DNA from: Vicugna vicugna
Lineage: Eukaryota
NCBI GenBank assembly: GCA_013265495.1
Contig: MU058198.1
Location: 7,021,779-7,085,778, forward strand
Length of the DNA stretch: 64,000 nt
Direction: 5' to 3'
Shown here: piece after piece, positions 1-64,000 of the stretch
Numbering within the stretch: the first letter of the stretch is position 1
How the letters are laid out: each line of letters opens with the position of its first letter
Program-made: the position numbers and the translations under genes
Notes under the pieces: model-generated
Databases searched by the model: none
Seen by the model: only the letters and a program-made list of their open reading frames with translations
Told to the model about the DNA's origin: nothing

Positions 1-643
1 TATACATATTCTTATTTTGTATTGTACTTCTATAATTATTATACCTAGCATAGTTAACCATTTATATTATCAAAGTAACTGATTTTTTTTTCCAGACACA
101 AGGGAAAACTAGAGAACAGAAAACTAAGAATTCTTTAGCTATTTCTTCCTATGAGTATACATTTAATACCACTTAAATAAATTTATAGTGGCAAAAATAA
201 ACATATTTATAATATCATATATGAAGTCACTTGCATTTTTTTCATATTTTATCAATCTATTGCCATTCTAAGAAACAGGATAAAAGTTATACTTAATGAC
301 CAATGTTTTTTGTTTGTTTCTTTCATAGAAACTGTCCGGGCATCTAAACATTATTTATTAATTAACTTAATCATTTGTCTAAGGTCTTAAAATTAATTGA
401 AGATCTGAAAATTATAATTTTTGGTAGCATATTAAATCCTTATGATTTGTAACACTGTAAATATTCATCAAAATTAGGCCTTTTAAGATGATTTTTTAAA
501 GATATATATACTTATTATTTCTTTTAGTTGAATACAATTACATATTTTTCTTTAATTTAAATAATATACTCTACCAAACATTTAAAGAATTAACACCAAT
601 CTTTCTCAAACTGTTCAAAAACTAGAAGAGAGGAAACACTTTC

Positions 644-756
644 GACAATGAGTGTGTATATGTCCATGAATGACTGAAAAATTGTGCTGAACACTGGAAT
701 TTGACACAACACTGTAAAATGATTATGAATCAATAAAAAATGTTAAAAAAAAAAAG
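644..756 (+). mobile_element. Very short L1 3' end (camelid type) with A-tail, nested in the older L1
   Basis: Flanked by a perfect 17-bp direct repeat AGAGAGGAAACACTTTC (627-643 and 757-773). Ends in AATAAA plus an A-tract. Confidence 0.85.
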
Positions 757-1884
757 AGAGAGGAAACACTTTCTTCTCATTTTATGAGGCTAGTATTACC
801 CTAATACTAAAACCAGGCAAGGACACTAGAAGAACAGAAAATTACAGGTCAATACCCCTGATAAACATAGATGCAAAAATCCTCAATAAAATATTAGCAA
901 ACCAAATTCAGTAATACATTAAAGGGATCATATACCATGATTAATTGGGACTTATTCCAGGATGTAAGGATGGTTCAACATCCACAAATCCATCAATGTG
1001 ATACACCACATTAACAAAATGGAGGATAAAAATCATAGGATCATCTAAATAGATGGAGGGAAAGCATTTGAAAAACTCAACATCCATTTATAATAAAAAC
1101 CAACAAAAAAACTGGGTATAGAAAGAATGTACCTCAACATAGTAAGGCCCACAACTAACATCACATTCAATGGTGAAAAAGTGAAAGCTTTTTCTCTAAG
1201 ATCAGGAACAAGACAAGAATGCCCATTCTCACCACTTTTATTCGACATAGTATTGGAAGACCTAGCCAGAGTAATTAGGCAAGAAAAAGAAATAAAACCC
1301 ACCAAATCAGAAAGGAAGAAGTAAAACTATCTTTGCAAGTAACACACTATTATATATAAGAAATCCTGAAGACTCCACCAAAAAAACTGTTAGAATAAAT
1401 GCACTCAGTAAAGTTGTAGGACACAAAATCAATATACAAAAACTAGCTGTATTTCTATACACTAAAAACAAACTATCAGAAAAAGAAATTTTTAAAAAAT
1501 TCCCACTCATAATAGCATCAAAAAGAATAAAATACCTAGGAATAAGGAGAGGTGAAAACCTGTACGTTGAAAATTATGACACTGATGCAAGAAATTCAAG
1601 ACACAAATAAATGGAGAGATATTTGTGTTCATAGATTGGAAAAAGCAATCCAAAGCAATCTACAGATTCAATGCAATCTCTATCAAAATTCCATTGGCAT
1701 TTTTCACAGAAACAGAACAAATAATCCAAAAAAATTTTAGGGTACCACAAAAGATCCCAAATAGCCAAAGCAATCTTGAGAAAGAAGAACAAAGCTGGAA
1801 GCATCACACTTCTTGGTTTCAAAGTATATTACAAAGCTATAGTTATCAAAACAACACGCAGCATTGGAAAAAAACAGACACATA

Positions 1885-2071
1885 ATAGTATATCTTAAAA
1901 AGTCTCATCAAAAGAAAAAAATTGTAACTATGTATACTGACAGATGTTAATTAGACTTATTATGATGATCATTTCACAATATATACAAATATTGAATCAG
2001 TATGTTGTACACCTGAAACTAATATGATGTCGTATGTCAATTATACCTCAATTTAAAAATTAGGGGAAAAT
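1885..2071 (+). mobile_element. L1 3'-terminal fragment (L1MA9-like tail) nested in the older L1
   Basis: 16-bp direct repeat AAAAAACAGACACATA at 1869-1884 and 2072-2087. Contains the typical L1 tail TGTACACCTGAAACTAATAT...TCAATTATACCTCAAT. Confidence 0.8.
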
Positions 2072-3718
2072 AAAAAACAGACACATACAACAACTGAACA
2101 GAATAGAGAGCTCAGAAAAGAACCTATGCATATGTGGTCAATTAAATTTACAACAAAGAATATGCAATGCCAAGAATATACAATGGGGACAGGATAGTCT
2201 CTTCAATAAATGGTGTTGGGAAAATTAGACAGCCACGTGCAAAAGAATGAAACTGAACCACTACCTTACACCACATGCAAAATGAACTCAAAATGGTTTA
2301 AAGACTTGAATGTAAGACCTAAAACAATTAAACTCCTAGATGAAAACATAGTGGGTAAGCTCCTTGACATTAGTCTTGGCAATAATTTTTTGGATTTGCT
2401 ACCAAAAGAAAAGGCAACAAAAGCAAAAATAAACAAGTGGAACTATGTCAAACTAAAAAGCTTCTGCACAGCAAAGGAAACCATCAACAAAACGAAAAAG
2501 CAGCCTATGAAATGGGAGAAAATATTTACCAATCACATGTGATAAGAGATTGGATATCCAAAATATATAAAGAACTCATATAACTCAACAGCAAAAAAAA
2601 ATCCAATTTTAAAATGGACAGAGGAACTGAACAGACACTTTTCCAAAGAAGACATACAAATGGCTAACAGGTATATGAAAAGGTGTTCAACATCACTAAT
2701 CATCAGGAAAATGCAAATCAAAACCACAACGAGATACCTTATACCTATTAGAATGACTGTTACCAAAAAGACAAGATATAAGTGTTGGAGAGGCTGTGGA
2801 AACAAGGGAACCCTGTATACTGTTGGTGGGAATGTAAATTGGTGTAGTCACTATGGAAAACAGTATGAAGAGTCTTCAGAAATTAAAAACAGAACTACCG
2901 TATGATCTAGCAATTCAACTTCTGGGTATCTAATCAAAGGAAAAAAAAATCACTATGTCAAGAGATATCTGCACCCCCATGTTCATTACAGCACTATTTA
3001 AAATAGCCAACACATGAAAATAGCCTAAGTTTCCATCGACAGAGGAATGAATAAAAAAAGTAATATTTATTTATTTATTCACTTATTTCAATCAGAAAAA
3101 AGAAAGAAATCCTGTCATTTGTGACAACATAAATAATAAGTGGGCCCTGAGGGTATGACGCTAAGTGATACAAGTTAGATAAAGAAAGATAAATACTGTG
3201 TGATATCACTTACAGGTGGCATTTAAAACAACCAAACTCACAGGAACAGAGAGCAGATTGCTGGTTGCCGAAGCCTGGATCCAGGGGGGGATGGCGGAAA
3301 TGGATGAAAGTTGTCAAAAGGTACAACTTCCAACTATAAGATAAATAAGTTCTGGGGGTATAATGTACATACAGCATGGTGACTATTTTAAAAAGAAAAA
3401 TTTCAAAAGATAAATCATATATGAAAACTAAGATAATTTTCTTAACTTATGAAATCAATAAAAAATTAAGAATGTTTAAATCATGAGAAAGCTAATCCTG
3501 ATCTGTACAAACCAGAATATTGTGCTGGCATTATTTTTACATGGCAAATTAAAATGTAAAGATACTGGATCATGCCAAAAGCTCTTGTTTTATCTTGGAA
3601 CTAAAGCCTTATCTCATCTGTAACTGTAATTACCAAGCCTATTACACAAATACAAATTTTTCAGTGCCCACAAATGAAAAATACATAGTTTAGAAATTCT
3701 TTTAGACATTTTTTTTTA

Positions 3719-4689
3719 CAGTTGACCCTTGAACAATGCGGGGATTAGGGAATGTAAGGAAACAAGACCCCCATCCCCCACCACTATGCAATTGAAATCC
3801 AAGTATAACCTTTAAAATTTTTCTAATTAAATTTTTTTGCAGGAGGGTAAGTAACTAGGTTTATTTATTTTATTTATTTCATAGTGGAGGTACTGGGGAT
3901 TGAACCCAGGATCTTGTACATGCTAAGCAGATACTCTACCACTGAGCTATACCCTCCTCACCCCAGTATAACTTTTGATTCCCCACCAAACTTAGCTACT
4001 GGCCTACTGTTGACCAGAAGCCTTACTGATAACATAAACAGTTGATAAACACATATTTTGCATGCTATATATATATATATATTATATACAGTATTCTTAC
4101 AATAAAGTAAGCTAGAGAAAATGTTATTAAGAAAATTGTAAGAAAGAGAAGCTACATTCACAGTACTGTATTTATTGATACTGTGAGTTTACATTGTCTG
4201 TTTATGAGATGAATCATCTGTCAGGATCAACATCAGAATTGTCTTATAGAAAACATTTTAGATATTGTATGTATTACTAACATTAGACATCAAAAATGAA
4301 AAGATAATGTGAAAAGGAAATTCACGTTTATTTGCAGATACAACAATTCATCCACTGATAAAGAAGCAGCAGCAATATGATTGCCTTCTGAAGCCTAGTG
4401 TGGTTGACAGTGCCACGTATGGTCCATCAATGTTTGTGTGTGTAAGTTCTGATAAATTTTCACTTCCTATAATAGTGTATATGTTATGGTAGTAATAGAC
4501 TAGTATCTGCTTATATTTTATGTATTCATGATATACCTAACTTTTTCTTAATTTTTTCAATACTTCTAAGCTACATGTTTTTTCAAATTGTTGCATATCT
4601 CAAAACTTTTTCCCAACATATTTATTGAAAAAAATCTACATATAAGTTGACCCATGCAGTTCAAATCCATGTTGTTTGAGGGTCAACTA
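3719..4689. mobile_element. Non-autonomous TcMar-Tigger DNA transposon (Tigger2/MER28-like)
   Basis: Terminal inverted repeats CAGTTGACCCTTGAACAA (from 3719) and TTGTTTGAGGGTCAACTA (to 4689). TA dinucleotides on both sides (3717-3718, 4690-4691). Confidence 0.88.
3812..3964 (-). mobile_element. tRNA-derived SINE (camelid type) inserted in the Tigger element
   Basis: Minus strand reads GAGGGTATAGCTCAGTGGTAGAG (A box) ... GGTTCAATCCCC (B box), followed by an A-rich tail. Approximate TSD AGTATAACYTTT at 3802 and 3965. Confidence 0.85.
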
Positions 4690-4948
4690 TATTTAACTGA
4701 CTGGATATTCCTAGAGTGCACACATTTCAATGAAATAATTTTTATTAGTTAATCTTGAAAGGTTTCCAAGAAAGGAAAATGGACAGCAAAAAAAGTGAGA
4801 GGAAGCTATTTCAGACAAATATGAAATGATCACTCTAAAAAGCTAATCCAGATAAAACAATATGAATGCAAACCCCCCCCCGATTTCAACATATACATAT
4901 ACACAATAAAAGAGTGGCATTTTAAAAATATCATAGGTACTTGACAAT

Positions 4949-5110
4949 ATTTATTTATTTATTTATAATTATTTTATTTCTTATCTTTTTCTTTTGGTGG
5001 GGGTAAGGTAATTAAGTTTATTTATTTTTGGAGGAGGTACTGGGGATTGAACCCAGAACCTTGTGTATGCTAAGCATGCACTCTACCACTTGAGCTATAC
5101 CCTCCCCACT
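4949..5110 (-). mobile_element. tRNA-derived SINE (camelid type)
   Basis: Same A/B-box head as the SINE at 3812-3964. Perfect 13-bp TSD GGTACTTGACAAT (4936-4948 and 5111-5123). Confidence 0.88.
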
Positions 5111-5221
5111 GGTACTTGACAATTTAATAGAGCTATGCAATTTGGAAATCAGCATTTATTAATCTCCAAAGTATGGAAATGAAATATCACCTATGTTAAA
5201 CAAAATAATCTCTCTCTTTTT

Positions 5222-6736
5222 GAAGAAGAATGGAGTTGGGTGAATCATGAGCCCTGACTTCAGACTATACTACAAAGCTACAGTAATCAAAACAGTATGG
5301 TACTGGCACAAAAACAGACACATAGATCAATGGAATGGGATAGAAAGTCCAGAAATAAACTCCAGCACTTACAGTCAATTAATCTACAATAAAGAAGGCA
5401 AGAATATAGGTGGAGAAAAGGCAGTCTCTTCAATAAATAGTGCTGGGAAAACTGGACAGCTACATGTAAAAGACTGAAATTAGAACATTCTCTAACACCA
5501 TATACAAAAATAAACTCAAAATGGATTAAAGATCTAAATGGAAGACCAGATTCTATAAAACTCCTAGAGGAAAACATAGGCAGAACATTCTTGGACATAA
5601 ATCACAGCACTATATTTTTTGAATCAGCTCCTGGAGTAATGGAAATAAAAGCAAAACTAAACAAATGGGATCTAATTAAATTTAAAAGCTTTTGCACATC
5701 TAAGGATACCATCAACAAGATGAAAAGACAACCTATAGAATGGGAGAAAATATTTGCAAATGATACAACTGACAAGGGACTAATTTCCAAAATATACTAA
5801 CAGCTCATACACTTTAATAAAAAAAAAGCAACCTAACCCAAAAATGAGCAGAAGACCTAATAGACATCTCTCCAAAGAAGACATCCTGATGGCCAACAAG
5901 CACATGAAAAGATGCTCAACATCACCAGTTGTTAGAGAAACACAGATCAAAACTACAATGAGATATCACCTCACACCAGTCAGAATAGCCATCATAAAAA
6001 GTCAATAAATGATAAATGCTGCAGAGGGTGTGGAGAAAAAGGAACCCTCCTACATTGTTGGTGGAAATATAAATTGGTGCAGCCATTATGGAGGACAGTA
6101 TGAAGGTTCCTTAAAAAATTACAAATAGACTTACCATATGATACAGCAATCCCACTCCTGGGCATATATCTGGAGAAAAATATAATTTAAAAAGACACGT
6201 GCATCCCAGTGTTCACAGCAGCCCTATTTACAATAGCCAAGACATGGAAACAACCCAAATGTCCATTGACAGATGATTGGATAAAGAAGATGTGGTACAT
6301 ATGTAAACATATATATATAGAAATACTACTCAGCCATAAAAAAGAATAAAATAATGCCATTTGCAGCAACATGGATGGACCTGGAGATCATCATTCTAAG
6401 TGAAGTAAGACAGAAAGAGAAAGAAAAATGTCATATGATATTGCTTATATGTGAATCTCAAAAAAAGGACACAAATGAACTTATCTACAAAACAAACAGA
6501 CTCACAGACATTGAGAACAAACTTATGGTTACCAGGAGGTAAAGGGGTTGGGAAAAGAAAAATTGGGAATTCGAAAATTGCACCTCTTGGGGAATGATGG
6601 AAATGTTAGCTATCTTGATTGTGGTGGTGGTTCCATACGTGTATACATTTTTCAAAAATTAATCGAATTGTACATTTGAAATACATGTAGTTCACTGTAC
6701 AGGAACCATACCACAATAAAGGTGTTAAAAAAAAAG
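5222..6736 (+). mobile_element. 5'-truncated LINE-1 (~1.5 kb; end of ORF2, 3' UTR and A-tail)
   Basis: ORF2 peptides [42 protein letters not shown] and MPFAATWMDLEIIILSEV. AATAAA and an A-tail near 6715-6735. Near-identical flanks AATCTCTC(TC)TTTT at ~5207 and ~6737. Confidence 0.92.
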
Positions 6737-7899
6737 AATCTCTCTTTTGGACAAGCAAAACAATCTTCTCATGAGGATTTTTCCTCTTTTTGTTCTAAGG
6801 TTCCTCTCAAATAAAGAACCTTGTTCTTGTCCAAAGTTCCCCAAAATGGCCACTGCAATTCTAAATTGTCCCTAGTGAAAAGTGTGCCAATTAGAAAGAT
6901 AAGGGTATGAGTTAGTAATTGTGAGACAACACGAAGGAATCAGGCATTTGGCTCAACTTTAGCTGAGACAAGGGTTCATAGAGATGCTGCTATGCAACCG
7001 TGTATCTCCAGAACTTGGCCAAAAACCAGCTGTCATTGATCAGGAGTCAGAAACAATGCCCTGATTCTGGGAAGAAGAAATGAAACAAAGCAGTTCTCAG
7101 GAAAGACAAAACTGAGGAAGAAGTACTTGTAAAGGTTTGAAGTGGCAACCTGAGGCAAAGTTTATTCAAAAGACACTGGTTTGAGGATACTTTCTGAACT
7201 CCCCAGTTTCTAGCGCTGGTTGTAGGATAGATTTATTGGGCCTTGGTTGATAGTGTGCCTTGTCCGGTTAATTCTGATAACAAATGACCCCAGCACGCTA
7301 ACTAGTTACATGACCCCCAAGCAGCTGGCATCCCCAGCTTCTCAGAGGGACAAGTTGTGTTCAGCCACCAGAGACTGAGCAATACATAATAGCTTTGTGA
7401 TACCCTTAGACATCCAGGTCTGCATACCCTTTCTTTCTCTATAGACTTTTTCTCTTATAGACAAATGACATTCAAAACACTTGACAGGGGAACAGACCAC
7501 AGGAGCAGGCGTAGAAAGCCAGAAAACAATTTCCCCAAGGAAAAATAAAAATCTGAGTGGATAACCAAAAAACTGAAGGGGGCCTTATTCCAAGGAAAAC
7601 AAACAAAATAATCCCAACACTCAAGGGTCTCCACAAAACACCAGAGCTCAATTCAGCAAGAACTTACCTCCTAGCCATGGGCAGGATGGCACCTCAAACA
7701 GTTGGAGACACAAGGGGTCTCCGATGTGCACATCATTACTGAAGTTACTAGAGTGGAGGGTCTCAGTCAAAGGTAGTGAGGGCTTCAGCTGAATCTCTGT
7801 GAATCCTCCATTTCTGACAATGCCCTTCAGCCAAAGACACCAGGAACATACCTGTAGCTGAACAGAGGAGATGGCATACCTTGGGGCACCCATCCTAGG

Positions 7900-8360
7900 C
7901 ACCCCAGTAAATGTATATTAGAAAGGATTTATTACAGGACTGAGGCTTGTGTTAGATGATTTTCTAGGAGGGTTTGAGAAAGATTTGCTCAAGGTTGGAT
8001 GCTGTCAGGAAGTGGGGATAATTTTTTTTGGTTATCTTAATTCTTATCTAGGAATTAGGAGTGGAGCAGTGCTAAAGAAGCAACAGTCACTCGAAGTGTG
8101 AGGGAGAGTGTTGTGTTTGGTCACTTTTGTGGTCTGGACAATATTTTTGTTTTTGTGTTCAGGCATAATTATGGAGTGGTCTTTCTCTCAATCCATGAGT
8201 GGTTTTCTCTGATGTTGGTGTTTTATAAAATTGTTTATGCTCAGCAGGGCAACACCATAGCCTAGCTAATAGTGCCAGGCCCCCTGCTAGCAATACTGAG
8301 GCTTCTGAAAGAAGACTGCAAACTAGTTCCCAGTTGTCATGAGCTGCTTCTCTTTTTTCA
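7900..8360. mobile_element. Probable old ERVL-type LTR fragment
   Basis: General resemblance only. Family and boundaries are not resolved. Confidence 0.3.
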
Positions 8361-9099
8361 CTAGCTACATTTGAAAAATTAGAATTAGCAACCCTCTTTG
8401 ATAAAACATGGGCTCCTCAGGTCACCACAGGCCCCATTACTTCCCAGTACCTTGTAACTGGCCCACCCCACTCATTTACACTCCTACCTGTTCCCTGGCA
8501 TTTAAATTTGCGCCCTTGACTAAGCAGAAAAGGAACCAAGCAAGCCGAGAGAGAAGTGACTTGCCTGAAATCACCCAGTGATCTGATGGCAAGTCAGAAA
8601 CTACAACTTCCGTGTTTAGTTAGTTTTCCCTCCAGCAAATTCCCCTGCTAGACATTCAGGTTGTTAAATCTCTGATGTATCAGCTTCTCAACTAAATGTA
8701 GGTGAAGTCAGATAAAAACACCTCTCCCACACTTTATCAACGTGTTCTTAGCTTACTTATTCCTTTAGGGGTTCGGTGTCTCACGACATCGCCTCGGATT
8801 CTAAGAACTTTGCCAGCTGCTCCATCCACCTCTGACATTCTTTCTGCTACTCAAATATGCCAAGTGTGTTCCTCCTGAAGGTCTTTGTATTTGCCCTTGG
8901 CTCTGCCTGGAACGCTAGGCTCTCACACCTCCAGGTGGCCGCTTCTTCTGAGCTTCAGCTCAGTATCCCTTCCTCAGAGAAGCCCTCCATGACGACCTTA
9001 CCTACTCACACCCTGCATGCCCTAGCACTACTACCACCTCCTCTGGGAGAACACCCGCTCTTTGCCTCCTTTAAGGGCTTCCTTGGTACTTTGTCCGCA

Positions 9100-9870
9100 G
9101 CTCTCCTCAAACGCGCAAAGCTGGGAGGCGGGAAACTTTGCCCAATCCTCTGCCTCTCTGGGCCCCAGTTTTTCCTTCACGCCCAGGAAGCGCTCTGAGA
9201 GCACAGATTCGGGGCAGGGACGACGCTCTCCACATCAGGCAGGAGGCCAGGCGCCTCTTACTTCACGTCTCCAGGACCGACTACCTGAACGCACCTCGCG
9301 CAGCGCCCAGCACGGCCGCGATCCGCGCGCAACCCCTCAACTGGCCCGAAGACACCACGCATGCGCCGAAACTCCCGTCCCCACGAGATTGGGGGCGGGA
9401 CCTAGAAGCGGCTGCGCAGCTGCTCACCCGGCTTCCGGGTGATGCTGGCGGGATGGGTCTGCGAGCCAGTGCCGCTGAGTAGCGGCGGCATAGGGGCGTG
9501 CGAGCCCAGAGATCCAGCCCGGGGGCTCAGGTCCCCGGGTTCTCTGGGAGCGGCCGGAGGGAGCGGAGAGAACCTAGGATTGCCGCCCGCCGCAACCCCT
9601 GGGCATGTCCGCAGAAGCCTCGGGCCCGGCGGCGGCCGAGGCCCCGTCCCTGGAGGTCCCTAAGCCCTCGGGTCTCGAGCCTGGCTCTGCCGCCCACTGT
9701 CTCAAGCCACTGACCCCGAACAGCAAGTACGTGAAGTTGAACGTGGGCGGCTCGCTGCACTACACCACGCTGCGCACCCTCACTGGACAAGACACCATGC
9801 TCAAGGCCATGTTCAGCGGCCGCGCGGAGGTGCTCACTGACGCCGGAGGTACGCGAGCCGCTCTTGCTTA
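9100..9870 (+). promoter_or_regulatory. KCTD13 CpG-island promoter
   Basis: CpG-dense. NRF1-like ACGCATGCGC (9357-9366), GC box GGGGCGGG (~9392) and ETS CTTCCGG (~9433) lie upstream of the ATG at 9605. Confidence 0.85.
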
Positions 9871-12800
9871 CTGCCCTGCATCCTCCAGATCCACATCTCC
9901 CTTTCCCCTAGTCTTTCATCGCGCAGTCTCCTCATGCCCCTTCTCTCCTGTCGTCCGGTCAACTCATCCTCAGCTCCTCCAGCCGCCACATCCCATCTCA
10001 TCTCCCCTTTCTCATTCACGATCTCCCTCCTCCCCGGCCCCCGGCCCCCAATCTTTTCCCCCAGCGGTAGTAACCAGCATTCATGGAAAACCCAACCCCT
10101 CAACTACACTGCCAGGCGCTGTGGTAAGTGATTCAACATGTCAGCTCAGAATTTTCATGACTACTCCCCACTGATTCTCCCACCCTTCACCCCTCAGCTC
10201 AAAAGACTTGGGAACCAGCCCTGCTGCCAACAGCATGTTTCCAGGCAACCTTCACCAATGTCTTAAAACTGCCCAGCCTTTTGTTCCTCTCTACCTCAGC
10301 ACTGTTAACAACCTCCCAGAGAGCTGGAGGATCTTGTCTGTCTCTGTTCCCTTAACATAGGTCCCTGTACATCTGTAAATACAGACTGTAGAAGAAGGGG
10401 GCTGCTTTGGGTTTGCCAGGGACGCCAGAGTGGAGAATGAACAGATCTCTTTGGCAGGCGAACCTTACCTTCTCGAAGCTTTACATTCATGTCTAGGCCC
10501 CATTGCCCAAGTGGAACCTTAAAGTTTGGTGGGGGTGGGGAGGGATTCAGAGACAATTAACAAGGATTGTGAGAGCAGGAAAATAAAAATTGGGGAGGTA
10601 GAACTCAGTCTTCAAATATCTGAAGGTGACGAATTTATTTATTCACTAAGAATTTGTAAAATGCCAGTTAGTGCTGGAGATTGGTTAACGAATCTGATAA
10701 ATTAGCCTTATGGAATTTTCTTTTTTTGTAGGGGCAGGGAGAGAACAATAAACAAGTAAACATACCAAAACACAAACAAAACACGTAACTCTAGATAGTA
10801 ATAAGTTCTATGAAGAATATAAAGGTTAAAATGGTGGTAAACTGGAGATTGGAGTAGACATTTTAATTTAATAGGATGGTCAGAATTAAGAGGTTAGAGG
10901 TTTATTGATAAGGTATCTGTAGGAGCTTTCTCACGGTGAGAACCTTTTCAGTGTAGAACAGACTTGGGAGGGAATTAATTCTCTGGCTGGATGTATTAAA
11001 AAGAGGCCTATGGGAGAACTCACTAGAGATTTTTTTAAAGGAATTTTCTTGAATATGGTAGAGGCTTGAGACAGATCGGTTTTCAGACTTGTAGCTTTGG
11101 AATCCCTTTTTCATAAGAATTAGTAGCTCTAAGGCCTTCAGCAAAGCCATCCTTCCTCCTGCCTCTCCCCACCCTCCAGGTTGGGTGCTGATTGACCGGA
11201 GCGGCCGCCACTTTGGTACAATCCTCAACTACCTGCGAGACGGGTCCGTGCCACTGCCTGAGAATACCAGAGAACTGGGGGAGCTACTGGGCGAAGCACG
11301 CTACTACCTGGTACAGGGACTGATTGAGGATTGCCAGCTGGCACTGCAGGTGAGGGTCCCTCCCCCACCTCCTGAGTCCCACCCCTATGCCCATGTCCCT
11401 GGGAGAGCTGCCCAAGCAGTTAGCTATTAAGACATTAAAATAAATAAATAAATAAAAGGAAATATGGGGCACTGCCTGGAGGACTTGCCTCTGGCCTGGC
11501 TCTGACTAGCCATGACAGCAGAGACTTTGGGGGTACTGTCCTCTGCATTCTGCTGCCCCAGGCAGGGCCCCCCTCACCACCTCATGCCAAGACTACTGCA
11601 GTGGCTAAATGACTGCTCTCTCTGCTTCTTGCTGCTTCTACCCAGCCGATCCAACTGTTACACTACCACCAAATAATTGTCCAGTTTATTCTCTCCTTTG
11701 CTCAGAAATTCCAAATAGCTCCCTTGTCCCACTATGAAAAAAAAATCTAAATTCAAATTGGAACATAGTGATCTCCATGATCTGGTCCAACCCTGGGAGG
11801 CAGCATTCCACCCCTCCCAGGGCATTAATAATTTTTTTTCTAGTAATGAAATATTATAGAAGCAGCCACTCATAATAAAACAGGGTTGGGGGTTCCAGAG
11901 CCCCACCTGCTGGGCTTTTCTTCTGGGGATCTCTTAAGACTGTGAGGAGAAGAGCTTGGAAAGCACAGCCAGGGCATAGGGGTTAAGTGCTGCCTCCACC
12001 ACAGCTGACTGAGTGACCTTGAGTGAGTCAATTCCTACCTCGGGCATTCTGTTCTCATGTTCCAAAAGATAGTGAAATGAGAAAAATGTGTACAGTGTAG
12101 TGAGTTTCACATAAAGCCTTTTATTCTGTTTCATTTTTACAATGTTCAAAGTGTCCTTTTATGATACAGTATTAATAGGAGATTATAAGAGTTTCCTTTT
12201 AGATGCCCTTTATATATTAAAAAGTGGCAACTATGAACAACTCTCTGTTATCTTGGAGAATACTTACTGATTCTTAAAATCCGAAAGCATAGAATTCCTT
12301 TGAGCCATATCCATGTTTTTCAAACTTCTTGACTGCATCTCATAGGAAAAAAATGCATTTTATACTCACATATAAATAATTGAAATAAGAGTTTTAGTAA
12401 ATGAAACTTTTAGTGAAATACCCTCTGATATATTCTATTTTCTTTTTTTCTTTCCAATGCTATTTGGGACCCATTAAATTTATTTCATGACCCATTAATG
12501 GGTTACCACTAGCAGTCTGAAAAACATTAAACTAGATTATTTTGGAAGTGCATTCCTGCTCTATATGGCTCTACATTTATCTAATGTTATCTCACCCCCA
12601 CCGTGTGTTAGGATCGGTTCTGTTATCTTCCTGTATCCCTGTTTGACATAAAAAGAAACACGAGGGAAGCTGGGGATGCATCCAAGGTCAAAGAGCTGAT
12701 AAGCAGCAAAGCTCAGTCAACCGCAGTTTATCTGACTCCCAAGCACAGTACTTTTTCTTCTGTGCTCCAACTGCCTCCTTTCCAAGTTTCCCCGAGATCA

Positions 12801-15800
12801 TTCCCATCCCAACCCAACTCAGCTAGAATATGTTTGTTTGTTTGAAGGTTTTTGTTTTTAAGATTCAGGTACAGAGAAGTAAATTTATCATACTTCTTAG
12901 TGTGTGGTACTTAATCATCTTGGTCTATGCAGATCTTTTCTCTTTTTATTTTTTCCTTCATTCCCAATCCCCTGCCTGTTTCCCTTTTCCCCTTAGATAC
13001 CCCTCCAGTCCTAATGTTTTGATACATATGCTTGGATTATGTTTGTACCCTTGAAAAGCTAAAGCATTCTTTTGTAAACATATGCATTTTAAATTTCCAT
13101 AAATGACATTGTGCTATGGGTTGTGTGTTCTATTTCTTAATTCAACATGTTTTCCAAGATTTGTTCATGTTGCTGTGTGTACATTTAGTTCTTTGCTTCT
13201 AACTGCTGCACGGGAATCTATGGTGTGCAATCGCCATATTTTATTTATACATTCCCCTGAGGTTGGAGACCTAGCTTGCCTCCCGCTTCCTGCCCCCACA
13301 GGCGGTGCCACCGTGAGCATCTTTGTACACGTCCCCTTGTGGGTCCTGGGCCAGGGTTTCTTATGATTGTAGCTGGGAGTGGAATTGCTGGGCCACAGGA
13401 CACATACAAAGGAATTTCAGCAAGTGTTATCAGATTACTCTCCCAAATGGCTGTAGCACCTTATATGCTTGATGAGCAGTGCATTAGGAATCCCATTTCT
13501 GCATATCCTCAACAACACATGGCATCATCCAGCATTCTCATTTTGCCGATCTGATTGGTACAGAGTGATCTCATTTTAATTTGCATGCTTTCAATTACTA
13601 ATGCGATTTAGTATCTCTTCATATACTCACTAGCTTTTTTGGTTTCTCCTTCTGTGAATTGCCTATTCATATTCTTTACCAAATTTTCTACTGAGTTTCC
13701 TATCTTCTTCTTGTTGCTTTGCAAGAGATTCTTGCATCTTTTAGTTGAGTTCCTTGGGAGAATTAAGCCCTATTACCCTAAGGCATGTGTTTTTTTATAA
13801 TAAATTAACTTTTCTCCTAAGTATCTAGCATGGTACTGTTTACTTGTCATTCTCAGAAGAGTTGAGAAACTTGTTACTTTAATTATTTGCTGGGTTTTGA
13901 TATTCAGTGAGGAACCCCATTGAGGAAGTCTGTATCAGGTAATAGTTTCTAGTCAATTTTAGATGTTGCCAGTATTTTATTAGAATGTCACCTGTGTGTG
14001 GCATCTGTTGTTGAATAGAAATTTTTGTTTTTTTTAAATTATAAATAATTATTTATTATTTTTAAAGCAGTATATAACTATTGTAGAATTTTAGAAAACA
14101 GAGATAATCAAAAAAATAAAAGCACCAAATATCTTTCCAGGTCTTTTTCTGGGTGGGTGGGTGGGTGGGTGGATGGGGGTGTGTGTGTGTGTGTGTGTGT
14201 GTTTGTGTGTATTTTCTAAAATATGATTATGCTGTATGTGCTGTTTTGTAATTTGCTTTTTTGTTGTTTGTTAATAATTGCCATCTTTCCATGTCAATGA
14301 AATTTTATTTAATATCGAGGGCATATACAAATTTCTCCATTTGTTCCAGAAATGTCTTTTATAGCTGGTTCATCTAAACCAGGACCCAATTTAGATCCTT
14401 GCATTATATCTGGTTATTATGTTCTTTAAGTCTCTTCCAGCCCCAAACAGTCCCCTTCTTCTCATAATACTGACTTGTTAAAGAGAACACCAGTTGTCCT
14501 GCCCAGTGCCCTACTTTCCAAATTTACCTGATTTCGTTTGTTACCCTACCCTATCCTGAGTTTTCTGTAAACTAGATGGTAGATTTAAAGGCTTGTTATT
14601 AAACATTTTGGTTAGAATACATTATAAGTAAATGGTGTATATTTCATGTTGTGTTATATCGAAACCCAGAATATTGTTAACATGACCTGTCGTTAGTGAT
14701 ACTCAGAAATTGGTGCCTGGATTCAGGTGATGATGGTTTGACCCCTCCATTGTAGTTACATTTCCTTATTGCCAACTATAAAGTAATTTAAGTACTTTAT
14801 GAATGGCAGTTACCAATCAACCGCACATCAGTTGATGATTCTCACCTGAATCAGTAATTTCATTAGGGTAGTAGAATAATTATGTTACGTTCCTTCAACA
14901 TTATTACATGGGATAGTTGTAAAGTCATGCTTTTCATTGTCAACTGGAGTGATTCTTGATTTTAATATAATCAGATTTGACTCTTTTTTGTTTGCCTCAT
15001 GGTATATCTTCTTGGAATCTTGTTTAAGAAGTTTTTCTCTATTCTGTGTTTTTTATTAGTTTTTTAGTTTTATCTTTTAACCTAAATGGAATTCACTGTT
15101 GTAAATGTGAATTGTGAAGGGATTTAACTGTCTTTTGTTCTCCATAGAGTGAGCTAGTTTTTTCAGTGCCGTCTACTGAACAGTCTTTGGTAGCCAGCAT
15201 CCAAGGCTACCAGCAATTCTTGCCTCTTGCTTATTCAGGCTGTTTAGTCACCTCCCACACTGAATAGAGCTGACCAATGTAACCAGTAGGAGATGCAGAA
15301 ATGATAGTGTGACTTCTAAAACTGGGTCATAAAAGACATAGCAATTTCTGCCTCTCTTGGATCATTCACTCTGGGGAAGCCAGCTGCCATGTGAGGATAC
15401 TCAAACAGCCCTAGGGGGAGGTCCACTTGGTAAAGAAATGAAGCCTCCTGCCAACGGCCAGCACAGACTCCCAGCCAAATGTGTGAACAATCCCAGAAGT
15501 GGATCCTCTAGATCCAGTCAAGTCTTCAGATAACCAAAGCCCTGATCAACGTCTGGACTCCAACTTCATGAGGGACCCTGGTCCTAGGGCCAGGACCACC
15601 TAACTAGCCAATCTCAAGTTCCTGACCCACAGAAACTGTGTGAGATAATAAATATTTATTGTTGTTTTAAGCTGCTAAGTTTGTAGTAATTTGTTACCCA
15701 GTAACAGATAACAGATTTTGGTATCTGGAGTGGGGTTCTGCCATAATGAAAACCTAAAATGTGGGAGCGGCATTAGAACTGGGCAGTGGGCAGAAGCTGG

Positions 15801-18800
15801 AAGGACTTTGAGAAGAATGTTAATAAAAGCCTAAAGAGCTTTAAAGAGAGTATTCACCGTAATCTGATGACCTTGGAGGAGGCTGCAGTGTGGAACATGT
15901 TTACTGGAAAGTGGTGGGAAAGGGATCCTTGTTATGTAGTGGCAGAAGTAACAACTCTGTCTCCTACAGTTGTGCAGAAAGTAGAAAATATACCTGATGA
16001 ACTGGGTGATGCAGCTAAAGAAGTTTCCAGACAGCGTTGAAGGTACCACCAGATTTCCTCCTGCTTACAGTAAAATAGAAGAGGAGAGGGTAAACTAAAG
16101 GCACAAAAAATTGAACAAAAAAGAGCCAGGAATTTTGGGGCTTGAAAATTTCCAGCTTTTCAGATAACAGCTGGTGTTAAAATTAACAAATGGCTTCCAG
16201 GCAGTGGTCAAATACAGGGCATTCTCAGTAAAACATGGTCTAAAGATGAAGCGAGGATGTGGTTATAAAATCCTTTGTTAAGACCTCAGAAATATCCAAG
16301 AAGATGCCTCAGAGAACCATTCACTCAAATAATAGCACTTATAAGAAGCTTAAGGCTGTTGTCAGGCAGCAGCCTCAGCATAAGCCCAAAGTAGAGGAGC
16401 TTATCTCACAAAGATGTATGGGTGTGGCTTTTGTCTAATGAACTGAACCCCAGAACTTGCAAGACACCCATTAAGTTTTTAAGAGAATTATATTAGCAGA
16501 AACACTACCAACGTAGACTGGAAGGGACAGAGACAGTGCAAGAGGAGAAACCTTTGGACCCTCAAAGTTCTACAGGCAGAAAGCTGGCCAAGGAGACTAT
16601 GGAGCTGCAAACACGGACTCTCTCTTTCATGGAAAAGGAAGGATGACTCAGGTCAGAGCCAAGAGCCATAGAGAATCATTCCTGGACAGGAGTAGACATC
16701 AGAGAGCTCCCAACATTTGTCCAACGGATTACAAATTTACTTGAAGCAGTGATCTCTGTGCCTCCCCAGCCCCCGACCTTTTGAACAAGAGTCATTATCC
16801 AAATGCCTGTTCCACCATTGCATATTGAGTGTGTGAAAGAGATAACTTGTCTCTTTAGTTCAAGGTCTTCAGATCCAGAGGAAATGTACTTAAGGAGCTA
16901 TAGTTAAGGAACTATTCCCAAGGAGTGTCATTGCCACCTGGGCCTGATTTAGATGACCAGATTCTGTACTTCAGTGCTGTAATGGGATGAGACTTTGGGG
17001 GGTCTTGGGAAGGGGTGAGTGCTGTGCATATGGGATGGATTTGAATCAGTGGGGGCCAGAAGGTGGACTGTCGAGCTAGCCTCCAAGGCAGTCCCCAATG
17101 ATTCTAATTCCCTAGTACTTATTCCCTTGTGTTGTTTGCTCCCACACTGAATAGGGCTAACAAAAGACATTGAGGCATTCACTTTGCTCTCTCAGATTAT
17201 TTGCTCTAGAGAAGCCAGCTGCTGTATTATAAGGACACTCAAGCAACCCTATAGAGAGGTCCAGATGACAGGGATCAGATGTTTCCTGCCAATAGCCAGC
17301 ATGAATTTGCCAGCCATATAAATAAGCTTTCTCAGAAACAAATTCTCCAGACCTAGACATGCCTCCCAATTACTACAGCCCCAGCTGACTTGGCTATAAC
17401 CTCGTGAGAGACCCCATGCCAAAAACACTCAGCTAAGCCACTCCTGAATTCATGACCCACAGAAATGGATAATAAGCACTTGTTGGTTTAAGCTGATCAG
17501 TTTTGGGACAGTTTGTTACACAGTGATAACTCATAGACACTTGCCCCACTGATCTGTGATGTTCTCTTTATAAATATTAGTTCTCATGTATACACCCGTC
17601 TGTTTCCAAGTTCTCTATTGTGTTTCTTTGTTTTTGTTTGTTTGTACTACACTGTTTTCATTATTATGGCTTTGTAGGATATTTTAATATCTGGTAGGGT
17701 CAGTCTCTCCTCTTGCTTGACTCTTTTTAAAAACTGACCTGAGTAATAGATTTATTCTTCCATATTAATTTTAGAAAAAGTCTTAGGAGCATCTCAAAAA
17801 AAAAAGTCTTCTGGAATTTGTATTAGAATTGCACATCTAGTTTTTAGGTTGAGAGAGGTGAGAGGAGTTTTGGCATGATGATTCTAGAAGACAGAGAAGA
17901 GGAAAGAGACCTGTATGTCTGGTTCTGATTCTCCCTCCAACCTCCCACCCAGCCCAGTTCATTTATTCAACAGATACTTACTGAGCATCTACTGTATACT
18001 AGGTACTTACTCCCTAAGTGGGAAGAGATCATGAGCAAATATACCCCAAAATGAGAAAATGTGAGGAACTGAGTGCTATGAAGAAAGTGAACTGATAATG
18101 TGAAAAGGAAGAAGTAGGCTGCTTTAGCCGGGGAGCTTAGGGAGGAGGACCAGCACCCTCTTAGGGACACTGCTTGAGTTGTGATCTGAATGGTATGAAG
18201 GGGCCAGCCATGCAGACAACTAGCGTGGACCATTCCTGGCAGTGGGAGCAGCAAAGGCCGGCAGCACCAGCTGGATTTGTGAAAGAACAGGTGGGGCTGA
18301 AACCTAGCAGGCAAGGGAGAGTAGCAGAGATGCGATCAGACAGTTTGCATCCTGTAAGAGCCTAGTGGACCGCTAAGGAGTCTGGATTTTTTTCCCCAAA
18401 GGCAACAGGAAGCTTTTGAAGACTTTTAAGTAGGGGAGTGAGTGACCTTTGGTTGTGCTGTTAATCACCTTCCGCTTCTTCTCCAGCAAAAAAGGGAGAA
18501 CCTGTCCCCGCTGTGCCTCATCCCCACGGTGACATCTCCCCGGGAGGAGCAGCAGCTCCTGGCCAGCACCTCCAAGGTGAGGCCCCTAAGCCCTGTAGGG
18601 TGGAGGCTGGGGGCCTGTCCCTGCAGCCTGACCCCCACCCTTCTCCATCCTTTCTCCCCCAACAGCCCGTGGTGAAGCTCCTGCACAACCGCAGTAACAA
18701 CAAGTACTCCTACACCAGGTGAACACCTCAGGGGTGGGGAGGTGCACTGGGTGGAATCCTGGGCTCAAGCGTAGCCCTGCTCCTGGCCCAAGGGGAGGGT

Positions 18801-21608
18801 TATGGCCACACAGAGGGATGAAAATAATCCTGCCTGGATGTAAATTCCAGCTCTGCCACTTACCCACTGGGTATTTTGGACAGGTCATTTTTACTTCTGA
18901 GCTTCAGTTTTATCATCAGTAACCTGGGGTCCAGATGAGGATTAGATGATAATGACTATTATTTCTCAAGTGCTTATTTTATAACAGGCATGGCTCTAAG
19001 TGCTTTATGTATATTTAATCACATAATCCTCGCAGTTGTTTGAAGTAGGTTTTGTTATGGTCTCCATTTTACAGATGAGGTAATTGAGGCACCAAGAAGT
19101 GAAGAAACTTGGTTAGTGTCACTCAGTTAAAAAGTGGTGGAGCTAGGATGCCAGGTGAGGCAGCTTGGCTCCAGAGCCTGCATGAGTAGCCACTCTGCTG
19201 TGCTGGGGTTTTCTCAGCAAACGCTGCTTCCTTTCTGAGGCCTGCTCAGCCTGGCCCCAGGGGCGGAGGAAGCTCCCTGCTGAGCATCAAACTCCTAGGC
19301 AGGACTAGCATGCTGGGAATCTGGGCTCCTATGCTGGGGGGAACAGAGGGAGGGCAGACAGTTGTGCTGAGGCCTCCTGGCCCTCTGGTCCTCAGCACCT
19401 CAGATGACAACCTACTTAAGAACATCGAGCTGTTTGACAAACTGGCCCTGCGCTTCCATGGGCGGCTGCTTTTCCTCAAGGATGTACTGGGGGACGAGAT
19501 CTGCTGCTGGTCTTTCTACGGGCAGGGTCGCAAAATCGCCGAGGTGTGCTGCACCTCCATTGTCTATGCCACGGAGAAGAAGCAGACCAAGGTCAGAAAG
19601 GGTCCAGGGCCTGGTCAGGGAGGGCTGTGGTGGTGGGCAGGACCAGCACCCTGGACAGAGGCAGCTCCACAGATCAGGCAGGGGAAGTTCATCACCAAGA
19701 GTCAACGGCTGGAGTTCCAAGTTCTGGGGTCTTAGCTCTGTAACCTTGGGCAAGTCATCTTCTGTGGGTCTAACCTGTTAAAGGAGGGTACTGGTTGAGA
19801 GTGGAATTCTTAATCTAGGCCAGTTGGGTTTCAAGGCTGTCTTGAAAGGGTATGTGATTTAGGGCATGTGTGTATTTTTCTGTTTAGGAGGACTACAGAA
19901 TCTCAGAAGAGTCCATGGCCCAAAATAGGTTCTTAAAACCTCCGGACCTTAGAACACACTCAAGTTGTAGGTCCTGAGTCATTAATTTGGCAATCATCAG
20001 CAGATACTTCCTGAGCACTGCAAGAGGTTTGCAGTCAGGGTGAATGAAATTTAAGCCCTATCATGACATCTGGCCCCTGATGATCTTATCAGCTTGGTCC
20101 CTTCTGACCTTGACGTGAAGGATGTGCCTCATATACACCATATACACCAGAGATCTTGGAAGTCTCTAAGCACCTAGTGCTGTTCCACACCTTTGTTTCC
20201 TCTTCTTGGAATTATTTTTCCTCATTCCTGACTGCTTAATGAACTTGTGCTTAGTCTTTAAGACCTAAGCCAAGCATCACTTTCTCTGGGACACCTTCGG
20301 TCATGAACTTTCAACCCAACAACCCCAGACAAAGTTGGTCATACCCTCTTCTCACCTAAGCACAGTGTTGATTTATAAGTCTGCTCTGGGTAGGGGAATG
20401 TTTACTTCAGCAGTAAGGAGTTTCCTTCTTGAGAGCAGGGCTGTATCTTTTCCCCCCATCTCTCTAGCACTAGCCAGGCCTTTATCACATAGCAGAAGCT
20501 AGGAAACATTTATTGAATGTATGCGTGAATGAATAACCCAGCCTCCAAGCAGCTTCCTCTGTGACTGGGAAGACAGGAAGATAAACCAATCATGAGACTG
20601 AAGCTTGTTAAGAGTTTTGTTGTTTATGTTCCTCTGAGCCACACCAGGGGAACCCCCAGTCACCTCTTCATTTCGTCCCTTTCCACTCTCCTTCACTCTG
20701 CCTCGTTGCATTGGCCTCACTGCTGATCCTCAAATGCACTAAGCGTGTTCCTGCCCCAGAGCCCTTATGCTTGCTGTTGCCTCTTCCCAGACTACTGTTT
20801 CTCTCATTCTCCACCTGGTTCCTCCCCTCCCTTCCTGTGGCTGTTGGTCAAATGTCACCTTCTCAGTGAGGCCTTCTCTGAGCTCCCTCTTCAAAGTTGT
20901 GACGTTCCTGACCATAGCCATCCCTAACCCCATTTCCTGCCATATTTTTTCCATAACATTTATCATTATCTGACAGTTTATGTTTTATTACATGTATATC
21001 TGGGTCCTCCCCCTGGAATGTAAATTTCCTGCAGACAGGAACTTTGTTTTGTTCACTTCTATATTCCCAATGCCTAGAACAACACCTAATACAGTGCAGT
21101 CACTCAGTAAACATTTGTGAAATGAAAAAATATATCAAGAGACTTGGAAGCAAAGGAAAGAAAACAGATAACTCTTCCTGACCTCAGAGCTGGACCTTGA
21201 AGTACAAGTGTGACTTTGCTGAGGAACGAAGTTTCAAAGAGGACAGTCCAGGCTAAAGGAACCTGTGACTGCTGAGGCTAGGATGCTTGCTGGTGCAGGG
21301 GCAGCCTGGGGAGGGGATGGTTGTGTAGCCGGGCCAGAGGGAGGGAGCTGGGGGTTGCTGGCCTTTTGCAGGTGGAATTCCCAGAGGCCCGGATCTTTGA
21401 GGAGACCCTGAACATCCTGATCTACGAGACTCCCCGGGGCCCAGACCCAGCTCTCCTGGAGGCCACAGGGGGTGCAGCTGGAGGTGGCGGGGCAGGCCGA
21501 GGGGAGGATGAGGAGAACCGAGAACACCGAGTCCGCAGGATCCATGTCCGGCGCCACATCACCCACGATGAGCGTCCTCATGGCCAACAGATTGTCTTCA
21601 AGGACTGA
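9605..21608 (+). CDS. KCTD13: BTB/POZ domain adapter for CUL3-mediated RhoA degradation (BACURD1), 329 aa
   Basis: Exons 9605-9848, 11180-11349, 18487-18576, 18666-18718, 19396-19591, 21372-21608; all GT-AG; total 990 nt. BTB motif YVKLNVGG...[19 protein letters not shown]-terminus [14 protein letters not shown]. Confidence 0.98.
12950..15185 (-). mobile_element. Old, fragmented LINE-1 (L1M-type) sequence in KCTD13 intron 2, resuming at ~17540-17830 after the MaLR insertion
   Basis: Antisense L1 phrases, e.g. TTTTAATTTGCATGCTTTCAATTACTAATG and TTCTGTGAATTGCCTATTCATATTCTTTACC. The L1 sequence continues across the LTR element. Boundaries are approximate. Confidence 0.65.
14151..14210 (+). repeat. 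Compound microsatellite (GGGT)n-(GT)n
   Basis: Directly visible. Confidence 0.95.
15186..17539 (+). mobile_element. ERVL-MaLR element, MLT1F-like, with LTR-internal-LTR structure
   Basis: LTR1 ~15186-15713 and LTR2 ~17069-17539 share CTCCCACACTGAATAG, AAAAGACAT, GAAGCCAGCTGC, CTCAARCARCCCT and TGACCCACAGAAA. The internal part starts GATTTTGGTA at 15714 and ends in a purine-rich tract just before LTR2. Confidence 0.85.
17960..18440 (-). mobile_element. LINE-2 remnant
   Basis: TTCATTTATTCAACAGATACTTACTGAGCATCTACTGT (L2 3' end in reverse) followed by typical L2 body sequence. Confidence 0.6.
18950..19200 (-). mobile_element. MIR SINE
   Basis: MIR core CCATTTTACAGATGAGGTAATTGAGGCAC...GTCACTCAG. 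Confidence 0.7.
20680..21125 (+). mobile_element. LINE-2 3' fragment
   Basis: CAAATGTCACCTTCTCAGTGAGGCCTTC...CCCAATGCCTAGAACA...CACTCAGTAAACATTTG. Confidence 0.7.
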
Positions 21609-22127
21609 GCTTTGACCTTTCTCCCTGTTTTCCTCCACCCACTGGGACCCATTCCCTCTTTCTTTTCCTCCCCTTCCCAGACCTTTGCCCCGGCTTTGCT
21701 GGCCAAGTCGTGGGTCTTCCTTCTGTCCCTTGGTTGCATGGTACAGTTCACTTTGGCCCTTTTCCATCCATTCCCGCTTCATTGCTAACCATATGGTACA
21801 TTCCAGTCCTCCCCTCAGAGGCTTTCCGAAAGCCCACAGTCATTTCCTTATCGCAATCCTTGTCTTGCTCTCTTCCCTCACCAGCTAGTTTAGAAGGATT
21901 TAGATTTCCCTTTCTCTCTCTCTCTTTTTTCCTTTGGCACATTGTACATGCCAAAGTGTCAAGCCAGCCCTTAACAACACCCACCACATTCTGAGCCATC
22001 TCTTCACTGTTGTGCAGGGTAGTTTGCCTCCCTCCTCCTCCCTCACTACCCTCCCTACCTCCCTAACTTGTACTGAGCTGGCCTGGGCCTGCACCAGCTC
22101 AGCATCTTCTCAGTCTGTTTCATATTA

Positions 22128-22141
22128 TTTATTATTTTAAT
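22128..22141 (-). terminator. ASPHD1 polyadenylation signals (minus-strand ATTAAA 22141-22136, AATAAA 22133-22128)
   Basis: First hexamers on the minus strand after the ASPHD1 stop at 22469. Confidence 0.65.
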
Positions 22142-22146
22142 TTTCT

Positions 22147-22165
22147 ATTAAATTATTGGAATAAA
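22147..22165 (+). terminator. KCTD13 polyadenylation signals (ATTAAA 22147-22152, AATAAA 22160-22165)
   Basis: First hexamers after the stop codon, followed by GT-rich sequence. Confidence 0.75.
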
Positions 22166-22468
22166 GTTGAGTTGAGGGTCTGGTGCTGGCTCCCAGGGAG
22201 AGGGCCAGGGAGATGGCTTGTTAGGAAGTACTTGGCTAGGTGGATAGGATACGACCCAGACCCCTGCCTTTCCCTGGGCTGGTAGCTGGGAAGAAAGTAA
22301 TCAGGATCTAGGAGAGGATTTAAAATCTGTATTTCAGTATTTGCTGGCCAGTTCCCACCCTCAGCTGCACCCTGCCCCCTGCAATGGAGAGGTGGTCCTG
22401 GCTACCACTCAGGCCACGCCTGAATGCAGCATCTCTCCAGCCCAAACGTCTGAAGGGAACACCTTCCT

Positions 22469-25287
22469 TCAAGCGTCTGGTGCGAAGACAAAGTCTAGGG
22501 CCTGGCGTTCGGCCCCAGCCACGTTGGGGTGCCAGAGGTCCACGATGAAGACCACTCGAGGCCCGTCTTCAGGAGAACCTAGGGCACATGGGGATGAAGA
22601 CAGCAGAGCAGCTGATATTAAGTACTTACATGCTGGAGCACGCACTAAATACTCATAAAAGCAAACACTTTGTAGACAAGTGCCAGATACTGTTCTAGTC
22701 CCTTATATGTATTATCTTAATCATCAAAACAAACTATGAGGTAGTACCATAAGTATTCCCATTTTATACAAAGTAACTGAGGCACAAAGATGTTAAATAA
22801 CTTGCCCAACGCCACACAGCTAGTAAGTGCCAGAGGTAGGTCAGGAACCCAGGTGGTTCAGGCCTAGGCTTTTGTGAACCACTCTGCTATGCACCTACAT
22901 TAACTTATTTCATCCTTGAAGTCATCTGATAAAGAAGGTGGTTGCCCCATTTCACAGGTGATGGGAGGAATTTTGTGACTTGTTCAAGGTCATGCAACTA
23001 GAAAGTTGTGGTGTAGGACAGGAAGCCAGCTAGGCCTGATTCTGCAGCCTATAGTCTTACTTCCCTTCACTCTTTTTTTTTTTTTCCCATTCTGTGGAAT
23101 ACTTTAATAAACCAAAAAATTAGTCCCTCATCCCTCCTAGAAGAATGGGAGCTCCATTACCATTATGAGCCACTGTGTGCAGGAACGAATCATCCACCAG
23201 TAGACAGTGTCCCTCAGCCCAGCACTGGGGCTCGCCCCCAACCACCAGCTCACAGCCAGGAGGGATCTTCAGGCCTGTAGAAAGAGATCCAGGCATCCAA
23301 CATTCCTGACTCAGTCGAAGGAGCCCACCCCATTCAGTCAAAAGGCAGATTTGAGTATTAAACACCAGGTTCTATGGTGGCCCCTCCTTGCTCTCTGGAA
23401 GGTGACCCAAATATAATTACAATACAGTACTGGTTGAAAGAAATGCTAGGAGATAGGGGAAATGCAGTGCAAAGAACAATCTATTCTGTCCAGAGAGAAG
23501 GGAAGGCTTCCTGAAGGAAGTGGCATCTTCTCTTGGACTTCTGACAGTTTAATTCAAGAATCTACTATGTGCTAGGCCCTCTCTCTCCAGAAGGTATAAA
23601 ACTAATATTTCCATCCTACCAAGGACCAAACAGTTGAGTGCTGTGAGAAAACCAAGCAGCCAACCCAAATGACAAGGAATAGGAAGACATCTCAGAAGAG
23701 GTGTGGCACTTGAAAGTGTGAATTGTGAAGTGAAATTGTGAAGTGGAAGTGATAAGGAAGAAAGACATTTAGGTTAAGAGCATGTGTGTGACATCTGCCA
23801 GGATCAGCCAGAATTTAAAGCACAGTGGGAGGGAAGGGGAATAAGGGAACAGGTGGGAGATGAAGAGAGAAAAGAATTGGACTTGATCCTGAGGCCAGTG
23901 TGCTTGAAGTGTAGAACACATTCAACTGTTAGCACAGAAAATAATTTGAGGCGAAACAAAGTCATGGCATTAAATAACAGATCCCCCCCCCTCCGTTTCA
24001 ATCTTTAAAACATCAAAATGAAAATCTCAGTTTGGTGCTACCATAATTTTAACACCGCCACTAAAATTGTTCCTTTTTACAGAAAGAGAATGTAGGCTTC
24101 AGTTTCAGACTAGAGCATTTAGCTAGAATTTTATAGCTTTCTTTTTTTAAGTTTAATTTCATTTTTATGAATACTTTCTATTTAGGGCAGGTAATACTGA
24201 TTATCATTGTTCTATAAAGGTTCCTTTTAAATAAGTAAAACAAAGTGGGGGAATCAATATGAAAGCTTATGAAGATGGTTTGAAGATTTCTGAAGGTTAG
24301 GAAATTCTGTGGGCAACAGAGTCATGGAAGATTTCTCAGAAGAAAGGCATGATCAGAACCACAGTGTAGAAAGCTCCGATGGCAGAGAAGAGAGTCTGGA
24401 GGGGAAATTGTGGAAGCAAGGAGATTGTCTGTAAGCAGCATCTACTTACCCAGATGGCATCTGACCCGGGCATTGGTGGGCCCACAGCGGCCCTCGAGTC
24501 GGGCCCCAGGCAGGAGGACAGAGAAGCCAGCATTGCCGAAGGTGTTGGCACTCATAAAGCTTCGCAGGCCCCTCAGTGCCCGATAGGCTCCTGGGCACCG
24601 GCGGCAGTTGCTGGGTTGACACCGGCCTGCTTGGTACAGCAGGAGCTGGTAGCACCCAGGGGCCAGGGGTGGGGACCAGCCCCGAGGCAGAGGGGTAGTC
24701 CCTGAGAAGTCCCAGCTCACAGACCCAAAGTCCCGCAAAATGGCAGGGAAGCTGCTCTCCAAGAGTTCCACATCATGCCGCTGGGCATCCCTTGGCACAA
24801 AGGGGGCTGAGGGCAGGTCTGGCAGGAAAAGCAGGCCTGGGCGCTGAATGCCCAGGACCCCTGGCCCTGCCCCAGGGCCTGGGCCACCCTGAGCCGCCCG
24901 CCTCACCCTACCCATCCCTGCCCAGGAGTAGCGCCTGGCATAGGCCCGAAGGCGACGGCTCACTAGGCCTTCTGTCCTAGGTCCTTCCCCAGTCTCCCCA
25001 GAGCTCCCTGGGCTTGGCCTGCCAGCCTCAGAGCAGCCCCTAGGCCCACCACTGACACCCCCAGCCCGAGTCCCAGCTCCCAGGGCCTGCATGTCTTGGG
25101 AGCCCAGGCGGTAGCAGTACCAGAGGAAAAGGGAAGTGAGGGCTCCAAGGAGCAGGGTAAGGGCAGAGGAAGCCAGAGGCAATGGCCATGCAGGCATGAT
25201 TGGCAGGGAGGCCCTGGCCAAGAGGCCCGGGGCATCTTCCAGACCCCAGTTTCCCTGTCCCCCCAATTCCCCACCAGTTCCCTCCAT
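22469..25287 (-). CDS. ASPHD1: Aspartate beta-hydroxylase domain-containing protein 1, 353 aa from the first usable ATG
   Basis: Exons 25287-24450, 23274-23161, 22578-22469; total 1062 nt; GT-AG. TM segment [17 protein letters not shown]; motifs [21 protein letters not shown] and [11 protein letters not shown]. Strong Kozak context GCAGCCATGG. Confidence 0.96.
22660..22890 (-). mobile_element. MIR SINE
   Basis: CCCATTTTATACAAAGTAACTGAGGCACAAAGATGTTAAATAACTTGCCCAACGCCACACAGCTAGTAAGTG. Confidence 0.75.
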
Positions 25288-25799
25288 GGCTGCTCCCTGG
25301 TTACCCCCTGGGCTGTTTCCCTTCAACGTTCCCACTCTTGATTCTCTCTCCTTAAAGAGGATCTCTTGATCCTCTCTTCACCTTGTATCCCTCTTTCTCG
25401 CCTCCTTCATGTACCTCTAACCCTCCTTTCCTTTATCTTCTTTCTCCCCTCTCCTCTCTCTTCTTTCTCCTTCCCGCAATTTCCTCTCTATCCCTCTGTC
25501 TCTCCTTTCCCCGCCTTCTGTCTCCCCCTCTCCTTTCTTCTCTCCTCCGTCCACGCACCTCCCCCCCCCCCGCCCCGCCTCTCTTCTCTCTCTCTCTTTC
25601 CTTTCTCTCCCCTCTCCACCTTTCCTTCTCGCTTCCCCGGACAGCACTTCCTACCCCACCTGGACCCGCAGCCCCGGGAACCCGCAACCAGCCGTCCTCC
25701 GCAGCGACTTCTCTCTCTCCTTCCTTCCCCCTCTCCTTCCTGCCCTCGCTTCTCACTCCACCCGACCTGCAGGTTCTCTCTCTTTCCTTCTCGCTCTTC

Positions 25800-44325
<18,526 letters not shown>

Positions 44326-44474
44326 ACCCAAGACTAAGGCTGCAGGACCCAGGATGCCCCTCCTCTCCTCATTCTGGGCAGGGAGGAGTACAGGACATGG
44401 TCTCTTGCTCCCTTCCTCCCTGCTGTGTAAATAGTCTCCTGGTCCCACAAGGGGGCTTTGATGACCCTACAGTA

Positions 44475-44842
44475 AATAAACCAGCATCCTGTGCCCAAAG
44501 CCTCCTCTTCTCAGTTGCCAAACAAGGGGCCTCCCCCTACTACCCAACTCTACCCGCTTTTGAACCCTGGGAGGGGAACTCAGCCCCTGCTGCAACTCCT
44601 GGGGCCCCTCCTGCCCAGGGCACCCCACCAAGACTGCCCAAGAACTCTGCTGCTCCCTTGGCCATGAAGGTTCTGCCCTTCCCAGATGCTCTGGCCCTGG
44701 GCCTAACCTCTAACCCTTGGAGGGTCAGAAGAAGAGGGATAAAGGGGGGAGAGCTGGGACAAGGCCCTCCCCTCTTCCTGCCATCTCCCCAACCCTCAGT
44801 CTCCCCATCTTTGCTTCTGGATTTTTGTTTTTGAGCAATAAA
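44475..44842 (+). terminator. SEZ6L2 candidate poly(A) signals (AATAAA at 44475-44480 and 44837-44842)
   Basis: Two canonical hexamers downstream of the stop at 44325. Confidence 0.65.
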
Positions 44843-46134
44843 CAGAAAATCACCATTTGGAACTGGGCTGGTGGGGTGTGGGAAGGTGGGTCACAGAGCA
44901 CTGGAGACAGTGATGGTGGCCTCCCTGGAGTGAGGACTGGGGAAAGGGAGCAATGTGGGGAAAAGTTGGATATCTAAGACTGCAGACAGGGCAAAGTCAA
45001 GGGAACAGGCCTGGGGTCAAAAAGCCTGGCTTTAGGCTCAGCCTCTGGACGACCAGCTGGGCCCCCTCCTGGCCTCAGCTGTCTCTCCACAGGGCTTGCT
45101 GTTTCCAGGCTCTTCTAGCTGGGAGAGAGCTGTCAGTAGCTGCCTCTCCTCCCTCCTCGTTTGGCAGCTGGAAAACAGCTCTCGATTTGTTTCATGACCA
45201 GTTGACCTAAAATTCAACCCCCTCCTGGGAATTCTTGTACCCATCCAAGTGCACCATTCTTTCTCCCCCCAATCATTTTGGCATTTTAAGCATATAATCT
45301 GTTACATGTCTACCAAGCATTAGGCAGATTTGCAGCATCTCATAAACAAGGAGCTTGCTTTGTAGCCTGGGGGTGTTCTTTTCTACTTTATCTACTTCTG
45401 AACATTGTAAGGAATTTACAGCCTGTTTGTCTTAAAGTCTTTCTCCAAATCAATTGAATTTTACTTAATTAAAATTTTATAATTAAATACAAGGAAACAT
45501 TTTTAGGACACTCAAAAGGATACTGAAATACTCAAAATGGGGCTGAATTTTAGGAGCACCTGAGGAAACTGACCTTGATAACAGCCTAAGTTTAGAGGCA
45601 TTTATTCTGTGCCAGGCATTGTGATGAGCACTTAACGTGCGTTATGTTTTCAACCCACACAAGGCCCCTATAAGACAGGGACAATTATTCCCATTTTTCA
45701 GATAAGGAAACGGAGGCTCAGCAGTGTGAACTGACTTCCTTAGGAGGCTCCAATTAAGTGGCCAGACTGGAATTTTTTTCTTTCCTGTTAACTCTTTTAA
45801 TACTCACAACACCTCTTTGAGAAAGATGTCATTATCATCTAATTAGATGGTTAATAAAAAGCATTCGATAAAGTTCCACATTAATTCATGCTTAAAAAAG
45901 CAAATTAGTAATTAAAAGGAATTTCTTTACCTAATAAAGAATGTGACAAGCAAGCTGTAATTTTTTAAAAAAATATATGTACCAATTTAAATTCCCAGCA
46001 ACAGTGTGTTAAGAGTTTTGCCTGCTTCACGACCTCACGAACAGTTGGTAGCATCAGACAAAAGTATTTGATTGTCCTATCACTTAATTTGCATTTTCCT
46101 AAAATTTATGATATGTTTAACTTTCATATTCCCT

Positions 46135-46270
46135 TTTTTTAAATTGACATATAGTTGGTTCATAATGTTTTAATTTCCGGTACAGCATAGTGATTCAGCT
46201 ATACATATATATATATATTCCTTTTCATATTCTTTTTCATTATAGGCTATTACAAGGTATTGAATATAGT
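46135..46270 (-). mobile_element. Short LINE-1 3' end (artiodactyl type)
   Basis: T-tract followed by AATTGACATATAGTTGGTT...CAGCATAGTGATTCAG...TATAGGCTATTACAAGGTATTGAATATAGT. Confidence 0.75.
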
Positions 46271-46905
46271 CAGACTGGGATTTAAATGCAAACTCCACCA
46301 AGCCTACTACACTGCCCTCTGGCTAGTAATGGGCATAATATATTCCCAGAGCCAGGAGGCTCCAAAGTATGGAGGGGAGACCTCAACACTGACTCTGGTG
46401 GCAGAGTGGCTCCTGAGAAGCAAAGGTGGACCCTCTCAGATGCCACAGAAGGTGCTGGAGTTTGGCTAGATGCTGGATCTAGATCCATGGACTCATCTCT
46501 GCCAACAGGTTGACAGATAATAGGTTGAAAACTGCCTGAATTAAAGCCATTTTCATAATATGGAATAAGCTGTTCCAATAAGATCTGGCAAAAGTGGAGA
46601 GGACACTCTTCCCACATCACTCCAGAGAAGCCACAAGAGAGCACTGCCCAGGTTGGGAGCAGGGAAAGATCTCTGTCTTTATTAAAGCTTTTGATTTCTG
46701 GTGGTGTCACTGCCAGTTGAGCGTGGAGAGGTGTTTGATGGTTCCAGAACACTTCGGAGGCTTCAGGGGTGATGTTGCTCATGACTAGGAGTCCCCCCAA
46801 AACCGAACAATTGAATGAATTTTGAAAGAGATCTGATGCATGTTCTAGAGGGACACAATGGGGGAGGGCACGAGAGGCCAAGAGCAGCACCAAAGAGCGT
46901 TGGGT

Positions 46906-49604
46906 TCATCCTCCAGATGTCAAGCTGCTAGGCAGAGCTCCCTAGAAAACAGCAAGTCATTTGGACCCTTTAGATGCAAGGCTCATAGCTTTTTATCCTT
47001 ACCTTCTTCACCTGTCTAGCCAACCCCTATCCCCCACCCATCTATTTACCCATCCCCCATTCCCCATCCATCCATCCACCCACTATTCCCCTTCCATCAA
47101 TTTATTCATCCACAAATCTACCCATCATTCCCCATTCATAACAGACACTCAATAAACATTTGCTGTCAATTCCTTCTCTGCTTTCTTCATGAACCCCTCT
47201 CTTCTTGTCTGCCAACCCCTTACATGGAGAGGTTCTCTAGGGTTCCAGCCTCAGTACCCTCTTCTTTCTCACTCTGCACAACCCCCCAGGGCAACCACAC
47301 ACTCTTCAACTGCCAACTCCCTCCTAGATCAGACCTCTATCACTGGCCCAGACCTTGCCAGTGAGTTCTGAAGCTGTATTTCCAACTGTCTACAGGGTAT
47401 TTCCACCTAGAATTCCTAGGGGCACCTCAAACACAATCTGTCCGAAGGCGGGAGCATGCCTGCCATGCTCCAGGAAGAATAAGAAGGCTGGTGTGAATGA
47501 AAGCAGGGAAAGGGAAGCAGTCATAGGCAATGAGGTCAGAGCAACAATGGGGCTGGGGAGGAGAAAGTACATGAAGGGCCTTGTGACCCGCTGAAGAACT
47601 TTGGCTTTGACTCTGAAATGAAGAACTATTGTAGAGTCTAAACAGAAGCATGATAGCATCAGACTTAGGTTACCCAAGTCAGAAACCTGTGTGTCATCTG
47701 ATTCCTTCTTTTTCATCCTCACCATTTCTAATCAATTACCAAACTCAGTCTTCCTGGCCTGTATTTCTCATATCTGCCCCTCCTCTCATCTCTTTTACTC
47801 TGACAATTCAGGACCTAATCATCTCGAGCTTAGTCTCCAATTCCTATTTGGCCTCCCTGCCTCTGGTCTATCCCCTTTCCACTTCAGTCTCCCCACTGAC
47901 TCCCAGAGTGACTGATCTAAAATTCCAACCTCCCTTGCTCAAAACTCTTCAATGACACCTCACCTATAGGAAAACATCTATGGATCTTAATAAGGCAGAC
48001 ATAAGGGCTCTTGATTAGTCCCTGGCTACCTTGCCTGCACAGTCCAGCAGTTAAAGTGCTTCTGGTCTCAGCCTCTTTCCTGTCCTAAGAACACACACAT
48101 ACACCCACACTCATGCTCCTGAGACTCACCTCTGCACCTTTGCTCATGCAAGCTCTACCACTTGGATACACTTACAACCCTGTTTTTTCCTGGAAATTTC
48201 TTTATTTAGGTGTCCCCTCCTCCAGGAAGCTCCATGACTTCTTTCCTTCCTATCCCAACTAAGGCTGGGATAAGTGCCCTTCTCACTGTTTCAATTTCTA
48301 TTATGGGCACTTATCCATATTTATTGTAATTGGCCACCTACTTGACTGGTCCAACACTAAACTCTGAACTCTTCAAGGACAGCGACTGTATCACTCATCT
48401 GGGTCCCAAATTCCTAAAACAGGGACTGGCATATCATGTGAACTCTAAATGTGTGGTTAATTCTGAATTGTCTTGTCATGCATGGACCCAGTACGTACCT
48501 TCTCACGAGGGGATGGTAGGAGGTGTGCCTTGGTACGGGTACAGTTTCTGTCAGAGCTAGAGATGGCGGAAGGAAAGGAGAGGACTGAGGAATCTCAATT
48601 CAAGGGTCAGAGCAGAACAGAATAGGTTTACGTGGTTTAAAAATACCTCTGCCCTGCTGGGATGTTGTCAAACCCTCACTCTCTCCCCTACAGCCTCCTT
48701 ATTTTTCTCCCAGGACAAAGAGCCTCTCCCTTGAAGCCTCACTCACCAGGTGTCAGTGCCTCGGGTCTTTGTGAAGAACACTGGAAGTAGAGGCCCCAGA
48801 CAGAGAAATTACTATCCCCATAGCCAGAAAGAAATGTGGCTAGGGAGGAAGGGGCTAAGGTGATTGCTGGCCAGCAGTGAGGGGTGGGTACTGGGTTAGT
48901 GGGCAGGGGGCACTGGGCAGTCCCAGAACTGGCTGTGGGTTGTGAGGGATGAGAATGGATTCCTGGAGAGGAATCCACGTGGTTGGGAGGGTGTCAGGGA
49001 CTGGAACTAGGGGTACAGGAGGGTCCCTGGACACAGTGGTCCTGGAGTAGGGGTCACCGTGTTTGGATATCTGAGTCCCTCGGTCTTGTGTCTGTTTTTC
49101 CTCCATGGGCACAGGGTTCATGTGGAAGGCAGCCATAAACAAGGCCTCGTCGGTGAGTTCCGTGCTGATCCGGGTCAGGAATTCCTCAGAATGCAAAACC
49201 TTATGGGAAAGGGAAATCAGAGGGGCTCAGCCTGGGAGTTCCTACATGGGAGTCCTGGGTCTAGAGGCTCCCTGGCTGGGGGCTCTGGATCTAAGGAGTC
49301 TGGTATTGGAGAGCTGGGCCTTGAGATTTGGCCTAGAAGGCCCTGGAAGGTGGGGAAGGGGGAGGAACTCTTTGAGGACCTTAGGGCCTAGTGCTGGGGG
49401 CTCTGGGCTCAAGGTTGAGGCTAGAGTTTCAAGGCTGGAGGTCCCAGTGCCCTCAGACAAGGCGCTCCCCAGCTCATTTCACCCCCAGCTCAAGAATTCC
49501 TCTCCAGTGCTCACCGGACCTCCGCCCAATGAGGTTGCAGAGGTTGCTGCCTGGGACTGCCGGCTGCCCTTTTTCTTCTCATTCCTAGTAGGACTGGATG
49601 CCAT
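46906..49604 (-). CDS. Putative uncharacterised 119-aa protein, 5 coding exons; positional counterpart of human CDIPTOSP (CDIPT-AS1) / mouse Cdiptos
   Basis: Exons 49604-49515, 49199-49058, 48780-48747, 48556-48499, 46941-46906; total 360 nt. All GT-AG with pyrimidine tracts; phases 0/1/2/0 are consistent. Kozak GGGATGG. Minus-strand AATAAA at 46683-46678. The last exon is the least certain. Confidence 0.72.
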
Positions 49605-49949
49605 CCCCCTGGGAACAGTTGGAGCCTGTGTTAGGCTGAGAAACCAGACCACTTTCCCCAAACCCAACCCACTACCATTCCCTGAGGCCTTAGAGAACTG
49701 TGTCAGTTCTCTCTCCGGAAATTTAATTAAAAAAAAAAACAAAAAACGTTGCCTTAAATCTTTCTGGGGGCGGGACTCGGACTCCATAACACTCTCCTCC
49801 CCACCCTCGCCCAGGGGAGGCCTCTCTTTTCTTCTTTCCACCCAAGGCCCTTCCCCAGACAAGGCAGCCCACTTGCATTCCCCGACCTGGCAGATGGGTC
49901 GAAATCTTGGGCTACTCGGCAGGAGGGGAGACAGGCAGGTCTAAGGAGC

Positions 49950-51130
49950 CCTTTTATGGGCCGTGGGGACAGGGATATGGGAGCTGGGGAGGAAGGTTGG
50001 AGAGAGGGGAACCTGGGGCGGCGCGCGGCTACCCGTTGCTATAAAAACCTTGGCGTCTGCGGAGGTTCCCCAGCTCCGTTGCCAGGAGATTAGGGATTCT
50101 AGAATCAAGGGTGGGGTGGGGGGCATTTTACCAGCTTATCACATTCGCTCTTCCAACCTCTCCTCCACCCCCTCTAGGTCCCTCCTTGGGGGCAGTGACC
50201 TCAGAGCCAGTGGCTTGAGAAATTGGGGAAGATTATGTAGGGTGGAGCCTGGGACCTAATCCTCCTACCACTAGGGGTACGCAAGAAGCAACCCCGCCCC
50301 AGGCCGCTGTCCAGCCTCTCTAGCCGTCAACTCGTTGCCTGAAACCTGCGGGAGCAGATAAGGACTGAGAGACTGGGCGGGGAAGAAAAATGTGGACTGT
50401 ACCAAGTAACATTGCCTCTCGGAGGTGCAATGACTCAGGAGTGCGGAATCTTTTCTCTTTTGTACCCAGAAAGTCACACCCTACGCAGAAAGGAAAGTAC
50501 AAACATTTATCTAGGCCTCCTCTTTTGACCTCTCCCTTTCAGTTCCTTCCTTTCCTCGACGTTGATTGTTCTTTGCCCCCTCTCCTCCCTCTGTGCTTTG
50601 GTACGAGCCGATGGAAAGGGGAGGAGGAAAGAAAAGGAAAAGGAAGCGAGCAGGTCTTAAAGGGGCAGCAGCGGTTTTTTAAGCCTCCTCCTTCCTCCAA
50701 TTTTGCAAGAGCGAACGCAGAAGAGTAGGTTTCCGGAAGACGAGTACAGCTGGAACAGCAAGGGCTGCAGCTGGAGGTGGGAGCGCGTGCGGGGCTGACG
50801 GAGGCGAAGGTCTGCCCGTAGAAAGGGCGGGGTGTGCGCGCCCCCTGCGCCCAGCGCCCAGCGCCCAGCGCCCAGCTGGGCTTCTGCATGCTCCGGCCGG
50901 CAGTGAGCTTTAACATCTGGGGCCCGGCTAGGGCAGCAGGGACCTGCGCGCAGTGGGCGAGGCCGATGCGCCGGGCCGGAGGGTAAACTGTCTGGCGGGG
51001 CTAGGACAGAGCTGGCACCTCCATATAGGGCCCAGGGCACCCAGTAGGCCTCCGCGATGCCAGGCGAAAATATCTTCCTGTTTGTGCCTAACCTCATCGG
51101 TGAGTGTATCCGCGGCTCCGGCCCGAACGG
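49950..51130. promoter_or_regulatory. CpG-island bidirectional promoter region of CDIPT and the opposite-strand gene
   Basis: CpG-dense. ETS palindrome TTCCGGAA (~50731), GC boxes, and X-box-like motifs at 50035, 50078 and 50334. Confidence 0.75.
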
Positions 51131-53657
51131 GATGGCTAGGGCCCTTGCTTGGGCAGGCTCCCTGATCTGCCCTGTCTCCCCTTGTCCGATCCCAAGGTTA
51201 TGCCCGGATTGTCTTCGCCATAATTTCTTTCTACTTCATGCCCTGCTGCCCCCTCACGGCCTCCTCCTTCTACCTGCTCAGCGGACTTCTGGACGCTTTC
51301 GATGGATACGCTGCTCGAGTCCTTAATCAAGGTGACAGACACCTCTTTCCAGCCAGCCTTGGGGTCCAACAACCCTCTGGCCCCTTTTCCTGCCTCCTCA
51401 GGACCTCTGGGTGGGCGAGTACTCGGGAATCTGAGGGCTCTGTCATTCCTATCTCTGAAGCAGAACAGAATGGCCTGGTTTTGTAGCAGAAGGGATTTAA
51501 GTTCGCTGTTGAGGTGAACTCAGAGATAGTGAGGGATGAGGGATAGCAAGACTGGGCGTGGCAGTGCTGGAGGCCTCTCTGAATAAAAATCCATTCAACA
51601 ATGTTTACTGGGCATCTACTGTGTGCCAGGCACAAGCCATAAGGATTCCAGAAGGCATGTTTAGAGGGAGGATGGAGAGGGAAGGTGGACGGCTTCTGGA
51701 GGGTTGACTAATTTTTTCATCTGTTCTTCAGCCCTGCCTCCAAGACTTCAAGTCTCTGTGTCTTGAGACCTGGATCCTTGGTTCTGGGACTGATGAGTTG
51801 TAGAGCTAGATTTCTCACTCCCTCCTACACTGTTCTCTCCACACTCCCATGCTGCCTTGTTACATGGTGTGGTGACCCTTGCCCTTTGACCTTCGCACCC
51901 CAGCAATAGCAGCCTGTTTTCCTCCCCGGGCAATGGATGGTGGACATTTTCACTCTTAGGCTCTGCATCAAGTGATACATCAAATATGCTCACTGTCGTA
52001 GATCCACTACCCTCTTCAGCCCCTTTCCACCTAATAGTCCCCATTTTTCAGGAACCCGGTTTGGGGCCATGCTGGACATGCTGACAGACCGCTGCTCCAC
52101 AATGTGTCTGCTGGTCAACCTGGCCCTGCTGTACCCTCGCGCCACCCTTCTCTTCCAGCTCAGCATGAGCTTGGATGTGGCCAGCCACTGGCTGCACCTC
52201 CACAGGTCTGCGATTCCAGGGGTGCTGAGCAGTTGAAGACATTGCGGTGGGGAGGAGTGAAACTTTCTGGGGAGGAATGTCTTCAGGCTTTGGGGGAGAT
52301 CTCCTGTTTAGCTCTGCTTTGTTGAAGGACCCTGGGAAAATCTCTAAATCAGCTTCATTCATTCTGTTTTACCAGTGGTTTAAGCAATCCTGAAAACTCT
52401 TCTGACTGGATATTTGAGGATTTCAAATAGATAACACCCCCCGGGAAGGGGCGTAGGGCATTAGAATCCTCATTCTTCCCCCATCTAAGTAATCTGTGTG
52501 ACTGCCGGCAAGCTGGTGATCCTCAGCTGTGCCCCATTCTCTCCTCTGTTCAGCAGAGGCAATCCCAGGCCCTACCTTGTGGGGTTGATAAGAGAATTAG
52601 ATGGGTATTTATGGTAATTAACACTTATAGATTCCCCCTACTTTCTCCCCAAGTTCTGTGGTCCAAGGCAGTGAAAGTCACAAGATGATTGACCTGTCTG
52701 GAAATCCAGTGCTTCGCATCTACTACACCTCCAAAGTAAGCATTTCCTGCCCCTCCCTATTTACTCAGCTTATGGCAAGGTCTGGCTGAGCCCTAGACCT
52801 GGGGTAGGATCTGCAGGAAGGGCCTGTGTGAATTGCTCCAGGCAGCAAGATAACCTGAGACCCAGGTGCACCCAGAGAGGAAGAATTCTTTGGCTTGAGG
52901 GGAGAGGGAGAGAGGGAGGGAAGGAAGGAGAAGCCAGAGCGGTCTGCAGAACCAGCTCTCAAAAGGCTGTAGGCTGAGACAAGGAGTGTAGACCTTATCC
53001 TGGGCGGAGGTTGTAGCACCGTCAGATAGGGTCCAGGGCCTGCAGCGATGCCAGGCAGAAATATCTTCCTGTTTATGCCTAACCTCACTGGTGAGTGCTG
53101 CCTGCGGATCTGGGCCAAAAGGGAGGGGGAAGAGGGGCAGATTACCTGATTCCCAGATCCCCCCAACCATCCCAGCCTCACCACAACCCCCTGCACCCCT
53201 GTTTCCCCAGTACAGTTCCTGACCCTAAGTTTGTTGGGGAGGAAACTGCCCCACCCTCTTGTTTAAGCAACGTTTTTGCTGTTTGTGCAGCCTGCTCTAT
53301 TTATCCTGTGTGCTGGCAATGAGCTCTTCTACTGCCTCCTCTACCTGTTCAATTTCTCCGAGGGACCTTTAGGTAGGAGATGAGGTGCCGGGCAGGAGGA
53401 TGGGAGGAGGACTGGCCTGCCCAGAAAGATGAAGGCTGCAGACTCTTGGGCCTGTCCCTGAGTTTGCATCCTGCTTTCTCTGTATCGCCCGCCTTTGCTC
53501 CCTTCCCACAGTTGGCTCAGTGGGTCTTTTCCGAATGGGCCTCTGGATCACCGCCCCTATCGCCTTGCTCAAGTCCCTCATCAGTGTCATCCACCTGATC
53601 ACAGCCGCCCGCAACATGGCTGCCCTGGACGCAGCAGACCGTGCCAAGAAGAAGTGA
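51057..53657 (+). CDS. CDIPT: CDP-diacylglycerol--inositol 3-phosphatidyltransferase (phosphatidylinositol synthase), 213 aa
   Basis: Exons 51057-51099, 51197-51331, 52052-52205, 52654-52735, 53291-53372, 53512-53657; total 642 nt. CDP-alcohol phosphotransferase motif DAFDGYAAR...G...D...D; C-terminus RAKKK. Confidence 0.98.
53005..53175 (+). other. Intronic duplicate of the CDIPT 5' UTR end, first coding exon and intron 1
   Basis: 53048-53090 matches 51057-51099 at 38/43 nt. ATG and donor GTGAGT are retained. Weaker similarity extends upstream and downstream. Confidence 0.9.
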
Positions 53658-54181
53658 CCCTGGCACCTCCAGCCCCTGGCTGCTCACCTGCCCTGGGAGC
53701 CTCACTGTGCTACGCGGCTCCCCTCTCCCTCCTAGGAGGTCCCAGGCTCACATCTTCCTAATGCATCGTCCAACCTGTGGGGAAGGGAGGGTTAGCCTTG
53801 TTGGTGATGTCATGTTCTCCGTAATCCCGAGGACCAGTCCCACCCCCGTGAGCTCCAAGGACCTGGACTTAAAATCAGGAAGGATGCTCAGGAGGCCCTG
53901 CCCCACATGGGCAGTGCTTCTGGGGCACCAAGATTGCTGTCTGAGGACTGGACATTGTCACAGCTGCTGGCTCAGCCCTGAGGTCTGGCTGGGCCTAAGA
54001 CTTTGGGGACACTTGAGTGAGGGAGGTGGGGTAGGGGACAGGTTTTCCAAAAGGCAGGGATTCAGACTTCTGACCCTGGCTAGAGGAAGCCTCTTGGCAC
54101 TGTGGCCGGGAGAGAAGGGACCTTCTAGATCCCTGTTGCAATCTCCTCTGTCCTGTCTGTCCTGGCTCTGAAAGCCTTGAT

Positions 54182-54187
54182 AATAAA
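54182..54187 (+). terminator. CDIPT poly(A) signal AATAAA
   Basis: First canonical hexamer after the stop, with T/GT-rich sequence downstream. Confidence 0.75.
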
Positions 54188-54377
54188 GGCAGGAGCATCA
54201 CTATTTTGGACTTGGTTTCCTTTGAGATCCTCTTGGTCCAGGGCCTGGGTTGAGAGGAGCTTGGGGAAGAGGAACTTGAGGGGGCACAGACTTTTCCTGT
54301 TCCTACTCTATCCCTGCAATGAAGATTAACCTTGACCTGGCATATCGTAGCTGCTTAATGAATATTCACAAATAGAT

Positions 54378-54552
54378 CAGTTGGTTTCACAGAGTGCAGG
54401 CCTTAGACTGCCTGTGGGCTGTTTCTTAAAAATTCAGCTTCTTGGAGCCATGCCAGTTCTTCAGAGTTGGAAACTCTAGGGATGGGCCCAGAAGTCTGCA
54501 ATTTTAATAAATTCCAGATGATTGACTTCCCAATTACATTGAGGATCACTGT
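54378..54552. mobile_element. hAT-Charlie MITE (MER5A-like)
   Basis: Ends resemble CAGTTGGTTTCACA...TTGAGGATCACTG; internal GGGCCCAGAAGTCTGCAATTTTAATAA. Confidence 0.6.
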
Positions 54553-56343
54553 TCCCTTTTAATTTTTTGGGTACCTATCATCCAGAAGACATTGTTCTGG
54601 GCGTCTGTCCCTAATAGCTACACTTAATATCTGAGCTTTCTCTGCTGTCTGGCATCAGCTTTCTTTTTAAAAAACTATTGAGTCTACCATATGCCAGATC
54701 CTTTGCTGGGGATTCTTTGCAGATATTACTCATTTTATCCTTACAGTAGCTTAGCCAAGAAGCCCTTGTGTCCTGGAGAGCTGAAATTTATCAGGTGTGT
54801 ATTGAGCCTCAACTCTTGTGCTAAGACCAGGGGATTCGGTGGGAAGGAGGCCACGGAGGCCACCGCTTTCCAGCCCTCTTATAGGTCACAGGCCAGCCAG
54901 CTGGGATATGGTAATACAGTTAGGGAGGTGCTCGTTGGGGGATGGGAGTAGACTGTGCTGTAGCATTTGGGTATCTCAAGTAGAAAGCTGATAGTAATTG
55001 GGGCAGAAAGGGTTAATGCAGAGGAGAGGATTGATTCTCAGCTGAGGGAGCTGGGAGGCCGGGAGCTGGACAGTTGCTAAACAGAAATGGAAGCCGATCG
55101 ATTGATGTGGCTGGAACACCGAGTGCTGGGGGTTGGGGGCTGGAGAGCTGATGAGAGATGGGGTGGAAGCCAGCGGCAGCTGCAGGAACCCAGGAGGGCA
55201 TTTGGACTTCACCCTGAGGGCCACGTGGAGGCGCTGAAGGAATCTTTCAAAATAACAAGTAAATTATTCACATGTAAAAATAGTAAATTACACACATTAC
55301 AAAAGGATGATGCAGTCTCATGCCACTTTGAACTCCTAGTTCTCCCCAGAGGCAACCACTGCTGCTTGTAGCTTATGTGTCTGTAAATTCTGCACTGTTG
55401 TATTCCATATTTTAAAATTTGTTTTGTGGATTTGCTGATCTGCTAACACAGGCTACAGCTGTTCCAAGAGCCTTTTGCATGCAGTTACCTCATTTTACCT
55501 TGCGTCTACACTATGCTGTGTGCTAAACAATAGAGCAAGCCTCTTATTGTGCCCATTTTCTGGAAAGGAAGTCAAAGTCCCAAAAGGATCCCAACTTGGC
55601 TGGCTTGGCTCTAGTTACGTCACCCTTAACATTTACCACACGTACCTGTTCACATCAGCAATCTTCTTAATGGTGGCCCAGAATTTCGCTATTTGTTTAA
55701 GTGGATCCTGCCACCACAAACAATGTCTCAGTAAATAAGCTGGGCCCTTTATCTGGGGGCACTTGTAGGATGAACATTGAAGGATTTTAAGCGGGGTGGT
55801 GGCAGGGACAGGTTTGGAATTGAGGAAGATTGTGGTTCACCAGCTGAGCTGCCGCTCCAGCTACAGACCTTCCCCTGCCTCCCAGGCAGGTGGGAGGCTG
55901 AGCTGTGGTCCCTCACCCTCAGTCCATCATCCTTCATCCTTAGTGATACAGCTCTCCCCTCCAGCAGGATGAGTCCTCTGAGCACTCACTAAGGCCTCAC
56001 AGCCCTGACTGCCTCATTGGCTGTTCGGCCCTAAACATTTGCCAAGACATCAGGAGTCTCTGTTTATGTAAATCCAGCAAACTGGGATCTAAAGAAGAGG
56101 GAGAGGTGGGCAGGTGAGCATAAGTATCTTTGACTTGAGTAGAATGAGGGATCAGCATGGAATGCCCTGTGTCCCCTCCCCTGCTGGGGCTGGGGGGTTA
56201 GCCAGGTGCCTTTGGTCTCACGTCCAGTGGCTGGAGGAAGCCCAGGAGGAACCTGCAGGGTGGCTCTGTGTCCTGGAGGAGGAGGATGGGAAATGTCTAG
56301 GCTGAATTTGATCTAAGGAACATCGTGGAGTCACATTATATGT

Positions 56344-56689
56344 TGCTACTGTCAAATGTTTGTGTGTCCAAAGAATTCATATGTTGAGACCCAGTGCCTG
56401 ATGTGACAGTGTCTGGAGGTGGGGCCTTTAGGAGGGGATAAGGTCGTGAGCCCTCATGAATGGGATTAGCATCCTTTTAAAAGGTCCAAGAGAGCTCTCT
56501 CTCCCCTTCCACTAAGTGCGGAGGACGTGGCGAGAGGTTGCTGGCTCTGAACCAGGAAGAGGGTTCTCACCAGCACTTGACCTTGGTTCCTTGATCTTGG
56601 ACTTCCAGCCTCTGGAACTATGAGAAAGAAATTTCTGTTGTTTACAAGTCTGTGCTATTTTGTTATAGCAGTTCGAATGGACTAAGACA
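56344..56689 (+). mobile_element. Solo MaLR LTR (MLT1A-like)
   Basis: TG...CA ends; GGAGGTGGGGCCTTTAGGAGG, CCCTCATGAATGGGATTAG, GACTTCCAGCCTCTGGAACT, TTTGTTATAGCAG...GACTAAGACA. Confidence 0.85.
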
Positions 56690-56859
56690 TGCACAGTAGC
56701 AACTTCCTGGAATTCAACTACCTGCTTTCAGATGAATGAATAACCACCACGCAGGGCACTCTGTGTGCTCCCTCCACTCTGCGGGCTCTGCAGGGATGGG
56801 CACCATGAATACGCTCTTCCCTCAGGTGGTCTTGAGTCTCCTCCCACCTCTCATTACTG

Positions 56860-57260
56860 TGATTGAAGATATCCCTAACAGCTATAAAAAACCTCAAACA
56901 AGATGGGTTATTTTTAACTCATGCTAACTCCTAATCAGGAGCACCTGACTGGGAGGTAGCTCTCCTGAAGCAGAGATCTGGGGACTCAGGCTCCTTCTGA
57001 CTTATGGTTCCATCATTTTCAACACACAGGACTTCCAAGAACACCCTGCTTGCTTTCATCTCATGCAAGTAGAGGAGGTGCACCTGGAGGATTGCACGAG
57101 GCTACTTTTATGGGAAGGCCGGGAATTAGCATGTTACTTCCACTCCCCTTCCACTGGCTACAACTCAGTCACGTGGCCACATCTATATGCAAGGGACGTT
57201 GGGAAAGAGAGATTAGTTGTGGGCCGAGGAGGAAGAGAAAATGGATTTGGTAGACAGCGT
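56860..57260 (-). mobile_element. Old MaLR LTR fragment (MLT1J/K/L-like)
   Basis: CCACTGGCTACAACTCAGTCACGTGGCCACATCTATATGCAAGGGA motif typical of these families. Confidence 0.55.
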
Positions 57261-59860
57261 CTTACCATGCTGAGGGTGATTTTGCTGTTTAAACAGATTT
57301 TTCTTATACAAAGGGTACTTAAATCAATTAGTTTATCTGGTATTCAACCAAAGAAAGGCCATTTGCTCCAGTGCCGGAGGAATACAGGCTGTGTTGATTT
57401 TCATCAGAGATCACGCTATTTAACGGGCAGTTTAAGGGAACTTCAAGAATAAATTTGGTACCAAATGACTGACTTAGAATATAGCTCTGGCGTGAGCTGG
57501 AACTCCACTAAATTTCCAGCAAGGCCTTTTCTACCAGAGGTATATCTTATCTCTCCACCTATCCAATCAGTGCTGGGGAGACAGTGAAAACCTGTCTTCA
57601 TGCATGCAGTTTAAAGGGCAGCTTCTCCTATTACCTTACTGGATTTCACAACCTTGTCAGGTACATGTAGTCAGTATAGGCTAAATTATGCTGTGGTAAC
57701 AACCCCAATCTGTTACTTAATACAGCAAACTTTTCTCACTCCTATTGCCTGCTTTATGCCATTTTTCTCTCTAGGATCCAGGCCAATATGTGGAATATTT
57801 CTGGTTAACACAGAAAAGGAAAGAGGATGGTCACTTCCCCTTGCATTTCATTAGCGAGAACAAGTCATATGGCCAAACCCAATGGTCACTGGAAATCTAT
57901 GTGGAGACATCAAGTCCTTAATTGGAAATGAATTAGAGCTCAGGGGTGAGATCGGGGGTGGAGAAATGGATTTTGAATCTAAAGCGATGAGACTGGCCAA
58001 GAATGTAGCTGAGTAGGAGAACAAGGCTCAGAGTGACACGATTTAGCAGCTGAGCACAGGAAGAGCTGGCTAAGGAAACTGAGGCATGGCCAGTGAGGTG
58101 GAAAGAAAAGTGCAGGCAACGTCACGGGAGCCTGTTGTGGAGGAGGGGTAGCCACTGTGCCCAATGATGGGAGAGGCTGAACGAGAGAAACTAAGTGCTG
58201 GGTTTAGCAACAGGGACATCACTGGTGATGCCAAATAGAGTGGTTTCCATGAAGCAAGGGGTGGAGACAGAATCTAATTGGAGTGGTCTGAGGAGATAGT
58301 AAGAGGTGAGGAATGGAAACAGACATTTGGCTGTGAAAGGGAAGATGTGGCAGCTGGAGGGAATGGAGGGCTAAGGAGAGCTGGTTCTACATGGGAGGGG
58401 GTAGAGCGTGTTTACGTACTGGTGACACTGACCCAGGAGATGGGACGAAATGGATAGTGCAGGAGAGAGAGGTGATGGATGTAGGAGTGGACGAGAGGAC
58501 CTGGGAGGAGGGGGAGAGCTGGGCTCAGTGGGAAACAGGAGATAGGACAGAGTCCAGATGGGGTAGTTTGATAGATTCGATGCTGGAAAGGGCCTTCCTG
58601 GCCAACATGCTTCTATTTTCTCAAAGAGGTGAGAGAAAGTGGGCAGGGGTGTGGGAGGCTGAGAGCAGAGGAGGTGTGAACAGTTGTTCTAAAGGGGATC
58701 TCGCACAAGCTAGATGAGTGGAGTCAGAGGCCCTTCGGTCTTTCTTGAAGTCTGTTGCCATGAGTTTCAAACGAGATCAGTCAGTATGTGGGGTGTTCTT
58801 CCTCCAGGAACACACAGCTGATCAGGGCGGGTGGAGGGGGCGGTAGTCATTTTAAGTAGGGATGGGGCTTTTTCCACTGAGTATCATGGGGGAGGGGGAG
58901 GCAGGGGAGGGAAGGAGATTCTGAGTAGATTACATGACAGATGACAAATCTAAGCTGGGCAAGATTGAAGTGAAAGGGGGCGGGGGCAGGGGCTCAACGT
59001 TGAGAAAGTAGTTGAGGTAAAGGTCAGACTGATGCCTTGAGCTGGAGAAATGGTTGTCGAAAGGCGAGGATGAAGCAGCCAGAGATGAAGTTTCAGATGT
59101 GGTGTGGTTATTAGTAATGGCAAGGTCAACGGATGGCAAGGGAGCCAGGCCCGAGACAGGAGGGAACTCACCCTCTATGGACAACTTTACCTGCTGTCAC
59201 TTATCCTGAGGCTCTGGCTACAAACAGCATGAACAGCGCACTCAGCACGTGCCAGGTACCAGATGAAGAGATTTAGGTTAGTTACGTCTCCTAAGGGAAG
59301 GTGTAGGAGGGTTTATAGGAAGCAGGGGGGGATGAACTGACTCACGTGCCTATTCCATCAACATTGAGATGGCACAAGTACGGTGGGCTAAACAGACACC
59401 CCCCCGCCTCAACCAGCCCAGACTTGGGTGGAGCCATTGGTCACAAATGCAGCTCAACTTGGAAGGAGATAAAAGATAATGGGGTCAGTCCCCAATAGGG
59501 GAAACGGAATAAGACCCTAAAAAAGCTATCAACCCTACTTAAGAGGGGAATTGCTGGCCCATTTCACAAAGAAAAGATCAGGGAGGCTAAGTTCTTCTCT
59601 CCCCATCCCAGGATCTTTTGGCTTCCTCAGCAGAGGCCAGACACCCCTGGGAGCCTCCACTTATGTACCCAGACTGATTGTACTGAGATCCTCCTCCCAA
59701 GAGAGTAAGCGCTCAATGGTTGTGGGGGAGCATGAGAAGGGCCCCCCACCCCATGCTCAGAAGAGTCCATACTTGAAGCTCAGGGACGTGCTCCAGTATC
59801 CCCCTCCTGACTCTGACTCCCCCATCTGAGAAGGGACACGTGCACAGGTGTGTGGTTGGG

Positions 59861-59874
59861 CCAGCAGGTGGCGC
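59861..59874 (+). promoter_or_regulatory. CTCF consensus site
   Basis: CCAGCAGGTGGCGC fits the CTCF core CCASYAGRKGGCRS. Confidence 0.6.
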
Positions 59875-60321
59875 AAGAGAAAGAGCCTCCCACGTGCTGG
59901 AGGTGGGGAAGCTGGGAATGGATACACCCGCATCCAGAAGGTTAAGGCTCAAGAACTCCCTGGCCACACTGGACTCCTGGAGATATTGTCAGTGAGAAGA
60001 GATGTTGCTAGCACAGGAGCCATCCCAGAGGGGTACAGGCTCCATCCTCTCACCCGTGGCATCATCTCCCCCCGCTGCTGTCTAGGAAAGCTGACTGCCA
60101 AAAGGATCACCTGACTGCTGTGTAAGACTTGGGGCCACATTCCCATCAGCATGACTCTGGGTTAGTCTTCTCCCTGCCTCAGTTTACTCTCCACTTTACA
60201 GATGAGGGTAGCCTGTGGTAACTATCAAGATTTTAGGGGTATCTCCCCCACCCCCATTAAGCTCCCTTGTGATACAGACTTAAGGCAACAAAAGAAGGTT
60301 TAAATGCCCAGAAGTGTCAGT

Positions 60322-60327
60322 TTTATT
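60322..60327 (-). terminator. MVP poly(A) signal AATAAA
   Basis: Lies 18 nt after the stop codon on the minus strand. Confidence 0.8.
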
Positions 60328-60345
60328 TGTCAGTGAGGTACGGAG

Positions 60346-63560
<3,215 letters not shown>

Positions 63561-63639
63561 CTGGGAACAAAGACATCTCATCTTCAAAAAGGACACTAAA
63601 ACCCATTCTCCGTGGTTGGGCTGGGTCTTATGACAGAGA

Positions 63640-63880
63640 GTGCTGATTGGTATCTGCTATTTCAGGTGAAGTCCTGAGAAACTTACATGCTCCCATTTAA
63701 TTCGCACAGCCACCCCATGAGGTGAGAATGAGCATTATCCCCATTTTACAGATAAGGAAATAGAGGTCCAACAAGGTTGACTGACAGGTCTGAAGTCACA
63801 CAACAGGTGCCAAGCCAGAAAGCTGGACCCAGGCAGTGCGCCTCCAGGGTCTGTGCCCTCGGGAATCATGCTGCAATACC
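63640..63880 (-). mobile_element. MIR SINE in MVP intron
   Basis: ATTATCCCCATTTTACAGATAAGGAAATAGAGGTCC...AAGTCACACAAC. Confidence 0.75.
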
Positions 63881-64000
63881 CCTAAAGATGTCAGTGCCCA
63901 AGCTGCCTTTGTCATGGTCCTGGCCACTCAGCCACCAGGTGAGGAACACGTGCTTGGGAGCTGTCAAGCATTGCTTCTGCATCTGACTTCTCTCCCCTAA

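Follow-up and report, generated by a model that had tools for sequence, protein, structure and literature searches.

One would wonder whether a small gene that is only a pseudogene or a lncRNA in human could be an intact coding gene in another mammal. This question is raised by a locus of the vicugna (Vicugna vicugna), which we analyzed within a stretch of 64,000 nucleotides of contig MU058198.1, hereafter called the window. From the letters of the sequence alone, an original prediction had chained five short exons into a 119-residue protein and proposed a real small protein gene, divergent from CDIPT, retained in this lineage and lost in human.

All the features on which this prediction was built are present in the sequence (Table 1). 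Five minus-strand coding exons of 90, 142, 34, 58 and 36 nt, bordered by GT and AG, join in phases 0/1/2/0 into a 360-nt ORF of 119 codons plus TGA, and our translation is the same as the predicted one. The donors (gtgagc, gtgacc, gtgagt and gtacgt) all place the GT after a G. Each acceptor is an AG that follows a pyrimidine-rich tract, that of the 142-nt exon being of the weak AAG form. The ATG indeed has a strong Kozak context, with G at -3 and at +4, and the AATAAA expected about 220 nt after the stop was measured at 223 nt; the terminal exon extends as 3' UTR up to this signal. The count of five exons holds for the coding part, an additional upstream non-coding exon being implied by a camel model discussed below.

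Table 1. Features of the T-ENOL locus and its neighbors in the window (positions are those of the window).
Feature	Position	Strand	Details
Four Sushi and two CUB ORFs	34.3-42.8 kb	+	SEZ6L2-like
AATAAA poly(A) signal	46678..46683	-	223 nt past the stop
Alternative terminal acceptor (5b)	46785..46844	-	AG 46846-46845, 97 nt downstream of 5a
Terminal exon, coding part (acceptor 5a)	46906..46941	-	36 nt; 11 residues plus TGA
Fourth coding exon	48499..48556	-	58 nt; conserved basic Thr-rich block and H-L-L-P-S-P motif
Third coding exon	48747..48780	-	34 nt; V-F-F-T-K-T-R-G-T-D-T
Second coding exon	49058..49199	-	142 nt; residues 31-77 plus one base; acceptor AAG, donor gtgacc
Start-codon exon	49515..49625	-	ATG 49604-49602; coding part 49604-49515, 90 nt, residues 1-30; acceptor AG 49627-49626, donor gtgagc
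Upstream first exon, probably non-coding (minimum extent)	50049..50135	-	donor GT 50048-50047
CDIPT start	51057..51483	+	ATG 51057; next coding exon inside ORF 51166-51483
MVP shoulder domain	63.2-63.6 kb	-

The gene lies head to head with CDIPT and tail to tail with SEZ6L2-like exons. Its divergence from CDIPT was borne out by the neighboring plus-strand frames: the ORF starting at 51057 opens with M-P-G-E-N-I-F-L, and the ORF 51166-51483 gave 140 matches, of which those bearing a name are CDP-diacylglycerol--inositol 3-phosphatidyltransferases of mammals with up to 94% identity. This start of CDIPT also matches PF01066 with an E-value of 3.8e-4 and 21.3 bits, just below the cut-off of 22, and a comparison of the CDIPT exon with the PDB sequences gave 0 matches. 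The name SEZ6L2 is derived from the domain content and from the gene order given in the available parts of PMC11211608 and PMC11289666; the latter, a paper on whales, places T-ENOL, SEZ6L2, CDIPT and MVP at one locus in the portion accessible. Transcription would run away from a CpG-rich region common to T-ENOL and CDIPT, to end tail to tail with SEZ6L2. A 289-aa ORF of the plus strand (49075-49941), antisense to the first two coding exons, was also considered; without any Pfam match and with a best Atlas score of 0.79 at low recognition, it was rejected as a chance open frame.

A chain of splice sites that yields such an ORF is, by itself, not beyond chance. We allowed sites as loose as the weakest of the prediction, a strong-Kozak ATG, at most four introns, exons of at least 30 nt and introns of at least 70 nt, and a spliced ORF of at least 119 aa was then possible in 19 of 42 control tiles of 3 kb drawn from the window (both strands, real genes included). 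Under the same loose rules, the T-ENOL region itself allows a 255-aa chain. The finding exceeds chance because the product is exactly identical to an independent database protein and is conserved across mammals.

The spliced product is, letter for letter, the protein P0001, described as 'putative protein T-ENOL isoform X1 [Vicugna pacos]', and the same 119-aa sequence is present in the Atlas. The gene is named T-ENOL or Cdiptos ('CDIP transferase, opposite strand') and has the Swiss-Prot entries ENOL_RAT and ENOL_HUMAN; the T-ENOL/Cdiptos entries of mammals in RefSeq and UniProt correspond to the same gene at the same position beside CDIPT. With its identity, gene structure, synteny and mammal-limited conservation established, the locus is very probably the camelid orthologue of this known mammalian gene, whose human locus is CDIPTOSP, and P0001 its main product. 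The novelty implied by the prediction did not survive: the gene is already annotated in public databases, with exactly this protein in the camelid lineage and with orthologous ones in more than a hundred mammals. When the protein was searched against its own 2.03-Gb assembly, it gave 3 matches, each to the gene's own exons with the introns in place, including residues 1-45 at the start-codon exon and the fourth coding exon. The gene of the window is therefore a single orthologous copy, neither a retrocopy nor a paralogue.

Relatives were found by the profile searches in mammals only, among them about ten marsupials and two monotremes. When the second coding exon was the sole query, 105 of 106 candidates reached an E-value of 0.01 or below; the named rows among these matches are all placental mammals and are labeled either 'CDIP transferase, opposite strand' or T-ENOL. 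A profile compared exhaustively with 1.84 billion representatives returned only 40 proteins (E-values down to 1e-58); the 10 most divergent looked up among them come from primates, marsupials and monotremes. Once the profile was rebuilt with divergent members, 159 proteins were retrieved; 120 of them were listed, and all those bearing a name belong to mammals. No Pfam family was found for four orthologues at an E-value of 1 or below, in line with the earlier remark that no domain could be recognized. An enolase, as the name 'ENOL' could suggest, is thus rejected: the protein shows no Pfam match at this threshold, has only 119 residues and is mostly disordered.

Identity to the window protein ranges from 63 to 82% among 21 placentals, hippo (82%) and cow (78%) being the closest, and from 46 to 49% for platypus, echidna and dasyurid marsupials. 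In an alignment of 13 sequences from placentals, marsupials and monotremes, 18 columns show no variation and a further 19 almost none. Mean column conservation from the first to the fifth coding exon amounts to 0.68, 0.85, 0.92, 0.84 and 0.57, the terminal exon being the least conserved part. In tblastn searches, the echidna and platypus proteins match the second coding exon with E-values of 3e-11 and 2e-10, and marsupial and monotreme proteins match the fourth with E-values of 0.01-0.04. The product carries the S-E-E-[FY]-L helix as well as the G-T-Q-[IM]-S, T-R-G-T-D-T-R-S-D and H-L-L-P blocks. Compared with the placental T-ENOL consensus, the camelid form is altered where coding exons 1 and 2 meet, and it carries Cys in place of the Arg of most species at residues 89 and 94, in the basic block. 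The invariance of residue blocks across mammals argues for selection on the protein, an argument built on alignments of predicted protein models that homology-based pipelines can propagate from one another and that their sources call 'putative'. A search for orthologous DNA in metagenome contigs gave 52 pattern matches, of which 0 were confirmed. The claim of a real small protein gene is thus upheld by the identity with P0001 and by orthologues in placentals, marsupials and monotremes, that is, by conservation and not by expression.

One could still assume a non-coding transcript, diverging from the CDIPT promoter, whose fortuitous ORF would have been spread by homology-based annotation. ORFs of this size are easily drawn, as in the control tiles, the database sources use the word 'putative', the human locus is filed as a pseudogene or lncRNA (available part of PMC11211608; lncRNA gene lists), and the confidence of the predicted fold is low (mean pLDDT 57.9). 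However, the frame is kept and the blocks are invariant from monotremes to placentals, and the upstream exon of the same transcript shifts frame between species whereas the coding exons do not. Moreover, conservation tracks the coding exons, peaking in the two smallest internal ones, and an Rfam search over 44000-52000 gave 0 matches, so that we judge a non-coding origin highly improbable. An ORF that would be open in camelids yet decaying under relaxed constraint could account for the two Cys residues of the conserved basic block, as well as for the altered junction with its weak AAG acceptor. On the other hand, the ORF contains neither a stop nor a frameshift, the camel model is nearly identical over the shared part, similar single changes occur in the same block of bat and pig, and the identities to hippo and cow stand at the top of the set. 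Such a decay is very unlikely as well.

Another possibility concerns the product rather than the gene, since the five coding exons of the locus probably follow one non-coding 5' exon and end with a choice between two terminal acceptors. The main product could be a 152-aa form starting at an ATG of the upstream exon (50126-50124), or a form with the tail of the distal acceptor (46844). This upstream ATG is in frame with the main ORF after splicing, with no stop between 50126 and 49604, and the camel model P0002 begins in the upstream exon: its 29 N-terminal residues match 50135-50049 (29/29, 100%) before continuing at 49625. But the extension is not conserved as a protein elsewhere. In other species, the annotated N-terminal extensions fall on 50030-50300, but in three different frames, and some of them meet stops in the window; we therefore read the upstream exon as probable UTR. 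Once the shared M-A-S start is reached, the species stay in one frame, which provides an internal control. As for the tail, acceptor 5b is present in the window and leads to a different sequence of 19 residues ending at the TAG 46787-46785; this acceptor is the one annotated in horse, cat, loris, tupaia, gundi and platyrrhines, whose models carry an N-M-P-Q-type tail. In the window, however, the distal tail has diverged and ends at a shifted stop, so that it has 19 residues versus 11 in other species, whereas the proximal 5a-type tail matches that of cow, rodents and armadillo, and is also seen in models of hippo, pig, bear and elephant. In addition, the alpaca database model has the same structure as the one predicted. 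A main product other than the 119-aa protein thus appears unlikely. Beyond the fourth coding exon, the tail is inconsistent between species, owing to the two acceptors and to models that read through the intron; in the bonobo and orang models, the second coding exon is even joined to acceptor 5b in the other frame. Given this variation, the 119-aa product is least certain over its last 11 residues.

The status of the human locus can be examined in the light of this gene. CDIPTOSP, formerly CDIPT-AS1, occupies the orthologous position between CDIPT and SEZ6L2 and is tabulated there as a pseudogene in the review PMC11211608, as far as its available text goes, which agrees with the pseudogene or lncRNA foreseen by the original prediction. 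The idea of a loss in human stands only for the full form: human retains an 83-aa ORF, which is ENOL_HUMAN (P0DO92), and the truncation is common to catarrhines. Nine of nine catarrhine models that have the third coding exon, human included, end inside its counterpart after residue 83, which makes it an old catarrhine truncation and not a human-specific loss; platyrrhine models keep 119 residues. The 83 residues of ENOL_HUMAN align with the first 83 of the window protein and preserve the helix and the T-Q-I-S block, an Ala replacing the otherwise invariant Gly of G-T-Q-I-S in the anthropoids seen. The human, gorilla, macaque and colobine models stop after F-F-T-K-T, short of the conserved basic block and of the tail. 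In the window, the codon that follows F-F-T-K-T is CGA, one transition away from a stop, and this transition would be the catarrhine lesion. A rough count from reading the alignment gave about 16 amino-acid changes among the catarrhine 83-aa forms.

At the other end of the mammalian tree, marsupials and monotremes have LOC proteins of 184-243 aa (for instance P0115, P0152, P0114 and P0155) that share the N-terminal 100 residues, namely the start, the helix, the G-T-Q block and the basic Thr-rich block. After H-L-L-P, they continue for about 100 residues, within which a segment (E-D-F ... S-Q-H-K-Q-V-E) that placental proteins lack is conserved between the two groups. In the window, no relic of it was detected by tblastn between 44 and 51 kb (best E-value about 5). 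A hypothesis that we hold at about even chances is that of a coding gene confined to mammals and dating back to the split of the monotremes, whose first 100 residues or so would have stayed under selection and whose 3' part would have been shortened stepwise, from about 185-245 aa in monotremes and marsupials to about 119 in placentals and 83 in catarrhines, the latter, human included, being deprived of the basic Thr-rich block, the most conserved one, which nearly all other mammals would retain. We found no paper in the literature stating such a stepwise shortening.

The protein is basic (pI 9.4), hydrophilic (GRAVY -0.74) and rich in Ser and Thr (29 of 119 residues). The AlphaFold2 model contains one helix (residues 34-57), encoded by the second coding exon together with the G-T-Q-I-S block, and is otherwise disordered; the prediction of a two-copy complex scored 0.00 against a mark of 0.32, which speaks neither for nor against self-association. 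Amphipathicity of the helix was dropped as an argument: over residues 34-51, the hydrophobic moment amounts to 0.94, which is unremarkable next to the mean of 0.66 (sd 0.33) of 2000 shuffles, 20% of which reach or exceed it. By the usual definition of an RVxF-type motif, K-H-V-F-F could resemble a PP1-docking site; this reading was discarded, as its final residue is variable (I, C, V) and the motif is absent in marsupials and monotremes.

No enzymatic role is expected. We tentatively propose, as a possibility modeled on these features and still rather doubtful, that T-ENOL is a small, mostly disordered regulator acting through conserved segments, including a partner-docking helix, rather than through a fold. 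The acidic helix (residues 34-57) would dock on a partner protein, and the G-T-Q-I-S block may be a second short segment of action. The third could be the basic Thr-rich block, T-R-G-T-D-T-R-S-D-R-N-R-T-R-T-K...H-L-L-P-S-P, which by its motifs would resemble either a substrate for kinases of the basophilic and proline-directed types or a patch for nuclear targeting or nucleic-acid binding.

Our literature search found neither a functional study of T-ENOL/Cdiptos nor a report of its translation into a stable protein. In mouse ES cells, Cdiptos has been measured by RT-qPCR, according to the accessible part of a preprint (bioRxiv 10.1101/2025.05.26.656183). In the two runs, out of 24 sequencing runs, that are certain RNA libraries, 0.28 and 0.22 of the words sampled from 46600-50200 are present, a sharing of words that is uninformative on splicing, tissue or expression.

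As a discovery, this gene has a small weight, its model being public for the camelid lineage. As a check of the method, a reader deprived of tools recovered a gene of five coding exons and 119 codons correctly, phases included. The biological interest lies in T-ENOL being a small mammal-only protein whose gene sits in the segment that corresponds by synteny to the copy-number interval 16p11.2 of human. Most model mammals, including rodents, have the full form as opposed to the catarrhine truncation at residue 83, and this difference is relevant for interpreting animal models of the interval. If the stepwise shortening proposed above is true, rodent models of the 16p11.2 deletion would be missing a conserved coding gene of which human has no full counterpart.

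The five minus-strand exons of the original prediction were all verified in the sequence: their borders are AG/GT, their phases chain, and the joined 360 nt give a stop-free translation of 119 residues, the same as the one predicted. The ATG has the strong Kozak context described, with G at -3 and at +4, and the AATAAA placed about 220 nt after the stop lies at 46683-46678 (minus strand), 223 nt beyond it. The exon picture stands for these five coding stretches, but the acceptor of the 142-nt coding exon 2 is an AAG, a weak form, and a further upstream exon, very probable, is missing from it.

Coordinates of the T-ENOL exons and of the neighbouring features in the window
Feature	Position	Strand	Remarks
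Upstream non-coding exon (very probable)	at least 50135-50049	-	donor GT 50048-47, joined to AG 49627-26
Coding exon 1	49604-49515	-	holds ATG; donor GT
Coding exon 2	49199-49058 (142 nt)	-	AG/GT borders; acceptor AAG
Coding exon 3	48780-48747	-	AG/GT borders
Coding exon 4	48556-48499	-	AG/GT borders
Coding exon 5	46941-46906	-	acceptor AG; stop codon within
Distal terminal acceptor and tail	46785-46846 (tail from 46844)	-	N-M-P-Q-type tail in other species
Sushi repeats in four ORFs, CUB in two	34.3-42.8 kb (34338-42809)	+	domain make-up of SEZ6L2
CDIPT start	ORF from 51057	+	opens CDIPT
CDIPT ORF	51166-51483	+	PF01066 (weak) and named mammalian homologues
MVP shoulder domain exon	63173-63577, right edge	-	E 7e-33

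By itself, such a spliced ORF is not more than chance. We searched for the longest spliced ORF with rules no stricter than the weakest sites of the predicted model: a G/GTR donor with A at +4 or G at +5, an AG acceptor after at least 60% pyrimidines, a strong-Kozak ATG, at most 4 introns of at least 70 nt each, and exons of at least 30 nt. These rules allowed at least 119 aa in 19 of the 42 3-kb tiles (window, both strands, real genes counted), and the T-ENOL region itself permits a chain of 255 aa. The case for the gene therefore rests on independent evidence. On the plus strand, a 289-aa stop-to-stop ORF (49075-49941), antisense to coding exons 1 and 2 and to intron 1, matched no Pfam family, and its best Atlas score was 0.79, with recognition being low; most likely the pyrimidine/purine skew of the sequence leaves this frame open by chance.

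The spliced product is identical at every residue to P0001, which the database names "putative protein T-ENOL isoform X1 [Vicugna pacos]", and the gene model is therefore already in public annotation; the identical sequence is also present in the ESM Atlas. When the 47 residues of coding exon 2 were used as query, 105 of 106 candidates matched at E <= 0.01, Swiss-Prot ENOL_RAT among them, and the named rows were all placental, as "putative protein T-ENOL" or "CDIP transferase, opposite strand". Against the 2.03-Gb assembly, P0001 gave three matches only, all to the window's own exons: T-ENOL is here single-copy, with no retrocopy. Altogether, the sequence check and the match to annotated T-ENOL bear out the initial observation and, in its essentials, the interpretation given to it; the gene is a known, already annotated one.

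When 1.84 billion representatives were searched exhaustively with a profile, just 40 proteins came back, all T-ENOL-like; the ten most divergent are from anthropoid primates, marsupials of four genera and both monotremes. With a second profile including divergent members, 159 proteins were obtained from 3379 candidates; every named row was mammalian among the 120 matches listed, and one row was unnamed. The window protein is 63-82% identical to those of 21 placentals and 46-49% identical to those of platypus, echidna and dasyurids. An alignment of 13 sequences over the three mammalian groups contains 18 invariant and 19 nearly invariant columns, and conservation runs in blocks along coding exons 1-5 (0.68, 0.85, 0.92, 0.84 and 0.57, respectively). 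Neutral sequence could not remain alignable and in frame since the monotreme split. The frame and the residue blocks kept across the three groups, in orthologues that are predicted models throughout and of a kind that prefers open frames and copies one another, thus argue for the real small protein gene that had been proposed. The T-ENOL profile also matched a bat entry of 273 aa, P0185 (E 1.6e-34), that is called "atrophin-1 isoform X2"; either this name seems to be an error of the source, or the model is a fusion.

An additional non-coding exon very probably precedes the ATG exon. A camel protein model matches 50135-50049 at 29/29 residues and then runs on into the ATG exon. Splicing puts the ATG at 50126-50124 of this exon into the reading frame of the main ORF; a product begun there would be 33 residues longer, a 152-aa form. 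Models of other species carry N-terminal extensions that align to the exon in three different frames, and some of these meet stops in the window, whereas once the shared M-A-S start is reached the frame is held across species; this difference serves as an internal control for coding. The 5' exon (50049-50300, minus strand) sits inside a CpG-rich region common to T-ENOL and CDIPT. Positions 50001-51000 form a CpG-island-like tile, and another such tile is found at 9001-10000.

The CDIPT ORF at 51166-51483 matches PF01066 weakly (E 3.8e-4, 21.3 bits vs a cut-off of 22) and has 140 matches, with named mammalian CDP-diacylglycerol--inositol 3-phosphatidyltransferases up to 94% identical. The predicted divergence from CDIPT is supported: the positions and strands of CDIPT and of the SEZ6L2-like gene put T-ENOL head to head with the former and tail to tail with the latter. 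The gene order is the same for human CDIPTOSP, which a review table places "between CDIPT and SEZ6L2" (PMC11211608), and a whale paper gives T-ENOL at one locus with SEZ6L2, CDIPT and MVP (PMC11289666). Rfam returned zero families over 44000-52000. In the 1.56-kb fourth coding intron (minus strand), GGAT/GGGA-type repeats (gatggatggatgg...) occupy a short stretch at about 47040-47110.

Two acceptors, with 97 nt between them, are available to the terminal exon. The tail from the proximal one (46941) is that of cow, pig, bear, rodents, armadillo and elephant; the N-M-P-Q-type tail of the distal one is annotated in horse, cat, loris, tupaia, gundi and platyrrhines, and the distal acceptor is also used in ape models missing two exons. 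The window's distal tail has drifted to 19 residues with a shifted stop, which would fit the use of the proximal acceptor in this species. Monotreme and marsupial orthologues (P0113-P0115, P0124, P0152 and P0155 among them) are longer, at 184-243 aa: past H-L-L-P they add about 100 residues, including a segment conserved between both groups. Placental T-ENOL proteins do not have this extra segment, and tblastn found no trace of a relic of it in the window at 44-51 kb. Our literature search found no published description of the longer C-terminus or of the two terminal acceptors.

The gene had also been said to be lost in human. The human form is indeed cut short at residue 83, but so are all nine catarrhine models with coding exon 3 (human 2, gorilla 2, macaque 1, Nasalis, Piliocolobus, Rhinopithecus and Pygathrix 1 each), which stop after F-F-T-K-T and include Swiss-Prot ENOL_HUMAN P0DO92; the five other models from catarrhines skip coding exon 3 or read into an intron. 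Platyrrhines (Sapajus, Callithrix) retain 119 residues and strepsirrhines are intact. From these models, the loss is thus better put as an old truncation, common to Old World monkeys and apes, that would take off the most conserved basic block and leave an 83-codon ORF. The window codon after residue 83 is CGA, and we infer that the catarrhine stop arose by a single transition at the equivalent codon. In the basic block, residues 89 and 94 (48747-48556, minus strand) are Cys in camelids vs Arg in most of the 22 aligned species; their codons, TGC (intron-split) and TGT, show the pattern expected of CpG transitions in CGN. A bat also has Cys at residue 89, and pig shows a similar Arg-to-Cys change two residues further along.

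Finally, we considered what the protein could do. In the texts covered by our search, the literature on Cdiptos/CDIPT-AS1/T-ENOL consists of 16p11.2 copy-number gene lists and lncRNA signatures, with no study of the T-ENOL protein found among them, and of a preprint that employs mouse Cdiptos as a CTCF-insulated gene, with RT-qPCR in ES cells (bioRxiv 10.1101/2025.05.26.656183). As predicted, no domain is recognisable: four placental orthologues gave no Pfam family at E <= 1, and four long marsupial and monotreme forms gave a single noise match (E 0.19). The name T-ENOL does not imply an enolase. AlphaFold2, with a 22-sequence alignment, yielded a mean pLDDT of 57.9 and a pTM of 0.19, with a single helix that spans residues 34-57, where block means are 63-70, and no secondary structure elsewhere. 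The helix is acidic (Asp+Glu 5 vs Lys+Arg 1) and its hydrophobic moment ordinary, being reached by 20% of shuffles. The whole protein is basic (pI 9.4), hydrophilic (GRAVY -0.74) and contains 29 Ser+Thr out of 119 residues, the C-terminal half being basic and Thr-rich. On the basis of this composition and of short sequence motifs, we tentatively propose that T-ENOL could be a disordered regulatory or adaptor protein, in which the helix would act as a docking element and the basic Thr-rich block, with its S-P site, might form a phospho-regulated, nuclear-targeting or nucleic-acid-binding patch.

Follow-up and report, generated by a model that had tools for sequence, protein, structure and literature searches.

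A processed retrocopy has had its introns removed and carries a polyA tail and a target-site duplication. Short local duplications have been described for human DNA in PMC2671141, where 824 duplications lie within 5 kb of their source and have a mean length of 162 bp. In the same study 753 of 1,136 duplications were less than 3 kb apart, no polyA/T tract was present in any of the 39 proximal cases inspected, and two whole exons had been copied, without coding constraint. Decoy cassettes, according to PMC6097662, occur in 12-17% of retained introns of at least 1 kb, against about 2% of shorter ones, and the decoys of SF3B1 are conserved far beyond mammals.

Here we describe a duplicate of the 5' UTR end, coding exon 1 and intron 1 of a CDIPT-type gene inside intron 4 of that gene. 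The duplicate is real, as confirmed below, and we consider it, with a probability of about 0.77, to be the worn relic of an old local repair-type duplication that is decaying without function. A search of the CDIPT literature, outside which fell most subscription papers and genome-browser annotation, gave no report of the copy or of such an isoform; the copy itself appears to be undescribed in the searched literature, and its class already described.

Host gene, source and copy

We take the host gene to be CDIPT, a name that comes from an earlier note on this DNA. The gene, the source of the duplication and the copy comprise the following features; "the window" denotes the whole 64-kb stretch of DNA that was analysed.

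50600..51150, no strand assigned: CpG island spanning the promoter and the true first coding exon (CpG o/e 0.75, GC 64%)
51057..53657, plus strand: CDIPT-type gene, 213-aa open frame, GT-AG intron ends
51057-51099, 51197-51331, 52052-52205, 52654-52735, 53291-53372 and 53512-53657, plus strand: its six coding exons, with intron phases 1,1,2,0,1
51013..51196, plus strand: source of the duplication from alignments, i.e. 5' UTR end, coding exon 1 (51057-51099) and intron 1 (51100-51196)
52736..53290, plus strand: intron 4, 555 nt, which houses the copy
52897..52933, plus strand: pure purine tract of 37 nt with a G-quadruplex-type motif and short tandem units, outside the duplicate
53014..53047, plus strand: copy of the 5' UTR end, with a 10-nt source segment missing (0/1000 shuffles)
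53048..53090, plus strand: copy of coding exon 1, with E4R, V10M and I14T and both CpGs deaminated
53091..53096, plus strand: copied splice donor CTG/GTGAGT, matching 8/9 consensus positions
53091..53175, plus strand: copy of intron 1, 85 nt, with its final CAG at 53175 and no exon 2 thereafter

The CDP-alcohol phosphotransferase motif occupies residues 47-72 of the 213-aa product. Exon 3 alone gave a weak match to PF01066 in Pfam (E 0.066, below the cut-off) and none among solved structures, and the two matches of an Rfam search were both far under their gathering scores. Elsewhere in the window, frames at 9578-10171, 39926-40687 and 42264-42809 resemble the start of a BTB domain and sushi/CUB repeats, which presumably agrees with KCTD13 and SEZ6L2 as neighbours.

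When the window was compared with itself by BLAST, 51047-51135 paired with 53037-53127 (81.3% over 91 columns, E 2.2e-15), and this was the only partner of the duplicated stretch within the 64 kb. The exon match reported in the earlier note was reproduced exactly, with 38 of 43 bases identical between 51057-51099 and 53048-53090, no gaps and a distance of 1991 nt. The exon copy reads MPGRNIFLFMPNLT and retains the GTGAGT donor, and its ATG and frame are likewise intact, as had been claimed. The looser similarity said to continue through intron 1 to 53175 was not equalled by any of 2000 dinucleotide shuffles, and with a second scoring 4 of 1000 shuffles reached the observed value; a branch-like CTGAT word in the copied intron is common to the source. 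The similarity claimed for the 5' UTR (51013-51044 with 53014-53045) likewise withstood dinucleotide shuffling (0/1000), albeit with a weaker outcome when the final 60 nt of the 5' flank were tested globally (77/2000 shuffles). Only the 3' edge of the CpG island is included in the duplicated part.

The limits of the insert were set from both sides. Upstream of 53014 a looser similarity reaches 50978 in the source and 52983 in the copy, and the source may start as early as 50978. Downstream of 53175 no similarity to exon 2 was found (1691 of 2000 shuffles scored as high). A longer duplicate pairing 50886-50963 with 52775-52843 had seemed possible (18/500 single-base shuffles) and was rejected as not significant with dinucleotide shuffles (145/1000; 2/44 control tiles higher), and neither of the remaining parts of intron 4 stood out against 252 window segments. 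Since exon 2 is absent and the match farther upstream failed, the insert is about 160-190 bp long.

Other repeated sequences were seen in the window. A tRNA-like SINE of about 100 bp is present in four copies (3863-3961, 5011-5109, 30887-30971 and 41115-41177; pairs 75-85% alike), which may resemble a camelid SINE family. An old same-strand pair, 15352-15702 and 17187-17524 (1.8 kb apart, 66% over 358 columns, stops in all six frames), may have come from a single repeat family of which both are remnants, and an AT-rich 1.1-kb pair, 2073-3218 and 5310-6453 (71% alike, 3.2 kb apart), probably represents LINE remnants.

That the copy is an artefact of the assembly is scarcely credible. The two exons are 12% divergent, with a pattern of CpG decay, which makes an artefact very unlikely. 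In addition, six sequencing runs from two studies, one of them possibly the source of the window, contained 0.88-0.94 of 114 words sampled from 52600-53700; 12% of these words lie wholly within the copy and 18% touch it, and the observed presence therefore exceeds the maximum possible if the copy were wholly missing.

Probable decay of the copy and preservation of its exon

The five differences between the exons are all transitions. Four are nonsynonymous (on 32.7 sites) and one is synonymous (on 9.3), a ratio of 1.1 (Fisher p 1.0) that equals the neutral one, albeit with the low power of five substitutions; with the same reservation, these counts give no sign of purifying selection on the peptide of the copy.

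The direction of the changes could be read from proteins of other species. A profile built from both read-through frames matched two proteins, P0019 and P0020. P0019, from another species, is a read-through of UTR and exon 1 into intron 1; of 15 exon residues it shares 14 with the source but 11 with the copy, and P0020 likewise retains E4, V10 and I14. The three amino-acid differences therefore arose in the copy. After the exon P0019 continues with ECCLR, which the copy encodes without any base change and to which the gene's own intron 1 can be fitted at a cost of 4, including a 1-base gap; only 3 of 20000 random window positions fitted its three informative residues as well by chance. This fit implies that the source itself has contributed some of the divergence between the flanks. 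Provided that P0019 represents the true exon 1, the copy (53098-53107) would thus preserve an older state of the start of intron 1, from which the true intron (51107-51115) has drifted. The identity of P0019 as true exon 1, rather than as another species' copy, is itself only weakly indicated by its upstream sequence: its 15 upstream residues cost 16 to the source and 20 to the copy, and for the last five of them the order is reversed (4 to the copy, 6 to the source).

CpG sites have decayed in the copy. Two of 11 aligned source CpGs are kept and five, including the two of the exon, are now TG or CA, compared with 9 of 17 GpC dinucleotides retained as a control. The CpG o/e around the copy is 0.15-0.25 against 0.75 at the promoter, and a loss of this kind is what one would expect if sequence from an island came to lie within a methylated gene body. 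The estimated divergence, d = 0.13-0.19 per site, would at mammalian rates place the duplication tens of millions of years ago. Together, the substitution pattern supports the decaying duplication that the earlier note had listed among its options, and the five substitutions and the one outgroup peptide suggest that the copy has been neutral.

The same note regarded the exon as better preserved than its flanks. In raw mismatches this is correct (5/43 against 44/142, p 0.011; 5/43 against 30/101, p 0.021, in another count), but as a sign of selection on the copy it is largely explained by constraint on the source: selection holds the true exon fixed and leaves the true flanks to drift, and this accounts for most of the apparent difference. 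We modelled this by an exon divergence of d, with only the copy free to change, and a flank divergence of 2d, with both source and copy free. With all sites the model was not rejected, either in one alignment (p 0.32, 0.13) or in the other count (p 0.40, 0.20; with the donor included 0.25, 0.11). When non-CpG sites were considered (exon 3/39, flanks 37/123), the exon was conserved in excess of the model with p 0.12 or 0.042, and with the donor included with p 0.059 or 0.018. This small excess counts somewhat against the copy being a relic, and is to be read together with the flank alignment behind it, in which 27 transversions against 17 transitions are a sign of misaligned columns, and with the fact that good preservation of the exon was what drew attention to the copy in the first place. 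Also counted against a relic is the joint survival of the ATG, the frame, the full GTGAGT, the branch-like word and the final CAG; at the observed divergence, the probability of neutral survival is 0.31-0.55 for GTGAGT and 0.56-0.74 for ATG.

Origin, splicing outcomes and competing explanations

The statement that the copy is not a processed retrocopy was borne out, since intron sequence is held and exon 2 is missing, intron 4 has no run of A or T of six or more, and the two sides of the copy share no 6-mer that could mark a target-site duplication; age weakens the polyA/T test. The size of the insert, its distance from the source and the missing marks of retroposition point to DNA-templated repair. 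We propose that a DNA break in intron 4 was repaired long ago from a nearby template, that the repair would have pasted some 160-190 bases from the end of the 5' UTR, coding exon 1 and intron 1 of CDIPT into the intron, and that the copy would since have decayed without function. The purine tract 50-80 nt upstream of the copy might be a fragile site behind the break, although this is a hint only, since the window holds eight pure purine/pyrimidine runs of at least 30 nt and 31 G-quadruplex-type motifs. A second G-quadruplex-type motif, which the source does not have, is found at 53112-53137 within the copied intron.

A relic could also have come about by another route, through reverse transcription of unspliced nascent RNA or trimming of a larger tandem duplication, possibly with gene conversion of the exon. 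The copy has the same orientation as the gene and runs from within the 5' UTR to the acceptor of intron 1, and the contrast between an exon with transitions only and flanks rich in transversions is what a refreshed exon would show. There is however no polyA tract or target-site duplication, which age may have erased, and no further source sequence elsewhere in intron 4 by the shuffle and segment comparisons given above, and we hold such a route to be very unlikely.

Orthologous DNA was sought with a degenerate exon-plus-donor pattern, which had no match in metagenome contigs, and with an exon 6 alignment search, in which none of 446 pattern matches was confirmed. Two reverse-strand frames across the copy had no relative among 25 candidates, and none at a cut-off of E 0.001 when 1.84 billion representatives were searched. 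On the minus strand a stop-free frame of 192 codons (50657-51235) spans the CpG island together with exon 1, and the copy lies inside a 165-codon antisense frame (52765-53262) for which no relatives were found; both are probably shadow frames of GC-rich DNA. The human CDIPT locus has an opposite-strand transcript.

All splice products were computed from the sequence. Joining the copy to exon 5 would, as had been predicted, be out of frame, with a stop after 24 aa that ends 50 nt ahead of the last junction. This is at the edge of the decay rule of 50-55 nt. Joining it to exon 6 would be in frame and give the 62 aa without catalytic motif that were also predicted, and the unspliced copy would encode 33 aa. 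If 53091 served as an alternative donor of exon 4, or if intron 4 were kept, the product would be 155 aa with a stop at 52787, and use of the copied acceptor at 53175 would give 186 aa. A frame-preserving exon of 322 nt (52769-53090) in place of exon 4 was discarded, as it holds four stops. Normal splicing presumably joins exons 4 and 5 across the copy. Fourteen RNA-type rows contained 0.33-0.37 of the words sampled from 52600-53700, where 0.25 would be predicted from exons only and 0.40 from exons together with intron 5; the divergence of a related species could also yield such values.

One explanation that gives the copy a function is that the 53091 donor is used and has been kept as an unproductive splice site tuning the level of phosphatidylinositol synthase, either by extending exon 4 by 355 nt, a route missing from the earlier note, or as a decoy that would slow removal of intron 4; the resulting transcript, truncated to 155 aa, would be targeted for decay. 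By a simple count against the donor consensus this donor is the best of the gene, scoring 8/9 against 7/9 for the exon 4 donor and 6-7 for the real donors in general. It lies 200 nt before the exon 5 acceptor and is followed within 70 nt by four G-runs, compared with one after the exon 4 donor; the stop at 52787 would sit 301 nt ahead of the new junction, and the excess conservation at non-CpG sites (p 0.018-0.12) would suit a constraint at the RNA level. Yet a cassette exon would find no usable upstream acceptor, as the sole strong one (52768, 19/22 pyrimidines) follows the exon 4 donor by only 33 nt and none of the others has more than 15/22 by a simple pyrimidine count, leaving the donor without a paired 3' splice site. 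Moreover, intron 4 is 555 nt long, and the decoys in PMC6097662 are mostly in retained introns of at least 1 kb. Judged from these sequence properties, 53091 could provide exon 4 with a second 5' splice site, but its retention for control of the enzyme is unlikely.

The other functional explanation, which the earlier note had offered as an alternative internal first exon, is transcription from an internal promoter and splicing to exon 6, to yield the 62-aa membrane peptide with the last helix and the lysine tail. Since the product of splicing to exon 5 would end after 24 aa, such an exon must skip exon 5, and its phase 1 donor indeed suits exon 6 only; it also has a purine at -3 of the ATG, an open frame and a GC box at 53002. 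GC boxes are nevertheless common (37 in the window), the CpG island was left uncopied, as the low CpG o/e around the copy reflects, and constraint at the protein level is lacking (four nonsynonymous changes against one synonymous). The 33-aa unspliced product was absent from the protein collection, and no exon-1-like start is present in any of 14 short proteins that terminate with the peptide of exon 6, a weak test because these proteins resemble gene calls that read through intron 5. We regard an internal first exon as highly improbable. More broadly, the idea that the copied exon and donor were taken into service, either as a 5' splice site that competes and is conserved or as an internal start, and would set the level of phosphatidylinositol synthase, is doubtful on the present sequence comparisons. 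As a separate observation, the short database proteins P0001-P0013 share the exon 6 peptide at their ends but not their N-termini, which are unrelated and look like intron 5 translated by a gene caller; they should not count as isoforms.

What the copy means depends on which explanation holds. If it is a relic, it neatly illustrates a known class and partly records older intron 1 sequence, and it calls for caution, in that reads from exon 1 may be mis-mapped to such a copy and false gene models may be built on it. If the 53091 donor were used at a low level, a truncated and probably degraded transcript would result, and if it were both used and conserved, a local repair copy would have created splicing-based control on an essential lipid enzyme.

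Comparison with described duplications and decoys

The CDIPT copy resembles a processed retrocopy in being a dispersed copy of transcribed sequence that starts in the 5' UTR. It differs from one in that intron 1 is kept, exon 2 and the 3' end are missing, and there is neither polyA nor target-site duplication.

In PMC6097662, the decoy or poison exons of SF3B1 intron 4 are likewise associated with a strong unannotated intronic donor, here 8/9, whose use leads to a premature stop; unlike them, the CDIPT copy lies in a short intron and has no clear paired acceptor.

The duplications described in PMC2671141 are the closest: like them, the copy is short, non-tandem and less than 3 kb from its source, includes intron sequence and has no polyA tail. 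With about 160-190 bp it falls within the sizes of that class (at least 50 bp, at most about 620 bp), its offset of 1991 bp lies within the distances (more than 50 bp, at most 5 kb, not tandem), and its ends are free of polyA/T, a comparison that age weakens. Unlike the cases in PMC2671141, it is not inside an interrupted transposon, and breakpoint marks such as microhomology, filler or a small deletion are not visible. The nearest single parallel is the copy of ACSBG2 exon 7 in the same study, also an exon in an intron of its own gene, its frame open and coding constraint absent. For ACSBG2 the orientation is inverted and ESTs support the copy, whereas the CDIPT copy is in the same orientation as its gene and comprises a first coding exon with its start codon, the end of the UTR and a whole intron.
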